Source of the DNA: Cyanobacteria bacterium P01_A01_bin.123
GTDB taxonomy: Bacteria > Cyanobacteriota > Cyanobacteriia > Phormidesmidales > Phormidesmidaceae
DNA: 64,000 bases
Assembly: GCA_039815185.1 (NCBI GenBank)
Contig: JBCBZT010000014.1
Span: 78,436-142,435 of the forward strand
Reading direction: 5' to 3'
The notes under the pieces are model-generated. The model worked only from the letters and a program-made list of their open reading frames with translations, was not told where the DNA came from and ran no database searches. Shown here piece by piece: positions 1 through 64,000 of this stretch. The position numbers and the translations under genes are program-made. The number at the start of each line of letters is the position of its first letter. Within the stretch, counting starts at the first letter, position 1.

Positions 1-1
1 T

Positions 2-307
2 CAGATCAGTATTGATGATTTTGGCACTGGTTATTCGTCTCTTAATTATCTCCATCGCCTACCCGTCCATAGCTTGAAGATTGACCGTTGTTTTGTGAGT
101 CAGATGCAGGCAGAAAACCGAAACTACCAGGTTGTGAAGACGATTATTACTTTGAGTAATCAGCTCGGATTAATCACCGTGGCAGAGGGCATCGAGACAT
201 CACAACAATTGCAAAGGCTACAGCAGCTTGGCTGTCAGTTAGGGCAGGGCTACTTATTCTCAAAGCCACTTACCCCCCCTGAAATCGAGTCTCATTTTCT
301 CCAATGA
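2..307 (+). CDS. EAL-domain protein (c-di-GMP phosphodiesterase), C-terminal part, truncated by the window edge
   Basis: The frame from nt 2 reads QISIDDFGTGYSSLNYLHRLPVHSLKIDR...VAEGIE...GQGYLFSKP, which are canonical EAL motifs. Confidence 0.93.
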   Translation, partial: QISIDDFGTGYSSLNYLHRLPVHSLKIDRCFVSQMQAENRNYQVVKTIITLSNQLGLITVAEGIETSQQLQRLQQLGCQLGQGYLFSKPLTPPEIESHFLQ

Positions 308-431
308 ACGCTCTGACTGGCCGGCTTGAGCAATGCTTGGGCTGCGTCGCCTGAAGCAGTAATTAATGCGAGGTAATCAAAATCAGAAAAGTTTGTAAAG
401 ATGATGAGCGTATTGGGTTGAGTAAGCTCCA

Positions 432-851
432 ATGATCAAGATCGAGCGTGGTACATCACGACATGACCTCCTTGAGCTGATCGCGGATCTATCTGGGCCA
501 TGGTATGAACCGATGGCGTTTTCAGGGTTTGGTACAGATTTCCAAAGGGCTGTTCTCGCAGAGGGCAGCGTGGTCGATGCCTATGCTGCTGTTGATTGTG
601 CACTCCTCGACTGGGCCCGCACAATCAACACACAAACTGTTTTAGAACAGCTTGCCGCCATTGTTCAAGCTCCACCTGGGGCAGACTTTTACAGTGACCT
701 GGCCAGTCGGCGTCAGGCTCAATGGGACGATGCCATTAGCTGGATTATCCAAGCGATTCAAGATGCCAACCCCGATGAATTTCAAGAATTACGTGGATCC
801 CTAGAATTCGTCCTGCTCAAGGATTACATTGAAAATGACGATTGTGAATAA
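432..851 (+). CDS. hypothetical protein
   Basis: 139-aa ORF with ATG start that fills the gap between neighbours. No recognisable motif. Confidence 0.6.
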   Translation: MIKIERGTSRHDLLELIADLSGPWYEPMAFSGFGTDFQRAVLAEGSVVDAYAAVDCALLDWARTINTQTVLEQLAAIVQAPPGADFYSDLASRRQAQWDDAISWIIQAIQDANPDEFQELRGSLEFVLLKDYIENDDCE

Positions 852-981
852 CTCGATAAGCCTAGGAAATAGGGATGGAGTAGCACAATGTATGAGCTGA
901 CAAATCCAGCTCTTTGCTTCACATTAGGCAGGCATACTCCATAGTCCTAAGCACAGCAGTTTTATTAGAGAAATCACGGCA

Positions 982-1599
982 ATGAAAAAAATTATTCTTG
1001 CAGTTGCAATAACAAGCTTGGCTGTCACGGGATGCACGTTAGGCGGATCAGAAAGCTCTGCAGAACTGCCTATCGTGGAAGAACCAGAAAGTTCTACGGA
1101 AGCGCCCATTGTAGAGGCACCGCAAGAATCGGATACACAAACCGCTACGTTCGCCGATGGTTCAGTTGAAATGCAGTTTCCAGTTGGATGGCATGAAAAC
1201 GATAGCGAACATCCCTATGATCTCCAATATTTTTCAGAATTTGAAAATATGAATACTGGCTTATTTCTGTACAAATCAGAAGATTTGGCAGCAGAGTCGA
1301 CGCCTCAAGCAATATTTGAATGGCACGTTGAAGATTTAGGTGCTAAACGGGAGAACTTTACGGTTCAAGAGCCAGAGCAAACAGAGAATATTGGTGATAA
1401 CACCATCACGACAGTTGTTTATTCTGGTGATAAAGATGCATCGAGGTTCTACTACAAATTTACTTTGGTAGAGTTTGCCGAGGATCCCGATCGATTTTTA
1501 GTGGCGCTTCAGGTGGCAATCCCCAGTGAGTGGAGCGCGAGCAAGCCAATTCTTGAAGAGATTATGCGTTCTGCCAGAATTAGCTCGGCAAGCCTATAA
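982..1599 (+). CDS. putative lipoprotein (possibly PsbP/Mog1-like fold)
   Basis: Signal peptide with lipobox MKKIILAVAITSLAVTG-C, an acidic linker, then a beta-rich domain. Confidence 0.7.
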   Translation: MKKIILAVAITSLAVTGCTLGGSESSAELPIVEEPESSTEAPIVEAPQESDTQTATFADGSVEMQFPVGWHENDSEHPYDLQYFSEFENMNTGLFLYKSEDLAAESTPQAIFEWHVEDLGAKRENFTVQEPEQTENIGDNTITTVVYSGDKDASRFYYKFTLVEFAEDPDRFLVALQVAIPSEWSASKPILEEIMRSARISSASL

Positions 1600-1732
1600 A
1601 ACTGTAGCCATAAGCTTTAGCTTGCGAGTGTGAGCGAGTGATCTGTAGCGCGTCGCGCCATACACCCCCAGGAGCGCCCAATTGCTGAAAGCGCTCTTGG
1701 CAGCACAATAGCAACGTTATACGTACAGCGTC

Positions 1733-2725
1733 ATGAGGCGTCTCAAGATTAAGCGGTTAATAGCAGTCGCGATCGCGGCCTTGGGATTATGTTTGTACTT
1801 GAATAATGCCTCGTTTCTTGCTGCTCCAATTGGGGCTGAGCCCATTCTGGTTGCCCATCGGGGCCTGAGCCAAGACTTTGATCGTGAAGGTCTCAATAAC
1901 GACACTTGCACCGCCACTCGCATGCTGCCAACGTCCCACGAGTATTTAGAAAATACGATCCCGTCTATGGAAGCGGCGTTTGCCTATGGGGCCGATATCG
2001 TTGAATTCGATATTCACCCCACTACTGACAACCACTTTGCCGTCTTTCACGATTGGACGGTTGACTGCCGTACCAACGGGACTGGGGTTACTCGTAAACA
2101 CACCCTTGAAACTCTGCAAGCGCTTGATATTGGCTATGGCTACACTACTGATGGCCAAACCTACCCGTTTCGTGGAAAGGGGGTAGGGATGATGCCTTCA
2201 TTAGAAACAGTACTGTCCACTTTTCCAGATCGCAAGTTTGTAATCAACATCAAAAGCCAAGACCCTAAAGAAGGCAAGCTCCTTGCCGATCGACTAGCTA
2301 AACTCTCTCCAGAACGCCAAGCTCAGATGATGGTTTACGGTGCAGCCCAGCCAGTCAATATTATTCGAGAACAACTGCCTCCCATTCGCACGCTTTGGCC
2401 GCATCGGCTGAAACAGTGTCTGAGCCGCTATCTAGCCTTTGGTTGGGCCGGGCATGTACCTACTATTTGCCAACGGAATATGCTGATGGTGCCAGCTAAC
2501 TATGCCCGGTGGCTGTGGGGGTGGCCCAACCGCTTTCTGCAGCGCATGGATAAAGTTGGCACAAGCGTCTTTTTGATTGGCAATTATGACGGTGAAGGTT
2601 TTTCAAAAGGATTTGATGATCCTGAACGTCTCAAAGAACTGCCCTCAGACTATGCGGGTGGTATTTGGACAGATCGGATTGATTTGATTGGCCCAGCCGT
2701 TGAGGAAGGGAGCTTTTCATCATGA
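1733..2725 (+). CDS. glycerophosphodiester phosphodiesterase family protein
   Basis: Motifs VAHRG, ENT, VEFDIH, VFHD, INIK and IWTD, with an N-terminal membrane anchor. Confidence 0.9.
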   Translation: MRRLKIKRLIAVAIAALGLCLYLNNASFLAAPIGAEPILVAHRGLSQDFDREGLNNDTCTATRMLPTSHEYLENTIPSMEAAFAYGADIVEFDIHPTTDNHFAVFHDWTVDCRTNGTGVTRKHTLETLQALDIGYGYTTDGQTYPFRGKGVGMMPSLETVLSTFPDRKFVINIKSQDPKEGKLLADRLAKLSPERQAQMMVYGAAQPVNIIREQLPPIRTLWPHRLKQCLSRYLAFGWAGHVPTICQRNMLMVPANYARWLWGWPNRFLQRMDKVGTSVFLIGNYDGEGFSKGFDDPERLKELPSDYAGGIWTDRIDLIGPAVEEGSFSS

Positions 2726-3346
2726 AAGCTGGAGAGACTGGCCAAAATATCCTTCGATGCCAGCTAAAATCGCCTCCATCGCTAAGGCAGCCAGCAATAA
2801 CCCCAAAATTCGAGTGATCACATTTACCCCTGTTTGCCCTAGGCTCTTCTGAATCCAGTCTGCAGAGAGCAAGGCCACAAAGGTGATGAGCAACACAGCC
2901 AGTAAGGCCAATGCCGTCAGTGCCTGATCAACGAAGCCAAACTTCATGTTGTCTGTCAATAACACCACGGTCATGATGCCGCCTGGCCCGGCGATCAGGG
3001 GGGTCGCCAATGGAAACACTGCTAAATCAATGGATGAAGCCGGATCAGTCGATGCCGAGTGCCCTCCAGCATCTTGCAAAACCATCTGTAAGCCCACAAT
3101 CAGCAACAAAATTCCGCCCGCTGTCCGAAAGGCTGGCAGGCTGATCTCTAAAGCCTCCAGCAGAGGCTGACCCATGACTAAAAATGCAAACAAGATGACG
3201 GTTGAGATGCCTACTCCTAACAATGCGATGCGTTGACGGCTGACCTGAGGCTCCTTTTGCGTGATGGCAATAAAGAGCGGCACCAACCCGATTGGATCAA
3301 TCACCACAAACAACGTGACCGCATCCTGAAGAAAGTGTTGAAACAT
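2720..3346 (-). CDS. MarC family membrane protein
   Basis: Motifs LFVVIDPIG, AFRTAGGILL, AVFPLATPLIAGPG and RILGLLLAALA. Confidence 0.92.
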   Translation of the reverse strand: MFQHFLQDAVTLFVVIDPIGLVPLFIAITQKEPQVSRQRIALLGVGISTVILFAFLVMGQPLLEALEISLPAFRTAGGILLLIVGLQMVLQDAGGHSASTDPASSIDLAVFPLATPLIAGPGGIMTVVLLTDNMKFGFVDQALTALALLAVLLITFVALLSADWIQKSLGQTGVNVITRILGLLLAALAMEAILAGIEGYFGQSLQLS

Positions 3347-3413
3347 AGGGATTCTACAGAATCAGTAAGTCTGAGGCCAGTATCCCCCAATATTGAAGGA
3401 TTGAGGGGCTTAG

Positions 3414-3845
3414 CTAGTTGTTGTGAAAGAACACCACATCACAATGGGCATGACGAATGACACGACTTTCCATGGTTCCCAGCAGATAATCAACGGGTTC
3501 TGGACGATCTGCCCCCAGGAAGATTAAATCGACTTTTTCTTCTTCAGCAACTTCTAGGATTTGCGCATGGGTCGAACCATAGCGCACGCTTAACCCGGCA
3601 ATGAGATCCTTGGGGATGTGGTCATTCGCAAACGTTTCTAAAGATTCCAGCGCTTTGGCCTGCGCTTTTTCAATAAAGTTTTCGGGTAGTAATGGGCTGA
3701 CAAAATAACCGCCGTAGTCAGCCATCACGGTCATGACGATAAATTGCCCTTCTAAGGCCTTAATGTAAGCAATCGCTCGATCTAAAAAGGTTAGCTTAGC
3801 ATTGAGCTGATTGATATCGATAGGAAGTAGAACTTTAAGCATCAT
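3414..3845 (-). CDS. universal stress protein (USP)
   Basis: KVLLPID...G...ILEVAEEEKVDLIFLG...LLGTMESRVIRHAHCDV. Confidence 0.9.
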   Translation of the reverse strand: MMLKVLLPIDINQLNAKLTFLDRAIAYIKALEGQFIVMTVMADYGGYFVSPLLPENFIEKAQAKALESLETFANDHIPKDLIAGLSVRYGSTHAQILEVAEEEKVDLIFLGADRPEPVDYLLGTMESRVIRHAHCDVVFFHNN

Positions 3846-3882
3846 AATGGCTCCTAGTGCGGATTGCTGGCTGCGTTAATCT

Positions 3883-5391
3883 TCACTCAGCAGAACTGGC
3901 CGACGCCGCCATCGCCATCTCTGGATCGTCTATGGTCTCTAACTGAATGCGGGTAATCGTCAGGTTCATCGCGCCTAAGAAAATAGACACGAGGGGACTG
4001 AGAATGTTGAAAAAGCAGAAGGGTAAATAGCTCAGGGTGGGCACGCCCAGAACGCCTGAGTGAAATGCACCGCCAGAATTCCAAGGAATCAAAACCGATG
4101 TCACGGTGCCAGCGTCTTCAACCGCCCGAGAAAGGTTTTTAGGGTGTAACCCATACTTGAGATAGGCGGAACGAAACATGCGAGCGGGTACAACGATGGC
4201 GATGTACTGGTCTGAAGCAGTGGCATTCATGAAGAGACAGGTTGCAACCGTTGCCCCGACCAAGGTGCCTGCCCCACGAGCGCCAGCCAGAATGGTATTG
4301 GCCAATTTTTGCAACATACCGCAGGCTTCCAACATGCCCCCAAACAGCATGGCGGTGATAATCAGCCAAATCGTATTCAGCATGCTGCTCATACCACCTC
4401 TGGAGAACAGGCCATCAATTACTTCATTACCCGTCTCAATACTGAAGCCATCGGCAGCCACCCCCACCAAAAGTCCGTAAGCCCCGCCAAGGGTAAAGTT
4501 GCCATCCAGCATCGTCGTTAGGAGACCGCCCTGAAAAATCACAGCGGCAAGGCATCCTAAAAGAACTCCAAAAACGAGCGCTGGCAGAGCAGGCACCCGC
4601 AGGGCAACCATCGTAACCACTAGCAGGGGTACCGCCAACAAAAGCAGATTCAGGTTGAAGTTGTCTAGAATGACGCCTTGAACCTCGGCGATCGCGTCCC
4701 CACTTAAACTGTCGCCTTGATAGAAAAAACCAAGCACAAGAAACCCAATTAGGGCCAACCCAATAGCAGGCCCTGATGAGTAAACCATGTGACGAATGTG
4801 GGTAAACAGATCGGTTCCTGCCATGGCGGGAGCCAGATTGGTGGTATCCGATAAAGGCGACATTTTATCGCCGAAATAAGCGCCTGAAATGACGGCTCCC
4901 GCTACCATGCCGACCGGGACATTAAAGGTCTGGCCGATGGCAATCAGAGCAATGCCAATGGTGCCGCTAGTCGACCAACTACTCCCTGTACAGAGCGCCA
5001 CAATACAGCTGACAACACAGGAGACAAACAGGAAGACTCTAGGGTTAATAATTTCTAAGCCGTAATAAATCATCAGCGGCACAATGCCACTGGCAATCCA
5101 AATGGAAATGAGTGAACCCACCACAAATAGGATTAAAACGGCCTGGAGTGACATGCCAATTGATTTGATCACCTGCTCCTCTAGGAAGCGATAGGGAATT
5201 TTCAGGGCAAACACGCCGATTAATCCGGCAAGCAGTGCGGATAGGCTCAAGGCGATTTGATTGGGGCCAAATGTAGCGTTATCCTTAAACAAAAGGACAT
5301 TAAAAACCATCAGAGCAATCAAAACCCCAATGGGAATCAAGCATAAGAGAACGGAGGGTTCGCGCCTGTCCAACTCTTCTTGCATGGTCAA
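3883..5391 (-). CDS. nhaC: NhaC family Na+/H+ antiporter or amino-acid transporter
   Basis: Motifs TGSSWSTSGTIG, SGAYFGDKMSPLSDTTNLA, RGGMSSM and EDAGTVTSVLIPWN. The start may be the ATG a few codons downstream. Confidence 0.93.
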   Translation of the reverse strand: MTMQEELDRREPSVLLCLIPIGVLIALMVFNVLLFKDNATFGPNQIALSLSALLAGLIGVFALKIPYRFLEEQVIKSIGMSLQAVLILFVVGSLISIWIASGIVPLMIYYGLEIINPRVFLFVSCVVSCIVALCTGSSWSTSGTIGIALIAIGQTFNVPVGMVAGAVISGAYFGDKMSPLSDTTNLAPAMAGTDLFTHIRHMVYSSGPAIGLALIGFLVLGFFYQGDSLSGDAIAEVQGVILDNFNLNLLLLAVPLLVVTMVALRVPALPALVFGVLLGCLAAVIFQGGLLTTMLDGNFTLGGAYGLLVGVAADGFSIETGNEVIDGLFSRGGMSSMLNTIWLIITAMLFGGMLEACGMLQKLANTILAGARGAGTLVGATVATCLFMNATASDQYIAIVVPARMFRSAYLKYGLHPKNLSRAVEDAGTVTSVLIPWNSGGAFHSGVLGVPTLSYLPFCFFNILSPLVSIFLGAMNLTITRIQLETIDDPEMAMAASASSAE

Positions 5392-5922
5392 AACTCCTCA
5401 AACCTATTGGATGGTTGTGCTAAATTTGTTGGCCTTAAGTCACTTGATATGAAAGTAACTGGGTATGAACAAGCTGACCGCTACCGGTTCTTAGGAATAA
5501 ACATCTCAACTTATTGCTTGAAAATCAAACCGATTACTGAAAAATCCGATGACTTGCTTTGTTCGACATAATGCAGCGTATTCATGCACGCTTGCCTGAT
5601 TTTACAGAAACCTGACTTTGCAGAAAGCGTAACAATGCCCAAAGCAAGAGCCCTACAAGCTCTTAAGAACCTATCTTTCAATCTATCGAGGGATCTGTGG
5701 CAGTTGATACAAAAAGCGCTTGCTGATACCGATGCAGCGCTTATGTGCCGTATTTGAGCGGTTATCTAATCACCCGGTTCAGATCCTGCCCAGTCTGTGG
5801 GACGACGAACATGACACGCCGACCGTGATCTTCAGAGATCTTAAAGATCTGTTATCGGTGAAACTTAGCCGCAGAAGAGTAGCTTGGAGGAGTGCACTTG
5901 CCCTTGACCGTATCTGGCAGGT

Positions 5923-7323
5923 ATGAACGTAATGTCAACTTATTACCAACCACCAAGAACCCCAATGTTGTCAGCTGTTGAGTCCAAATCAGATATAGAT
6001 AATCAGAAGGTATATTTTCGCTGCATCGCGGGCTGCCCTGGTCAGCACTCAATATATGACGTGATTTACACTTGCCCATTATGTGGCAGCCTACTGGAAG
6101 TACATCATGAACGTGAACCGCTAAAAAAATACGATGCGTCCCAATGGAAACAACTGTTCGACTCGCGAGCTAGCACAACGACATGGCCCTACGGTAGCGG
6201 CGTATGGGGCATGCGTGAGTGGGTGATTCCTTCATTGGCTGACAAAAATGTAGTCAGCATGTTCGAAGGCAACTCGAACTTGTTTTGGGCCGAAAGATTA
6301 GGGAAGCAACTCGGCGTCCCTGACTTGTGGATCAAACTCTGCGGCAATAGCCACACCGGCAGCTTTAAAGATCTCGGCATGACCGTGCTGGTCAGTGTGG
6401 TTAAACAAATGATGGCCCAAGGCAGTCCTGTCAAAGCAGTTGCCTGCGCCAGCACCGGCGACACCAGCGCCGCATTGGCGGCTTATGCGGCCTATGCTGG
6501 AATCCCGGCAGTTATCTTCTTGCCCGCAGGTAAAGTCAGCACTGCGCAACTGATTCAACCCGTCGCCAATGGTGCGCATGTGCTCGCGCTCGACACCGAC
6601 TTCGACGGATGCATGAAAATTGTTAAAGAAGTCACACAAGACAATTCGATCTACCTTGCTAATTCGATGAACAGTCTGCGCATCGAAGGCCAAAAGACGG
6701 TCGGCATCGAAATCGTTCGGCAGTTTGATTGGCAAGTGCCTGACTGGATTGTGATTCCGGTTGGCAATCTTGGCAATATCAGTGCGCTCCACAAAGGATT
6801 CCAATTGATGATGGACCTCGGGTTGATCACTCGAATGCCGAGGTTAGTCGCGGCTCAAGCGGCCAAGGCCAATCCCTTTTATGAATCATTCAAAATCGAG
6901 TTCAAAGAAAAAGTTACGGCCATAGCACAAGACACGTTGGCCAGCGCCATCAGGATTGGCGACCCGGTCAGCTACGCGAAGGCAGTCAAAGCGATCGTGG
7001 AAACGGATGGCCTGGTTGAACAGGCCACCGAAAACGAATTGGCTGCTGCTGCTGCTCAAGCTGACTTGACCGGCATGTTCACCTGCCCACACACCGGTGT
7101 CGCGCTGGCCGTGCTAACTAAACTGATTAAGCGTGGTGTGATTAAATCCAGTGACAAGACGGTGGTGATCAGCACGGCCCATGGTTTGAAATTCACCGAC
7201 TTTAAAGTCGGGTACCACGAATCGACACTGGAAGACGTGACCAGCCAATACGCTAACCCCGCTGTTCACTTGGCAGCCAACGTGGATGCTGTGAAAGCTG
7301 AAATCGAAAGACGGCTTAGTTAA
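5923..7323 (+). CDS. thrC: threonine synthase, plant-like long form
   Basis: PLP-lysine motif HTGSFKDLG, plus [32 protein letters not shown] and STAHGLKF. Confidence 0.93.
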
Positions 7324-7349
7324 GCGATCTAAGCCCGCTGAGCTGTTGG

Positions 7350-8207
7350 CTAATTCGCAAAGTCCTGGGGCCCGGTATATCCTGAGAGGGCAGCTAGATT
7401 TTGCAGCGTTTGCACCCCGCTATAGAGTTCTCCATTAATTTCCCAGGTGGGATAGCCGCTTACCCCCGCAGCCTCACAAGTACCAGGTTGCGGGTCAACA
7501 CCTTCAGCATCGCATTCCACATAGGTGAGGAACTTATAGGCTTCCTGGCCAAACAGAGCTTGCTGGGCTTCGCAATGGGGACACCACCAGGCACCATATT
7601 TTTTCGCGCCGATATCGGTTAGGTGTTGGGCTAGGGCGATTTCGGATGGGCCAGAATGAGTCTCAACCACAGGTGGCGGATTGCCTGCATTAAAGCTGTC
7701 AGGATTTTGAGCATAAGCGTACAACCCGGTGGTGGCAATTAGCGCCACGACTGCGACAGAGAGACCTGGTAAAATCAATTGCCCAAAACTTTCCCAGCGA
7801 TTACCCACCAGCGTCAGTATCCATAAGCCTAAGCTGAGAATGGCTGAGAGCAGGCATGGCAGACAAGGCTCTTGCACAATCCCAAACATGACGTAGAGCA
7901 GATAACCGCTGAAGACGGTCATAGCAGTGCCGCCAACGAACAATCCCAGCCAAGTCGGCCCCTCCAGAGACTTGGCTTTAGTGATAGTCGGTGCGATCGC
8001 GAAAGCCCCCATCAACCCGTAGGCGATCGCACCCAATAGCGGTAATGAAATTCCCCCCAGTTGCGCATAGGCACTCGTATTTAGGGGGCTATCGCCTTTA
8101 GCCAAGCAGCCGATCGAGAGGAGTAGACCGGCAGCGGCAACCCCGGCAATTAAGTAGCGAGAATAACGGTGTATCCAAGTGGTGGGTTGCTTTCGTCTAC
8201 GTGCCAT
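7350..8207 (-). CDS. vitamin K epoxide reductase (VKOR)-thioredoxin fusion (SynDsbAB/LTO1 type)
   Basis: N-terminus WIHRYSR, five hydrophobic segments, CLPC membrane active site, and a thioredoxin domain with YGAWWCPHC and GYPTWEING. Confidence 0.9.
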   Translation of the reverse strand: MARRRKQPTTWIHRYSRYLIAGVAAAGLLLSIGCLAKGDSPLNTSAYAQLGGISLPLLGAIAYGLMGAFAIAPTITKAKSLEGPTWLGLFVGGTAMTVFSGYLLYVMFGIVQEPCLPCLLSAILSLGLWILTLVGNRWESFGQLILPGLSVAVVALIATTGLYAYAQNPDSFNAGNPPPVVETHSGPSEIALAQHLTDIGAKKYGAWWCPHCEAQQALFGQEAYKFLTYVECDAEGVDPQPGTCEAAGVSGYPTWEINGELYSGVQTLQNLAALSGYTGPQDFAN

Positions 8208-8236
8208 ATGGTTAAATCCTTCAAGATAATAGTGGA

Positions 8237-9160
8237 TTAAATCTGATCTATTTCCAGGGCCAGAGCCTGCAAATCTGCGGGGGGCAGGTTTGCGACGACG
8301 GCATAGAGGTAATCCTCGTCGCGCCAGAGCACAATGCCCGTGCCGTCCGGTTGGTAAAGGGTGATGTAAGTCAGCTGAAATTGCGAGAACTGCCGGAGCT
8401 GCGGAAACTGGTTATCGTCTAAGTCAAGTTGATAGGCTGAGACCGTTTGATTCGCGCTCAACTGATAAGTCAGCCGTAATCCATTGGTTTTCCCGATTTG
8501 GCAGTTGCTCCCCCCCAATAGCTCCCCCTGATCGCCAGGGAGTAGGGGTAATGCCGCCACAGTAGTTTGAAAGCTCCGTAACTGCCGGGGGATTTCATCC
8601 GGTTGGTGCGCGACAAAATCTACTGGGCCATTGGGGTTAGCGAGGGATTTTTGGTGGTCTTGCAAAAGCCAACTCAGCGCTGATTCGGTTTGCTCAACCG
8701 CAGTTTCCGTTGGGGAAATCGTTATAGCGGGCCCAATGGGTTGAGTGTTGGGGAATTGAGTTTGGAGTTGTGCATTGAGGGTGCGAACCTGCCCAGTTAG
8801 AGTCAGGGTACTAAGGCCAAAGGCGATCGCCAGCCCAGCAGCTATACTGCTGATCAACCAGGGCAAGCGGGGCTTAAATCGAGGGGTTCGGATGGGGACC
8901 GGGACAATTTTTGACTGCTGGGTTAATTCGGTTTGGGCAACGGTCAAAATCTGCGATCGCAGCTGTGTCTCCGGCTTTTCTTCGGGTAAGCCATAGGGCA
9001 TCATGGCCAAGGCTTCCTGTAACGCAGAGACCTCTGCCCTAAGTGCTGGGATCTCCGCCAGATATTTTTGGAACTGCTCTGCTTCTTCAGAGCTGAGATC
9101 CCCTAGTACGTAGCCTGCCGCTAATTCTTTGATTTCCTGGGGCGTCAGCGGTGTGGTCAT
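8237..9160 (-). CDS. transmembrane anti-sigma factor
   Basis: N-terminal ELAAGYVLGDLS anti-sigma domain, one TM helix and an extracytoplasmic domain. Overlaps the sigma gene by 4 bp. Confidence 0.85.
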   Translation of the reverse strand: MTTPLTPQEIKELAAGYVLGDLSSEEAEQFQKYLAEIPALRAEVSALQEALAMMPYGLPEEKPETQLRSQILTVAQTELTQQSKIVPVPIRTPRFKPRLPWLISSIAAGLAIAFGLSTLTLTGQVRTLNAQLQTQFPNTQPIGPAITISPTETAVEQTESALSWLLQDHQKSLANPNGPVDFVAHQPDEIPRQLRSFQTTVAALPLLPGDQGELLGGSNCQIGKTNGLRLTYQLSANQTVSAYQLDLDDNQFPQLRQFSQFQLTYITLYQPDGTGIVLWRDEDYLYAVVANLPPADLQALALEIDQI

Positions 9161-9756
9161 AGGGCTTCCTCCCCGAGCACGTCTTGTAACTGCTTTCGCA
9201 GTTGTAATAAGCCCCGTCTGGCCCAGCTTTTCACTGTACCCAAAGGGAGGTTCAACTGTTCGGCAATATCCCGTTGGGATTGGCCCTCGTAGTAGCTCAG
9301 TTCGAGCACTTCTCGCTGATCTGCTTTCAAGGTAGCCAATGCCTTACGGACGAGGGCCCGATGTTCTTGCTGGGTAATCTGATTCATGGGGATAATCGAA
9401 TCGATGGGCGACCGAGTATGTTGCCATTGGTTCAAGTACTTTTGCTGGGTAGATTGCGATCGCAATCGATCAATCGCTCTAGAGCGCGTCAAGGTCGTCA
9501 GGTAGCTAACCAGAGAACCTCGATGCGGGTCGTAAGATTGTGTCCGCACTAAGATCAGAAACACCTCTTGGGTTAAATCCTCTGCTTCAGCGGCGTGACG
9601 CAGTACTTTCAGAGCAGTGCTGTAGACCAAACTGGCATAGCGATCATAGAGAACCCCTAGAGCAGGCAGTTCCCCTGCCCAAAGTCGACGCATGAGCGCA
9701 ATGTCGGATTCACGCTCAAGCATCGGTTGATGCGCATAGGCCCCGGTCTGAGTCAC
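9157..9756 (-). CDS. ECF sigma-70 factor (SigK-like)
   Basis: Motifs LYDRY, AEDLTQEVF, RSRAIDRLR, LSYYEGQSQRDIA and PLGTVKSW. GTG start preceded by a G-rich RBS. Confidence 0.93.
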   Translation of the reverse strand: MTQTGAYAHQPMLERESDIALMRRLWAGELPALGVLYDRYASLVYSTALKVLRHAAEAEDLTQEVFLILVRTQSYDPHRGSLVSYLTTLTRSRAIDRLRSQSTQQKYLNQWQHTRSPIDSIIPMNQITQQEHRALVRKALATLKADQREVLELSYYEGQSQRDIAEQLNLPLGTVKSWARRGLLQLRKQLQDVLGEEAL

Positions 9757-9788
9757 AACCCCCCTTATCTTTGATGTCCTATTAGTTA

Positions 9789-9813
9789 TACGGCTACGGA
9801 TGAGAAGTGGATG
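9789..9813 (-). promoter_or_regulatory. putative ECF (SigK-type) autoregulatory promoter
   Basis: The minus strand reads CATCC-acttctcatccgtag(15 nt)-CCGTA about 30 nt upstream of the sigma start. This resembles the SigK-type CCATCC-N15-CCGAA promoter. Confidence 0.6.
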
Positions 9814-10017
9814 CAGCCAGGAATAATTCCGGTACTTGATGGACTACTGCTGTGAAGATAGCGCCTGTAAGTCCTGTGATTGGGTGTTTGTGGAGGGCTC
9901 GTGATTTGAGTCACGTCTAACAGTTGATGACAATCACACGGAGATCGGAGGGCTATCACCAGGCGGTTATGGCAGTCATTAGATACTAATTTTGTCGCAA
10001 CTGAATAACACTGAATT

Positions 10018-10593
10018 ATGTCTCTGCCCCTACCTACCGTCCTCCAGTCTTGCCGTCGTGTCTTAGGCCAGCTTCAGCGTCCGGTATTGAGTTTCACTTT
10101 GAGCTTGGGGTTAGCAACTGCCGGATGGCTAAGTGGCCCTGTGACAATGGAAGCTTTGGCAGAGTCAGAGCCCAGCCAATCAATTCAGTCCGAAGTGGTG
10201 CAGACTCAGCCTTTGCAAACTTCATTAGCAGATGGCATTTACTTCTACGGTCAGGTTCCCCAAACAGGGCAATTTGGGGTTGAATACGTTGTTTTCCAAG
10301 TTGTTGATCAGCAGGCTATTGGTGCATTCTTTATGCCTTCGTCTTCCTATGATTGCTTCCACGGTGAAATCACCCCAGACCGGATGGATTTAACGGTCAT
10401 CGGTAGCTACGATCAGACGCCCTCTAACTATGCGATCGCCTTGAGCCCTGCAATGACCCTGACAGCAGCAGCAGGTGAAACAGCAGTACCGCTCAGTCTC
10501 GCAGGCTATCATCCGATCGATACTGTTAGTGCTGCAGAGCAAGAATTGCTAGCGACCTGCGTTGTCGATTTACAGCCTGAGCTGGCGCTTTAG
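10018..10593 (+). CDS. conserved cyanobacterial hypothetical protein, probably exported
   Basis: Hydrophobic N-terminal segment and a DGIYFYGQ...YVVF...GAFFMPSSSYDCF pattern that I recognise from uncharacterised cyanobacterial proteins. Confidence 0.7.
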   Translation: MSLPLPTVLQSCRRVLGQLQRPVLSFTLSLGLATAGWLSGPVTMEALAESEPSQSIQSEVVQTQPLQTSLADGIYFYGQVPQTGQFGVEYVVFQVVDQQAIGAFFMPSSSYDCFHGEITPDRMDLTVIGSYDQTPSNYAIALSPAMTLTAAAGETAVPLSLAGYHPIDTVSAAEQELLATCVVDLQPELAL

Positions 10594-10719
10594 GGTGCAG
10601 GTTTGCATCGGGCAGGGAGTCGTTAGAATGAGCCTCCGGCCTAGGTAAATGAGCATTTATAGCGAAATTTCGGTAAGCTAGTCAGGGAAAAGTTCAGCCA
10701 GTGAGTCTTTGTTGTGGAT

Positions 10720-10911
10720 ATGATTCTGCCCGGTTCTCCCGTTCGTGTGACGAACTTAGACGATACCTATTACGGATTTCAAGGTCAGGTGCAGCGCATT
10801 AGCGATGGCAAAGTTGCGGTGTTATTTGAAGGCGGCAACTGGGATAAGCTGGTCACCTTCAACTTGTCAGAGCTTTCTCTAGTCGATAATCGCAAAGGCC
10901 GAAAGAAGTAG
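10720..10911 (+). CDS. ndhS: NAD(P)H dehydrogenase-like complex subunit S
   Basis: [10 protein letters not shown]...[31 protein letters not shown]. Confidence 0.95.
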
Positions 10912-10923
10912 GGACTCATCACC

Positions 10924-11574
10924 ATGCGCCTACCGCTCCCCCAATTTTCGACCCAAGCCTTAGGCCAAGATCACATCGCTGAAGTCGTTGAGACGTCGAC
11001 CACCGAATTTTTGGCCCAATGTCTTGATCCTGATGCGTTGGCTTTCCCTGAGATGCCGCCCTTTGGGAGTTGGGTGACTGCCATCGATGAAGACACGAGC
11101 AACCAAATTTATGCGGTGGTTTACCATGCCACAACTAGCCCTATCGACTCAGTCCATCGGGCCCGAGCCCTGGGGTTATCCCTAGCAGATCTGCGGGAAC
11201 AACAGCCCCAGATTTTTGCCATGCTTAAGACCGAATTTCGAGCCGCTATCGTGGGTTATGAGGTTAGCGGTTCTGGGGGGACGGGAACGATTTATCAGCA
11301 TCTACCACCGCGCCCCCCCCAAGTTCATCAGGCAGTGTATCGCTGTTCTCCAAAAGCTGTATTGCGTTTTAGTGAGCGACTTGATTTTTTGCGCACGCTC
11401 TTGGATGTACCCGGTGCTCCTGTAGATAGCTTAGCGGCGGCAGCGATTCGTCATATTTATCAGCTCCGTAAAGCCGATCGGGCCTGGTTGGTACAGGCGG
11501 GGCGATCGCTGAGTGTGGTGCTTAAAGACGATTACGATCGGCTGCAAATTATTTTGAGCCAAATTCATATATGA
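10924..11574 (+). CDS. HAS-barrel domain-containing protein
   Basis: MRLPLPQF...HIAEVVETSTTEFLAQC...PPFGSWV...PPRPPQVHQAV, a cyanobacterial HAS-barrel-type family. Confidence 0.7.
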   Translation: MRLPLPQFSTQALGQDHIAEVVETSTTEFLAQCLDPDALAFPEMPPFGSWVTAIDEDTSNQIYAVVYHATTSPIDSVHRARALGLSLADLREQQPQIFAMLKTEFRAAIVGYEVSGSGGTGTIYQHLPPRPPQVHQAVYRCSPKAVLRFSERLDFLRTLLDVPGAPVDSLAAAAIRHIYQLRKADRAWLVQAGRSLSVVLKDDYDRLQIILSQIHI

Positions 11575-12749
11575 AAACCTATGACTGGATTGTGGTCGGC
11601 AATGGTCTGGCTGGGGCAGCTGTAGGGTATGAATTGACACATCTGGGGCATGATGTGCTGGTACTGGAGCAGTCAGAACAGTCCAACAGTGCAACCCGCT
11701 ATAGCTATGGTGGCGTGCCCTATTGGGCAGGCACCACGGAGATTACGCGACAGCTAGCGGCTGAGGGCATTGAACGCCACCGGAACCTGTCAGAGGAGCT
11801 GGGCAAGTCGACTGAATTTCGCGAACTGGACTTGTTGATGCCCATTGATGTTGGGATTGATCCGGTTGCGATCGCCCAAGACTACCAAAAGTTTGCCATT
11901 CCACCACAATTAATCAGTGTTGCCGAAGCCTGTGAGATAGAACCGCAACTCAATGCCGACGTGATTGCCGGGGCATTAATCGTCGGCCATGGGCACGTGA
12001 ATCCAATGGCTGTGGTGCAGGCCTATAACCACGCTATGGTGCAGCAGGGGGGTGAACTCAAGATTGCGCCCGTGACCGGGCTGGTGCGGATTGGCGATCG
12101 CGTCACTGGGGTTACGACGCTTACCCAAGCCTACGCAGCCGCGAATGTGATCATAGCTGCCGGTGCTTACAGCCGCCAGATGATGCAGGCCACTGGGTTG
12201 CCGATTAAGCTTTACTTTACCCAAGCTGAAATGGTGCGTACGCCCCCGGTTGACTTTCACCTGCGATCGCTGGTGATGCCTGCCGATCTCAAGCGGTTTG
12301 ACCTAGAAGATCAGGCCAGCAGCATTGAGATGGACAATTGCTGGGACGCTCCTAATGCAGCGCAAGATATTTTGCCCCCAATTCTTGATGCGGGGGCAAT
12401 TCAGCTTAAAGACGGCTCCCTCTGTATGGGGCAAATCAGCCGGGTGCGGCCAAGTTTGCATAGCGACGTCGATGCGGCCCAAAGTGAAGCCCAAATTCGC
12501 GCTATCAACGAAGCATGGATGCCGATTCTCAAGGGGATTCCTGGTACCTGGCATGCCTGCCCGGTGAGCTTTAGCCGCGATAAGCTGCCCTTAGTTGGGC
12601 CGATACCCAAGGTTACTGGCGTACATCTATTCACTGGATTTAGCAGCCCATTCTCCCTCCTGCCGCCGATTGCAGCCCGGTTTGCGCGCTGGGTTGACGG
12701 TGCAGAAGATGAGATGATTCCCCAGATGCGGCCCGACCGCTTTGCTTAG
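11571..12749 (+). CDS. FAD-dependent oxidoreductase (DAO/glycine oxidase family)
   Basis: Rossmann motif IVVGNGLAG, plus IIAAGAYS and DKLPLVGP. Confidence 0.88.
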   Translation: MKTYDWIVVGNGLAGAAVGYELTHLGHDVLVLEQSEQSNSATRYSYGGVPYWAGTTEITRQLAAEGIERHRNLSEELGKSTEFRELDLLMPIDVGIDPVAIAQDYQKFAIPPQLISVAEACEIEPQLNADVIAGALIVGHGHVNPMAVVQAYNHAMVQQGGELKIAPVTGLVRIGDRVTGVTTLTQAYAAANVIIAAGAYSRQMMQATGLPIKLYFTQAEMVRTPPVDFHLRSLVMPADLKRFDLEDQASSIEMDNCWDAPNAAQDILPPILDAGAIQLKDGSLCMGQISRVRPSLHSDVDAAQSEAQIRAINEAWMPILKGIPGTWHACPVSFSRDKLPLVGPIPKVTGVHLFTGFSSPFSLLPPIAARFARWVDGAEDEMIPQMRPDRFA

Positions 12750-12875
12750 GGCGTGTCATCAATTCAACGCGAAAAGCCTTATGGCTGAGCCTTGCCACGC
12801 CCGACCCAACTCAACGAGCTAGGGGCGATAGCTGTTTTTCTAAAAGCAATGGACAATCTAATTGACGGCAGCCCC
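12749..12875. mobile_element. MITE-like element (127 bp) with imperfect terminal inverted repeats
   Basis: Left end GGGCGTGTCATCAATT versus reverse complement of the right end GGGGCTGCCGTCAATT (12/16 match). Flanked by TA on both sides. Non-coding interior. Confidence 0.6.
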
Positions 12876-13131
12876 TAGACTTTACCGACAATGACCGGGT
12901 CAGCTTATGGAATGATTAATTGACTCTAATCTATGGATTGTTGAATAAGACTTTATTTTTATCAAGGGTGAATGATAGGCTGACATTACAGTCTTGGTGT
13001 GATGGCATTGTTATTGGGCTGTAGCAACTGTTGGGGGTCTTTACGGTTTAAGATTTTCTAAAGTATTCTCCACTGCGCGATCCCCTATCGATCTAAGGGT
13101 CTTCCTTTATTGACGCACGTTAGGTATTTCT

Positions 13132-15339
13132 ATGACCGCTGTAACTCCTAAACCCACCATTCCCGCGTTTTGCGAAGGCATTCAGTACTTTGGCGAAGCG
13201 CCACCCAATTTTGAGCGCTACGGCACTTCCCCTGTAATTGCGTCAGGACAGGCTGCGATCGCCTCTCCCAGTCATCCCGCTGCGGTTTATCAAACCCTGT
13301 TGGCCGCCGATGCCCTCCGTTATCTAACGCTACAAACGACGGCAACCAAGGCATCGGGGCATCCGGGTGGGTTCGCTAGCATTGCCGACGCGATCGCGTC
13401 CTTGGTGATGCTAGGCCACAAAAATCTGATTACTGAAGTCGGTCACCATGCCCCTGGGTTTTACAGCACGGTCTTTCTCGATCGCTCCCTAGAGGCGATG
13501 GGCATTGAAACCGTACAGCAGCTTGGTGAACGGTTTCGCGAAACCCACGGTTTGTTGGGTCACCTTTCCGGTCAAATTCCGGGCTTGCTCAACCCTGCAG
13601 GCCCTCTAGGGCAGGGGCAACACTTTGCCATGGCGGGGGCCCGCCTCCATCCTGGTATCCTCTTCCCCGTCACCATTGGTGATGGGGGTTTGGGGGAACC
13701 CTACATCATGAGTAGCTTTGGCCACTTTCACACGGCCTACCCTGGTGTAACCAACTTCCTGCCGATACTGGTATGGAACGGCTACTCCCAAGAGCACCAC
13801 AGTATGGTTTCCACTCAGTCCAATGAAGATATGGTGGCGTACTGGCGGGGTAATGGCTTTGAAAAAGTCATTTTGGTGGATGCTAAAGCTTTCGATGATG
13901 CCGGCCAACCCGGTGATTATGTGGACAGCACGGCGTTTTCGTTCCAGCAGCGACTTGCCTTTACCCAAGCTGTGCTAGAAGCGACTGACCGCGCTGCCCA
14001 AGCAGCCCTCGACGGCACCCTCACCGTGCTGATTGTCAAACAGCTTAAGGGCGCTGGAGTGCACAAACGGGGAGCCCAATCCCACAACCTTTACCCGGGT
14101 GACACGCTGGAAAAAGACTATATTGTGTCCGCCCTCCAGGCGCGATCGCTGCCTGCGGCTGCCTGGCAAACCGTACGCACCAATTTTGAACGAGCTAACG
14201 GCGGCCCTTCCTCCAGTACAGCCGTTACCGAATCTGAATATGCCATCCCTGACTTGGGCGCTATTCCCCTCAATGAATTTCCGGTTGGGGGTGACAAACA
14301 GATCGCAACCACTGCGATGGGTCATCTAGTGGCTTATGTCGGGCAACAAGATCCACAATTTGTTGTGGCGAATGCCGATGGTAACGCCGCCTCCGGTATC
14401 AACAACATCAACGTTGCACTCAAAATTATCCACCCCACTGCTGATACGACCTACTATCAGCAGCCCCAAGGCCAAGTCTATGAACCCTTGAGCGAAGATG
14501 CCTGTGCTGGGTTCGCGGCTGGCGCTGCTCTGTTCGGTGCCCGCACCCTATGGTGTTCCTACGAGTCTTTTGCCATCAATGGATTACCCATTTGGCAAAC
14601 CGTGACTCAGGCGATGGCTGAGCTGCGTCGCCCGACTCCGTCCACCATTACCCTGTTCACAGCGGGGGCGCTAGAACAAGGTCGTAACGGCTGGACCCAC
14701 CAACGCCCAGAAATTGAAAATTACTTTGCGGGGATGATGCGCAACGGCAATGTATTTCCCCTCTTCCCGACTGACGCCAACGGGATTCAAGCCTGCTATG
14801 AGTGGGCATTGACAACGAAAAACAAAGGCATCACGATCACTGCTAGTAAGTCGCCGTTACCTATTCGCACAACTTTGGATCAAACCCGGCAGGCACTGGA
14901 AAAAGGGGCGATCGTCCTAGAATCTACCCCTGGCGATAAAACCGTCGTTTTTGCCGTGATTGGTGACATGACGCTGCTGCCTGTCTACGAAGCCGCCACC
15001 CAGTTGGCAACCCAGGGCATTGGTTCTCGCATTGTGAGCGTGGTCAATCCGCGACGGCTCTATCGCCCTACCGACGTCGCCTGGGAGAGCTGTTCCCAAG
15101 CCGATGGCGACTTTCTCAGCGATGCCGACTTCGGAGAGCTTTTTGCGGGTGATATCTTGCTAGGCATTACAGGGGGTACCAGTGCAACTCTAGAACCCGT
15201 GATGTTGCGCTCTACCTTACCCAGAGATGTATTTGCTTGGAAACGCGGTGAAACGACTGCGAGCGCAGCAAAACTGATGGCTTTAAACGGCATCACCGCC
15301 GAGAATTTCGTCAGCCGTGCTCAGCAACTTTTGGCGTAA
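13132..15339 (+). CDS. ThDP-dependent phosphoketolase/transketolase-like enzyme
   Basis: SGHPGG, GPLGQG, ThDP motif GDGGLGE...VWN, EPLSEDAC and QGRNGWTHQRPE. Confidence 0.85.
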   Translation: MTAVTPKPTIPAFCEGIQYFGEAPPNFERYGTSPVIASGQAAIASPSHPAAVYQTLLAADALRYLTLQTTATKASGHPGGFASIADAIASLVMLGHKNLITEVGHHAPGFYSTVFLDRSLEAMGIETVQQLGERFRETHGLLGHLSGQIPGLLNPAGPLGQGQHFAMAGARLHPGILFPVTIGDGGLGEPYIMSSFGHFHTAYPGVTNFLPILVWNGYSQEHHSMVSTQSNEDMVAYWRGNGFEKVILVDAKAFDDAGQPGDYVDSTAFSFQQRLAFTQAVLEATDRAAQAALDGTLTVLIVKQLKGAGVHKRGAQSHNLYPGDTLEKDYIVSALQARSLPAAAWQTVRTNFERANGGPSSSTAVTESEYAIPDLGAIPLNEFPVGGDKQIATTAMGHLVAYVGQQDPQFVVANADGNAASGINNINVALKIIHPTADTTYYQQPQGQVYEPLSEDACAGFAAGAALFGARTLWCSYESFAINGLPIWQTVTQAMAELRRPTPSTITLFTAGALEQGRNGWTHQRPEIENYFAGMMRNGNVFPLFPTDANGIQACYEWALTTKNKGITITASKSPLPIRTTLDQTRQALEKGAIVLESTPGDKTVVFAVIGDMTLLPVYEAATQLATQGIGSRIVSVVNPRRLYRPTDVAWESCSQADGDFLSDADFGELFAGDILLGITGGTSATLEPVMLRSTLPRDVFAWKRGETTASAAKLMALNGITAENFVSRAQQLLA

Positions 15340-16123
15340 AGGTCAACTGATAGCGATAGAGCGCTACCGGACGATTTAAGGCTTTGAAATAGTCTGGATC
15401 TCGGGAAGATAGATAAATTGCCGTGACTTGATTGGCTGTAATCACGGCCTCGTTATCCTCTTCCACCTGAGAGTAAGCTGTCGTTGTTTCCACTTCGTTC
15501 AAGAAGGGCTGGGTAGTACCTCGAAACACTTGCTGAAATATTTCTGAGGTAACAAATTTATCCGCTGAGGGCGACTCTGTGGCTCGAGCGGTGATGGTGG
15601 AAACCAACTGGCGATCGCCCCTTAAAATCGTAATCTGACGGTTAGGATTATCCGGGTCAACCTTAACCGCTTTGACAGCCTCGTCTCCCAAATAGGCTCG
15701 TGCTAAACTCAGCCCGTTGTAGGCTCGGTCTGAAACTATCTCTGGTGCAGACTGCTTGAGCTGGGGCAAAAATCGATTGAAATGACGCGGAGTTGCCGGG
15801 ACAAACTTGACTAAGCAATCAACTGGACGGTTCAAGTATTGACGATTGCCTTCAAAGCCAGGCGTAATGATTTCTGGAGCTAAAGGCGCAACCATATCTA
15901 TCAACACTGTGCGCATTTTCCAGGTTCCCGCCATCCAAGTAGGATAGGCCAAATCGCCCTCGGCCACATCAACTGGAGGTTTGCCCTCCCATTGGGGGAA
16001 TTGGACCAAGCGATCGCTGAGGTCTCCAGCCCTAGCTTCACCACTGCAAAAGAGCCATACTAGCAGCAACAGCGTAATCAAAAAAAGTTTGCGTCGAATG
16101 CGTTTGGGCTGCCAACGGGACAT
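15311..16123 (-). CDS. conserved hypothetical exported protein (DUF6816-like)
   Basis: Signal-peptide-like N-terminus and DLAYPTWMAGTW, SDRAYN, EVETTTAY patterns that I recall from cyanobacterial/plastid proteins. Confidence 0.65.
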   Translation of the reverse strand: MSRWQPKRIRRKLFLITLLLLVWLFCSGEARAGDLSDRLVQFPQWEGKPPVDVAEGDLAYPTWMAGTWKMRTVLIDMVAPLAPEIITPGFEGNRQYLNRPVDCLVKFVPATPRHFNRFLPQLKQSAPEIVSDRAYNGLSLARAYLGDEAVKAVKVDPDNPNRQITILRGDRQLVSTITARATESPSADKFVTSEIFQQVFRGTTQPFLNEVETTTAYSQVEEDNEAVITANQVTAIYLSSRDPDYFKALNRPVALYRYQLTFTPKVAEHG

Positions 16124-16157
16124 AGTTATCGTTTAAGGGATGTCTCAAATCAATTTT

Positions 16158-16862
16158 TCAAGCTTTTTTTTCTGTGCTGAGCCTGTGCTCAGATTTTGGA
16201 TACATTACTCGGAATAACGTTTGCTCGCATATACCCCAGTAATAGATACATACATTGAGGATAGCCAGCATTTTCGTACCATCTTCTAACAAAGCAGGTG
16301 TTCCCTTACCGGGGAGTTTAGCAACATCTGAAATGCCTGAAATAATTAGCAGCACTAGTGCAATGAGAAGTAAAATATAAGGTGTTGACAATAAAATTTT
16401 TCGATAAATCCACCCATATGCGACAACTGAAATTCCATAGGTTAGATATGAAATTAGCTTGGGGACACTTAGGAAAACTTTAAATATCAGTGTCAACCTA
16501 AATAAGTCGTCAGCCAAAAAAATGGTAAGAAGAATTGCTGAAGACAAAATGAATCTCTTATAAATACTCCTGACTTTGTGAGAACGTAAAAACAGATATG
16601 TAAACCAACAGATACCAACGGCTACACACCAGAAAAAATCAGATATACCAGTAAACAAGCCATAAAAAGGAAATGTATCTGAGAAAAAATCTGAAAATAA
16701 CGTGTTGATAATATAGCCACGTTTTCCACCTCCAAGTTTCGCGTAAATGCCGAGAAACATGAAAGTTGAGAGAAAGAAAAGATTTAAAAGACTAAAAGGA
16801 AGACTAGTTCTTAAAAAAAGAATACTTTCACGAATACCAAAGGTTTTGGATAAAAAAAACAT
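16158..16862 (-). CDS. polytopic membrane protein of unknown function (polysaccharide locus)
   Basis: About six hydrophobic segments with LADDLF and LLEDGTK motifs. AT-rich DNA. Confidence 0.7.
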   Translation of the reverse strand: MFFLSKTFGIRESILFLRTSLPFSLLNLFFLSTFMFLGIYAKLGGGKRGYIINTLFSDFFSDTFPFYGLFTGISDFFWCVAVGICWFTYLFLRSHKVRSIYKRFILSSAILLTIFLADDLFRLTLIFKVFLSVPKLISYLTYGISVVAYGWIYRKILLSTPYILLLIALVLLIISGISDVAKLPGKGTPALLEDGTKMLAILNVCIYYWGICEQTLFRVMYPKSEHRLSTEKKA

Positions 16863-17068
16863 TGACTTACATACTCTCGTAAAAGAAAACCACCCTACAT
16901 ATATGTAAAATCTAGAATCCTGTTCAAACCAACCAAATATTAACGAATTTTGAAATTTTAGGACGACAAGCCTAGACTAGGAGGCTAGCTAGACCAGTAA
17001 GGAGAAAGTATCAAAATCTATCAAGCCTTAAACGGCTATATTAGTCTGTAGATATATATAAATCACAA

Positions 17069-17755
17069 CTAGTATTGATAATTCAGAAGCCCAATTTCAC
17101 GATGGCAAATCTCTTCAATCATCGATTGTGATTCTTTGCTTAAGATTTGCTTGTAGTTTAGATTCTTGGGACGATTATTATACTTTGTCTTTGGGATATT
17201 AAGAGCGCTAGGCAGACCTAAAATTTTGGAGACTTTCTCCAGTTCATAATCTAGGTCTTCAAATCGAGCGATGTAGTCTACGGCTATTTCACCTAAAATA
17301 CTGTAAATTCCAAAGTTGGAAATCTTATTTGAATCTTCACGTTGTAAAAAGCTACATAGACTCGGAGGTTCAGACAAGCCTGCGGTCTTCCAGTAGTACC
17401 ATGATACAGCTTTATCCCACGGATTTCGTTCAAAGCAGAATTTAAAGTAATTATTCCATACTGATTGAGGAATAGTAGCCCGGACATCTTGGGCTGTTGT
17501 ATGGTTGACATACTGGATACGGCTTCTTGTTTTCAAAAGCTTTAGCCAAGCATAGAAGTGGTAGTTTCGGATTGATGGAATATAGTTTTGTTTGCCAAGA
17601 CCTGTATGGGCGTGGCGAATTTTTTCATCTTTGGGCACGAGAGGAGCAAGAACATCTTTTCTCTCACAATGATGAGATAAGCCAATTTCTATACTTGTTC
17701 CAGCTGTTTTTCGGGTCTTGAGAAAGATAAATTTATACTTGTGGCAGATGATCAT
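17069..17755 (-). CDS. sulfotransferase family 2 protein
   Basis: 5'-PAPS loop FIFLKTRKTAGTSI, 3'-PB motif FERNPWDKAVSWY, and RFEDL. Confidence 0.88.
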   Translation of the reverse strand: MIICHKYKFIFLKTRKTAGTSIEIGLSHHCERKDVLAPLVPKDEKIRHAHTGLGKQNYIPSIRNYHFYAWLKLLKTRSRIQYVNHTTAQDVRATIPQSVWNNYFKFCFERNPWDKAVSWYYWKTAGLSEPPSLCSFLQREDSNKISNFGIYSILGEIAVDYIARFEDLDYELEKVSKILGLPSALNIPKTKYNNRPKNLNYKQILSKESQSMIEEICHREIGLLNYQY

Positions 17756-17891
17756 TTTAATAACCCTGATTCCTAACTTTAGAAGCTGTGATCAAATCAA
17801 CTCGAGACTTGGAGCGTGAAGCTGCTTAATTGAATTAGTGAGTTGAAACAGACTCGCGAAAGGTTGTAGTGAATCCGAATATTTCTGCTTT

Positions 17892-18746
17892 TTAGTACAA
17901 AAACCAATCTGAAATATCTAAGTTGTACTCGCTCTCAAGCCTAACTAGATCATCACTCAAAGCATCAAGTATAAATTTCTTCTGGACTTCAGTTAGAGGA
18001 GAAACAGTCTTGCTGTCATTGAGCAGTGGCTTAGCCAATACACCCCGAACTTTATTTTTAAGAGGATCTGGTGCCAAGTTCTTCAACGGTTTCCAGTAAC
18101 GTGAGTTCCTTAGTAAATGCCAGATTGTATCAGTTCTGTAGGAATTCTCAGAGTTATGTACCTTACCGAGAGAAAATTTGAAAGATGAATCTAGGTCTAG
18201 GAAGTTGCAAACATTCTCCATCACAATACTAGGCTTATCCCTAAGATCCTCAGTTTTCAGGAGAAGAATATTTTCAAGAGAAAAACCATCGACAAATTTA
18301 TCGACTATTACAGCATATCTAGCACGTTCAATTACCTCCGCAGGAACACTCGTCGGTGTCTCTTTTTTTAGGAATTCAGAATACCAACCCTGATAGGTAC
18401 CATGCCTCCTCATTGACTCGATCTTCTGTACAGGATTTCTCAGAAGATAGATAAATTTAAATTCTGACTCTATAGTTTTTATGCGCTGAATAACCGTTTC
18501 TACTGCCAGTAAAGAATTAGTATAGCTAGGAGATGCTTCTAAAGCTGTCAAATGTTTATCCGGATCCCACTCCCATAAATCTCTATAATACTCAATTCCC
18601 TTAGTCCATTGATGATCCTTGGAAAAGAAATTGGTTTCTTTGATTTTAGAAACTGAGATTTGTGGATGTTGAGATAAATACGAAAATAAACTTGTTGTTC
18701 CTCCCTTTTGAGTACCTATAATTATACTAAGATTATTTATCTCCAT
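17892..18746 (-). CDS. sulfotransferase family 1 protein
   Basis: IIGTQKGGTTSL, KETNFF, EASPSY and LRNPVQKIES. Confidence 0.92.
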   Translation of the reverse strand: MEINNLSIIIGTQKGGTTSLFSYLSQHPQISVSKIKETNFFSKDHQWTKGIEYYRDLWEWDPDKHLTALEASPSYTNSLLAVETVIQRIKTIESEFKFIYLLRNPVQKIESMRRHGTYQGWYSEFLKKETPTSVPAEVIERARYAVIVDKFVDGFSLENILLLKTEDLRDKPSIVMENVCNFLDLDSSFKFSLGKVHNSENSYRTDTIWHLLRNSRYWKPLKNLAPDPLKNKVRGVLAKPLLNDSKTVSPLTEVQKKFILDALSDDLVRLESEYNLDISDWFLY

Positions 18747-18937
18747 AGCTATTCCCAGAAATGAAAGTCCAGTAGACGACTAACTCCGAAAGATGTTTTA
18801 AGAACTCTCTGAACTGAATTTGGTTATCTAAGTCATCCAAGAATCAAGATAAAACTCTTCTTTAGACTTCTAGATCCAAAAAAAAGTTAAAGTTTTAAAT
18901 TTCCTTTGGCTTTACTGGAGATTCAACAGGAACAAAA

Positions 18938-19837
18938 TCAGGATCCGCCTACTCTTTCTTCTCGGAAGGCACTAATTTCTGCTTTAGAATAAAAATGATT
19001 AACGTATTTAGACAAATACATTTTGTCTAAATAGCTTTCAGGAAGTGAAAGGGTTTTCTTAAATAACTTGTAACATTGAGCATAGCTTTTATCTGCCCCA
19101 ATGTTCTCAGACTTTACTTCAAAGTCCTTGATTCCTAAAAAAATGTTGAATGCTTCCGCTACTACTTGGTTGAGAACTTCTAATTTTAATATTAAAACAT
19201 CTGCTTGCTCACCTTCGCATATCTGATACCCTCTTTCCATGTCAAAGGGAATTGAAAAAACATCGATCCCGAAAGTTGGCTTCATTTCTAAATCAAACCA
19301 GCTTAATGGTACATCATGGTATGAGAACTCTTCTAAAAAAAGCCTTTTCAATTCATCAAGTATAGACTCCATATTATCTGTTTTGATTTTCTCTCTTAAA
19401 GAGAAACCAAATAGATACTCAAGATTTTGAAAGAAACTAGATATATTCTTAGCCACTGGATCTCTGGTAAGAGTAATGACCTTTAGCTTTTCTCTCTTTG
19501 ATTGTTTTAGATATCTCCTGATATAAAAGCTATGTATGAGTGGGGTATGAATAGCCTGTATTCGAGAATAGTTTTCTCTATAAAAGCCTTCACTTTTATG
19601 GAGGCCTGGATCAGATAAATAATGAGTATGATATATGGAATATTTGTCTGGATCCGGGTTGAGGGTTTTTAATGATTCATATATAGCTGTGGAAGCGACT
19701 TTTCCCATTTGATGAACAACTATGGGCTGCTTGTTAGTTGAACTATCTAAGAATAATACTTTTAGATGATGATATGCTCTCGCAAAATGGTAATTGCTTC
19801 TCAGTATTTTCTGAAAGAGTATTTTAGGTGATTCCAT
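18938..19837 (-). CDS. putative capsular polysaccharide synthesis protein (sulfotransferase-like fold)
   Basis: HQMGKVAST, YHTHY, LTRDPVAKNISSFFQN, WFDLEM and HFYS motifs. Confidence 0.8.
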   Translation of the reverse strand: MESPKILFQKILRSNYHFARAYHHLKVLFLDSSTNKQPIVVHQMGKVASTAIYESLKTLNPDPDKYSIYHTHYLSDPGLHKSEGFYRENYSRIQAIHTPLIHSFYIRRYLKQSKREKLKVITLTRDPVAKNISSFFQNLEYLFGFSLREKIKTDNMESILDELKRLFLEEFSYHDVPLSWFDLEMKPTFGIDVFSIPFDMERGYQICEGEQADVLILKLEVLNQVVAEAFNIFLGIKDFEVKSENIGADKSYAQCYKLFKKTLSLPESYLDKMYLSKYVNHFYSKAEISAFREERVGGS

Positions 19838-19857
19838 CTCAAGAAAATTTTGAACCT

Positions 19858-21042
19858 CTAATTCTCAAAGAAAAATTTTCGACAAATTTCTTCTAAGTTT
19901 GCATTAAATCGAGAAATCTCAAAGTGTTTGCAAACTTCTTGCCTCAGCCACTCAGGATTGTACAAGTTTTGGTTAGCATAGGTACCTTGGAGGATTTCGA
20001 TCAGCTTAGCTGCGATCGCAGCTTCGTCATCTGGATCGACTAAGCAGCCTAGCTTACCGTTGAGGAGGGGATCAACTGAACCATCTTGGTTCCCGGCTAG
20101 AACAAGTCTACCCGATGCTAAAGCTTCAAGGTAGACAATGCCAAACCCTTCTCCCTTGCTGGGCATGGCAAAAACATCACATAGACTGTAGTAGTCCGGT
20201 AATTCTTCGTCAGGCACAAACCCCGTTAAAGTAACGCAATCCTGCAAGTTAAGTTCGGCAATCATTGCTTCAATTCGGGGTCGATCGTCACCTTTTCCCA
20301 CTAGAACATAATGGACATCTGGAACCTGTTGGCGAATTTTGGGCAACATCCGCAAAATCTTGTCGTACCCCTTGTAGTGGGCGAATCCTTGTAGGCGAGT
20401 GACGGTTAAGATAATGGGTTGCTCTGGTTTTAGGTTATGACGATCAAGGAGATAGGTAGGTTTGGGTTGCAGCTTAAACCGAGCAGGATCAAACGTATTC
20501 GGCAATACACACATTTGATCGGGGTTGAGATACCCCTCGGCGAGCACGCGATCGCGCGTGTACTGACTAACCGCGATTACCCGATCTGCGCCCTGTAAGG
20601 CTTTCTGATAGGCGGTATTTTTGATATCCCATGCTTCTATGCCATGCAAAACCACCCAATAGGGAATACCTAAGCGTTGGTAGAGCTTATGGCAAAGGAC
20701 AACGTAGTAATTAATTTCGGTCGTGACAATGAGGGCTGGGCGATAGATTAAGGCATTTACTAAAATCGTGGCGGCTGATAAGAGGGTTCGAAACCGTCGC
20801 CGCCAGCCGTTAGTGTCGCAGACCCGCTCGCCAAACGCAAAGAAGCGAGTCTGCGGCAAAAAGGAGAAGTCACTGACAGCATCGGAAGTAGACCGCTCAT
20901 ACTTGAGAAACACGCTATAACGTGCATCTGGGTACACCTTCTGGATTCCTTGTAAAACCAAGGCAGAATAGACCTGCACGCCGCCTTTGAATCCAAAAAA
21001 ATTGGGCGCTAGGACGAAAAAGTGGTTGGGTGATGCTGTCAT
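19858..21042 (-). CDS. glycosyltransferase family 4
   Basis: GGVQVY, HGIEAW, YKGYD and FAMPSKGEGFGIVYLEALASG. Confidence 0.93.
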   Translation of the reverse strand: MTASPNHFFVLAPNFFGFKGGVQVYSALVLQGIQKVYPDARYSVFLKYERSTSDAVSDFSFLPQTRFFAFGERVCDTNGWRRRFRTLLSAATILVNALIYRPALIVTTEINYYVVLCHKLYQRLGIPYWVVLHGIEAWDIKNTAYQKALQGADRVIAVSQYTRDRVLAEGYLNPDQMCVLPNTFDPARFKLQPKPTYLLDRHNLKPEQPIILTVTRLQGFAHYKGYDKILRMLPKIRQQVPDVHYVLVGKGDDRPRIEAMIAELNLQDCVTLTGFVPDEELPDYYSLCDVFAMPSKGEGFGIVYLEALASGRLVLAGNQDGSVDPLLNGKLGCLVDPDDEAAIAAKLIEILQGTYANQNLYNPEWLRQEVCKHFEISRFNANLEEICRKFFFEN

Positions 21043-21052
21043 GACGCTAAAT

Positions 21053-22753
21053 CTATGACGATACGGCAGTGGGAGCGGTTCGCTGGATCAGGGACTGTCC
21101 ATCGAGATGCTGAGGGATGGGGGCATCCATCAATCCTAGAATAGTAGGTGCTAAATCAATAGCTTGTCCTTCTGGCAGATCCGAACCCGCTTCAATGCCA
21201 GGCCCCTTCGCCATCACGAATCCCCTAGAGGTATGCCCACCAGGACGATAGTAGGTGAGTGGGCCAATCCGGCCTAGATCAGGGCTGTCAATGACATCTG
21301 TTGGGTTGTTATGCCAAGACACGACTAAATCCGCATCGGGACGTTTTTCATCGCCATAATCTCCCGCTGGGCGGGTGCGAGCCACCGATTTAACGATTGG
21401 CTGGCCTGTTCTGGCATCAGTTAGTCGATATAGAATCTCGGTCAATTCATCACAAATTGACTCATATTCTGAAGGTTTGACAAACCCATCGCGATCGCGT
21501 CCTTCTAAGTTAATGCGAATAAAGCCCTCGGCAACGCCAGGTAAGACAAATGCCTTCATCTCAGGCCATAGACGTTGATACCACATGTTTGGCATCCAAG
21601 CTAAATCTTCACCCTGCTTTAGCATTTCATAGGGGGAATCCAGAGCTGGTTCAGGACCAGAATTGAGCACTTTGTCAAACTTGCTGGGTGTCCAGCGATG
21701 GAACAAGCGTTTGATTGGATTAACCCCGTACCGCTCTTGCCAAACTTCGCCCGGCCAGGTTTTGCGCTTTGGATTAGCAATTTGTGCTGGTGGGGTAGTA
21801 TCTAGTTTCCCTAGGGCTATACCAGCCTTACCTGGGAAATTGTATCGATAGAGCAACTCGGGCAAAAAGGCCATGTTGCAGAGGTCAGCCATGTTGTTGG
21901 TGATGCCATGAACCCCAAAAACCACTACGTAAGCATCCTGAGGTAAATCGGCAATAATCTCACCAACGGCTTGATCAACGGCTTGTACCGCCTTAATCAT
22001 GGGATTATTCGCTGAGTTGTTGGCGGAATCGGGATGCAGGGGATGATCTACCTCGCTAAAGTGGAGCAAATCATGGCCTGCGGAGTGGGTTTCTCCAAAG
22101 ACCGTGATGAATAAATCCCAAGGCTTCTGCTTCAGGAAATCGCGACAAATTTTTGAGCGGGTGGATGCACTGTCAGCAACCGCTTTTTGAATCCACTCTA
22201 AATAATTTGGATCCCACCAAACGCCAAAATCACGCTTGAACAAAGGATTGCGACCATACTTCTTATTGATGTCAGGCAACAAGCTAGTTGGGGTCGAACG
22301 GGGATCCATGTGGGAGCCACTATGACCGCCCCAAACGGCGATCTCAACACCATTGAAATCTTCGCTAACCCCAGACATTGGCACATCAAATAGGCCAATT
22401 TGGTAGTTTGGGTCGAAGTCATAAAAAGCTTTGAATTCTTTATAGTCGTACCCTAAGGATTGCCCCTCATCGGTTCTATCCTGGGTAACCTGATAGCTAT
22501 CTGCATGGTATTTAGCCGTGTCCCAGTAGCCAGTTTTGCTGGGTAAACAGCCCGTTGAAAAAATTACCCAGTTGCGCTCGGAGCATATACTATCAACGGG
22601 TTCACCGCACAAATCAAATTGAGTTCTGAGCCTTCCATAAGCTCCTTGCTGGCGAAGTGTCGCTAGATTCTTAAGATATCCTTGATCCATTAAGCGCTCT
22701 AACAAAACAGGATCAGCAGCATCTAGTCCAATTGCAATTACGGGCCTTTTCAC
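21053..22753 (-). CDS. alkaline phosphatase superfamily protein (nucleotide pyrophosphatase/phosphodiesterase type)
   Basis: IAIGLDAAD, ETHSAGH, IRINLEGRD, GGHTSRG and IDLAPTILGLM...LDGQSL. Confidence 0.85.
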   Translation of the reverse strand: MKRPVIAIGLDAADPVLLERLMDQGYLKNLATLRQQGAYGRLRTQFDLCGEPVDSICSERNWVIFSTGCLPSKTGYWDTAKYHADSYQVTQDRTDEGQSLGYDYKEFKAFYDFDPNYQIGLFDVPMSGVSEDFNGVEIAVWGGHSGSHMDPRSTPTSLLPDINKKYGRNPLFKRDFGVWWDPNYLEWIQKAVADSASTRSKICRDFLKQKPWDLFITVFGETHSAGHDLLHFSEVDHPLHPDSANNSANNPMIKAVQAVDQAVGEIIADLPQDAYVVVFGVHGITNNMADLCNMAFLPELLYRYNFPGKAGIALGKLDTTPPAQIANPKRKTWPGEVWQERYGVNPIKRLFHRWTPSKFDKVLNSGPEPALDSPYEMLKQGEDLAWMPNMWYQRLWPEMKAFVLPGVAEGFIRINLEGRDRDGFVKPSEYESICDELTEILYRLTDARTGQPIVKSVARTRPAGDYGDEKRPDADLVVSWHNNPTDVIDSPDLGRIGPLTYYRPGGHTSRGFVMAKGPGIEAGSDLPEGQAIDLAPTILGLMDAPIPQHLDGQSLIQRTAPTAVSS

Positions 22754-23008
22754 AATTATCTCCTTATCATTTACTCAAATTCAGTCAACGGGGTTTATTG
22801 AGACTTTTTGGAAAGGGGGAGGTGGCATCTTTCCCAACTCAACTTCACGCTCATGCTATAGTCTAGTAATTTTTAAGTTGGTTGAGCCACACTACTAATT
22901 AAATCTGCAGCAGTCTTCATACTTTCTGTGCTGCTACATTAATCTTACAAAAATCTCTTCAGAGGATTTTCACTACTTATAGACAGATGCTCAAGATTGA
23001 CCTCGACT

Positions 23009-24946
23009 TCAATCATGTTTAGCATCCATTGGTCGCGGTTTCGAGAGCTGGAAACCTTGGGCGTAGGCGATTCCCAAAGTTTTCACATGACTTAAAACGG
23101 CTGGGGTTTCAACGCCTTTTGCAATCATAGAAAGATCCACGCCACTGTGTTTTCTCATCATCTCCTGAAATGTTTTAAAACCATTGGAAATTTCATCTGT
23201 AGACTTCGCCAGGCAGATATTGAACTTGACGAAGCTAACAGGGTAATTCTTCAGCAAGTCGCTGCAATTTCGATGTACCCCAAAATTATCAATAATTAGT
23301 TGACAACCTAGTTCATTTAATCCATTGGCAAACTTTGTAACTTCTGGAAAGTACTCAACGGCGATCGATTCTGAAACTTCAAAACACAACTGATCTGCAC
23401 GAAGATTTGACTGGGTTAAACACTCAGCAACAAAATCTATAAATTGACGATCGCAAACACTAGCCCGAGACAGATTAAAGGAATGGATGTTGGGCAAATT
23501 TTGAGACTGAGATGGCTGAGTTGTTAAGGCATGAGTTTTAAGAAAGCGACGTAATACCCATCTATCTAAAGTGCGTGCTAGTCCATAATGCTCAATGACA
23601 GGCATAAATTCCCTTGGATTGCCAGGTGTGTCACCACCTAATCGCACAAATACTTCTTGCTGGGCCAGGGGATGCTCCAAATGCTCAATAGCGATAACGG
23701 GTTGTTGATAAAGTTGAAACTGATCTTGCTCAAATCCTGCGGTGATGCGCTTCAGCCAAAGGTCTTGATCAGGAATAGCTCGAATGCTTTGGTTCTGTAG
23801 AAAGTCTTGATAGGTTTTCTTCAACAGGAAGAAAGGGCTGACTACGGAACTGGTTAAGTGCTCTCGTTCACAGGCGATAACCCAATTATCCGTTGATGGG
23901 GTGCCGTGTCTAACCCAATGCAGCGCAAGCCTGCGCAAATCATTGGCGATGTAAGCTGGCACCAGCAGCGGACGTTTCCAATCGGTGATGCCTAACATAC
24001 GGATATAAAACCGACTCAGCCCAATACATCGAAGTAACGTTTTGAGATAATCAAGCTGTAATCGGCTATTGGGAATTAGATGCTCAACCACCATGTCTGG
24101 GTTGTACCAAACTTCCCAGCCTCCTTTTTGGATGTGAAGGGCTGCTTCCAAATCTTCGCTGGCTAATCCTGCCCCTTTGCCCTTGTTATCCAAAAACAGC
24201 TTTTCAGGCACTGACGCTAGCCAAGCCTTACGCCTAACTGCCAATCCGGCTCCAGGAGGCAAGATCTTAGTCTTAGGTTCGTATCGATGGGGTTGGCTAC
24301 CCCGCTCAACAATGGCTAAATAGGAGGCTATTTTTTGGAATCCTTCCGGGGGTGAGCCTTCAAACTTGCCGTGAATTTGACTACCAAAGGCACCCGCTTT
24401 GGGATAATGTTGACTGAACTCAAATGCATTTTTGACCCAGTCATGGGCGGGTAGGTTGTCATCATCTAAAAATGCGACCAATTCACCCTGAGCTAACTGA
24501 ATTGCATGCTGGCGGGCGTGAGCGGCACCCTGCTCAGCCGCGAAACCATACCTCAAAGTGCAACTTCTAATCCACTCCTGCTGATAAGCTTGCACAACAT
24601 CAGCAGTGGCATCAGTACTGTTGTTGTCACAGACAATCACTTCCCAGGAAATGTCATCAATGCCAGTTTGCGATCGCAGCCGATCTAAGACCAACGGTAG
24701 CCGTTTTGCACCGTTGTAGGTTGGGATGGCTACAGTAATATCCATAATCTGGCGTTGTTCCTTGGCCGCAGGTTCAGTTTGAGCGAACTGGGTAGCCGCG
24801 AAGGGACTATCTGTACTAGTTGATGCTGTATCAATTGATTCGGGTGCGATTTGGGAAACCATGGAAGGGGTGACCATCCTGCCTCTGTTAGCGGCAATGA
24901 ACGCCATGAAAGTCAAATCAGAAACCAAACTATTTGCATTTTTCAA
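23009..24946 (-). CDS. hpsE: HpsE-like GT2 glycosyltransferase fused to a degenerate C-terminal EAL domain
   Basis: VAIPTYNGAKRL, CDNNSTD, AFLDDDNLP, PPGAGL, ASEDLE and CIGLSR, followed by FQLYQQP, QEVFVR, FEVSE, IDNFG, AKGVE and AQGF. The start is uncertain (TTG at 24946, or a downstream ATG as far as 24745). Confidence 0.85.
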   Translation of the reverse strand: MKNANSLVSDLTFMAFIAANRGRMVTPSMVSQIAPESIDTASTSTDSPFAATQFAQTEPAAKEQRQIMDITVAIPTYNGAKRLPLVLDRLRSQTGIDDISWEVIVCDNNSTDATADVVQAYQQEWIRSCTLRYGFAAEQGAAHARQHAIQLAQGELVAFLDDDNLPAHDWVKNAFEFSQHYPKAGAFGSQIHGKFEGSPPEGFQKIASYLAIVERGSQPHRYEPKTKILPPGAGLAVRRKAWLASVPEKLFLDNKGKGAGLASEDLEAALHIQKGGWEVWYNPDMVVEHLIPNSRLQLDYLKTLLRCIGLSRFYIRMLGITDWKRPLLVPAYIANDLRRLALHWVRHGTPSTDNWVIACEREHLTSSVVSPFFLLKKTYQDFLQNQSIRAIPDQDLWLKRITAGFEQDQFQLYQQPVIAIEHLEHPLAQQEVFVRLGGDTPGNPREFMPVIEHYGLARTLDRWVLRRFLKTHALTTQPSQSQNLPNIHSFNLSRASVCDRQFIDFVAECLTQSNLRADQLCFEVSESIAVEYFPEVTKFANGLNELGCQLIIDNFGVHRNCSDLLKNYPVSFVKFNICLAKSTDEISNGFKTFQEMMRKHSGVDLSMIAKGVETPAVLSHVKTLGIAYAQGFQLSKPRPMDAKHD

Positions 24947-25400
24947 TGCTTTGGCTAGTCAAAACTGCATTAGGGGAAGTGAGTATTAGAGTTTAGCTGC
25001 AACGGGGCAGTTTAACTCCATATCACTGAAGGTTAGCCCATACGCCTAACCGATGTCGAACATTGGTGTGCGAGTGATTGTAACCGACCCCACAGTACAC
25101 CCCTACAATAAACCTGGTTGCAATTACAGACGCGACCCGGTTGAATTAATGTAGCCGACTGCAGCACTGCAAGGACTAAAGTCACTTGCGTAAATGAATC
25201 TCCTTACAATAGCAACACATTTTTCAATCCAGGCTCAACACAGCAAATGCAGCTTTACTCAGTCTTTATCGAAGATCAACAGCGGATCGAGAAAACTCCC
25301 ACATTGTAAGTATTTGATGAAGTTGGCCGTTTGGTATTTCCGTATTTCGACGCAGCTAACGGTTCTTGAAAATATAAATCTCATCTGATTTAAAGACTTC

Positions 25401-25428
25401 TTAGGGGCGCAAGGCCTTGCACCCCTAA
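25401..25428. repeat. REP-like palindrome
   Basis: TTAGGGGCGCAAGG-CCTTGCACCCCTAA. The core GGGGCGCAAGGCCTT recurs within 54103-54131. Confidence 0.65.
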
Positions 25429-25879
25429 AAGAGGGAAATGACAGGCTGGATGCGGCTAGGGGTTAGCGAAGAACGAGGGCGAGAGTTAACTATTTCTTGG
25501 CTAAACTGCTGAAACAATGATGTTGTCATCGTTGACAACACATCGTTATTTTTATACTGGAAATGTTTAGATCTATGTTCTAGATCTTATGTCTCTTAGA
25601 AAGACTGTTTTGCCTGGCTGACGTAAACTTATCGATGTCTATCCCAAAGACGTAATATCAATCCCTGCCTCTCAAGCAATTGATATCCCAAAATCGGAGC
25701 TTAACCCAACTTTAACACTTCACTAAAAAGGTGTCTGAGATAACTTTTTAAAATACGCAGGTTCTTGGAGTTTTTGATCTGGAGGTTATTCGCAGTTAAT
25801 CATTCGGATTAAACCTATCATGTCCTCTAAGGGGTGTCTCGCGGTTGATGGTTGTGTGTCTGTAGTCAGGTTGCTGTAA

Positions 25880-27337
25880 ATGGATAAGTTGAATCTCGAC
25901 TCTTCTTTAGAGTCTCTGAAACTCTACAACTTTCAAGTTGAAATTGACAATTTAGGGATACTGGCATATCAAGCTTTTGAGCAAAACTCTTTGTTGCCTG
26001 GGGTGATTTTGACCCGAGCGGGACAGTTCTCAGGGGCAATTTCTCGTCGTCGCTTTTTGGAGATCGTGAGTCGGGCCTATGGTCGTGAATTGTTCTTGCA
26101 GCGATCGCTAGAAGTCTTATACGACTTTATTACGGTTGACCCCTTAGTTTTGCCCATATCGACACCGATTATCCAAGCGGCTCAAGGGGCACTTCAGCGT
26201 CCGTCAGCATTGCTCAATGAGCCTGTAGTCGTTCAAATGACTGGGGCAATCTATCGGTTAGTTGATGCCCATGAATTGTTGACAGCCTATGCAGAAATTT
26301 ATCAATTGACGGCCCAACTTTTGCAAGAAAAGACTCGAGCTGAGTTGATCAAAACTGAGCGATTGGCTGGATTGGGCAAGTTGATGGCGGGGGTCGCCCA
26401 TGAAATTCGTAACCCGGTCAATTTTATTGGGGGTAATCTTAAGCATTTAGCGGAGTACACCGATAACTTAATTGGGTTAATTCGCCTGTATGAATCTAAC
26501 CAATCGGGGGATTTAGGCCGGGTTGAAGCCCTCAAGCAGGAAATTGACTTGGAATTTGTGCTGACGGATTTACCCCAGCTTTTGCAGAGCATCGAAATGG
26601 GGACGGATCGATTGGGCAATCTGGTCAATGGCGTTAGAGCATTTTCGCGCATGGATGAGCAAGAACTACGCCCGGTCGATTTGCATCAGAGTTTAGAGAG
26701 TACGCTGTTGATTCTGAATAATCGCCTGAAACAGGGAGTTAACGTTGAGAAGCGCTATGGTGATTTGCCAATGATTGCAGGCTATTCGGGGCAAATGGGG
26801 CAGGTATTTATGAATTTAATTGGCAATGCTGTGGATGCATTGCTGGCCCATGATACTGATTTGACTCAAGCCTCAGGGCTAGCTAACCCCTATCCAGAAG
26901 GAATTTCGTTAATCTCAACTCCCCTATGGCAACCTTGTATTGATATCGAAACTCAGGTTTTGGAAACCATTCCACGCAATCTCCTTGAAACTCATCAGCA
27001 GTGGAAGGAAGACCCAGCGAAGACCTGGATATCGATCAAAATCCGCGACAACGGGCCGGGAATTCCCTTAGAGGTTCAATCCCGGGTATTTGAAGATTTT
27101 TTTACGACCAAGCCTGTTGGTCAGGGAACTGGGTTGGGTCTTTCGATCAGTAAGGACATTGTGGAAAATAGGCATGGTGGTTTTTTGATGCTGCGATCGC
27201 CGTGCTTTCCACCTGCTGGCGAGTCTGAGGGCAGTGGAACTGAATTTGAGATTTTGCTGCCTGTGGTTGGGTTGGCTGACGAAGACAATGAAGACAATTA
27301 CGATGATGTTTGTGTTGGCGATGCCATATCCCACTAG
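25880..27337 (+). CDS. cytoplasmic sensor histidine kinase with N-terminal CBS-like region
   Basis: H box AGVAHEIRNP, N box QVFMNLIGNA, DNGPGI, and FFTTKPVGQGTGLGL. Confidence 0.92.
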   Translation: MDKLNLDSSLESLKLYNFQVEIDNLGILAYQAFEQNSLLPGVILTRAGQFSGAISRRRFLEIVSRAYGRELFLQRSLEVLYDFITVDPLVLPISTPIIQAAQGALQRPSALLNEPVVVQMTGAIYRLVDAHELLTAYAEIYQLTAQLLQEKTRAELIKTERLAGLGKLMAGVAHEIRNPVNFIGGNLKHLAEYTDNLIGLIRLYESNQSGDLGRVEALKQEIDLEFVLTDLPQLLQSIEMGTDRLGNLVNGVRAFSRMDEQELRPVDLHQSLESTLLILNNRLKQGVNVEKRYGDLPMIAGYSGQMGQVFMNLIGNAVDALLAHDTDLTQASGLANPYPEGISLISTPLWQPCIDIETQVLETIPRNLLETHQQWKEDPAKTWISIKIRDNGPGIPLEVQSRVFEDFFTTKPVGQGTGLGLSISKDIVENRHGGFLMLRSPCFPPAGESEGSGTEFEILLPVVGLADEDNEDNYDDVCVGDAISH

Positions 27338-27436
27338 CTCATTGGCATCCGTGTCATCAACCTTTGCGTCGTGGGGTTATCCCTTACGGGAACCCGGTAC
27401 AGTAATAGTGCAGCGCTTTCTTGTTTGTCTGAGCCC

Positions 27437-28054
27437 ATGCCGCCCTTGTCCCAGCATGCTATTGTGCACCAAAGCTTTGCGGTAATTGATCGTGAAATCG
27501 GGGCGCATGAGTTGACGCCAAAGGCTTATGCGGTGGTGCGGCGGGTGATTCATTCGACTGCGGATTTTGAGTTTAAGCACCTCATCCGGTTTAGCCCAGG
27601 CGCGATCGCAGCCGGTATGAATGCCCTACAGCAACAGGTGCCCATCATTACCGATGTGACCATGGTGCAGCAGGGGATTCAAGGCATGGTGGAGCGGACC
27701 TTTCAGAATCCGCTGATTGCCGCGATCGCCCAAGAGATTGAGCCCCAACCGGGGAAAACCCGCACGGAGCTAGGGATGCTTAAAAGTTTGGCCCAGTATC
27801 CCCAGGCAATTGTGGTGATCGGCAACGCACCAACAGCTCTGCTGGCGCTTTGTGATGCGATCGCGGCAGGGCAAGCCCATCCATCGCTGGTGATTGGGGC
27901 TCCGGTGGGATTTATTGCGGTCGAAGACGCTAAGTGGGCGCTGGCTCAGACGACGGTGCCCCAAATTCGAGTTGATGGGCGCAAGGGGGGATCAGGAGTG
28001 GCAGCGGCAATGCTGAATGCCCTCATTGTGCTGGCTTGGGAAGCGTTACCGTGA
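27437..28054 (+). CDS. cobH: precorrin-8X methylmutase (CobH/CbiC)
   Basis: SFAVIDREI, RRVIHSTADF, IGNAPTALL, GAPVGFI and GRKGGS. The ATG at 27437 is the preferred start. Confidence 0.93.
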   Translation: MPPLSQHAIVHQSFAVIDREIGAHELTPKAYAVVRRVIHSTADFEFKHLIRFSPGAIAAGMNALQQQVPIITDVTMVQQGIQGMVERTFQNPLIAAIAQEIEPQPGKTRTELGMLKSLAQYPQAIVVIGNAPTALLALCDAIAAGQAHPSLVIGAPVGFIAVEDAKWALAQTTVPQIRVDGRKGGSGVAAAMLNALIVLAWEALP

Positions 28055-29358
28055 CGAGTCCAGATACTGCTGGGGCAGAGATTCAAGAACAGCCTCTAAT
28101 TCAAGTGGTTGGTATTGGCCTAGACGGGGCGGCAGGCTTAGCTCCGGCTCGGATAGCGCAAATTCAACAGGCGCAGGTGTTGATCGGCAGCGATCGCCAT
28201 TTGGCCTATTTCCCTAATTATCCGGGTCAAATCTGGTCTTTGGGTGTCTTTCAAGCCACTATTAGCAAACTCCGACAACATTTGGAACACTACCCCCAGC
28301 ACCGCGTAGTAATCCTGACCTCAGGAGACCCGCTGTTTTTTGGGCTAGGTCGGTTGCTACTGGCAGAGTTACCCCAGGACTGGCTGCACTTTTATCCCCA
28401 TCCCAGTTCGATACAGCTGGCCTTTAGTCGGCTAAAGTTACCTTGGCAAGATGCCCGATTGCTCAGCGCCCATGGCCGTTCTCTGGATACGCTGACTGAA
28501 GCCCTACAACAAGGGGCAGACAAAATCGCGGTGTTGACAGATTCGACCCATTCGCCTGCGGCTATTGCCCGATTGCTTGATTCATTGCAGTTATCTGTCA
28601 TCTACCAACTTTGGGTCTGTGAAAACTTAGGAGATGCAACAGAGCAAATTCGTCAGTTTTCCCCAAATACCCTACCCGACGCAGACTTTGCGTCATTGAA
28701 TGTTGTAGTGCTAGTGCGCCAGGAGGGGGAAATGCGTCCCTTAGAGTCGGGCAGCCTACCACCATTCGGTCTCAGTGATGACTGTTTCCTCAGCTTTCCC
28801 GATCGCCCTGGACTGATGACCAAGCGGGAAGTCCGGATTTTAGCCCTAGCTGAACTAGCTTTACTGCCGGGACAAATCGTGTGGGATGTGGGTGCAGGTA
28901 CGGGATCCGTGAGTCTCGAACTGGCACGGCTGCAGCCCACTGCTACCCTTTACGCTATCGAAAAAACAGCCATGGGCGCTAGCTTAATTCAGCAAAACTG
29001 CGATCGCTTTGGTATTCCCACTATTCAAATTATTCAAGGCAAAGCCCCCGCCGCCCTAGCCCCCCTACCTTATCCCGATCGCGTCTTCATTGGCGGCAGT
29101 AGCGGCACCATGACTGAGTTGCTAACCCTTTGCTGCGATCGCTTGCGTCCCAGTGGGCGGATTGTCGCCGCGATCGCCACCCTCGAAACCCTCGCAGAAG
29201 TGACCCAATGGCTACGGGGGCTATCTGAGCAGGCCTGGACTTACCGCCTACTTCAAGTGCAGCTCAGTCGCTCAGTTGCCGTCGGCCCCTTAACCCGGTT
29301 TTCGCCCTTAAACCCGGTAACGTTAGTGACACTGTGCCGACAATCAGGAAGTGGATAG
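28036..29358 (+). CDS. cobL: precorrin-6Y C5,15-methyltransferase (decarboxylating), CbiE-CbiT fusion
   Basis: VVGIG, SGDPLFFGLG, SAHGR, MTKREVR, WDVGAGTGSV and PDRVFIGG. Confidence 0.93.
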   Translation: MGSVTVTSPDTAGAEIQEQPLIQVVGIGLDGAAGLAPARIAQIQQAQVLIGSDRHLAYFPNYPGQIWSLGVFQATISKLRQHLEHYPQHRVVILTSGDPLFFGLGRLLLAELPQDWLHFYPHPSSIQLAFSRLKLPWQDARLLSAHGRSLDTLTEALQQGADKIAVLTDSTHSPAAIARLLDSLQLSVIYQLWVCENLGDATEQIRQFSPNTLPDADFASLNVVVLVRQEGEMRPLESGSLPPFGLSDDCFLSFPDRPGLMTKREVRILALAELALLPGQIVWDVGAGTGSVSLELARLQPTATLYAIEKTAMGASLIQQNCDRFGIPTIQIIQGKAPAALAPLPYPDRVFIGGSSGTMTELLTLCCDRLRPSGRIVAAIATLETLAEVTQWLRGLSEQAWTYRLLQVQLSRSVAVGPLTRFSPLNPVTLVTLCRQSGSG

Positions 29359-29383
29359 GGCGTGCTAAGTGTTAGGCACTCAG

Positions 29384-29418
29384 CAAAATCCAAAATCCAA
29401 AATCTAAAGTCTAAAGTC
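29384..29418. repeat. STRR-type heptamer tandem repeat
   Basis: (CAAAATC)3(TAAAGTC)2 between convergent genes. Confidence 0.8.
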
Positions 29419-29425
29419 CCCACCC

Positions 29426-30247
29426 TTATCCTCTCCGCTGATAAGCCCGGATTGCCAAGCTACTAAACACAGCCGTAATTGCTCCGCTCCACAACAGCGT
29501 TGCTAGGGCGTGAGACACAACCTCACCGCCTGAGGCTAGACCTCTGAGCGCTTGGGCGGCTGAGGAAACGGGATTGATGGCGACAAACCCCTGAAGCCAG
29601 TCAGGAAAGCCTTCTTTCGGCACGTAGCCAACACTAAGAAAGGTCATCGGTAGCAACCACGGCGTCATGGAAACTTGGATCGACTCGGCAGACCCCGCTC
29701 GAACGGCAATGAAGACGGCAATCCAAGCGAAGGATGAGGTGAAAATAACGGTGAGTAGCAAAAATGAGATCGCGCCCAACACCCCTGTCTGAAACCGAAA
29801 GCCCAGCAAATGGCCGATCAGCACAATGATGATCACCTGGGCCAGCAGTCGTCCAGCACCGCCCAAAATGCGGGCGGCTAGGGCCGCAGACCGGGCAATC
29901 GGCATCGCTCGAAGCCGAGTATCCATGCCGCTCTTGAGATCATGGTAAAGGGCCGTACCCACACTAACGGTGCTAAACAACAACCCTTGCACGACGCTCA
30001 GGGGCACCAAAAATTGGGCGTACTCAGCATAGCTGCCCTCGGGCAATACCACTCGGGCAAAACTGGCGGTAAAAATCACCATTAACGATACGGGAAATGC
30101 CGTTGCGCCGACGAGCACGGCTGGACTGCGGGCATCTAATAGCAGATTACGCTGGGTCACAACCCAAATATCGTGCAGGGTGCGCCCCAGGCCCCCTTCT
30201 TGGCGAGCCGCCACTCGTTCAGCAGCCTTAGCCGCAAGATTTTCCAT
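29426..30247 (-). CDS. ABC-2 type exporter permease (DrrC-like)
   Basis: RLRAMPIARSA, FLSVGYVP and PDWLQGFVAINPVS. The likely start is MENLAAK at 30247, because the longer ORF overlaps the upstream gene. Confidence 0.88.
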   Translation of the reverse strand: MENLAAKAAERVAARQEGGLGRTLHDIWVVTQRNLLLDARSPAVLVGATAFPVSLMVIFTASFARVVLPEGSYAEYAQFLVPLSVVQGLLFSTVSVGTALYHDLKSGMDTRLRAMPIARSAALAARILGGAGRLLAQVIIIVLIGHLLGFRFQTGVLGAISFLLLTVIFTSSFAWIAVFIAVRAGSAESIQVSMTPWLLPMTFLSVGYVPKEGFPDWLQGFVAINPVSSAAQALRGLASGGEVVSHALATLLWSGAITAVFSSLAIRAYQRRG

Positions 30248-30258
30248 AGATAAACCCC

Positions 30259-31080
30259 TCAAGAGACTTGGCGATAGAGACGCAGTGCGATCGCGCTCAG
30301 CAGTAGCAACAATCCCACCAGCCATCCCACCGCCCACAGGGCCGGAACCAGTAAGTCTGTGCCATTTGCCAAGGCTCGCAAGGCATCTGCCGTCCGACTT
30401 ACGGGTTGCAGCGATACCACAGGTTGCAACCACACCGGGAAATTATCTGCCGGACTAAACCCCGTACTTAACAGCAACAGTGGCGTGTAGGGCACAATCA
30501 ACAACGCATTCACTAACGCGGGCTGTCGCAACTTCAGCGCAAATACGGCATAGCCCATCACCATCGTTGCCGTAAACAACAGCGTCAGCGCAAAGTAACC
30601 CAAAATGGACAAGATGCCCGTCTGGAAGCGAAACCCATAGACATGGGCAAATGTCAGCAAAATCGCTGTGGCGATCACTGCTCGCACCAAATAAGCCAGC
30701 ACCAATCCCCCCAATATGGCTATCCGCGAAATTGGCATAGCTCGACACCGCTGCACCATGCCACTTTCCATATCGTTAGCCAAGGCCACCGCTGCCCCCA
30801 TGGCCGCAAAAAACATGGCTTGGAGGGTAATAATCGGTAGCAAATACTGCACATAATCAATCCCCTGTCCTGCCATCAATCGCTGAAACGAAAGTAAAAA
30901 GCCACTCAGAAAAATAACGGGAAACAGCACCACCGATACAATTACCGCGGGTAACCGACTCAGACGAATCAAATTGCGCCACGTAATCGTCAAACTATCT
31001 GCGATCGCCCGATCAATGCCCGCCTCACGACGTTGGGCAATTAGGGTTTGGGCTTTGGTTTGGAGGGTTGGGGAAAGCAT
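30259..31080 (-). CDS. ABC-2 type exporter permease (DrrB-like)
   Basis: YVQYLLP, RCRAMPISR, LSTGFSP and PVWLQPVVSLQPVS. Confidence 0.9.
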   Translation of the reverse strand: MLSPTLQTKAQTLIAQRREAGIDRAIADSLTITWRNLIRLSRLPAVIVSVVLFPVIFLSGFLLSFQRLMAGQGIDYVQYLLPIITLQAMFFAAMGAAVALANDMESGMVQRCRAMPISRIAILGGLVLAYLVRAVIATAILLTFAHVYGFRFQTGILSILGYFALTLLFTATMVMGYAVFALKLRQPALVNALLIVPYTPLLLLSTGFSPADNFPVWLQPVVSLQPVSRTADALRALANGTDLLVPALWAVGWLVGLLLLLSAIALRLYRQVS

Positions 31081-31082
31081 CG

Positions 31083-32018
31083 TTAATGACCCGTCGTATG
31101 CCCTGTCAACGCAAAAAATACATCGTCTAAGCTGGGGCGGCGGAGGGAGATGTCAGCTAGCACAATGCCAGCGGTGTCCATTCGGCGTAGGACTTCCGTC
31201 AGGGTAGTGACGCCATCTGGGGCGGCGATCGCAAAGGCATCTCCTTCGGCACACACATCTCCTAGCCCCGTCAGGGCTTGGTGCATTTGGGCTTGGTCGC
31301 GGGGGTTAGCAAGGCGCAGTTCACAAAATGTGCCACCGACTTTGTCTTTGAGGTTATCGGCAGTGCCTTCGGCAATCACGGTGCCTCGGTCGATTACCAC
31401 GATTCGATCGGCAAGTTCGTCGGCTTCTTCGAGGTACTGAGTGGTGAGCACAATCGTGATGCCTTGGGCTTTTAGATCGCGCACCACATCCCAAAGCTGC
31501 TGACGACTGCGGGGATCAAGTCCGGTAGTGGGTTCGTCGAGGAACAGTACTAGGGGTTCGGCGACGATGCTGGCCGCTAAATCTAATCGTCGTCGCATGC
31601 CGCCCGAAAATTCTTTGACCTGACGGTTAGCTGCGGACAATAGATCAAACTGCTCTAGTAATTCTGTGGCGCGCTTTTTGGCTTGTTCGGTGGAAAGGCG
31701 CAGCAAGCGACCAAACAAAATCAGGTTTTCACGGGCAGTGAGTTCTTCATCGACAGCGGCGAACTGCCCAGTTAGGCTAATTAACGCCCTTACTGCGGCG
31801 GCTTGGGTGACGACGTCATACCCTGCGATCGCGGCCTTACCGCCATCGGGTTTAAGCAGCGTTGTCAGGCAATTAATCGTCGTGGTTTTGCCTGCCCCAT
31901 TTGGCCCCAGCACGCCCAAGATTGACCCTGCCGGTACCTTGAGGTCAACGCTTTGCAACGCCACGGTTTTGCCAAACCGTTTGTGCAACCCTTCTACCGC
32001 CACCATGACATCGGTCAT
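31083..32018 (-). CDS. ABC exporter ATP-binding protein (DrrA family)
   Basis: GPNGAGKTT, FSGGMRRRLDLA, LFLDEPTTGLDP, LTTQYLEEAD and RPSLDDVF. Confidence 0.94.
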   Translation of the reverse strand: MTDVMVAVEGLHKRFGKTVALQSVDLKVPAGSILGVLGPNGAGKTTTINCLTTLLKPDGGKAAIAGYDVVTQAAAVRALISLTGQFAAVDEELTARENLILFGRLLRLSTEQAKKRATELLEQFDLLSAANRQVKEFSGGMRRRLDLAASIVAEPLVLFLDEPTTGLDPRSRQQLWDVVRDLKAQGITIVLTTQYLEEADELADRIVVIDRGTVIAEGTADNLKDKVGGTFCELRLANPRDQAQMHQALTGLGDVCAEGDAFAIAAPDGVTTLTEVLRRMDTAGIVLADISLRRPSLDDVFFALTGHTTGH

Positions 32019-32134
32019 CTTTACCTACCCACTCATATTTATGCAGCCACCATACTTCTACAGTAACCACATCTGATTTGAAGACCTGCGTTTTTAGCCC
32101 AGGGAAAACCTAGGGTTCTGGTTATGAACCAGGT

Positions 32135-32830
32135 TTATGCAGCAGTCAGTTCGTCTAATTTGGCCCTAACCGCTTGAATGTCTTGCCACATCAGCCATTT
32201 AGGCTTGCCTTTTTCGCGGGAGGGGTTCCGTAAGAGATAGGCGGGGTGAAAGATAGGCATGCATAGGTGACCTTCCCATTCGAGCCACTGACCCCGGATT
32301 TTGGTAATTCCTCGCTTTTCTCCAGTTACCCCTTTCATGGCTGTTGCCCCAGTCAACAAAATGATTTTGGGGTCAGCTAAGCGAATTTGTTCTAGCAGGT
32401 AGGGACGACAGGCATTGACCTCGTCTGGGGTGGGGGCACGATTCCCGGGTGGGCGACACTTGACCACATTACAGATGTACACATCCTTTTCGGGGTCTAA
32501 CCGCACCGAGGCCAAAATCTTTTCTAGCAACTGTCCTGATTTGCCGACGAAAGGGAGTCCCTGCTCATCTTCATTTTGCCCGGGCCCTTCACCAATGATC
32601 AAAATGGGGGCAGACGGATTACCCCGACCGACCACCACATTAGTTCGCCCGGCTGCAAGACCGCAGCGTTGACATTGCTTGCACGGTACAGAGAGCGCCT
32701 CCATAGAGCCAAAAGTTCCCGGTGGAATGGGCACCGCTGCACTTGTGGGAATTAATGCTGGATCAACCGTTTCAGTTGATGCAGAGGGGGCAGGATCTGC
32801 TGCAAATAGCCCCATTTGCTCGTCAGCCAT
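32135..32830 (-). CDS. uracil-DNA glycosylase, family 4
   Basis: CKQCQRC Fe-S motif, IGEGPG, PFVG, NVVKCRPPGNR and FHPAYLLRN. Confidence 0.93.
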   Translation of the reverse strand: MADEQMGLFAADPAPSASTETVDPALIPTSAAVPIPPGTFGSMEALSVPCKQCQRCGLAAGRTNVVVGRGNPSAPILIIGEGPGQNEDEQGLPFVGKSGQLLEKILASVRLDPEKDVYICNVVKCRPPGNRAPTPDEVNACRPYLLEQIRLADPKIILLTGATAMKGVTGEKRGITKIRGQWLEWEGHLCMPIFHPAYLLRNPSREKGKPKWLMWQDIQAVRAKLDELTAA

Positions 32831-33063
32831 GAATTTCTCGTGGTTGCATCACACAGCCCGTATTGTAAACGGAAAGTTCGAAGCACCTGATATTTTTGTG
32901 AACCCGACTCAATCATGTTTGAGATCATCCCCTTACCTTAGAAGGGGGTGATAGAATCACTCACAATACTTGTGGATTGCGGGTATCTGTAAAATCCGCG
33001 CGTGTGGATGATTTTTTGGTGTTGAGTGATACGTCTTTAAGTTCTGAGGAGTGAATAAAACCT

Positions 33064-33993
33064 ATGGCTTCTATTCAGCGGGTCTCCGTACTCTCTGGTT
33101 TCGCTGCAGCTGCAGCCCTTGCTGGTGCATTGCCTGGACATGCTTCCGAGATAGCGATCGCGGCAAATGCTTTTGATGCTAATGCAAATGTGGCGAGTCA
33201 ACCGCTAACGTTAGATGATCTCTCTGCAGCCTCTCTTGAGGGCGTACAGTTTGCCGATCAGACGTTGGGGCTTGACACGACCGTTACTGAACTGCCCGTA
33301 TCTGAGGAAGCTGAGGTGACGGCAGACACCACAGCGATCGAACAACTAGATGCTGATACCGTTGGAGTCGAAACTGAAGCCGTTGAGACTGAGGCTGAGG
33401 CTGAAGTTGCTGAAATAGACTCTGAGCCTGTGGCTGATGCCTTAGTACACGATGAAGCTGTTACGACGTCGGCTTCTTTGCTTTTACAATCTGACGAAAT
33501 ATTGGCTTTGATCGAAACCCCTGCCGCTGATCGTGAAGCTGCAGATGGGCCTGAGGTTTTGGCTCAATCCACAGCACCTCTATATCGGGGCATTGCACCA
33601 GCCTACTTAGGTGTGGGTGGCAACATTGGGATTATTGATTCTGATGAAAGCGGTACCGGCGATTTCGCTTTTAGCTTGTTTGGCAAGGTTTCCTTAGGTC
33701 CCCGGTTTTCGGTTCGTCCTGCCTTGTTTGTTAGCGAAGACGACACGTCCCTAGCCATTCCGATCACGTTCAATTTCAGTCCTTTGCAGCTATATGGTTT
33801 CACTGTTGCGCCTTTTGTGGGTGGTGGAGTTGACATCAGTGGCGACACGGGTGCTTTGGTCAACGCAGGGATTGATGTTCCCATTTCCCAACAGTTTACG
33901 TTGACGGCTCAGGGTAACTTCCGCGTCACCGGTGATTCTGGTTTGGGGCTCTTGCTAGGGGTGGCTTACAACATTCCGTTGTTCTTTGAATAA
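33064..33993 (+). CDS. outer membrane beta-barrel protein with acidic N-terminal extension
   Basis: Signal peptide, E/A/T-rich low-complexity region, and C-terminal amphipathic strands (YLGVGG, SVRP, PFVGGG, NAGIDVP, GVAYN). Confidence 0.75.
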   Translation: MASIQRVSVLSGFAAAAALAGALPGHASEIAIAANAFDANANVASQPLTLDDLSAASLEGVQFADQTLGLDTTVTELPVSEEAEVTADTTAIEQLDADTVGVETEAVETEAEAEVAEIDSEPVADALVHDEAVTTSASLLLQSDEILALIETPAADREAADGPEVLAQSTAPLYRGIAPAYLGVGGNIGIIDSDESGTGDFAFSLFGKVSLGPRFSVRPALFVSEDDTSLAIPITFNFSPLQLYGFTVAPFVGGGVDISGDTGALVNAGIDVPISQQFTLTAQGNFRVTGDSGLGLLLGVAYNIPLFFE

Positions 33994-34089
33994 AACTACC
34001 AGATGGAACTAATGGCTTAAATGAATTGGCATTGAGTGGTTTGCTCTAATGGCAATGTTCTTAAATGGCAATGTTCTTAAGGGAGTACG

Positions 34090-34117
34090 AAAGGGACGCG
34101 ACGCGTCCCTTTTTTTG
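34090..34117 (+). terminator. intrinsic terminator
   Basis: AAAGGGACGCG-A-CGCGTCCCTTT hairpin followed by a T run, downstream of the beta-barrel gene. Confidence 0.75.
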
Positions 34118-34158
34118 GGGAACCCTAAGCCCGGCGTTCAACGCGCAAGGGTGCTTCT

Positions 34159-35607
34159 GTGCAATCAACACCATCTGACTGGCAGCAAGTTGAGGCTGTC
34201 TTCCAACGCATTTGGGGCTATAACCGCTTTCGCCCACCCCAAGGAGAAATTGTGCAAACCCTGCTTCAGGGAAGCGATGCGTTGGTGATTATGCCCACGG
34301 GTGGCGGTAAATCTATCTGCTTTCAACTGCCGGCTCTGCTGCAGCGAGGACTGACCCTGGTGATTTCGCCGCTAGTGGCGCTGATGGAAAACCAGGTTAG
34401 CGAACTCCACGACCGCAATCTGCCTGCGGCTACCCTCCACAATGAACTGCCTAGCCGCCAGCGACGGCAGGTTATGGCTGATCTAGAACAACAGCGGTTG
34501 CGGTTGCTTTATTTATCACCAGAAACGTTGCTAAGTCTGCCTGTGTGGCAGCGGTTATGTAACCCGGCGCTGAAACTTAATGGTTTGGTACTTGATGAAG
34601 CCCATTGTTTGGTGCAGTGGGGCGAAACCTTTCGTCCGGCTTATCAGCGGTTGGGTGCAGTGCGGCAAGCGCTGCTTCGGGTGAGGGGAGAAGGGGCCGC
34701 GATCGCGATCGCGGCCTTTACCGCTACTGCTGATCCCACAGCCCAACGTTGTTTGAAAACGACGCTGCAATTGCACCAGCCCCAAGTGGTGCGGCTTAGC
34801 CCCTATCGAGCCAATTTAGATCTGAGTGTGCAACAGGTTTGGACGCTTCGGGGGCGTCAGCAACGGGTACTCAGCACTATTCAGGCTCAAGGGAGCTCGG
34901 CAGGGCTGGTGTATGTGCGCACACGGCGGGACAGTGAAGCGCTAGCCCAATGGCTGAAACAGCAGGGGTTTCGCTGTGCAGCCTACCATGCGGGACTCAC
35001 GCCTCAAGAACGGCGGCGACTCGAAGGAGACTGGATTCAAGACCGATTACAGTTTGTGGTGTCTACCTCTGCCTTTGGCATGGGGATCAACAAATCGGCA
35101 GTGCGCTGGGTGATCCATTACCACGCCCCAACGCTGCTGAGTGAGTATGTGCAGGAGGTCGGACGTGCCGGACGCGATGGTAAACCTGCCTGTGCCCTGA
35201 CTTTGGTCAGCGAACCCACGGGATGGCTGGATGGCACTGACAAACAGCGAGCCAGTTATTTCCAGCAACGTCACCAAAAGCTGAAGCAGCAAGCTCAGCA
35301 GATTGCCCGTCAAATTCCTGCTGAGGGGACGGTGGCAGCGGTGAGTCGGCAGTTTAAACAGGGGGCGATCGCGTTGGCTCACCTCCACCGTTTAGGCCAG
35401 CTACAGTGGATTGATCCCTTTAACTATCGTTTGGTCAGCGGGGTGAGTAAACCGCTGTCTCCAGAGAATAACTCCAGCCAAACGATGCGTCACTATCTCT
35501 ACAGTCGTCAGTGTCGCTGGCAGACATTGCTTGACCAGTTTGGGTTTCGCGCCGATGCCCAGCGACTCCAGCGGTGTGGACACTGCGATAATTGTCAGCG
35601 GTCTTAG
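34159..35607 (+). CDS. recQ: RecQ family ATP-dependent DNA helicase (short form)
   Basis: MPTGGGKS, LDEAHC, TATA, AFGMGI, QEVGRAGRDG and a C-terminal CRW...CGHCDNC zinc motif. Confidence 0.92.
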   Translation: MQSTPSDWQQVEAVFQRIWGYNRFRPPQGEIVQTLLQGSDALVIMPTGGGKSICFQLPALLQRGLTLVISPLVALMENQVSELHDRNLPAATLHNELPSRQRRQVMADLEQQRLRLLYLSPETLLSLPVWQRLCNPALKLNGLVLDEAHCLVQWGETFRPAYQRLGAVRQALLRVRGEGAAIAIAAFTATADPTAQRCLKTTLQLHQPQVVRLSPYRANLDLSVQQVWTLRGRQQRVLSTIQAQGSSAGLVYVRTRRDSEALAQWLKQQGFRCAAYHAGLTPQERRRLEGDWIQDRLQFVVSTSAFGMGINKSAVRWVIHYHAPTLLSEYVQEVGRAGRDGKPACALTLVSEPTGWLDGTDKQRASYFQQRHQKLKQQAQQIARQIPAEGTVAAVSRQFKQGAIALAHLHRLGQLQWIDPFNYRLVSGVSKPLSPENNSSQTMRHYLYSRQCRWQTLLDQFGFRADAQRLQRCGHCDNCQRS

Positions 35608-35746
35608 ATATTGATTGTCGGTATCATGCTTAACGGGCATGGGGCTAATTCAGTTACCCTTAGTGCAGACCCAAAAAATCCTTGCAAAATTCGATCTCTA
35701 CCTAACTTCAGCAGTAAGGTGGAGGCCAACAGTGGATAGGAGGTCT

Positions 35747-36301
35747 ATGGTGAGACTCGTCATGGTAGGTGGCCCTGGTGCAGGCAAAGGCACTCAGGCA
35801 AAGCGGTTACAGGCAGCCTTCAACATTCCCTGGATCTCAACGGGAGATCTGCTATATCAGGCGATTGCAGCTCAGACACCATTGGGACAAAAGATCCAAC
35901 CGATTGTGGAAAAAGGTGAATTGGTGGATGACACCACCATGATTGAGTTGATGCGCGATCGCCTCCAGCAAACCGATGCGGTCAATGGTTGGCTTTTGGA
36001 TGGCTATCCCCGCACCGCGTTCCAGGCAGAAGAGTTAGACTTTTTGCTCGATCAGCTGGGGCAAAAGGTAGACTGGGCTATTTGGCTAGATGTGCCCAAA
36101 ACGATCTTAATGGAGCGGTCTTTGCAGCGATCGCGTACCGATGATAATCCAGAAGCCGTGCAGCGCCGGATTGACCTCCTTTACGAACGAACCGTCCCCA
36201 TTTTGGATTACTACGGCTATCGCCAGCGACTATTAAAGATAGATGGTACGCAATCTCCTGAAGCCGTTGAACAAGCCATCCGAATACAATTGAACGACTA
36301 G
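35747..36301 (+). CDS. adk: adenylate kinase (short-LID type)
   Basis: GGPGAGKGTQA, ISTGDL, GELVDD and LDGYPRT. ATG at 35747 is preceded by AGGAGG. Confidence 0.9.
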   Translation: MVRLVMVGGPGAGKGTQAKRLQAAFNIPWISTGDLLYQAIAAQTPLGQKIQPIVEKGELVDDTTMIELMRDRLQQTDAVNGWLLDGYPRTAFQAEELDFLLDQLGQKVDWAIWLDVPKTILMERSLQRSRTDDNPEAVQRRIDLLYERTVPILDYYGYRQRLLKIDGTQSPEAVEQAIRIQLND

Positions 36302-36365
36302 TCTAGTATTCCTATACCCAAGGTAAGTAGTAAGTAGCAGAATGTGGGTTGGCTGCAAGGTATTG

Positions 36366-36968
36366 TTAGGCCTTCTTCCGGGCGATGAACTGAACGACAG
36401 AAGCCATCCCCGTATGGCCTTCTCCTTCAGAAACTTCTCGTTCAATTTCTCTCAACATCACTGTGTCTAGGCTTGAGAATTCTCTATTAAGCTTGTCAAT
36501 TGTCATCAGCATATCTACATCCTTTGGCCCGCCCGTATCTTTAGACAATTGATTTTCGGAGTAGGCCTCTAGCAATAATATTCCATTAACTTTGAGGGAT
36601 CGCTCAATTAATGGATAGAGCTTATTGCGAATCACGCTCGGCAGGTGGGCCGAGATTGATATAACGGAGCCATAGTGATTTTCTTTGGGCTCAAAGTTAG
36701 TCAAATCGGCTACTTCTGTTTCGATCGTGACTCCCCTTGATTCAGCTAATTTCTTGGCTTTATCTAACCCGACTTTTGAGCAATCGACACCAAGCACACT
36801 CAAACCGCGTGATGCGAGAAAAACGGCATTGCGACCCTCGCCCTCAGATAGCGACAACACAGGACCGCTGAGAATGTCTGCATGCTGCGCTAGGAATGAA
36901 TTGGGTGCAGTGCCATATAGGTAACCACTGTCATCGTAGCGGTTATTCCAAAATGATTCGTCATACAT
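36366..36968 (-). CDS. class I SAM-dependent methyltransferase (TehB/TPMT-like)
   Basis: FWNNRY...YLYGTAPN, EGEGRNAVFLA, and GVDCS. Confidence 0.9.
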   Translation of the reverse strand: MYDESFWNNRYDDSGYLYGTAPNSFLAQHADILSGPVLSLSEGEGRNAVFLASRGLSVLGVDCSKVGLDKAKKLAESRGVTIETEVADLTNFEPKENHYGSVISISAHLPSVIRNKLYPLIERSLKVNGILLLEAYSENQLSKDTGGPKDVDMLMTIDKLNREFSSLDTVMLREIEREVSEGEGHTGMASVVQFIARKKA

Positions 36969-37028
36969 GATGATTCCCCATTAGACTATTCAGTGCGATC
37001 GCATTCAGGAGTTATCCCCTTAGTTCTT

Positions 37029-37829
37029 ATGCTTGAACTTTACCAATTTGAAGCCTCCCACTACAGCGAAAAAATTAGGTTGATTCTCGATTACAAAAAA
37101 TTGCCCTACCGCAAAATTGAAGTCACCCCAGGCGTTGGGCAAATCGACCTATTCCAAAAATCTGGGCAGCGTCAAGTGCCTGTGCTCAAGGATGGCGACG
37201 AAGTGATCCCCGATTCCACTGCGGTCGCCCTGTATCTCGATCAAAAATATCCAGAGCAGCCTGTGATTCCCGCTGAATCCAAACAGCGAGGGCTGTGCTT
37301 GATGATGGAAGCCTGGGCAGATGAGTCCATTGGTCTGAATGCGCGCAAGGCGATGATTGGGGCCTTCAATCAGCATCCCAACTTTCGCACCGCCCTCTTA
37401 CCCGCAACTACGCCCAACTTGATTAAAGATTTGGTGGGGGCTGTCCCAGGAGATTTGCTCAACCTACTTGGCACTGGGGTTGGTTTTGGATCTGATGCCG
37501 TCAAAAAAGCCCATGATAATCTGCGCCAAGACCTCAAAGCCCTTTGTCTAATTCTGTTAGAGAGCCCCTATTTGGTCGCTGACCACCCTACACTGGCTGA
37601 CTTTGCCGTGGCTGGCCTGTCGATGTATATCAAGTTTCCAGCCCAGCAATATGTGGATTTGCCACCGGGCATTTGCGATAAGGGGGTTCCTGGTCTGGCC
37701 GATGATCCCGCCTATCAAGAATTCTTTGCCTGGCGCGATCGCCTCTATGCCGATTACCGCGAGGTGCGTGTGCCCACCACACCGTCAAGTTCCGGTGGCA
37801 GTAGCCCCCAATCTATCAATATCGATTAG
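37029..37829 (+). CDS. glutathione S-transferase family protein
   Basis: MLELYQFEASHYSEKIRLIL, QVPVL, DSTAVA and PTLADFAVAG. Confidence 0.9.
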   Translation: MLELYQFEASHYSEKIRLILDYKKLPYRKIEVTPGVGQIDLFQKSGQRQVPVLKDGDEVIPDSTAVALYLDQKYPEQPVIPAESKQRGLCLMMEAWADESIGLNARKAMIGAFNQHPNFRTALLPATTPNLIKDLVGAVPGDLLNLLGTGVGFGSDAVKKAHDNLRQDLKALCLILLESPYLVADHPTLADFAVAGLSMYIKFPAQQYVDLPPGICDKGVPGLADDPAYQEFFAWRDRLYADYREVRVPTTPSSSGGSSPQSINID

Positions 37830-37908
37830 TCATTTAAGACAATATCGATTAGTCATTTAGACCAACCCCGAAGGCTTACACTGAGGGGACGTGCTGTGTT
37901 GAGGGCGG

Positions 37909-39270
37909 TTGGGCGTGACTACCATTACTGGGACTTTGGTGGATTTGTTGAGTGATGCGCAAGTCTTTCCCTGGGACACCTGGATTACTCAAGCCGCTCC
38001 GCCCAACCCGGCGATCGCGCCAGCACCAATGGCTCAGTTCGCTACCCAATCCCCTCCACCGGCCTGTGTGGTTTGCCCTGAAACTGAAGCCGAACTGGCA
38101 GCAGTGATGGCCTGTGCCCACCAAAATCGCTGGCGAGTCATTCCTTTTGGTCAAGGCACTAAGTTGGCTTGGGGTGGGGTAGGTACAGCCGTTGATCTGA
38201 TGGTGAGTACAGCCCGCCTCAATCACATCGTTCACCATGCGGTGGGTGATTTGACGGTAACCGTAGAAGCTGGGGTCAAATTTACAGATTTGCAGGCGGT
38301 GCTGGTCAAAACTCACCAGTTCCTAGCGTTAGATCCGGCCTATGCTGACCAAGCGACATTGGGTGGCATCGTGGCCACTGCCGATGCCGGAGCGTGGCGT
38401 CAACGTTATGGTGGCGTCCGCGATATGCTGATTGGCCTCACCCTGGTGCGCTCAGATGGTCAAATTGCCAAGGCGGGTGGACAGGTGGTGAAAAATGTCG
38501 CGGGCTATGACCTGATGAAACTGATGACGGGTGCCTATGGCACGCTGGGCATTGTGTCTCAACTGACGTTTCGCACCTATCCCTTGCCAGAGGCTTCACA
38601 AACAGTGGTGATGGCTGGAGAATCCGGGGCGATCGCTGCCACCCTAGCCGCGCTCAAACAATCGGTGCTAACGCCAGTGGCGTTTGATTTACTGTCGCCG
38701 AGGATGGTGGAAAATTTAGGTTTACAGCCCCAATTAGGCTTAGCGCTTCAGTTTCAAGGCATTCCTGACGGGGTAGCTGAACAAGTGACGCGATCGCGCC
38801 AATTTGCTCAAGCCCTCAATTGCCAAGACCTGGTCGGTGCTGCCGATGTCTACTGCTGGCATACCCTGGGTAATCAAGTTTGTTCTCCCCAGGCATCACC
38901 CAACGATTTAATTGTGCTAAAACTTGGCATCCTGCCCAGCGCAGCTGTGACGCTATTGACTGAGCTAGAGCTATTGCTGGCTAATATCGCCTGGTATGGC
39001 CGAATTCATGTCAGTAGCGGGGTTGGCAGAGTCGCGATCGCCTGCGATCAGCACAACATTGAAAGCATGAGAGAAAAATTGCTCAAACTGCGAGCCCGCT
39101 GCGAAAGTGAGCGAGGATTTTTAACCCTATTGCAGGCTCCCCAATCTCTCAAGCAAACCTTGGACGTTTGGGGTTACGCTGGTTCAGCATTACCACTGAT
39201 GAAGCGAATAAAGGCGCAATTTGATCCGCTAGCACTCCTCAGTCCGGGGCGGTTTGTGGGCGATATTTAA
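37909..39270 (+). CDS. glcE: glycolate oxidase FAD-binding subunit
   Basis: DLTVTVEAG, ATLGGIVA, RYGGVRD, GGQVVKNVAGYDL and KAQFDP. Adjacent to glcF. Confidence 0.85.
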   Translation: MGVTTITGTLVDLLSDAQVFPWDTWITQAAPPNPAIAPAPMAQFATQSPPPACVVCPETEAELAAVMACAHQNRWRVIPFGQGTKLAWGGVGTAVDLMVSTARLNHIVHHAVGDLTVTVEAGVKFTDLQAVLVKTHQFLALDPAYADQATLGGIVATADAGAWRQRYGGVRDMLIGLTLVRSDGQIAKAGGQVVKNVAGYDLMKLMTGAYGTLGIVSQLTFRTYPLPEASQTVVMAGESGAIAATLAALKQSVLTPVAFDLLSPRMVENLGLQPQLGLALQFQGIPDGVAEQVTRSRQFAQALNCQDLVGAADVYCWHTLGNQVCSPQASPNDLIVLKLGILPSAAVTLLTELELLLANIAWYGRIHVSSGVGRVAIACDQHNIESMREKLLKLRARCESERGFLTLLQAPQSLKQTLDVWGYAGSALPLMKRIKAQFDPLALLSPGRFVGDI

Positions 39271-39419
39271 GGCCACGACCCTCCTGGGCGCATAGACATA
39301 TGTAGATACAGAGGATTCAGGATCATGTCGATTGACGGCGGCAAGATGCCCAACATACCGCCATCTACCGCGATAAGCTAAAGACACGCTGAATTGATCC
39401 TCCATTGCGATCGCTGGTT

Positions 39420-40775
39420 ATGCAAACGTCCGAAAAACCGCTTAAGCTCGACACCAGTTTAGAGTCGAATCAAGCTTCTGGCTTTGATCCCCACGAACCG
39501 CCCAAGCCTGAGTTAATTGATGCTTGTGTCCACTGTGGGTTTTGCCTCACCACCTGTCCCAGCTATCGCGTCATTGGCAAGGAAAACGACTCGCCTCGGG
39601 GCCGCATTTACTTAATGGATGCGATCAATAAGGGCGAGGCTCCCCTATCCCCCGCTTCAGTACAGCATTTTGACTCGTGCTTAGGCTGTTTGGCATGCAC
39701 TACAGCCTGCCCTTCTGGGGTGCAATATGACAAATTGATTGCCGCAACTCGCCCCCAAGTGCAGCGTAACCATCCCCGCAGTTTACCTGCCAAAGCCTTG
39801 CGGGCACTTATTTTTAACCTATTTCCCTATCCAGATCGGATTCGGTTGTTGTTAACCCCCTTAGCCCTGTACCAACGCTTAGGGGTGTCTAAACTTGTGC
39901 AGCGTACGGGGCTGCTCAGGCGAGTTTCACCCAACTTAGCCGCGATGGAATCATTGCTGCCCTCGGTTGACGTCAAATGTTTCCAAGACAATCTGTCTGA
40001 AACGGTCCCGGCTCAAGGGGAAAAACGCTACCGGGTCGGCATGATTTTGGGTTGCGTACAGCGCGTCTTTTTCTCAGGGGTAAATGAAGCTACCGCGCGG
40101 GTGCTCTCTGCCAATGGCTGTGAAGTCTTTATTCCCAAAAGCCAAGGGTGTTGCTCAGCCCTACCCGAACACCAGGGTGAAGAGGCCCAAGCAGCCGCAC
40201 TAGCACGGCAGATGATTGATAGCTTTCAAGATCGCGAGGTTGATTACATCGTTATCAATGCGGCAGGGTGTGGTCATACGCTTAAGGAATACGGCCACAT
40301 TTTGCGCCACGACCCTATCTATCGGGCCAAGGGCGAGGCTTTCTCGGCCAAGGTGAGAGATATTCATGAGTTCTTGGCAGAAATCGGTATCACGGCTAAG
40401 CTACATCCCTTGCAGAGTGACCCGTTGACGCTGGTCTATCAAGATGCCTGTCATTTGATCCACGGTCAAAAAATTAGTGCCCAACCCCGCCAGTTGCTGC
40501 GACAAATTCCGGGGGTGCAGCTGAGGGAACCGCTGGATGCCGCCCTGTGTTGCGGCAGTGCTGGGGTCTACAACATGTTGCAACCCCAGGTGGCTGAAGA
40601 ATTAGGGGCAATGAAAGCCAAGAATTTAGTGAAGACAGGGGCGACCGCGATCGCGTCGGCAAACCCCGGTTGTTCCCTGCAAATTAAAAAACATTTGGCT
40701 GAGCAAGGCCAATCGATACCGCTATATCACCCCGTTACGCTCCTGGATCGATCCATTCGGGGAGACGCTCTGTGA
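39420..40775 (+). CDS. glcF: glycolate oxidase iron-sulfur subunit
   Basis: CVHCGFCLTTCP, CLGCLACTTACPSGV, and CCG domains (GCC, NAAGCG, CCGSAG, NPGC). Confidence 0.92.
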   Translation: MQTSEKPLKLDTSLESNQASGFDPHEPPKPELIDACVHCGFCLTTCPSYRVIGKENDSPRGRIYLMDAINKGEAPLSPASVQHFDSCLGCLACTTACPSGVQYDKLIAATRPQVQRNHPRSLPAKALRALIFNLFPYPDRIRLLLTPLALYQRLGVSKLVQRTGLLRRVSPNLAAMESLLPSVDVKCFQDNLSETVPAQGEKRYRVGMILGCVQRVFFSGVNEATARVLSANGCEVFIPKSQGCCSALPEHQGEEAQAAALARQMIDSFQDREVDYIVINAAGCGHTLKEYGHILRHDPIYRAKGEAFSAKVRDIHEFLAEIGITAKLHPLQSDPLTLVYQDACHLIHGQKISAQPRQLLRQIPGVQLREPLDAALCCGSAGVYNMLQPQVAEELGAMKAKNLVKTGATAIASANPGCSLQIKKHLAEQGQSIPLYHPVTLLDRSIRGDAL

Positions 40776-40798
40776 GATCAGCGCTGTACAGTAAACCA

Positions 40799-40871
<73 letters not shown>

Positions 40872-41028
40872 TTGCATAAGCACAGTTATAGATACTAGCA
40901 GACAACCTTGTGCATCTGCGCGCAGAATGTAAAATTTCAGCCCATGAATTCTAAATAGGCCATTCAAAAAGGGGTCGCAATCACCATAAACAGGGTAGGA
41001 TGGGCGACACGGTCAATACAAACGCACT

Positions 41029-41547
41029 ATGCCCTCTGGTCGAACCCACGATCGCATTACGCTTTGGACATTGCCCCTGGTCACTACCCTGACGATGCGC
41101 TTAACGGTCAGCCTGTGGATCACGGCAGTTGTCAGCGCTGGGTTTCTCTTTGGTGGGTTGATGTTTGGCCCTGATCTCGATATTCATTCAGTGCAGTACA
41201 AACGGTGGGGCTGTTTTCGGTGGATTTGGCTACCCTATCGGGGTAGTTTGCTGCATCGTTCAACCCTCTCCCATGGGCCAATCATTGGCACAACGCTACG
41301 AGTGATCTATGTGTCGATATGGTTGGGGGTAGTCGTGGTTATTGTGGCAGGGTGTCTCAACGCGATCGCCCAATCCGCTATTACCTGGCGAGATTTAGGT
41401 TTGAGCGTCAGTCAACTGCTACAAGCGCATAGTCAAGAGTGGTTAGGTTTATTGATTGGCATAGAATTGGGTGCTTTGAGCCACTCTGTCAGCGATTGGG
41501 TCGTGTCTTCTGTTAAGCGGTCGCGACGACAGCGAAAACGCAAATGA
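41029..41547 (+). CDS. putative metal-binding membrane protein (DUF2227-like)
   Basis: MPSGRTHD, GPDLD, HRSTLSHGP and SHSVSD. Confidence 0.85.
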   Translation: MPSGRTHDRITLWTLPLVTTLTMRLTVSLWITAVVSAGFLFGGLMFGPDLDIHSVQYKRWGCFRWIWLPYRGSLLHRSTLSHGPIIGTTLRVIYVSIWLGVVVVIVAGCLNAIAQSAITWRDLGLSVSQLLQAHSQEWLGLLIGIELGALSHSVSDWVVSSVKRSRRQRKRK

Positions 41548-41675
41548 GATCAGCGGCTTAGTCACTGATAGGTGATTCCATTGCCAACCGTTTTAATCTC
41601 CAAGCGTTTTAATCTAAGGGGAGGCAAATTTTTACCTAGAGTCCGCCAACTTTGCTCGCAATCTATTTCTAACCC

Positions 41676-42566
41676 ATGGCTTCACCTTCCAAAATCCCCG
41701 AGTCTGACACTCCAACTGCCCATACTTCTCCAGCCGATGCCACCTTGGCGGCCCTCCAGCGGTTGATCGACATTGTCCGTCAACTGCGCGATCCTGAAAG
41801 CGGTTGCCCTTGGGATTTAGCCCAAACCCCCCAAACCCTGATTCCCTATGTGATTGAAGAAGCCTATGAAGTGGTAGATGCCTTGCAGTTGGGAGATGCC
41901 AACGCGATCGCAGAGGAACTGGGCGACTTGCTGCTCCAAGTGGTGCTCCAGGCCCAAATTGCCAGTGAGGCCCAGCAGTTTGACTTGACCCAGGTTGCCA
42001 AGGGAATTGCTGACAAATTGATCCGTCGCCATCCCCATGTCTTTGGCGACGTGGCAGCGGATTCGGTAGAGGCTGTCCATCGTAACTGGGAGCAAATCAA
42101 AGCAGAAGAAAAGGGGATCGCCCACGAGCCTAATCGGTTAACCCCCAAATTGACCAAATACAGCCGCACCCTACCGCCACTGATGGCGGCCATGAAAATT
42201 TCTCAAAAAGCGGCTAAAGCTGGATTTGAATGGGACAGCGTCGATGGGGTTTGGGACAAGTTTCAAGAAGAACTGGGCGAATTTCGCCACGCGATCGCCC
42301 ACGAACCCCTAGCTAATCAGCAGGCAGAATTGGGAGATTTGCTGTTTACCCTAGTGAATTTAGCCCGCTGGTATGGTCTCGATCCCTCAGCGGCGCTCCA
42401 AGGTACTCACCGCCGCTTCATTGACCGATTTGCCCAGGTAGAAGCCGCCGCGGGACAATCCCTGAACAACTTTTCGATTGAAGAACTGGAAGCTTTCTGG
42501 CAGGCAGCTAAGGCCAATCTCAAACAAGCTTCAGCCACGGATGACCTCAATACGCCACTGGCATGA
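41676..42566 (+). CDS. mazG: nucleoside triphosphate pyrophosphohydrolase
   Basis: GCPWDLAQT, EEAYEV, EELGDLLLQV, RRHPHVF, and a second ELGDLLF. Confidence 0.95.
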   Translation: MASPSKIPESDTPTAHTSPADATLAALQRLIDIVRQLRDPESGCPWDLAQTPQTLIPYVIEEAYEVVDALQLGDANAIAEELGDLLLQVVLQAQIASEAQQFDLTQVAKGIADKLIRRHPHVFGDVAADSVEAVHRNWEQIKAEEKGIAHEPNRLTPKLTKYSRTLPPLMAAMKISQKAAKAGFEWDSVDGVWDKFQEELGEFRHAIAHEPLANQQAELGDLLFTLVNLARWYGLDPSAALQGTHRRFIDRFAQVEAAAGQSLNNFSIEELEAFWQAAKANLKQASATDDLNTPLA

Positions 42567-42690
42567 TGGATCAACCCTCCTCCAAAGCCAGACTTACAGC
42601 CTCCCTGAGCTTTAAGCTCAAGCATTTTGCCAGCGCCTAAAAAGGCATGTTTTCAAATCGAATGTAGTTTAGCGGCGCGCCCAACACCCG

Positions 42691-42711
42691 ACTGAATGTT
42701 CGGTATATAAT
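42691..42711 (+). promoter_or_regulatory. putative TetR operator next to a -10 box
   Basis: Imperfect palindrome ACTGAATGTTCGGT followed closely by TATAAT, just upstream of the tetR gene. Confidence 0.5.
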
Positions 42712-42738
42712 GGTGATCAGCCATTTAAAAATTGAGCC

Positions 42739-43314
42739 ATGGTAAAGCAAGGTGCAAAGCTTGAGGATCGACGCAAAAACGCTGTGGTAAAACTACTGCC
42801 TGTCTTTCGGCAGTATGGGTATGAGGGAGCAACCCTATCCCGCCTGTCAGACGCAACTGGGTTGGGAAGAGCCAGCCTCTACCATCACTTTCCGAACGGC
42901 AAGGAAGAAATGGCGGCAGGGGTTTTGGATTATGCTCGCGAAGTGGTGGGTGAAACGATTATTTCCCCCCTCAAGGCACCAGGGGAGCCGCTGACACGCT
43001 TGTGCACGATGAGTCAACGGGTGAGTGAGTTTTATCATCAAGGCCAAAGCGCTTGCCTGCTAGCGGTGTTGTCTTTGGGAGAAGCGGATGGGCTGTTTCA
43101 TGACGCGGTTAAGCGATCGCTCGAAGGCTGGCTTAATGCCCTAACCCAAGTCTTGATTGAAGCAGGGATTGAACCGAACACGGCCCGGGAGCGCTCTGAA
43201 AATGCGGTGATGCAAATTCAAGGGGCACTGGTGCTGGTACGTGGCTTGGAGGATACAAGCTTGTTTGATCGGGTTATGGCACAACTGCCAGATCTGCTAT
43301 TGGCGAAGGATTAA
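42739..43314 (+). CDS. TetR/AcrR family transcriptional regulator
   Basis: HTH segment FRQYGYEGATL...GLGRASLYHHFPNGKEE. Confidence 0.93.
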   Translation: MVKQGAKLEDRRKNAVVKLLPVFRQYGYEGATLSRLSDATGLGRASLYHHFPNGKEEMAAGVLDYAREVVGETIISPLKAPGEPLTRLCTMSQRVSEFYHQGQSACLLAVLSLGEADGLFHDAVKRSLEGWLNALTQVLIEAGIEPNTARERSENAVMQIQGALVLVRGLEDTSLFDRVMAQLPDLLLAKD

Positions 43315-43318
43315 AAGT

Positions 43319-43345
43319 AACGGGCACAGCTATGCCGTGCCCGTT
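43319..43345. terminator. hairpin between convergent tetR and gnd (bidirectional terminator or REP-like)
   Basis: AACGGGCACAGC-TAT-GCCGTGCCCGTT. Confidence 0.65.
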
Positions 43346-43377
43346 GCGTAAAGGGAATTAAAAGGCGATCACGCGAC

Positions 43378-44805
43378 TTACACAGCCGCCGTTTCCTTCA
43401 TCCACTCGGTGTGGTAAATCCCATCTTTGTCGATGCGCTCATAGGTGTGCGCTCCGAAGTAGTCCCGTTGAGCTTGGGTCAGGTTTTGTGGCAAGCGACC
43501 CCGACGGTAGCTGTCGAAATAGTCTAGGGAAGCACTAAAGGCTGGCACAGGAATACCCAGCTGGGCTGCCATAGCAATCACTTCACGCCAGGCAGCCTGA
43601 CGATCCAAGATGGTTTGTTTAAACTCAGGGGCCAGTAGCAGATTTGCCAAACTTGGATTTTCATCGTAGGCATGCTTAATCTTGTTCAAGAAGCCTGCCC
43701 GAATGATGCAGCCGCCTTTCCAAATTCGTGCTGTTTCACCCAAGTCAACCCCATACTCGTAAGTCTGTGAGGCCTTACCAATCAGGGCCATCCCCTGGGC
43801 ATAGGAACAAATCTTAGAGCAGTACAAAGCATCCCGAATCTTATTGATGAATGCTTTGGTATCGCTGCCAGTGTAGGGGCTGTTTGGCCCTGTGAGCTGC
43901 TCTGAGGCCGCCATCCGCTCGTCCTTAATTGACGAAATAATCCGAGCGTTGACCGCAGCCGTAATGGTAGGAATAGCGACGCCCATTTCCAAGGCACTCA
44001 CCACCGTCCAGCGACCCGTGCCCTTTTGCCCTGCTGCATCTTTGATCAGCTCAACTAGGGGCGTTCCCGTTTCGTCGTCAATTTTGGTGAAGATGTCGGT
44101 CGTGATCTCAATCAGATAGGAGTTGAGTTCATCGGTCAAATTCCACTCACCAAAGACTTCGTGGAGTTCCTGGTGACCCAACCCCAGGGTGTTCTTGAGC
44201 AAGTCATAGGCTTCTGCAATCAGCTGCATATCACCGTATTCAATGCCGTTGTGCACCATTTTGACGTAGTGCCCAGAGCCTCCGGGGCCAATATAAGTGA
44301 CACAAGGGCCATCGTCGACCTGGGCCGCAATCTTGGTGACGATAGGTTCGAGGGAGTCATAGGCGGCGCGGGTGCCGCCGGGCATCATACTGGGGCCGTT
44401 AAGCGCCCCTTCTTCTCCACCGCTAACCCCCATGCCGATAAAGCTTAACCCAGTGGACTCAAGTTCTTTAACCCGGCGCTCGGTGTCTTCATAGAGGGAG
44501 TTGCCGCCGTCGATGATCATGTCATCATCGTCGAGTAAGGGCTTGAGTTGCTGAATCACGGCATCGACTGGACCACCTGCTTTCACCATCACCAAAATTC
44601 GGCGGGGGCGTTCGAGGGAGGTAACAAACTCTTCCAAGGAGTAAGCTGCCTTTACGTTTTTGCCCTGAGCCCTCTCGGCCATGAACTTGTCGGTTTTTTC
44701 GCGGGAACGGTTGTAAACGGCTATTGGGAACCCATTGCGCTCAACGTTGAGCGCCAGGTTTTCACCCATCACAGCCAGACCAATTACACCAAAACTCTGT
44801 GCCAT
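43378..44805 (-). CDS. gnd: 6-phosphogluconate dehydrogenase, decarboxylating
   Basis: [30 protein letters not shown] and [12 protein letters not shown]. Confidence 0.97.
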
Positions 44806-44941
44806 AAGACTCCCTATCTACTTTCAGACTGTGCCTTGCTTTAGAATCTTGCATTGCCTGATAAACAGGGTAGTCAAGGTTTTAACGATCCCCAGGGGGT
44901 GCAAAGGTTTTCTTAGGATTCGGAGGGCTACAGAGGATGGC

Positions 44942-47398
44942 TTAGCTGCGGAGGCTCACCTTGAACTGTTTCTCTAAGGCTTCGCGAACTTTTTGGTGCA
45001 CGGGTTCGACATCATTGTCGGTCAAGGTGCGATCGCTGGCCCGGTAAATCAATCGAAAGGCCAAACTGCGCTGTCCTTCGGGGACAGTGTCACCGCGATA
45101 TTCATCAAATAAGGTTACTGATTCGAGTAACTTGCCCCCGGTTTTGGTGATCAGCCGTTCAAGCTCGCCCACCGAAACTTCAGTAGGGGCATAGAAGGCA
45201 ATATCGCGATCGCTGGGGGGAAAGGTCGAATACGACTTAAATACTGTCGCTGCACCGCGCTTGGTGGGGGCTAAACAGGTCACCATCACTGACCAATCCA
45301 GGTCAAACAGGTAGACCTCATCCGGTAGCCCCCGTGACTGGCGCAACTGGGGATGGAGTTGTCCAAAGGTGCCTAGGCGAGTTCTGCCCCTTACCCAGAG
45401 GGAAGCCGTACGTCCTGGGTGCAGCCGCGTGTCTTCGCTGTCGGGGCGAAAGTCTACAGCCAGACCAATACGTTGAAACACCGCATCTAAAATGCCTTTG
45501 GCTGCATACCAGGTAAGGGGTTGATCTTGACCTGCGCTGACCCATTGACCCGAGCGGCGATCGCCCCCTATCACCCCACCCAGGGCTTCGGCTTCATGCT
45601 GGCCTGACTCATCGACCCAAAAGATATGCCCTATTTCAAACCCGTTGAGGGGGCCGTTACCCTGCTCCAGGTTGAACTGGAAGGCATCAATTAGACCCGT
45701 AATCAAGTCAGCTCGCAGGGCAGAATATTCGGAAAACAGCGGGTTGGCGATCACAACCTGCTTCGCGTCTAGCGGACGCGTGACTGAATAATGGATGAGC
45801 TCGGTTAACCCCGCCCCCCGGAAAGCTTCTCGCACTCGACGGGCTAGGGCTGCTTCTGGGGAAAGAAAGCCAGCGTCGGCTTCGTTGGGCAGCGTATCAG
45901 CGAAGTTGTCATAGCCATAAAGCCGGGCCACTTCTTCAATCAGGTCAATTTCGCGCTCCAAGTCACGATAACGGTAAGGGGGGATGCTCACAGTCCACAC
46001 CCCAGCAGTGTTAGCCTCCGCCTCGCAGCCAAGTTTGGTCAGCACCGTTTCCACATCTGTCGCAGACAGTAACGATAACCCCTGGTCTGTTTTGATTGGC
46101 CCCAAAATCTCATTCACGCGGGTTAACCGCAGGGTTAAGGTGCGACTCGGGGTGATATGGCCGCTTTCAGTGCGATCGCTGGCTTGGGTAACTACGGTGG
46201 CACCAGCCAAGTCTTGCATCAATTGCAGAGCCCGATTACAGGCAGCTTCGAGTTCTGCCGGATTTACCCCCCGTTCATAGCGGGCCGAGGCTTCTGTTCG
46301 CAACCCCTGACTGCGGGCCGAGCGCCGAATGGCGGCTGGGTCAAAATAGGCAGCTTCTAGCATCACCGTTTGGGTGTCTCCATGCACCTCTGTGTCTTCG
46401 CCCCCCATCACCCCAGCCAAAGCAACGGGGATATCGTTCGCGGTAATCAGCAGGGTTTCGGCCTCGAGTTGGCGCTTTTGGCTGTCAAGGGTGACGAGGG
46501 TTTCGTCAGATTTGGCATAACGGACACCCAGCGTTAGTCGGTCGCTTTGGGTCACAGTTAAGAGTCGATCGCGATCAAACGCGTGGAGAGGCTGGCCCCA
46601 TTCCAGCAATACATAGTTGGTAATGTCAACGATGTTATTGATCGGCCGAGTCCCTGCTGCCTGGAGGCGCTGCTGCAACCACAGCGGAGACGGGGTGATC
46701 TTGATCTGTGTTAACACGGTGCCCGTGTATATGGGACAGGCTTTGGCATCGCTAAGTGTCACCGACAACCCAGTGGCACCATTACCCTCGATTATTGGTG
46801 CTGGCGCATCAGGAAGTTTCAGGGTTGCCCCGGTAATTGCACCAACCTCACGGGCAATACCGACCATACTGAGAGCATCTGCCCGATTTGCCGTCGATGT
46901 CAAATCTAATACCACATCATCCAAGCCCAAATGGGGACGAGCATCTTCTCCCACCGACAGTTCCCCAGATAGCCCTGCGGGATCAAAAATATGAATTCCC
47001 TCAGACTCCTTTGCCAGACCGATCTCAGCCAAGGAACAAATCATCCCGGCTGACGGCACACCCCGTAGTTCTCGGGCCTTAATTGTCAGATCGACGATAG
47101 GCAGATACGTGCCGACCGTAGCCACTGCCACCTGAATCCCAGCTTTTACGTTGGCGGCACCACAGACAATACTCGATGGGGTTTCACCACCAATATCCAC
47201 CTGACAAACGTTCAGCTTATCCGCATTTGGGTGGGGGGTACACTGCAACACTTGCCCAACCACCACCCCTGTTGCCCAAGTGCGTCGATCTTCAATGTCT
47301 TCAACTTCAAACCCGGCCATGGTTAAGGCATCTGCCAGTGCTTCGGGGGGCAGGTCAAAGTCAACCAAGTCTCGCAGCCAGTTGAGAGAGATGCGCAT
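44942..47398 (-). CDS. pheT: phenylalanine-tRNA ligase beta subunit
   Basis: [47 protein letters not shown] and a C-terminal FDX-ACB domain. Confidence 0.97.
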
Positions 47399-48077
47399 TG
47401 CGGTGGATCTGAAGATGGGCGAATTTTATTCTACCGCTTTCACTCCATCAAGGGCCGCTAAACTCAACCCTGGAGGATTAGCATAGACTACGCGCCCAAA
47501 CCCTAGCTTGCTTGATTAATCGCTGCTGCCCAGTCGTGATCCGCTCCACAGGGTTAAAAAAATTGAACCCATCGGTAAAACAACTGAGCACATGGGCAAG
47601 CTAATCTAGACAGCTTATGTTATCGAGTGATTTAACATCGAGGCCCCAATTAAGACACAGTAATGGAACCTAATCGTCATATTACCTCACATAAACCCCT
47701 GGGTAGAGCTACAGTGATTATCCTGAGAATAGAGCCCTTAGCGCGTAAAACGGTTACAGAGGGGAGTGGTGATTGAGCCTAGAGAAATAAAGGATTAGCA
47801 GGCAGTTTTATCGGAAAAATGCCAAGGCTCAGGATATCTTTAGCAACTCTTTAATACATTTATGGGGTATATGGCATTACACCCCCCTTCGTTTCGGGGA
47901 ATAATTGAAGTAACCTAACAATGGTTGGAACCCCCTGGGAGCATCAGCAACAAAGATCTAGGGAATCAGCATTGACAAGGTTATTCCTAAGAAACACTTG
48001 TTGTGATTTAGATTATTAAAACCGTGGTTATTAGCGGTCAAAAAGTTACCAGCGGTCAAAAAGTTCAGCGAGGCTGC

Positions 48078-49697
48078 ATGAGTTATTGCATAAACCCAGC
48101 CTGTACCCAACCTAAAAATCCACCGTCTGCAAAACAGTGCAACCACTGTGGATCGCCCCTACTTCTGCGCGATCGCTATCGTATTGCCAGAGCACTTGGG
48201 AAAGGGGGGTTTGGGGCAACTTTCCTCGCCAGAGACGAGTCTCTCCCTGGGCGTCCACCTTGTGTGATCAAGCAGCTTCGGCCTTCGGCAGATGCGCCCC
48301 ATGTCTTAGACATGGCGCGGGAATTGTTTAGGCGAGAGGCGAAAACTCTGGGTAAAATCGGCAATCACCCGCAACTCCCGCGCCTGTTGGACTATTTCGA
48401 AAAGGAAAGCGAGTTTTATCTCGTTCAAGAATTTATCAGTGGGCTCACCCTCCAACAAGAGGTCAAACGAGGGGGGCCCTTCAGCGAAGCTGGGGTTAAG
48501 CAGTTCCTCTGTGAAGTTTTGCCGATGATGCAGTACGTGCACAGCCAGGAAGTGATTCACCGGGATATCAAGCCCGCCAACCTAATTCGCCGCGACCAAG
48601 ACAAGAAGCTAGTGCTGATTGATTTTGGGGCCGTCAAGGACAAAATCAACCCAGTTGAAGAAAATAACGCCTCTGAACAAACGGCCTTAACGGCCTACGC
48701 CATTGGTACCCCAGGCTATGCCCCCCCTGAGCAAATGGCCTTGCGTCCTGTGTACGCTAGCGATATTTACGCGATTGGAGTGACCTGCGTTTATTTGCTC
48801 ACGGCCAAATCCCCCAAAGATTTGGCCTATGACCCCACCACAGGGGAGCTTCTATGGCGCGACAAGGTTAACATTAGCGACCACTTTGCGACAGTGCTCC
48901 AAAAGATGTTGGAGATTTCAGTTCGCCATCGCTATCAGTCTGCCGAGGCTATTTTTCGAGATTTAGATTTAGAGCCCTATCTAGAAAGTCTGGCTCAAAA
49001 CATGGCGTTTCCGGTCAATTCATCCGCTAGATCGGGTAGTAATGGCCCCAATAGTGGCCCTGTAACCTCTCCCAGCAGTGAGTTAACGTCTCCTTCTTCC
49101 CCGTCGTCTCGGATGGCTGAGGCGATTCGCGCCCGGCGCGCCCGTGCAGCCTCGAAGTCTTCAGCTACAGGGACTGGCCTCGGGCCTTCTGGGACTCGCA
49201 TCGGCATGCCGATGTCTCGGAATGGAGCCAGCGAACAGAATACCGTTGGTCAACGAGGGCGCCAGAAAACCCTGACGGCAGAGGATGTCCAAATTGCCTA
49301 CACAAAGGGTCGGCGAGATTTTTCCATGCAGACGCTGACACTGCTCAATTTTCAGCGCACGATGTTGGCGGATGCAAACTTTGCCCAGTCTAAGCTGCAT
49401 AAAGCCAATTTTCAGGAGGCTGATTTAGCTAAGGCAAACTTTGGGCGAGCAAATTTGACCCAGGCGAGTCTGAAAAATGCCCAGTTGGGGCGGGCTTACT
49501 TCAGCTATGCCAATCTAGAAGGGGCAGATTTGCGAGGCGCAAATCTAAATTATGCTTGCCTCACCCACGCTAATTTGCGGGGTGCAAATCTCTGCGGTGC
49601 CGATTTGACCGGAGCCCAGATCAGCGATGAGCAGCTAGCCATGGCCCGCACAAACCTATCGACGGTTTACCCCAACGGCAAACGACGATTTTTCTAA
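48078..49697 (+). CDS. Ser/Thr protein kinase with 4-Cys N-terminus and C-terminal pentapeptide repeats (SpkB-like)
   Basis: MSYCINPAC...[31 protein letters not shown] and A(N/D)LxG repeats. Confidence 0.92.
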
Positions 49698-50902
49698 TGA
49701 TCTAGGCGGGTCTTTTCAGACCAAATACGGGTGGGAAGCCCCCAAACGTAGATGAAGCCTTCCGCTGCTTTGTGGTCAAACTGATCGCCAGTGCCGTAGG
49801 TTGCCAAATCTTCGTTGTACAAAGCCTTTTCAGATTTGCGGCCTACCACCGTAGCTGTGCCTTTGAAGAATTTCACGCGTACGGTACCGGAAACGCGTTC
49901 CTGGGTTTGCTGAATAAACGCATCAAGTGCACCTTTTAGCGGACTGTACCAAAGACCGTTGTAAACTAGCTTGCTGTAAGTTTCTTCAATGCCCCGTTTG
50001 TATTGGGTAACATCTGCGGTTAGGGTCATGCTTTCAAGATCACGGTGGGCCTGAATCAACGCGATCAGAGCTGGGGTTTCGTAGATTTCCCGAGATTTAA
50101 TGCCGACTAGGCGATTTTCAATCATGTCAACTCGACCGACGCCGTGACGACCGACAACTGCATTGAGTTCAGTAATCAGTGTGACCGGATCCATGGCGGT
50201 GCCGTTGAGCCCAACCGGAATTCCTTGCTCGAAGCTGATTTCAGCATATTCGGGTTCGTCAGGGCTATCGGCGATCGCGCGGGTCATCACATAGATTTCT
50301 TCGGGGGGCTCGGTCCAGGGGTTTTCCAGTGGCCCGGCTTCGATACTGCGTCCTAATAGGTTGCGGTCGATGCTGTAGGGAGAAGACTTTTTCACCGGAA
50401 ATTCTAAGCCGAACTGTTCTCCGTAGGCGATCGCTTCTTCTCGGCTCATCCCCCATTCTCGGGCTGGAGCCAGCACTTTGATGTTGGGATTGAGGGCAGC
50501 AATGGAGACATCGAAGCGAACTTGGTCGTTACCTTTACCCGTGCAGCCATGGGCTACAGCGTCTGCACCATACTCTTCTGCGGCTTCGACCAAAAGCTTA
50601 GCAATCAGCGGGCGAGCCAATGCTGTAGAGAGCGGGTAGCGATTTTCATAGAGCGCATTGGCCTGAATAGCCGGGAACGCATAGTCTTTAACGAAGCGTT
50701 CGGTGGCATCGATCACCAGGGATTCTTTGGCGCCAGATGTTAGCGCCTTTTTGCGGATGGGTTCTAACTCGTCACCCTGGCCCAAATCTGCCGCTAGGGT
50801 AATGACTTCTTTGACCCCAAATTCACTCTTGAGGTAAGGAATGCAAACGGTGGTATCCACTCCGCCCGAATATGCCAGGACAACTCTTTCTGCGCGACCC
50901 AT
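49694..50902 (-). CDS. argG: argininosuccinate synthase
   Basis: [22 protein letters not shown] and [14 protein letters not shown]. Confidence 0.97.
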
Positions 50903-51455
50903 AGTGAGAACCTTCTAACGCCACAAGCATTTTATTATCTACCCAATTGGTGCGTTTCCCCGCTCATTGCTGACAGAATCTGATGACATTGGGGGTTATG
51001 TGCTCAACGTCTTGGATGATGGGGTTGCATTCCCATTCCGCGGCAGGAGGATTTTTGCTGTTTTACGAAGGACAGTGGGCGATCGCGCCTTGACCAGATC
51101 TGCACCCTTTACATCAGCTCCAACGCCAAGTTAGGCAAGCAAACACTTTAGACTGCTAGGGTTCGTGATTCAACCTAGCCTACGAAATGACTCGTTGAAA
51201 CTAGGTGGCAAGATACACTAGACGGCAAAACTTATCGTGAAGCTTTCATATGCCTTGTGTTCCTTCCGGGTCATGCGTTTTGCTGAGATTATTCTAATGA
51301 CATTCATTGATTTTAGGTCAATTCTACTAAATCCAACTGGGATATATGTCCTATTGATTTAGGAAGTTTGGTACAGGCGTTGATCAATTCAAATTTCATA
51401 GGATGAACATGTTCCAAACAAAGGAACAAACTCATTACTAATTCGGAGCATCCTA

Positions 51456-51884
51456 ATGCAAATTCAACTCACCCGTAAAAGAATCGTTAACGCAGTACTA
51501 ATCGGGGCCATGACCCTGACGGTTGGTGGTTTTCATATCCAGCCTGCTGCAGCCCAAGTTGACCGGAGTGCCTTTCGTGAAGCAGCAAGAGAACTCAACT
51601 TAAGCCGATCTCAGATGCAGAGCGTTGGTGGTATTATGCAAAGCTTTAACGCTGAGATTCAAGAAATTCTTACCCCTGAGCAAGTTGAACTCCTACAGTC
51701 CGCACGGGAAGAGCAGCAGTCTCAATCTCAGGCTCAGGATCCCCAGGAACTACAGGCAGAATTGAATTTAACAGAGACCCAGTCGGAGCAGCTTGCCGTT
51801 GCACGCGAAGAAATGGTTACAGAATTGCAAGGGGTTTTAACCCCTGAGCAAGTTGAAGGATTGATGGAAATGACTGGCTTTTAG
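51456..51884 (+). CDS. exported helical-repeat protein (Spy/CpxP-like)
   Basis: Signal peptide, then repeated LNL(S/T)xxQ and (I/V)LTPEQ motifs. Confidence 0.7.
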   Translation: MQIQLTRKRIVNAVLIGAMTLTVGGFHIQPAAAQVDRSAFREAARELNLSRSQMQSVGGIMQSFNAEIQEILTPEQVELLQSAREEQQSQSQAQDPQELQAELNLTETQSEQLAVAREEMVTELQGVLTPEQVEGLMEMTGF

Positions 51885-51953
51885 CAGCTCTAAACCACGC
51901 ATTTTTTCTAACCGTAATTCATACGGCATTACATACCTCACGGGCACTCGATG

Positions 51954-51990
51954 ACTCCTCCTAGCTCTGATTTATGAGATTAGGAGGAGT
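51954..51990 (+). terminator. putative terminator hairpin
   Basis: ACTCCTCCTA...TAGGAGGAGT stem downstream of the Spy-like gene. Confidence 0.55.
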
Positions 51991-52014
51991 TTCCTGACAT
52001 TTTAATTAATAAGG

Positions 52015-52642
52015 GTAACCTCCCAGCTCTGCTGGGGGACTCGTCCAGTTTGACAGTTCCGGGATTGTAGGAAAGAGTCTCTCGCCCATGAACAACTGAG
52101 GTTCATGTAAGGGGACTCAAAATGAAAGATGTTGGCAGTCTAAGCCATACGAAATGGGAGTGTAAATACCATGTGGTGTTCATCCCCAAATATCGTCGCA
52201 AAGCTTTGTACTATGAGCTTCGTCAGTACTTAGGCGATATTTTCCGACGTTTAGCAGCGCAGCGAGAATGTCGGATTGAAGAGGGGCATTTGATGTCGGA
52301 TCATGTTCATATGCTGCTATCGATCCCACCGAAATATTCGGTTTCTCAAGTGGTGGGTTTCATGAAGGGGAAAAGTGCGATTAGCATTGCCCGCAACTAC
52401 CTGGGCCGTCGCCGGAATTTTTCTGGACAGAGCTTTTGGGCCAGAGGCTATTACGTCTCGACAGTTGGTCATGATGAAGCAGTGGTTCGGCAGTATATTC
52501 GCCATCAAGAGGAGGAAGACAAGCGATTGGAGCCACTAGAGATATTCAAGGAATAGCGCCCCTTTGAGGGGCGAACGCTCTAATCCGCTTTGAGCGGTTC
52601 CCACATGCTAAAGCCTCCGGCTTTGCCGGAGGATACTTTTAC
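52015..52642 (+). mobile_element. IS200-like insertion sequence (tnpA only)
   Basis: Subterminal hairpins CCTCCCAGC-TCT-GCTGGGGG (left) and CCTCCGGC-TTT-GCCGGAGG (right) flank tnpA. Exact ends are approximate. Confidence 0.85.
52122..52556 (+). CDS. tnpA: IS200/IS605 family Y1 transposase
   Basis: SHTKWECKYHVVFIPKYRRK, HUH motif DHVHM, KGKS, FWARGYYVSTVG and catalytic Tyr in QYIRHQ. Confidence 0.96.
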   Translation: MKDVGSLSHTKWECKYHVVFIPKYRRKALYYELRQYLGDIFRRLAAQRECRIEEGHLMSDHVHMLLSIPPKYSVSQVVGFMKGKSAISIARNYLGRRRNFSGQSFWARGYYVSTVGHDEAVVRQYIRHQEEEDKRLEPLEIFKE

Positions 52643-52726
52643 TGAGTAATCATACGCATCAGTGCGATCGCGCTAGTCTAGAATCCCAAGAATTCTTCGC
52701 CAAATCTGAAATCTGTTCACGACAGT

Positions 52727-52831
52727 TATAGCGGTAACCACAAAGCTTGGTGTGCTACCGCGAGCCAGATTGCTTGTGGACTAAGCATCCTGGTGATACT
52801 CGGTGCATTAAGCAATCTGGCCAGCGCTATA
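52727..52831. repeat. 105-bp dispersed repeat / MITE-like element, copy 1
   Basis: TATAGC...GCTATA ends and internal inverted repeat GCCAGATTGCTT/AAGCAATCTGGC. Homologous to 61185-61289. Confidence 0.7.
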
Positions 52832-52848
52832 TCTGGCTGCTGCAAACT

Positions 52849-54012
52849 TTAACCTAGAGGCCCCCCTAAGATAATCTTCGCGATCGCGTCAGTGACATCG
52901 CTCGGTTTTTCTGCCCGCATTTCGTCATACCACTGCGCTGTTGCTGCCGGATCTTGGCCGTAGATAGTGGCGGTGCGCTTGCGGGCTTTAAGCGTTAGCT
53001 TTGCTGTCCGTTCTTTACGAGCTGCTTCATAGCGCTTAAGGGCATCGGCCACGCTAATATTGGTGGTCAGCAAATAACGGGTCAAAATTTCGGCATCTTC
53101 CATCGCCTGACAGCCACCTTGGCCCAAGGTCGGTGTTGTCGCGTGGCCCGAATCGCCTACCAGAACCACTCGCCCTTTCACCAAAGCTTCTAACGGATCG
53201 AGATCGCTAATCTCTAAGCGATTAGTTTGCAACGGATCGAGTTGTTCAATCAGAGTTTGGACGGGTTCAGGCCACCCTGCAAAAATCTTAGCGAGTTCAG
53301 CCTGCCGATGGGCTGGCTCAACGGTAGTACCTGCCGCCATTGGACACCCAAAGAAGTAATAAAACCGCTTTTCTCCTACCGGCATCCAGGAGGCTCGCTT
53401 AGCATCACCCACGTACAAAATCCAAGCGTCTTTATCACCCATGGCTGGATTCGCCTCAACTAAGCCATTCCAATTGACATAGTTGGCAAAGCGCGGAGAC
53501 GCCTGATAGCCCACCACATGGGTGCGTAGGCAGGAGTGTACCCCGTCAGCCCCCACAACCAGATCTCCTCTAACGCGAGTGCCATCTTCAAAAATCGCTG
53601 CTGCACTGTGCTCATCTTGCTCCACCGCGACACAACGCATTTGCAAATGCACTTTATCTGCGCCAAAAACATTGCGCAACATGCCTTGCAGGTCAGTGCG
53701 GGCAACGGGGTAAGGTCGCTGACCCACTTGCTCAATTAAGGGCGTTAGATCAATGTCGCTCAGCAACTCATCCGTGTGGCTGCGGTAGGCCATGCGGTTC
53801 ATTTCGCCGCCAATGGCAGCTATTTTGGAGCCCAGGCCCAATCGATTGAGCACCTTGACACCGTTGGACCAAAGGGAAATCCCGGCACCTGCGGGGCGCA
53901 ACTCACGCACGCGATCGTAAATCTCAACGGTGTAGCCTGCCTGTTGCATCGCAATGCCCGTTGTAAGACCGCCAATGCCTGCCCCGATAATGACGACGTT
54001 AAGGTTGTCCAT
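52849..54012 (-). CDS. hpxO: FAD-dependent urate hydroxylase
   Basis: IIGAGIGGL, GAGISLWSNGVK, YVNWNGLV and GDSGHATTPTLGQGGCQAMED. The likely start is MDNLNVV at 54012. Confidence 0.85.
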   Translation of the reverse strand: MDNLNVVIIGAGIGGLTTGIAMQQAGYTVEIYDRVRELRPAGAGISLWSNGVKVLNRLGLGSKIAAIGGEMNRMAYRSHTDELLSDIDLTPLIEQVGQRPYPVARTDLQGMLRNVFGADKVHLQMRCVAVEQDEHSAAAIFEDGTRVRGDLVVGADGVHSCLRTHVVGYQASPRFANYVNWNGLVEANPAMGDKDAWILYVGDAKRASWMPVGEKRFYYFFGCPMAAGTTVEPAHRQAELAKIFAGWPEPVQTLIEQLDPLQTNRLEISDLDPLEALVKGRVVLVGDSGHATTPTLGQGGCQAMEDAEILTRYLLTTNISVADALKRYEAARKERTAKLTLKARKRTATIYGQDPAATAQWYDEMRAEKPSDVTDAIAKIILGGPLG

Positions 54013-54383
54013 AAAAATCCCTAAGCAATCTTTGATCCGCGTGTGTACTTGTTCCTGTCTCAACTTAAACCGCGTCCACATCCGGATCCTTTGTTTTTCC
54101 CTGTCGGGGCGCAAGGCCTTACCCCCCCTACTCAAGGTTTCAAATCGGATGGCGTTTAGATCATCAGCGTATTGATAACCCATCAATGGTGAGGTTGCAA
54201 GTTTTACAAAAGGCTCTAGTATGATGCTGAATTAGCACAGGACGCGATCGCCCTTCTGAGCTGGTCTTTGACCATCGCAGTCCAAAAATCTCTCGACTCA
54301 CTGGAGTTTAGGGAACGCAACCCGCTATTCTGTGCAAATCCCCCCCTTAGAGCAAAATCAGAGCAGCATTTTGGAGCAACACG

Positions 54384-54929
54384 ATGAGCGTGCTGTTAAG
54401 CATTGCGGTTTGGATTGATCGCATCAACGATTGGATTGGCAAATTTACCTTCTTTCTTACTCTAGTGATGGTCGTAGTGGGTGCCTACAATGCCATAACC
54501 CGATCCTTAAGCAAATACATTGGAGTCAACTTTAGCTCCAACCTCTACATCGAGGTGCAGTGGTATTTGTTTAGTTTGGTCTTTTTGCTCGGTGCGGCTT
54601 ATGTGCTAAAGCAAGGGGAGCATGTGCGGGTTGACATTCTCTACAGTCGTCTTTCCCGCAAAGGTAAAGCCTGGGTTGATTTGTTCGGGAGTTGCGTGTT
54701 GTTGCTGCCGGTGTGTGGGCTGATTGTGTTTTATGCCATTCCAGCAGTGTCAAATTCTTGGAAAATCCTAGAACAGTCCTCTGACCCCAGTGGATTGCCT
54801 CGATATCCGCTGAAGACAATGATTCCGTTGGCGTTTGTACTGCTGGGGCTCCAGGGTATTTCGGAAGCCATCAAGCAGATAGCCATTTTGCTCGACGTGG
54901 AGACCGAACGCCAGGAGATATCTCGATGA
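54384..54929 (+). CDS. dctQ: TRAP transporter small permease
   Basis: EVQWYLF, EHVRVDI and SSDPSGLP, with four TM segments. Confidence 0.9.
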   Translation: MSVLLSIAVWIDRINDWIGKFTFFLTLVMVVVGAYNAITRSLSKYIGVNFSSNLYIEVQWYLFSLVFLLGAAYVLKQGEHVRVDILYSRLSRKGKAWVDLFGSCVLLLPVCGLIVFYAIPAVSNSWKILEQSSDPSGLPRYPLKTMIPLAFVLLGLQGISEAIKQIAILLDVETERQEISR

Positions 54930-56245
54930 GTGAAGTCTTAGGACTGTTGATGTTTGCCGGTGCCCTGCTGTTGATCTTCTCAGGGTATCCTGTGGCCTTT
55001 TCCCTGGGTGGTGCAGGGTTGCTGTTTGCCTTGCTGGGGGCATTTTTGGGTCATTTTGACTGGTTTTTATTTTCAGCCCTACCCCAGCGTATCTTCGGCA
55101 TCATGGGCAATTACGTGCTACTGGCAATCCCCTATTTCATTTTGATGGGAACGCTACTGCAAAAATCAGGGTTGGCGGAAGATTTGCTTGAAACCTTTGG
55201 TGTCCTGTTTGGACGCTTACGGGGGGGGTTGGCGTTCGGCGTCATTTTGGTGGGTACGTTACTGGCGGCAGCAACGGGTGTGGTCGGTGCCACAGTAGTC
55301 GCCATGGGCATGATCTCCCTGCCAATCATGTTGCGTTACGGCTACAGTCGTTCCCTAGCGACTGGAGTAATTGCATCTTCTGGCACCTTGGGACAGGTGA
55401 TTCCCCCCAGCGTGGTGCTAATTGTTTTGGGGGATCAACTCGGCGTTTCGGTGGGCGATTTATTTTTAGGATCGCTGTTGCCAGGGTTAGCCTTGGCCAG
55501 TCTCTATCTGCTATACACGGCAGGAGTGGCAATTTTTCAGCCCAAAGCTGCGCCCGCGCTACCGGCAGAGATGCTTGACATTTCTAAAGCCGCCTTAGCT
55601 AAGCGGGTGTTTTTAGTGATGTTGCCACCGCTATTCTTGATTTTGATTGTGCTGGGTAGTATTTTTCGTGGGGTTGCGACCCCCACTGAAGCGGGTGCCA
55701 TGGGTGTTTTGGGGGCGATGGTGTTAGCAGCACTCAACAAACGCTTGCAGCTACGCACCCTAATTGATTCGCTTAAAGCCACGGTGGAACTAACCAGCAT
55801 GGTGATTGTGCTGTTAGTAGGTGCAACACTATTCAGCCTAGTATTTAGGGGTTTGGGGGGCGATCGCCTAGTAGAAGACATCCTGCTGGGTTTACCGGGA
55901 GGAAAACTCAGCTTCTTGTTGTTTGTCAACGTGCTCGTCTTTTTCCTGGGCTTTTTCCTAGACTATTTTGAAATCGTATTCATCATTGTGCCGCTGATGG
56001 CACCGATCGCGTTGAACTTTGGCTACGACCTGGTTTGGTTTGGCGTCATGTTGGGGGTGAATCTACAAACCTCTTTCCTGACACCCCCCTTTGGGTTTTC
56101 GCTGTTTTATCTACGAGGGGTTTCGCCGCCGGAAGTGAAAACTACAGATATCTATAAAGGTGTAGTGCCCTTCATTGCGATTCAATTGGTGGCATTGCTG
56201 CTGATCATTCGATTCCCTCAACTCGTGACCTGGGTGTTAACCTAG
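54926..56245 (+). CDS. dctM: TRAP transporter large permease
   Basis: GYPVAFSL, LAIPYF, GTLGQVIPPS, ATPTEA and SFLTPPFG. Confidence 0.93.
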   Translation: MSEVLGLLMFAGALLLIFSGYPVAFSLGGAGLLFALLGAFLGHFDWFLFSALPQRIFGIMGNYVLLAIPYFILMGTLLQKSGLAEDLLETFGVLFGRLRGGLAFGVILVGTLLAAATGVVGATVVAMGMISLPIMLRYGYSRSLATGVIASSGTLGQVIPPSVVLIVLGDQLGVSVGDLFLGSLLPGLALASLYLLYTAGVAIFQPKAAPALPAEMLDISKAALAKRVFLVMLPPLFLILIVLGSIFRGVATPTEAGAMGVLGAMVLAALNKRLQLRTLIDSLKATVELTSMVIVLLVGATLFSLVFRGLGGDRLVEDILLGLPGGKLSFLLFVNVLVFFLGFFLDYFEIVFIIVPLMAPIALNFGYDLVWFGVMLGVNLQTSFLTPPFGFSLFYLRGVSPPEVKTTDIYKGVVPFIAIQLVALLLIIRFPQLVTWVLT

Positions 56246-56307
56246 CTATCCAGCGGCATTACCGGGCTGGTGCGCGTGCTGGTCATGACCAAAATCGTTG
56301 TTGGACA

Positions 56308-56351
56308 ATTCAGAGCGATCGCATTTTGCAGTGAATGCGATCGCTCTGAAT
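56308..56351. terminator. 18-bp perfect stem-loop between convergent genes, each arm containing HIP1
   Basis: ATTCAGAGCGATCGCATT-ttgcagtg-AATGCGATCGCTCTGAAT. Confidence 0.7.
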
Positions 56352-56437
56352 AGAGCAGGAGTTAGGTAGCCTGATGTGTCTTACCTGATATGTCTTTAGT
56401 GGAGTCTAACGGTGCTTTAAGCAACCGCTGCACAACC

Positions 56438-58027
56438 CTATAACGGGCGATAGGTCTTGTAATTGATGTTTGGAAAAATGTTGTCGATCGCTTCGACTTT
56501 TTCTAACCAACCCGAATCGATTTTGCCTGCTCGTACGTCTTCCCAAATTTTGTTGAAGCGCTGCAAGTGCGATCGCGTTCTACGTACCGCATAGGGCACC
56601 ATTGTGCCAGTGCGCATGATAAAGGCCCAGTCAGAAGATTGGGCCAGCAGCAACTCGCGGGCCGCTTGGTTGAGGGCATGGCGTTCGAGATCATCAGCGG
56701 CTTCTCGCTTGGATAGCTCGATCATACGTTCAGCCGCCTTGTGCAAATGGGGGTAAATCCAGGTATTGGTTTCATTCAGCCAATATTCGTGGAAGCCCTT
56801 ATAGCCCCAGCTTGATTGAGACGGGCGGCAAACCTGCTGGTTTGGATTATCGCGTAGGTAATCAGATAGATGGGTCATCTGGTAGGTACCCTGGTCATGC
56901 CAACTCTTGCGGAAAAAGTAATCAATAAACCAAGGCCCTTCATACCACCAGTGACCAAACAACTCTGCATCATAGGGGGAAACTACAATCGGCGGGCGAT
57001 GCATAATGCCGTGGAGATATTCCACCTGGCGCTCCCGGTTGTACATAAAGTTAGCGGCATGTTCGGCCGATTTTTCCCGCGCCCAGTAGGGGTCATACCA
57101 CTGTTTGTCTGAGAGCCCTAGGCCCTTCCCAGTGATCTTGTGATACTTGATGCCTACATTTTTGCGCTGACCGTTGGGCATGATGTAGGGCTTGATGTAT
57201 TCATAGTCCGCATCCCAACCCAAATCGCGGTAAAACTCCCGATATTCTGCTGCACCGGGGTAACCCACCTGAGACGACCATACTTGCTGAGACGATTCAT
57301 GGTCGCGACCAAAAGCTGCCACCCCAGCCTCAGTAAAAATCGGCGCATAACTGCCAAAGCGGGGCCGGGGGCGGGCATAAAGAATGCCGTGGCCGTCCGT
57401 CAGAAAATAGCGCAGCCCGGCATCGGCTAACATGCGCTCCAGACCTTCATAGTAGGCACATTCAGGCAACCAAATGCCCACAGGGGGTCTACCAAAAGTG
57501 TCTTGGTAATGCTCACAGGCCACCTGAATCTGAGCCCACACTGCCTGGGGATACATCTTCATTAGGGGCAAATAACCATGGGTCGCGCCGCAGGTGATGA
57601 TGTCGAGATTGTTGCTTTGCAGATATTGCTTAAAGGCGGTGACCAGATTGCCGCTGTAGCGTTCCCATACCTGGCGGACGGTGTTGAATTCTTTGGCATA
57701 GTGTTCTGCCAAATAGCGCACATGCCCGTTGTGGGCGTTACGCTCAATTTCCATTTCAGTCAGCTCTTCGAGCTGTGCCAGATGGGCATCGTAGCGTTCT
57801 TGCAGCAGTGGATCTTGCAGCATCGACACCAGGGGTGGGGTCATGCTCATCGTCATTTTGAAGTCAATGCCGTCCCGCTTGAGCCCATCAAACATCGACA
57901 GCAGCGGTATGTAGGTTTCGGTAATTGCTTCAAATAGCCACTCTTCTTCGAGCACATAGTCACTTTCGGGATGTCGAACGAAGGGCAAGTGGGCATGGAG
58001 AACTAAAGCAACGTATCCAAGACTCAT
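56438..58027 (-). CDS. glycoside hydrolase family 57 (branching-enzyme type)
   Basis: LHAHLPFV, EEWLFEA, GIWLPECAY, PYDAELFGHWW and QSSDWAF. Confidence 0.93.
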   Translation of the reverse strand: MSLGYVALVLHAHLPFVRHPESDYVLEEEWLFEAITETYIPLLSMFDGLKRDGIDFKMTMSMTPPLVSMLQDPLLQERYDAHLAQLEELTEMEIERNAHNGHVRYLAEHYAKEFNTVRQVWERYSGNLVTAFKQYLQSNNLDIITCGATHGYLPLMKMYPQAVWAQIQVACEHYQDTFGRPPVGIWLPECAYYEGLERMLADAGLRYFLTDGHGILYARPRPRFGSYAPIFTEAGVAAFGRDHESSQQVWSSQVGYPGAAEYREFYRDLGWDADYEYIKPYIMPNGQRKNVGIKYHKITGKGLGLSDKQWYDPYWAREKSAEHAANFMYNRERQVEYLHGIMHRPPIVVSPYDAELFGHWWYEGPWFIDYFFRKSWHDQGTYQMTHLSDYLRDNPNQQVCRPSQSSWGYKGFHEYWLNETNTWIYPHLHKAAERMIELSKREAADDLERHALNQAARELLLAQSSDWAFIMRTGTMVPYAVRRTRSHLQRFNKIWEDVRAGKIDSGWLEKVEAIDNIFPNINYKTYRPL

Positions 58028-58172
58028 AGTATTAAGCGCTCTGACAACAGCAATGGGGCAACCGATTTAGCCCGATTCGATCTTAAAACTTTCAGAAGAC
58101 CCTAAAGCAAAAAGCTGAACAATAAGGTTAATTGCAAAGATTGTAAAACAAAATGTAAAGCAAAAGTTAAGT

Positions 58173-59558
58173 CTATAAATCCTGATGGTCAGGACTCCCC
58201 GTTCTCCTGAGCAGGGCCACACACTCTACATGGGCCGTTTGCGGAAAGAAGTCGATGGGTTGAATACGCTGGAGAGTATAGCCTGCGGCTTGGCAGAGCC
58301 GCTTTAGATCCCGGGCAAGGGTAGCCGGGTTGCAACTGACGTAAACCAGCGTGGCAGGGGGCTGGGCCGCGATCGCATCTAGCACCTCAGTTGCACAGCC
58401 CTTACGCGGGGGGTCAATCACTAAAATATCAGCGTCTACCAATGCCTGGGGCAGCAGTGCTTCAACGGTACCGGCCTGAAATTCGACATTCTCGATTTGG
58501 TTAAGGACGGCGTTAGCTTCAGCTTGGGCGATCGCATCCGGTTGCACCTCTAGACCTCTGCAAAACCGGGCTTGACGCGCCAGGGGTAGGGTAAGCGTAC
58601 CGATACCACAGTAGGCGTCGATGATTACCTCGTGGCCCTGTAGCTGGAGGTCTTGCTGAATGCTGTGTAACAGCCGCTCCGCTTGCTCGGTATGAATTTG
58701 AAAAAACGTGGTCGGCTGAATTTGAAACCGCAATCCAGCAAACTGTTCTTCTAGATAGGACGCGCCAGCGATACAGCGGGTTGTGGCCCCAAAGATGGCA
58801 TTGGTGCGCTGGGGGTTATGGTTGAGCGCCACGCCCACCACATCCGGGAACTGGTCGATCCATTGTTCCGCCTGCGTCGTTAAATTAGGCAACTCATCGA
58901 CCGTGCTCACCAGCGTAATCAAGATTTGCCCTGTGCGGCGACCCACTCTCAACCCCAGATGACGGAGTCGCCCTTGGTGTTTAGCTTCGTTATAGATGCT
59001 CCAACCTTGGGCCTGGATATCCTGTTTGAGCTGAGCTAGCAGCGGATCGAGCCGCTCATCTTGTACCGGACATTGATTTAAATTAATCAGTCGGTGGCTA
59101 CCTTTGCGGTAGTAGCCTGCTTGGATCGTGCCTTGGTCGGAACGACCCAGGGGATAAGTCGCTTTGTTGCGATAGTGCAAGGGTTGGTCTGCACCCATAA
59201 TCGGGTCAAGGGGCAACGCTGCAAATCCACCAATACGTTGCAGCGCATCGGCTACCTGCTGATGCTTAGCGGCAAGCTGCCCGGGATAGGAGAGCGCTTG
59301 ACATTGGCAACCGCCACACTTGTCGGCCACAATGCACGGAGGCCGGACTCGCTCATGAGAGGCTGTCTCAATCGCGAGCAGCTTACCCGTGGCATAGGTC
59401 GGCTTTACCCGCACTAAACGAGCGGTAATGCGATCGCCCGGTACCGCGTCAGGAACAAACACCACGCGTCCCTCCCAGCGGCCGACTCCCTCCCCACTGC
59501 TATTGAGATCAGTGATGTCAAATGCTAAGGTTTGGCCTTGCTGCCAGCGATCGCTCAT
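58173..59558 (-). CDS. rlmD: 23S rRNA (uracil-1939-C5)-methyltransferase
   Basis: TRAM domain, CGGC, YRNK, FFQ, DAYCGIG, DPPRKG, YVSCNPATLARD and FFPQTAHVE. Confidence 0.93.
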   Translation of the reverse strand: MSDRWQQGQTLAFDITDLNSSGEGVGRWEGRVVFVPDAVPGDRITARLVRVKPTYATGKLLAIETASHERVRPPCIVADKCGGCQCQALSYPGQLAAKHQQVADALQRIGGFAALPLDPIMGADQPLHYRNKATYPLGRSDQGTIQAGYYRKGSHRLINLNQCPVQDERLDPLLAQLKQDIQAQGWSIYNEAKHQGRLRHLGLRVGRRTGQILITLVSTVDELPNLTTQAEQWIDQFPDVVGVALNHNPQRTNAIFGATTRCIAGASYLEEQFAGLRFQIQPTTFFQIHTEQAERLLHSIQQDLQLQGHEVIIDAYCGIGTLTLPLARQARFCRGLEVQPDAIAQAEANAVLNQIENVEFQAGTVEALLPQALVDADILVIDPPRKGCATEVLDAIAAQPPATLVYVSCNPATLARDLKRLCQAAGYTLQRIQPIDFFPQTAHVECVALLRRTGSPDHQDL

Positions 59559-59755
59559 GGTTTGTATCTCTTATCAACGAATTCGATTGCTGATGCGATT
59601 CAGTCACCAATTGTAAAAAAAGGTTCTGCCTGTTCCAGGCTTTGGGGTATGTTTACCAGTGACTCCTCGCAGCAGTCGTGACTTCCCTTGTGCTACTGCG
59701 ATCGCTAAACTATCTAATAGATAGCAACCCACCGCAATTATTAACCCTTTAGATT

Positions 59756-60241
59756 ATGTCTGTAGTTAGCCAAGTAATCCTGAATGCCGACGATCAGCTT
59801 CGCTATCCTACCAGCGGCGAACTCAAAAGTATTGAAGACTTTTTGAAAACTGGCACCCAGCGCATGCGCATCGCCAGCACCCTAGCTGAAGGTGAAAAGA
59901 AAATTGTCGACCAGGCTAGCCGTGCCCTTTGGCGCAAACGCCCTGACTTTATCGCCCCCGGTGGTAATGCTTACGGGCAGAAACAGCGTGCCCTCTGCCT
60001 ACGCGACTATGGCTGGTATCTCCGTCTGGTCACCTATGGGGTGCTCTCTGGTAGCATTGATCCGATTGAAAGCATCGGCGTGATCGGTGTGCGCGAAATG
60101 TACAATGCGCTTGATGTCCCTGTACCCGGTATGGTCGAGGCGATCACCTGTCTCAAACAGGCCTCTCTCGGTTTACTCAGTGAAGAGGATGCAGATGAAG
60201 CAGCGCCTTACTTCGATTACATCATTCAGGCAATGTCCTAA
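59756..60241 (+). CDS. apcD: allophycocyanin alpha-B subunit
   Basis: [23 protein letters not shown] and chromophore-binding segment [13 protein letters not shown]. Confidence 0.93.
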
Positions 60242-60474
60242 GCATCGGCTGAAGCCAGTTTGGTAAGCGTTTTTTACGCCTAGATTTCGAGTCAAGGGTA
60301 AGGTGTAAAAGGCTTAGAATCTTGTTCTTCTCGGAGAGTGGGGTAGACGACAATTCTTCCTATCCGCCATGTTTGAACAGTTCATATATACTGATTGGGA
60401 CGTGGCAACACCACGTCCCATTTCTATTTTTATAGATACGTTTGCTTCCCCTTGAGAGTTCTACGAGTTCTTCC

Positions 60475-61131
60475 ATGCGTTCGAGTCGTCAAATTGGCAA
60501 AGTCGTCAAGTCAAATTCCCACTGTGACTATGTGGTGCAACTTGACGACGAGTTTGATGTTGCACAACCGCCAACGCCTGAAGACTATGGATTTGGCCAG
60601 TTTGTCAAATTTGCAGACCGCGATCGTCACTGGGCTGTGGGTATCGTCTACAACTCGTTGCTGTTAAATCCCCAGTTTCTCAACAATGGGCCACGGCTTT
60701 CGAGCGAACCCGACCCCATGTTTACCCCAGATTTAATTAACGAAACCCGGACGTTATTAGGCGTTGCCTTAGTAGGCAGTCTAGTCCAATCGGCAACGGC
60801 TGATCCGGCAACGGCTGAAACTGGAGATCAGCCAGGCCTAACCTATGGACGCCATGGCATTCCCAAGGTGGTGGTGCCTGTGAATACGGGGGTGTATCAG
60901 ATGTCTCAAGCCGAAGTCTATCGGTTTCACCTCAATGCCCAGGGGCAACCTCAGTTTTGTTACTACAGCCACCTCTTACGCAGTGGCGGCATGTTTGCGG
61001 CCCAGTTAATCCAGCAAGTCTTAGCTGAGTTGATTGATGCTCAACTGTTTTCCGGGGACGACCAGCGTGCCTTAGAGGTGTTGTGTAAAGAGCTCTCTTG
61101 GAAAAACACCATGAGTGCGATTCGGGGCTAA
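60475..61131 (+). CDS. conserved cyanobacterial protein, HAS-barrel-like
   Basis: IGKVVKSNSHCDYVVQ, DYGFGQFV, VGIVYNS and ELSWK. Confidence 0.7.
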   Translation: MRSSRQIGKVVKSNSHCDYVVQLDDEFDVAQPPTPEDYGFGQFVKFADRDRHWAVGIVYNSLLLNPQFLNNGPRLSSEPDPMFTPDLINETRTLLGVALVGSLVQSATADPATAETGDQPGLTYGRHGIPKVVVPVNTGVYQMSQAEVYRFHLNAQGQPQFCYYSHLLRSGGMFAAQLIQQVLAELIDAQLFSGDDQRALEVLCKELSWKNTMSAIRG

Positions 61132-61184
61132 CTGCCAACAGTCCGCATTGCTCGGCTAGTCAAGCCGTTCAGCAATGCTCAGGG

Positions 61185-61289
61185 TATAGCAGTCATCCGC
61201 ACGGTTAGGACATGCCTGTGAGCCAGATTGCCTGTAGACTAAGTACTCCAGCGATACTCGATGCATTAAGCAATCTGGCCAGAGCAATA
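61185..61289. repeat. 105-bp dispersed repeat / MITE-like element, copy 2
   Basis: TATAGC start, 29-nt spacer, then GAGCCAGATTGC...GATACTCG...CATTAAGCAATCTGGCCAG, ending in GCAATA. Same length as copy 1. Confidence 0.7.
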
Positions 61290-61477
61290 TTAAACAATCT
61301 GGCCAAGACAAAAAAGGGACTGGTTCGAAACGATTGCCAATCCCGCTTGTGATTGTTGTCAACAATCAGATTCAATGTATTGAGGAATCACCACCACTGC
61401 CCATTCTCCAAAAGGTGCTCCAACCAAAGCTTCCTGAGAGCTCAAAGCATCCTCTTGCAAACAACAGCAGGCTCAGC

Positions 61478-61966
61478 CTAAGAAGGGACTACCTGGACTA
61501 CCAAGGCTCGTCGGTCAAACGACTGCACTTTGGCAGATTCACCTAGATCCTGCACCACCCGTTCCAAAAGTTCGGCGGCGCGATCGCGGTGCTGGTGTTC
61601 TCGCCCTCGTAACCGGACTTGAAACTTAACCGCATCGCCTTTATCGAGCCATTGGAGGGCGCGCTGAATCCGCAGGGTATAGTCGGATTCCCCGACATTG
61701 GGGCGCAGCTTCACTTCTTTTAGCGAAGGTTTGGAGGTATTTTGCTTGTGGCGCTTTTTCTGCTGGTACTGATGCTTACCGTAGTCCATTACCTTGGCTA
61801 CGGGAATCTCTTTCCCCTCAGACACAACGACCAAATCTAATTCGGCAGTCTGGGCGAGCTTTAGCGCCTCTTGGGTATCAATCTCGCCATGATTAGTGCC
61901 TTCATGGTCGATGAGAAGGACTTTCTGAGAACGAATCTGACGGTTGACAAGCTGTTTCTTAGCGAT
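61478..61966 (-). CDS. infC: translation initiation factor IF-3 with non-canonical ATC start
   Basis: The frame extends upstream of the track ORF as IAKKQLVNRQIRSQKVLLIDHEG...EALKLAQTAELDLVVVS, then KVMDYGK, KEVKLRP and RLRGRE. GAGGA lies 7 nt before the ATC. Confidence 0.88.
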   Translation of the reverse strand: MAKKQLVNRQIRSQKVLLIDHEGTNHGEIDTQEALKLAQTAELDLVVVSEGKEIPVAKVMDYGKHQYQQKKRHKQNTSKPSLKEVKLRPNVGESDYTLRIQRALQWLDKGDAVKFQVRLRGREHQHRDRAAELLERVVQDLGESAKVQSFDRRALVVQVVPS

Positions 61967-62088
61967 AGGGAGATCCTCAATTCGATAATGCTAGAAATCA
62001 ATGATGAAGCCATTGAGTAATCCTAGATTAGCGCAGTCTTCGAGAATTCTCACAGTCCCTTACGAAGATGTCATCATACTTGAAAAAA

Positions 62089-63930
62089 CTAGGGTGCCTC
62101 GGCAATCAAAGTCAAGCGATAACTCCGTACTTGCCATGGCGAAATGCCCGTAATCAGAGGATTGTCAGCGATTTCACGGAGATCAGTTTCTAACAAGTTT
62201 ACAGGTTGCCTTTGCCCGATCGGTAAAGACGTTTCCAGGTTGAGTTCTCCCCTATCTCCGTGGGCCTCATAACCCCGAAGGATGTACTGGTTGGGGTTAT
62301 CCTCTGATTGTTTGAAGGTCGATAAAACCACGTTTGGGCTGCCCATGCTTAAGAAACTTTGCGCCCAGAGGACTTGGCCGCCTGAATGGGGGTTTGACAA
62401 ATCGAGAATGGGGGCGTTGGGGTGTGGCGCTGGCGGACAAAAGACGCTTTGGAGCGATACATTCAGCCCGTGGGCTTGGCGAACTGTATGGGCCTGTTGC
62501 CAGGAACCGCTGTGGGGATACACACCGTAGGTGAACCGATGAACACCGCGATCGCAGGTTGGATCAGGCCACAACGGTGCTTTCAGCAGGGTCAGCCGCA
62601 GTTGATTGGGGGCGGCATCATATCCATGTTTATAGTCGCTTAAAAGACTGACACCATAATTAAGATCACAGTCGCGCTGGCTCAAATCAGCCCAGCGAAC
62701 TGCTGGAACTTCCCATTGGGCTTGTTCTTGAGGAGTTTGGGGTTGGGTCGTACGGGCGATCGCCCCATAGGCTGTTTCATAGGTCGCCTGGTCAGCGTGA
62801 AGCGTGAACGGAAAGGCCGTTTTCAGCACCACCTGTTCTGCCTGCCAGTCAGCTGTCGTCTCAATTTTCAGTACTGGGCTAGCCGCGTCAAGCACATAAT
62901 CTTGGGTAAAGGTGGATGTCCCCCGGGTTTTAAGCGTCAACGTTCGCGCCACTCGCAATCGCTGACGTAGCGGCCCATATTCCACCCAGGCAATAGATTG
63001 CAACTGGGTCGGCGGTAAGGGATGTTTTGCATAGTTTGGGGCAATGTTCCAGGCGTCCCAATATTGACCGCTGTCTTCAAAGGCTTGGAGCTGATTGCCT
63101 GGTGCCCGCAGCACCTCTCTGCCGACGGTTTTGTCATAGAGGCTGACTAAGTCTCCCGTGGTGGTATTGATGGTGACTTTGAGCCGGGCATTTTCTAGAA
63201 CTGGCGTGTTGGGGGATGCGGGAGTGGGGGAGTGGCTTCGACGTGAGGCTTCGACGGTGAGCTCAGCCGAACCGCTCAACCGCACGGGGAGCGATGGGGC
63301 AAGCCAGTAGAGGCGGTAGCCTACGGAGGGAATTGCTTCGGCTAAAAATAGTAGCGTTTCATTGGATTCATCAGTTTTAGCCTGTATTTGAGTTGAAACC
63401 GTTTCACCTGCGGCGGTATACACCTGCCAATTCATATCTGGGTCAATCTCGTCAGGGATTTGAATGGTGGCTAACTCGGTGCGCGCCCAGCTCAGTCCGT
63501 TGAACACGACAAAAGGAATTGCGTCAGGCACTGGTGGGTCTGGTAAGGGGATTTGGGCGGCGATCGCGGCCTGGGCCTCCTGCAAAACTCGTTCCCCCGT
63601 AGCTTGGGTTTGCTGCCAGGTTTGATTGGCGGTGGTAAACACCTCTGGAATCGAGGTTCCGGGCAAGATGTCGTGGAACTGGTTGAATAACATTCCCTTC
63701 CAGGCGGTTTCTAATTCGGCTTGGGGGTACCGGTAGGGGGTGGTGAGTTGGGCGATCGCGGCGAAGATTTCTGCCTGGGTAAGCAGGTCTTCACAGCGGC
63801 GGTTGAACTGTTTTTGATCGGCGTGGGTGGTGTAGCAGCCGCGGTGGAGTTCGAGGTAGAGGTCGGTGGGGTGGAGGGGGAGAGCGGGCTTCATTGACTG
63901 AACCCAGGAGATTAGTGGTATCTTCAACAC
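62089..63930 (-). CDS. alpha-mannosidase (GH38) middle and C-terminal domains only; split gene or pseudogene
   Basis: DLYLELHRGCYTTH, LFNQFHDILPGTSI, WDAWN, WEVPA and LRLTLL. The catalytic N-terminal domain is absent from this frame, with an in-frame TAA at 63931-63933. Confidence 0.8.
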   Translation of the reverse strand: MLKIPLISWVQSMKPALPLHPTDLYLELHRGCYTTHADQKQFNRRCEDLLTQAEIFAAIAQLTTPYRYPQAELETAWKGMLFNQFHDILPGTSIPEVFTTANQTWQQTQATGERVLQEAQAAIAAQIPLPDPPVPDAIPFVVFNGLSWARTELATIQIPDEIDPDMNWQVYTAAGETVSTQIQAKTDESNETLLFLAEAIPSVGYRLYWLAPSLPVRLSGSAELTVEASRRSHSPTPASPNTPVLENARLKVTINTTTGDLVSLYDKTVGREVLRAPGNQLQAFEDSGQYWDAWNIAPNYAKHPLPPTQLQSIAWVEYGPLRQRLRVARTLTLKTRGTSTFTQDYVLDAASPVLKIETTADWQAEQVVLKTAFPFTLHADQATYETAYGAIARTTQPQTPQEQAQWEVPAVRWADLSQRDCDLNYGVSLLSDYKHGYDAAPNQLRLTLLKAPLWPDPTCDRGVHRFTYGVYPHSGSWQQAHTVRQAHGLNVSLQSVFCPPAPHPNAPILDLSNPHSGGQVLWAQSFLSMGSPNVVLSTFKQSEDNPNQYILRGYEAHGDRGELNLETSLPIGQRQPVNLLETDLREIADNPLITGISPWQVRSYRLTLIAEAP

Positions 63931-64000
63931 TTAATTTCCTTGATACTTGTTGAAAGTTTGCGACTATATTATCTGACTGGGTGTAATCATAATCTATTGG

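Follow-up and report, generated by a model that had tools for sequence, protein, structure and literature searches.

Several polysaccharide enzymes are controlled by c-di-GMP, including PelD, BcsE, NfrB/MshEN, Alg44 and BcsA, in which a PilZ domain that senses c-di-GMP lies on the GT2 glycosyltransferase (GT) chain and acts near the substrate site (the BcsA gating loop). Among EAL proteins, RbdA (PA0861) and the cyanobacterial CBS/PAS-GGDEF-EAL proteins are phosphodiesterases, and FimX and LapD are c-di-GMP receptors with non-catalytic EAL domains in which the binding arginine is retained and loop 6 is degenerate. On the glycosyltransferase side, HpsE (Npun_F0070) belongs to the hps locus of Nostoc punctiforme, and dispersed hps loci are known from the literature. 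The synechan (xss) cluster of Synechocystis contains GTs and sulfotransferases and is under transcriptional control (XssQ/R/S).

We analyzed a locus in a window of 64,000 nucleotides from a cyanobacterial contig, in which a preliminary description had read seven co-oriented genes, led by a GT2-EAL fusion, as a c-di-GMP-gated system for a sulfated motility or biofilm polymer. The features of this locus are as follows.

23009..24946, minus strand: fusion of an HpsE-family GT2 with a degenerate EAL; one uninterrupted frame, 645 aa if started at TTG, with the ATG at 24877 (622 aa) as the probable start
23825..24745, minus strand: GT2 (GT-A) domain, aa 68-374 (NF038302, 442 bits)
24530..24628, minus strand: GT donor-binding loops, aa 107-116 and 133-139, including Ala136; predicted EAL contact (split-chain model)
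23024..23794, minus strand: EAL domain, aa 385-641 (Pfam, residue alignment, fold matches)
21053..22753, minus strand: AP-superfamily (PF01663) protein without a hydrophobic segment (Pfam)
19858..21042, minus strand: GT4 glycosyltransferase (Pfam); L037 is the sole other locus with a close orthologue (75%)
18938..19837, minus strand: NKWYS (PF10364) protein, 34% GC; its predicted fold is that of a sulfotransferase, and 4/49 other loci have a homologue
17892..18746, minus strand: sulfotransferase (Sulfotransfer_1/3; Pfam), 37% GC
17069..17755, minus strand: sulfotransferase (Sulfotransfer_2; Pfam), 38.5% GC
16158..16862, minus strand: 4-TM membrane protein without a Pfam match, 35% GC (hydropathy, Pfam search)
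15311..16123, minus strand: DUF6816 protein, 50% GC, 34 bp from the 4-TM gene

The joining of GT2 and EAL in one continuous reading frame was confirmed. The NCBIfam HpsE model NF038302 matches aa 68-374 of the 645-aa frame with 442.2 bits (cut-off 300), and Pfam EAL matches aa 402-637 (approximately nt 23743-23036) with 140.5 bits. A 622-aa database protein that starts at Met24 of the 645-aa ORF is 100% identical to the fusion. An assembly artefact, which the preliminary description had named as a point to check, can be ruled out: a 40-kb contig from run X5 of a separate study spans 13000-25818 at 95-99% identity, contigs of X2 and X3 also bridge the gene, and the fusion recurs across genomes. 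The AF2 model of the full-length protein has a mean pLDDT of 90.9 and a pTM of 0.91. A hydropathy scan found no TM helix (maximum 19-residue value 0.95), and the fusion is therefore not a processive synthase like BcsA; its GT is soluble, without a channel or gating loop, and its predicted sensor is an EAL rather than a PilZ domain. The GT motifs D107, R145, DDD161-163, ED264-265 and H289 are intact in the window and in 53/53 fusions.

In the HpsE/HpsF tree, the fusion GT falls on the HpsE side. It is placed beside the GT that occupies the hpsE position in L066, a canonical hpsA-B-C...J locus (SH-aLRT 95), and its grouping with most canonical HpsE proteins has a support of only 84. Unlike Npun_F0070, it carries an EAL domain, lies outside an hpsA-D/E-K locus and coexists with five unfused NF038302 (HpsE/F) paralogs; hpsA-C homologues of the same genome are on contig C60 and an hpsJ-like gene is on C76. 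In view of the five paralogs and of the hpsA-C homologues on another contig, one-to-one orthology with hpsE, a role in gliding and the label "motility polymer" are possible rather than established.

The motifs quoted in the preliminary description (QEVFVR, SFNLS, FEVSE, DNFGVHRNC, KFN, KGVE and QG) are all present in the fused EAL, and the intact comparison EAL at 2-307 has DDFGTGYSS, KID and EGIE. We assigned residue roles from PMC11372557 and PMC5301497, aligning the domain to RbdA (M1, E585/N646/E678/D708; D709/E765; R589/E768) and its second-metal (M2) positions to PA3825 D161/D183/E217. The window EAL retains the M1 ligands E431, N491, E523 and D553 and the contacts Q415, R435, K574, E613 and Q630. 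Its M2 positions are N554, N576 and K610, and its loop 6 is degenerate. Across the fusions, Q415, E431, R435, N491, E523 and K574 each occur in 52/52, D553 in 51/52 and Q630 in 51/51. At M2, by comparison, D554 is found in 24/52, D576 in 3/52 and the EGVE glutamate (E610) in 0/51 loci, and each loop-6 consensus residue in 2-12 of about 51. Intact EALs (n = 25) keep all of these pocket, M2 and loop-6 positions at 90% or more. Another fusion, P0125, retains E610 but has lost E523, D554 and D576. In the aligned residues, the loss is thus selective: the second metal and the dimer loop are gone, while the first metal and the substrate contacts stay. Considered as an active phosphodiesterase, the domain has the M1 ligands and lacks the M2 ligands and the DDFGTG loop; considered as a receptor of the FimX/LapD kind, it retains pocket residues and has lost catalytic ones. 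The degenerate-EAL reading of the preliminary description therefore extends to the family, in which the fused EAL looks non-catalytic with a preserved pocket. FimX itself binds c-di-GMP at ~120 nM with just four of ten such residues (PMC3527489). The fusion differs from FimX and LapD in having the whole M1 site and no GGDEF, REC, PAS or HAMP domain, and it probably acts on an enzyme within the same polypeptide.

In both sequence and fold, the fused EAL is closest to RbdA and the cyanobacterial CBS/PAS-GGDEF-EAL phosphodiesterases (E 2e-31), and FimX is also among the nearest solved EALs. The fusion has a GT2 in place of GGDEF, the position of RbdA D709 is variable, E765 is replaced by Lys, and DDFCAG is lost. 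Fused EALs cluster with the RbdA-like CBS/PAS-GGDEF-EAL clade (SH-aLRT 99), which includes a protein on contig C131 of the same genome. That genome has 39 GGDEF matches. The retained EAL residues are in part an inheritance from this donor clade, in which D461 occurs in 39/40.

The fusion is a single-copy, two-domain protein in 52/151 genomes of one filamentous cyanobacterial family, forms one clade in the tree analysis and has a linker span of 35-37 aa in 52/52 cases. It was not found in g8 (0/49), g2 (0/13) or 24 of the 42 g4 genomes. Genus g3 branches at the base in the GT tree but within other lineages in the EAL tree, so that the two trees do not agree on an order of events, including the point at which Lys610 arose. 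No independent GT2-EAL fusion was found among the best 150 of 13,607 representatives (E ≤ 1e-30), or in a 401-genome phylum sample with three candidates scored per genome. The two-domain arrangement is already visible in databases; what is new is the proposed mechanism. The fused EAL evolves under purifying selection, with a dN/dS of about 0.20 over eight non-overlapping pairs (GT, 0.07). At the family level this rules out a decaying relic; P0128 is a single member in which the pocket has degenerated.

The split-chain model, in which the docking score covers the two protein domains and leaves the c-di-GMP ligand unscored, puts the EAL on the GT donor-binding loops with an ipSAE of 0.76 (best control, 0.00). 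This mark was reached by 116/157 solved and 2/215 mismatched pairs, counts that are only roughly valid here. The runs share at least 93% of contacts, with a partner pLDDT of at least 81. The EAL face predicted to point toward the GT comprises helices 398-406 and 454-466, rather than the alpha6/switch loop of FimX and LapD. On the GT side, the residue at 136 is E in nearly all unfused enzymes (159/160, and 65/68 additional unfused representatives) and A or V in 51/53 fused ones. On the EAL side, 61 fusions have F405 in 55, G455 in 45, R458 in 38 and T459 in 46, whereas the commonest residues in 40 intact donor-like EALs are L at 405 (32), N at 455 (25), H at 458 (17) and L at 459 (10), with T459 in 8/40. 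Some fusions (L023, P0064 and P0084) retain E136 together with a normal EAL surface. Taken together, the 13 interface positions of the GT show no greater fusion specificity than the remaining positions (p = 0.50), and in an underpowered inter-domain MI-APC covariation analysis (Neff 46) none of the 500 top-ranked pairs lay at the interface (1.5 expected). Among the matches listed, none was a solved chain that carries the two domains together.

The genes downstream were assigned as had been described, by Pfam, the 4-TM call and, for NKWYS, a predicted fold: the 22 top-ranked rows for its structure model were all sulfotransferases (best Z of 9.1 at an rmsd of 3.7 over 179 aligned), and Foldseek gave a weak match (best E 7.8e-3). 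PDB sequence searches with the NKWYS and AP proteins were uninformative. The co-oriented run itself comprises eight genes rather than seven, the DUF6816 gene being the eighth. A single operon is unproven, since the gaps include 255, 191, 136 and 206 bp. A promoter scan of the cluster gave no more hits than chance (20 vs 20.2), and a scan for terminators between the cluster genes found no convincing one.

A conserved sulfated-polysaccharide operon was not borne out as a family trait: any sulfotransferase-fold gene occurs in only 11/38 other loci with at least three downstream genes, and the Sulfotransfer_2 protein of the window has no match in other fusion loci. The sulfotransferase genes (34-39% GC vs 50% for the genome) are a low-GC cassette that varies between strains. 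Of the first 37 other fusion loci, 7 have homologues of the 4-TM protein nearby, in one orientation or the other. The AP-superfamily protein is the commonest modifying partner (14/49 other loci) and also adjoins unfused sister GTs. The conserved partner is an HpsF-like GT2, which follows the fusion in 34/49 loci and is absent from the window locus; the order fusion, HpsF-like GT2, HpsG-position GT2 recurs in 10/49. The cluster shares GTs and sulfotransferases of the same Pfam families with xss, but differs in lacking Wzx, Wzy and PCP: there was no Pfam match to a flippase, polymerase or co-polymerase among its eight genes, and a flippase gene occurs in 2/49 other fusion loci.

The role of the EAL could instead be structural or that of a scaffold, either stabilising the GT or linking it to partners such as the HpsF-like GT, with no regulatory ligand; it could also bind another nucleotide (pGpG or a nucleotide-sugar). 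The frequency with which an HpsF-like GT follows the fusion is in keeping with this, as is the occurrence of tandem GT-GT fusions (3/120 database matches, and locus L068). P0128 also retains interface residues although its pocket has decayed (R435Q, N491S, D553G, E613N and Q630R), a combination compatible with a structural role there, and one implying that pocket conservation is not required for the fold. We nevertheless consider this explanation unlikely, given that eight polar pocket residues are kept at 51-52 of 52 despite a mean EAL identity of 37% among the fusions, and that two other degenerate EALs of the genome have lost the ExxxR arginine, the pattern expected without ligand selection.

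Somewhat less probable still is an EAL that binds c-di-GMP for localisation or partner recruitment (pilus or export machinery, or a local cyclase, as in FimX) rather than for GT catalysis. The EALs of FimX and LapD change little structurally on binding and signal via partners or dimers, and local c-di-GMP action has been proposed for Dgc2 of L. boryana (PMC10581220). The alpha5/loop-6 surface through which LapD and RbdA dimerise is, however, the least conserved part of the fused EAL (33% identity in the C-half). Its predicted GT-facing surface, by contrast, is conserved, with the top residue at a mean frequency of 0.78 (0.45 elsewhere). We give the least credence to a slow or conditional phosphodiesterase, a trigger enzyme that lowers and reports local c-di-GMP. 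All four M1 ligands and K574 are retained, more than in FimX, and it has been argued that a single metal may be enough for weak hydrolysis (PMC3527489), but activation of the nucleophile requires both M1 and M2 (PMC5301497), and D576, E610 and the DDFGTG loop are essentially gone from the fusions.

The retained pocket, the purifying selection and the predicted docking on the donor site make direct c-di-GMP control of the GT the best reading, as proposed earlier, but without the conserved sulfated unit. We put the probability slightly above one half (about 0.52) that the fusion is a soluble HpsE-family GT whose EAL binds c-di-GMP without cutting it, docks on the donor loops and directly controls a step of surface-polysaccharide synthesis. 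c-di-GMP would be bound with one Mg, and Lys610 could possibly substitute for the charge of the lost second metal. The signal would pass from EAL helix 454-466 to the D107 and 133-139 loops of the GT, which may add a sugar to a lipid-linked repeat unit. Variable neighbours, here the AP enzyme, the GT4 and the three sulfotransferase-fold proteins, would decorate this unit, and the finished polymer would be exported by unlinked machinery. By analogy with BcsA, activation of the GT is the modestly favoured effect.

Cyanobacteria are described as having many c-di-GMP enzymes and few known receptors (PMC12448109), and a cyclase has been tied to gliding and the secretion of slime, with the effector not found (PMC10581220). 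The fusion offers a soluble, single-copy candidate effector with defined residues (R435, E431, K610, A136, F405 and T459). If the proposed mechanism is true, the enzyme controlled by an EAL domain would be part of the same polypeptide, and the target of c-di-GMP would be a non-processive glycosyltransferase rather than a synthase. More tentatively, at a little under even odds, the family could represent a new effector class, in which a one-metal EAL pocket is docked at the site where a soluble GT of the Wzx/Wzy type takes its nucleotide-sugar. c-di-GMP would then gate one step of repeat-unit assembly and thereby determine how much of a gliding or mat polysaccharide is made, or what it consists of, and the downstream cassettes for sulfation, rare sugars or acylation would be exchangeable modules behind that step.

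The GT2–EAL protein is encoded by a single uninterrupted ORF with both domain matches in one frame, as the preliminary description had proposed:

23009-24946, minus strand: HpsE-family GT2 + EAL fusion
aa 68-374 of the fusion: GT domain (NCBIfam HpsE, 442 bits)
aa 402-637 of the fusion: EAL domain (Pfam EAL)

An assembly artefact is argued against by a single contig from a sequencing run of another study (X5), which spans 13000-25818. At 25818, within the 933-bp gap that precedes the fusion, the X5 contig carries about 378 extra bases. The motif changes quoted for the fused EAL, the intact reference EAL at 2-307 and the descriptions of the downstream genes were all verified, and a DUF6816 gene extends the co-oriented set to eight.

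We found both GT2 and EAL in 117 of the best 120 of 308 homologues, the other three being tandem GTs; source names among these 120 include Leptothoe, Phormidesmis, Adonisia, Halomicronema and Romeria. In Phormidesmidaceae, 54 of 151 genomes have a match at E<=1e-160, one per genome (8 candidates scored per genome), with a two-domain span in 52 and partial model cover in 2; 12 of the 18 genera are represented. A sample of 401 genomes from across the phylum (3 candidates scored per genome) gave two-domain matches in only two, both of this family, and the Atlas holds a single GT2+EAL cluster (99 members) for a homologue. The protein and genome counts are not independent, because the sets partly overlap and are kin.

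Fused GT domains form one clade in the GT tree (53 of 213 rows, FastTree 0.968; 20 of 60 selected rows, SH-aLRT 96), which lies on the HpsE side of the HpsE/HpsF tree; types E, F and G were told apart by where the genes sit in loci that contain hpsA, B, C and J, and from the gene order given in PMC10581220. In the EAL tree, which included 20 of 52 fusions, the fused EALs likewise form one clade (96), joined to RbdA-like GGDEF-EAL proteins (99). On these quick trees a single origin of the fusion is likely rather than proven. The window's genome carries five unfused NF038302 paralogs, including an HpsE-like/HpsF-like pair on contig C121, and hpsA-C homologues on contig C60. Tandem HpsE-HpsF-type GT-GT fusions (L068:9194-11164; P0010, P0032, P0119) hint at a joint action of the two enzymes.

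The nearest solved EAL is that of RbdA, whose first-site metal ligands E585, N646, E678 and D708 and nucleotide contacts R589 and E768 (PMC11372557) map to E431, N491, E523, D553, R435 and E613 of the fusion, while D709 and E765 map to N554 and K610. The second-site ligands of PA3825, D161, D183 and E217 (PMC5301497), correspond to positions 554, 576 and 610. Among fusions from genome loci, Q415, E431, R435, D461, N491, E523 and K574 are each kept in 52/52, D553 in 51/52, Q630 in 51/51 and E613 in 45/51 (Asp in the remaining 6). By contrast, D554 is kept in 24/52, D576 in 3/52 and E610 in 0/51 (Lys in 45), and FGxGxSS loop positions in 2-12 of about 51. A 117-row protein alignment agrees, with Lys at 610 in 111 rows and Glu in none. 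Divergent representatives include exceptions: P0125 has E610 but S523, N554 and N576; in P0128 most of the pocket is gone. At sequence level the loss is selective: it removes the second metal site together with the dimer loop, and spares the first metal site as well as the residues that contact the ligand, among which D461 may contact guanine. FimX has fewer of these residues and binds c-di-GMP at about 120 nM (PMC3527489). In 8 close pairs that do not overlap, the EAL has a dN/dS of 0.20 and the GT one of 0.07.

Outside the set of fusions, Lys replaces the EGVE Glu in a REC-GGDEF-EAL protein and in other EALs (L047:5867-7795, plus strand; P0211, P0217, P0256, P0265), of which P0211 and P0217 may be fragments of fusions; this change may be a recurrent route to silencing an EAL. 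Two paralogous proteins of 379/385 aa in the window's genome (L161:2593-3729, minus strand; L162:2186-3340, plus strand) have more strongly degenerate EALs. Their ExxxR motif lacks the Arg, the EGVE Glu has become K/R, and the last ~130 aa match no Pfam family.

Our main reading, to which we give a probability of roughly one half (0.52), is that the EAL would bind c-di-GMP without hydrolysing it, and would allosterically control a soluble repeat-unit GT at its donor site. GT residues D107, R145, DDD161-163, ED264-265 and H289 are kept in 53/53 fusions, and the GT has no TM segment. The stretch between the domains, P371 to E406, measures 35-37 aa in 52/52. The full-length model reached pTM 0.91. 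With the GT and EAL given as separate chains alongside c-di-GMP and Mg, predicted docking scored ipSAE 0.76 vs 0.00 for the best control (contact agreement ≥93%, partner pLDDT ≥81), although two halves of a single gene usually pass; the mark is reached by 116/157 solved and 2/215 mismatched pairs, a calibration roughly valid here. No solved GT2-EAL chain was among the matches listed. The predicted interface joins GT residues 107, 109-111, 115-116 and 133-139, on the DDGS-equivalent loop, to EAL residues 398-406, 454-466, 501 and 505. In GT2 enzymes the Asp of this loop binds UDP (BcsA paper), and the loop Asp of the fusion would be its equivalent. Glu occupies position 136 in 159/160 unfused enzymes, the 4 nearest sisters included, but gives way to Ala/Val in 51/53 fusions, and F405, G455, R458 and T459 are commoner in fusions than in 40 intact donor-like EALs. 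Counting against coupling, a few fusions retain Glu136, interface positions taken together showed no clade-specific excess (p=0.50) and the inter-domain covariation test gave no signal. Beside these results stand two alternatives: an EAL that is a scaffold or binds another ligand, which is unlikely, and one that binds c-di-GMP with localisation as its output, which is somewhat less likely again. A slow phosphodiesterase, to be set beside the retained first and lost second metal site, is the least probable of the three.

Under allosteric control of the GT, activation by c-di-GMP is slightly favoured by analogy with BcsA; in L. boryana a cyclase suppresses slime and gliding (PMC10581220), which points away from activation. 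Genus g6 (L164:9819-10982, L165:10234-11397) offers natural no-EAL controls: sister GTs that are not fused, have Glu136 and end in an unrelated tail, with the same AP-superfamily gene next to them downstream.

The fusion leads variable glycan-modifying cassettes, because its neighbours differ among loci and sulfotransferase-fold genes occur in only 11 of 38 other loci with at least 3 downstream genes (two of the 11 by weak matches only). The scan covered cluster representatives and most singletons of at least 120 aa, and many loci stop at a contig or fetch edge. cbiT lies directly upstream in 40/51 loci, the window not among them. In the 49 other loci that have a gene downstream, the fusion is followed by an HpsF-like GT in 34 and by an HpsG-position GT2 in 16. 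The AP-superfamily gene and another GT4 family are each found in 14 of these loci, an NKWYS gene in 4 and a flippase in 2; the remaining neighbours are mixed rare-sugar, acyl, methyl and sulfo genes. Of the sulfated-polymer system first proposed, the adjoining sulfotransferase-fold genes stand in the window, and the claim is downgraded by their frequency elsewhere: sulfation is the version found in this lineage. We consider it a little better than even that the window's sulfotransferases modify the product of the fusion. These and the 4-TM gene have 34-39% GC vs 50% for the genome.

Some cassette members merit separate mention. A sulfotransferase fold is predicted for the uncharacterised Pfam family NKWYS (PF10364) from the protein at 18938-19837 (model pLDDT 72; sulfotransferases in the best 22 rows of the structure search, Z 9.1). 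With the expected nucleophile and metal positions placed by the AP motif, 10 sequences of the AP-superfamily family (window member 21053-22753) have Ser, Thr or Ala at the nucleophile position, adjoining invariant Glu59, and miss one expected metal Asp. Locus L037 (5651-11968), from a distant genus and not the nearest fusion relative, shares with window 16158-22753 the AP (77%), GT4 (75%) and 4-TM (50%) genes, with two other genes replacing the three sulfotransferases; cassette exchange between the lineages is likely. NRPS-like A-KR-T-TE or T-TE genes lie near fusions at L017, L029, L039, L044, L046, L058 and L059.

Our literature search, with subscription journals mostly outside its coverage, yielded no description of a GT2-EAL or HpsE-EAL fusion. 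The fusion is real and open to direct testing, and would be a variant of two known kinds of protein, the degenerate-EAL receptor and the c-di-GMP-controlled glycosyltransferase.
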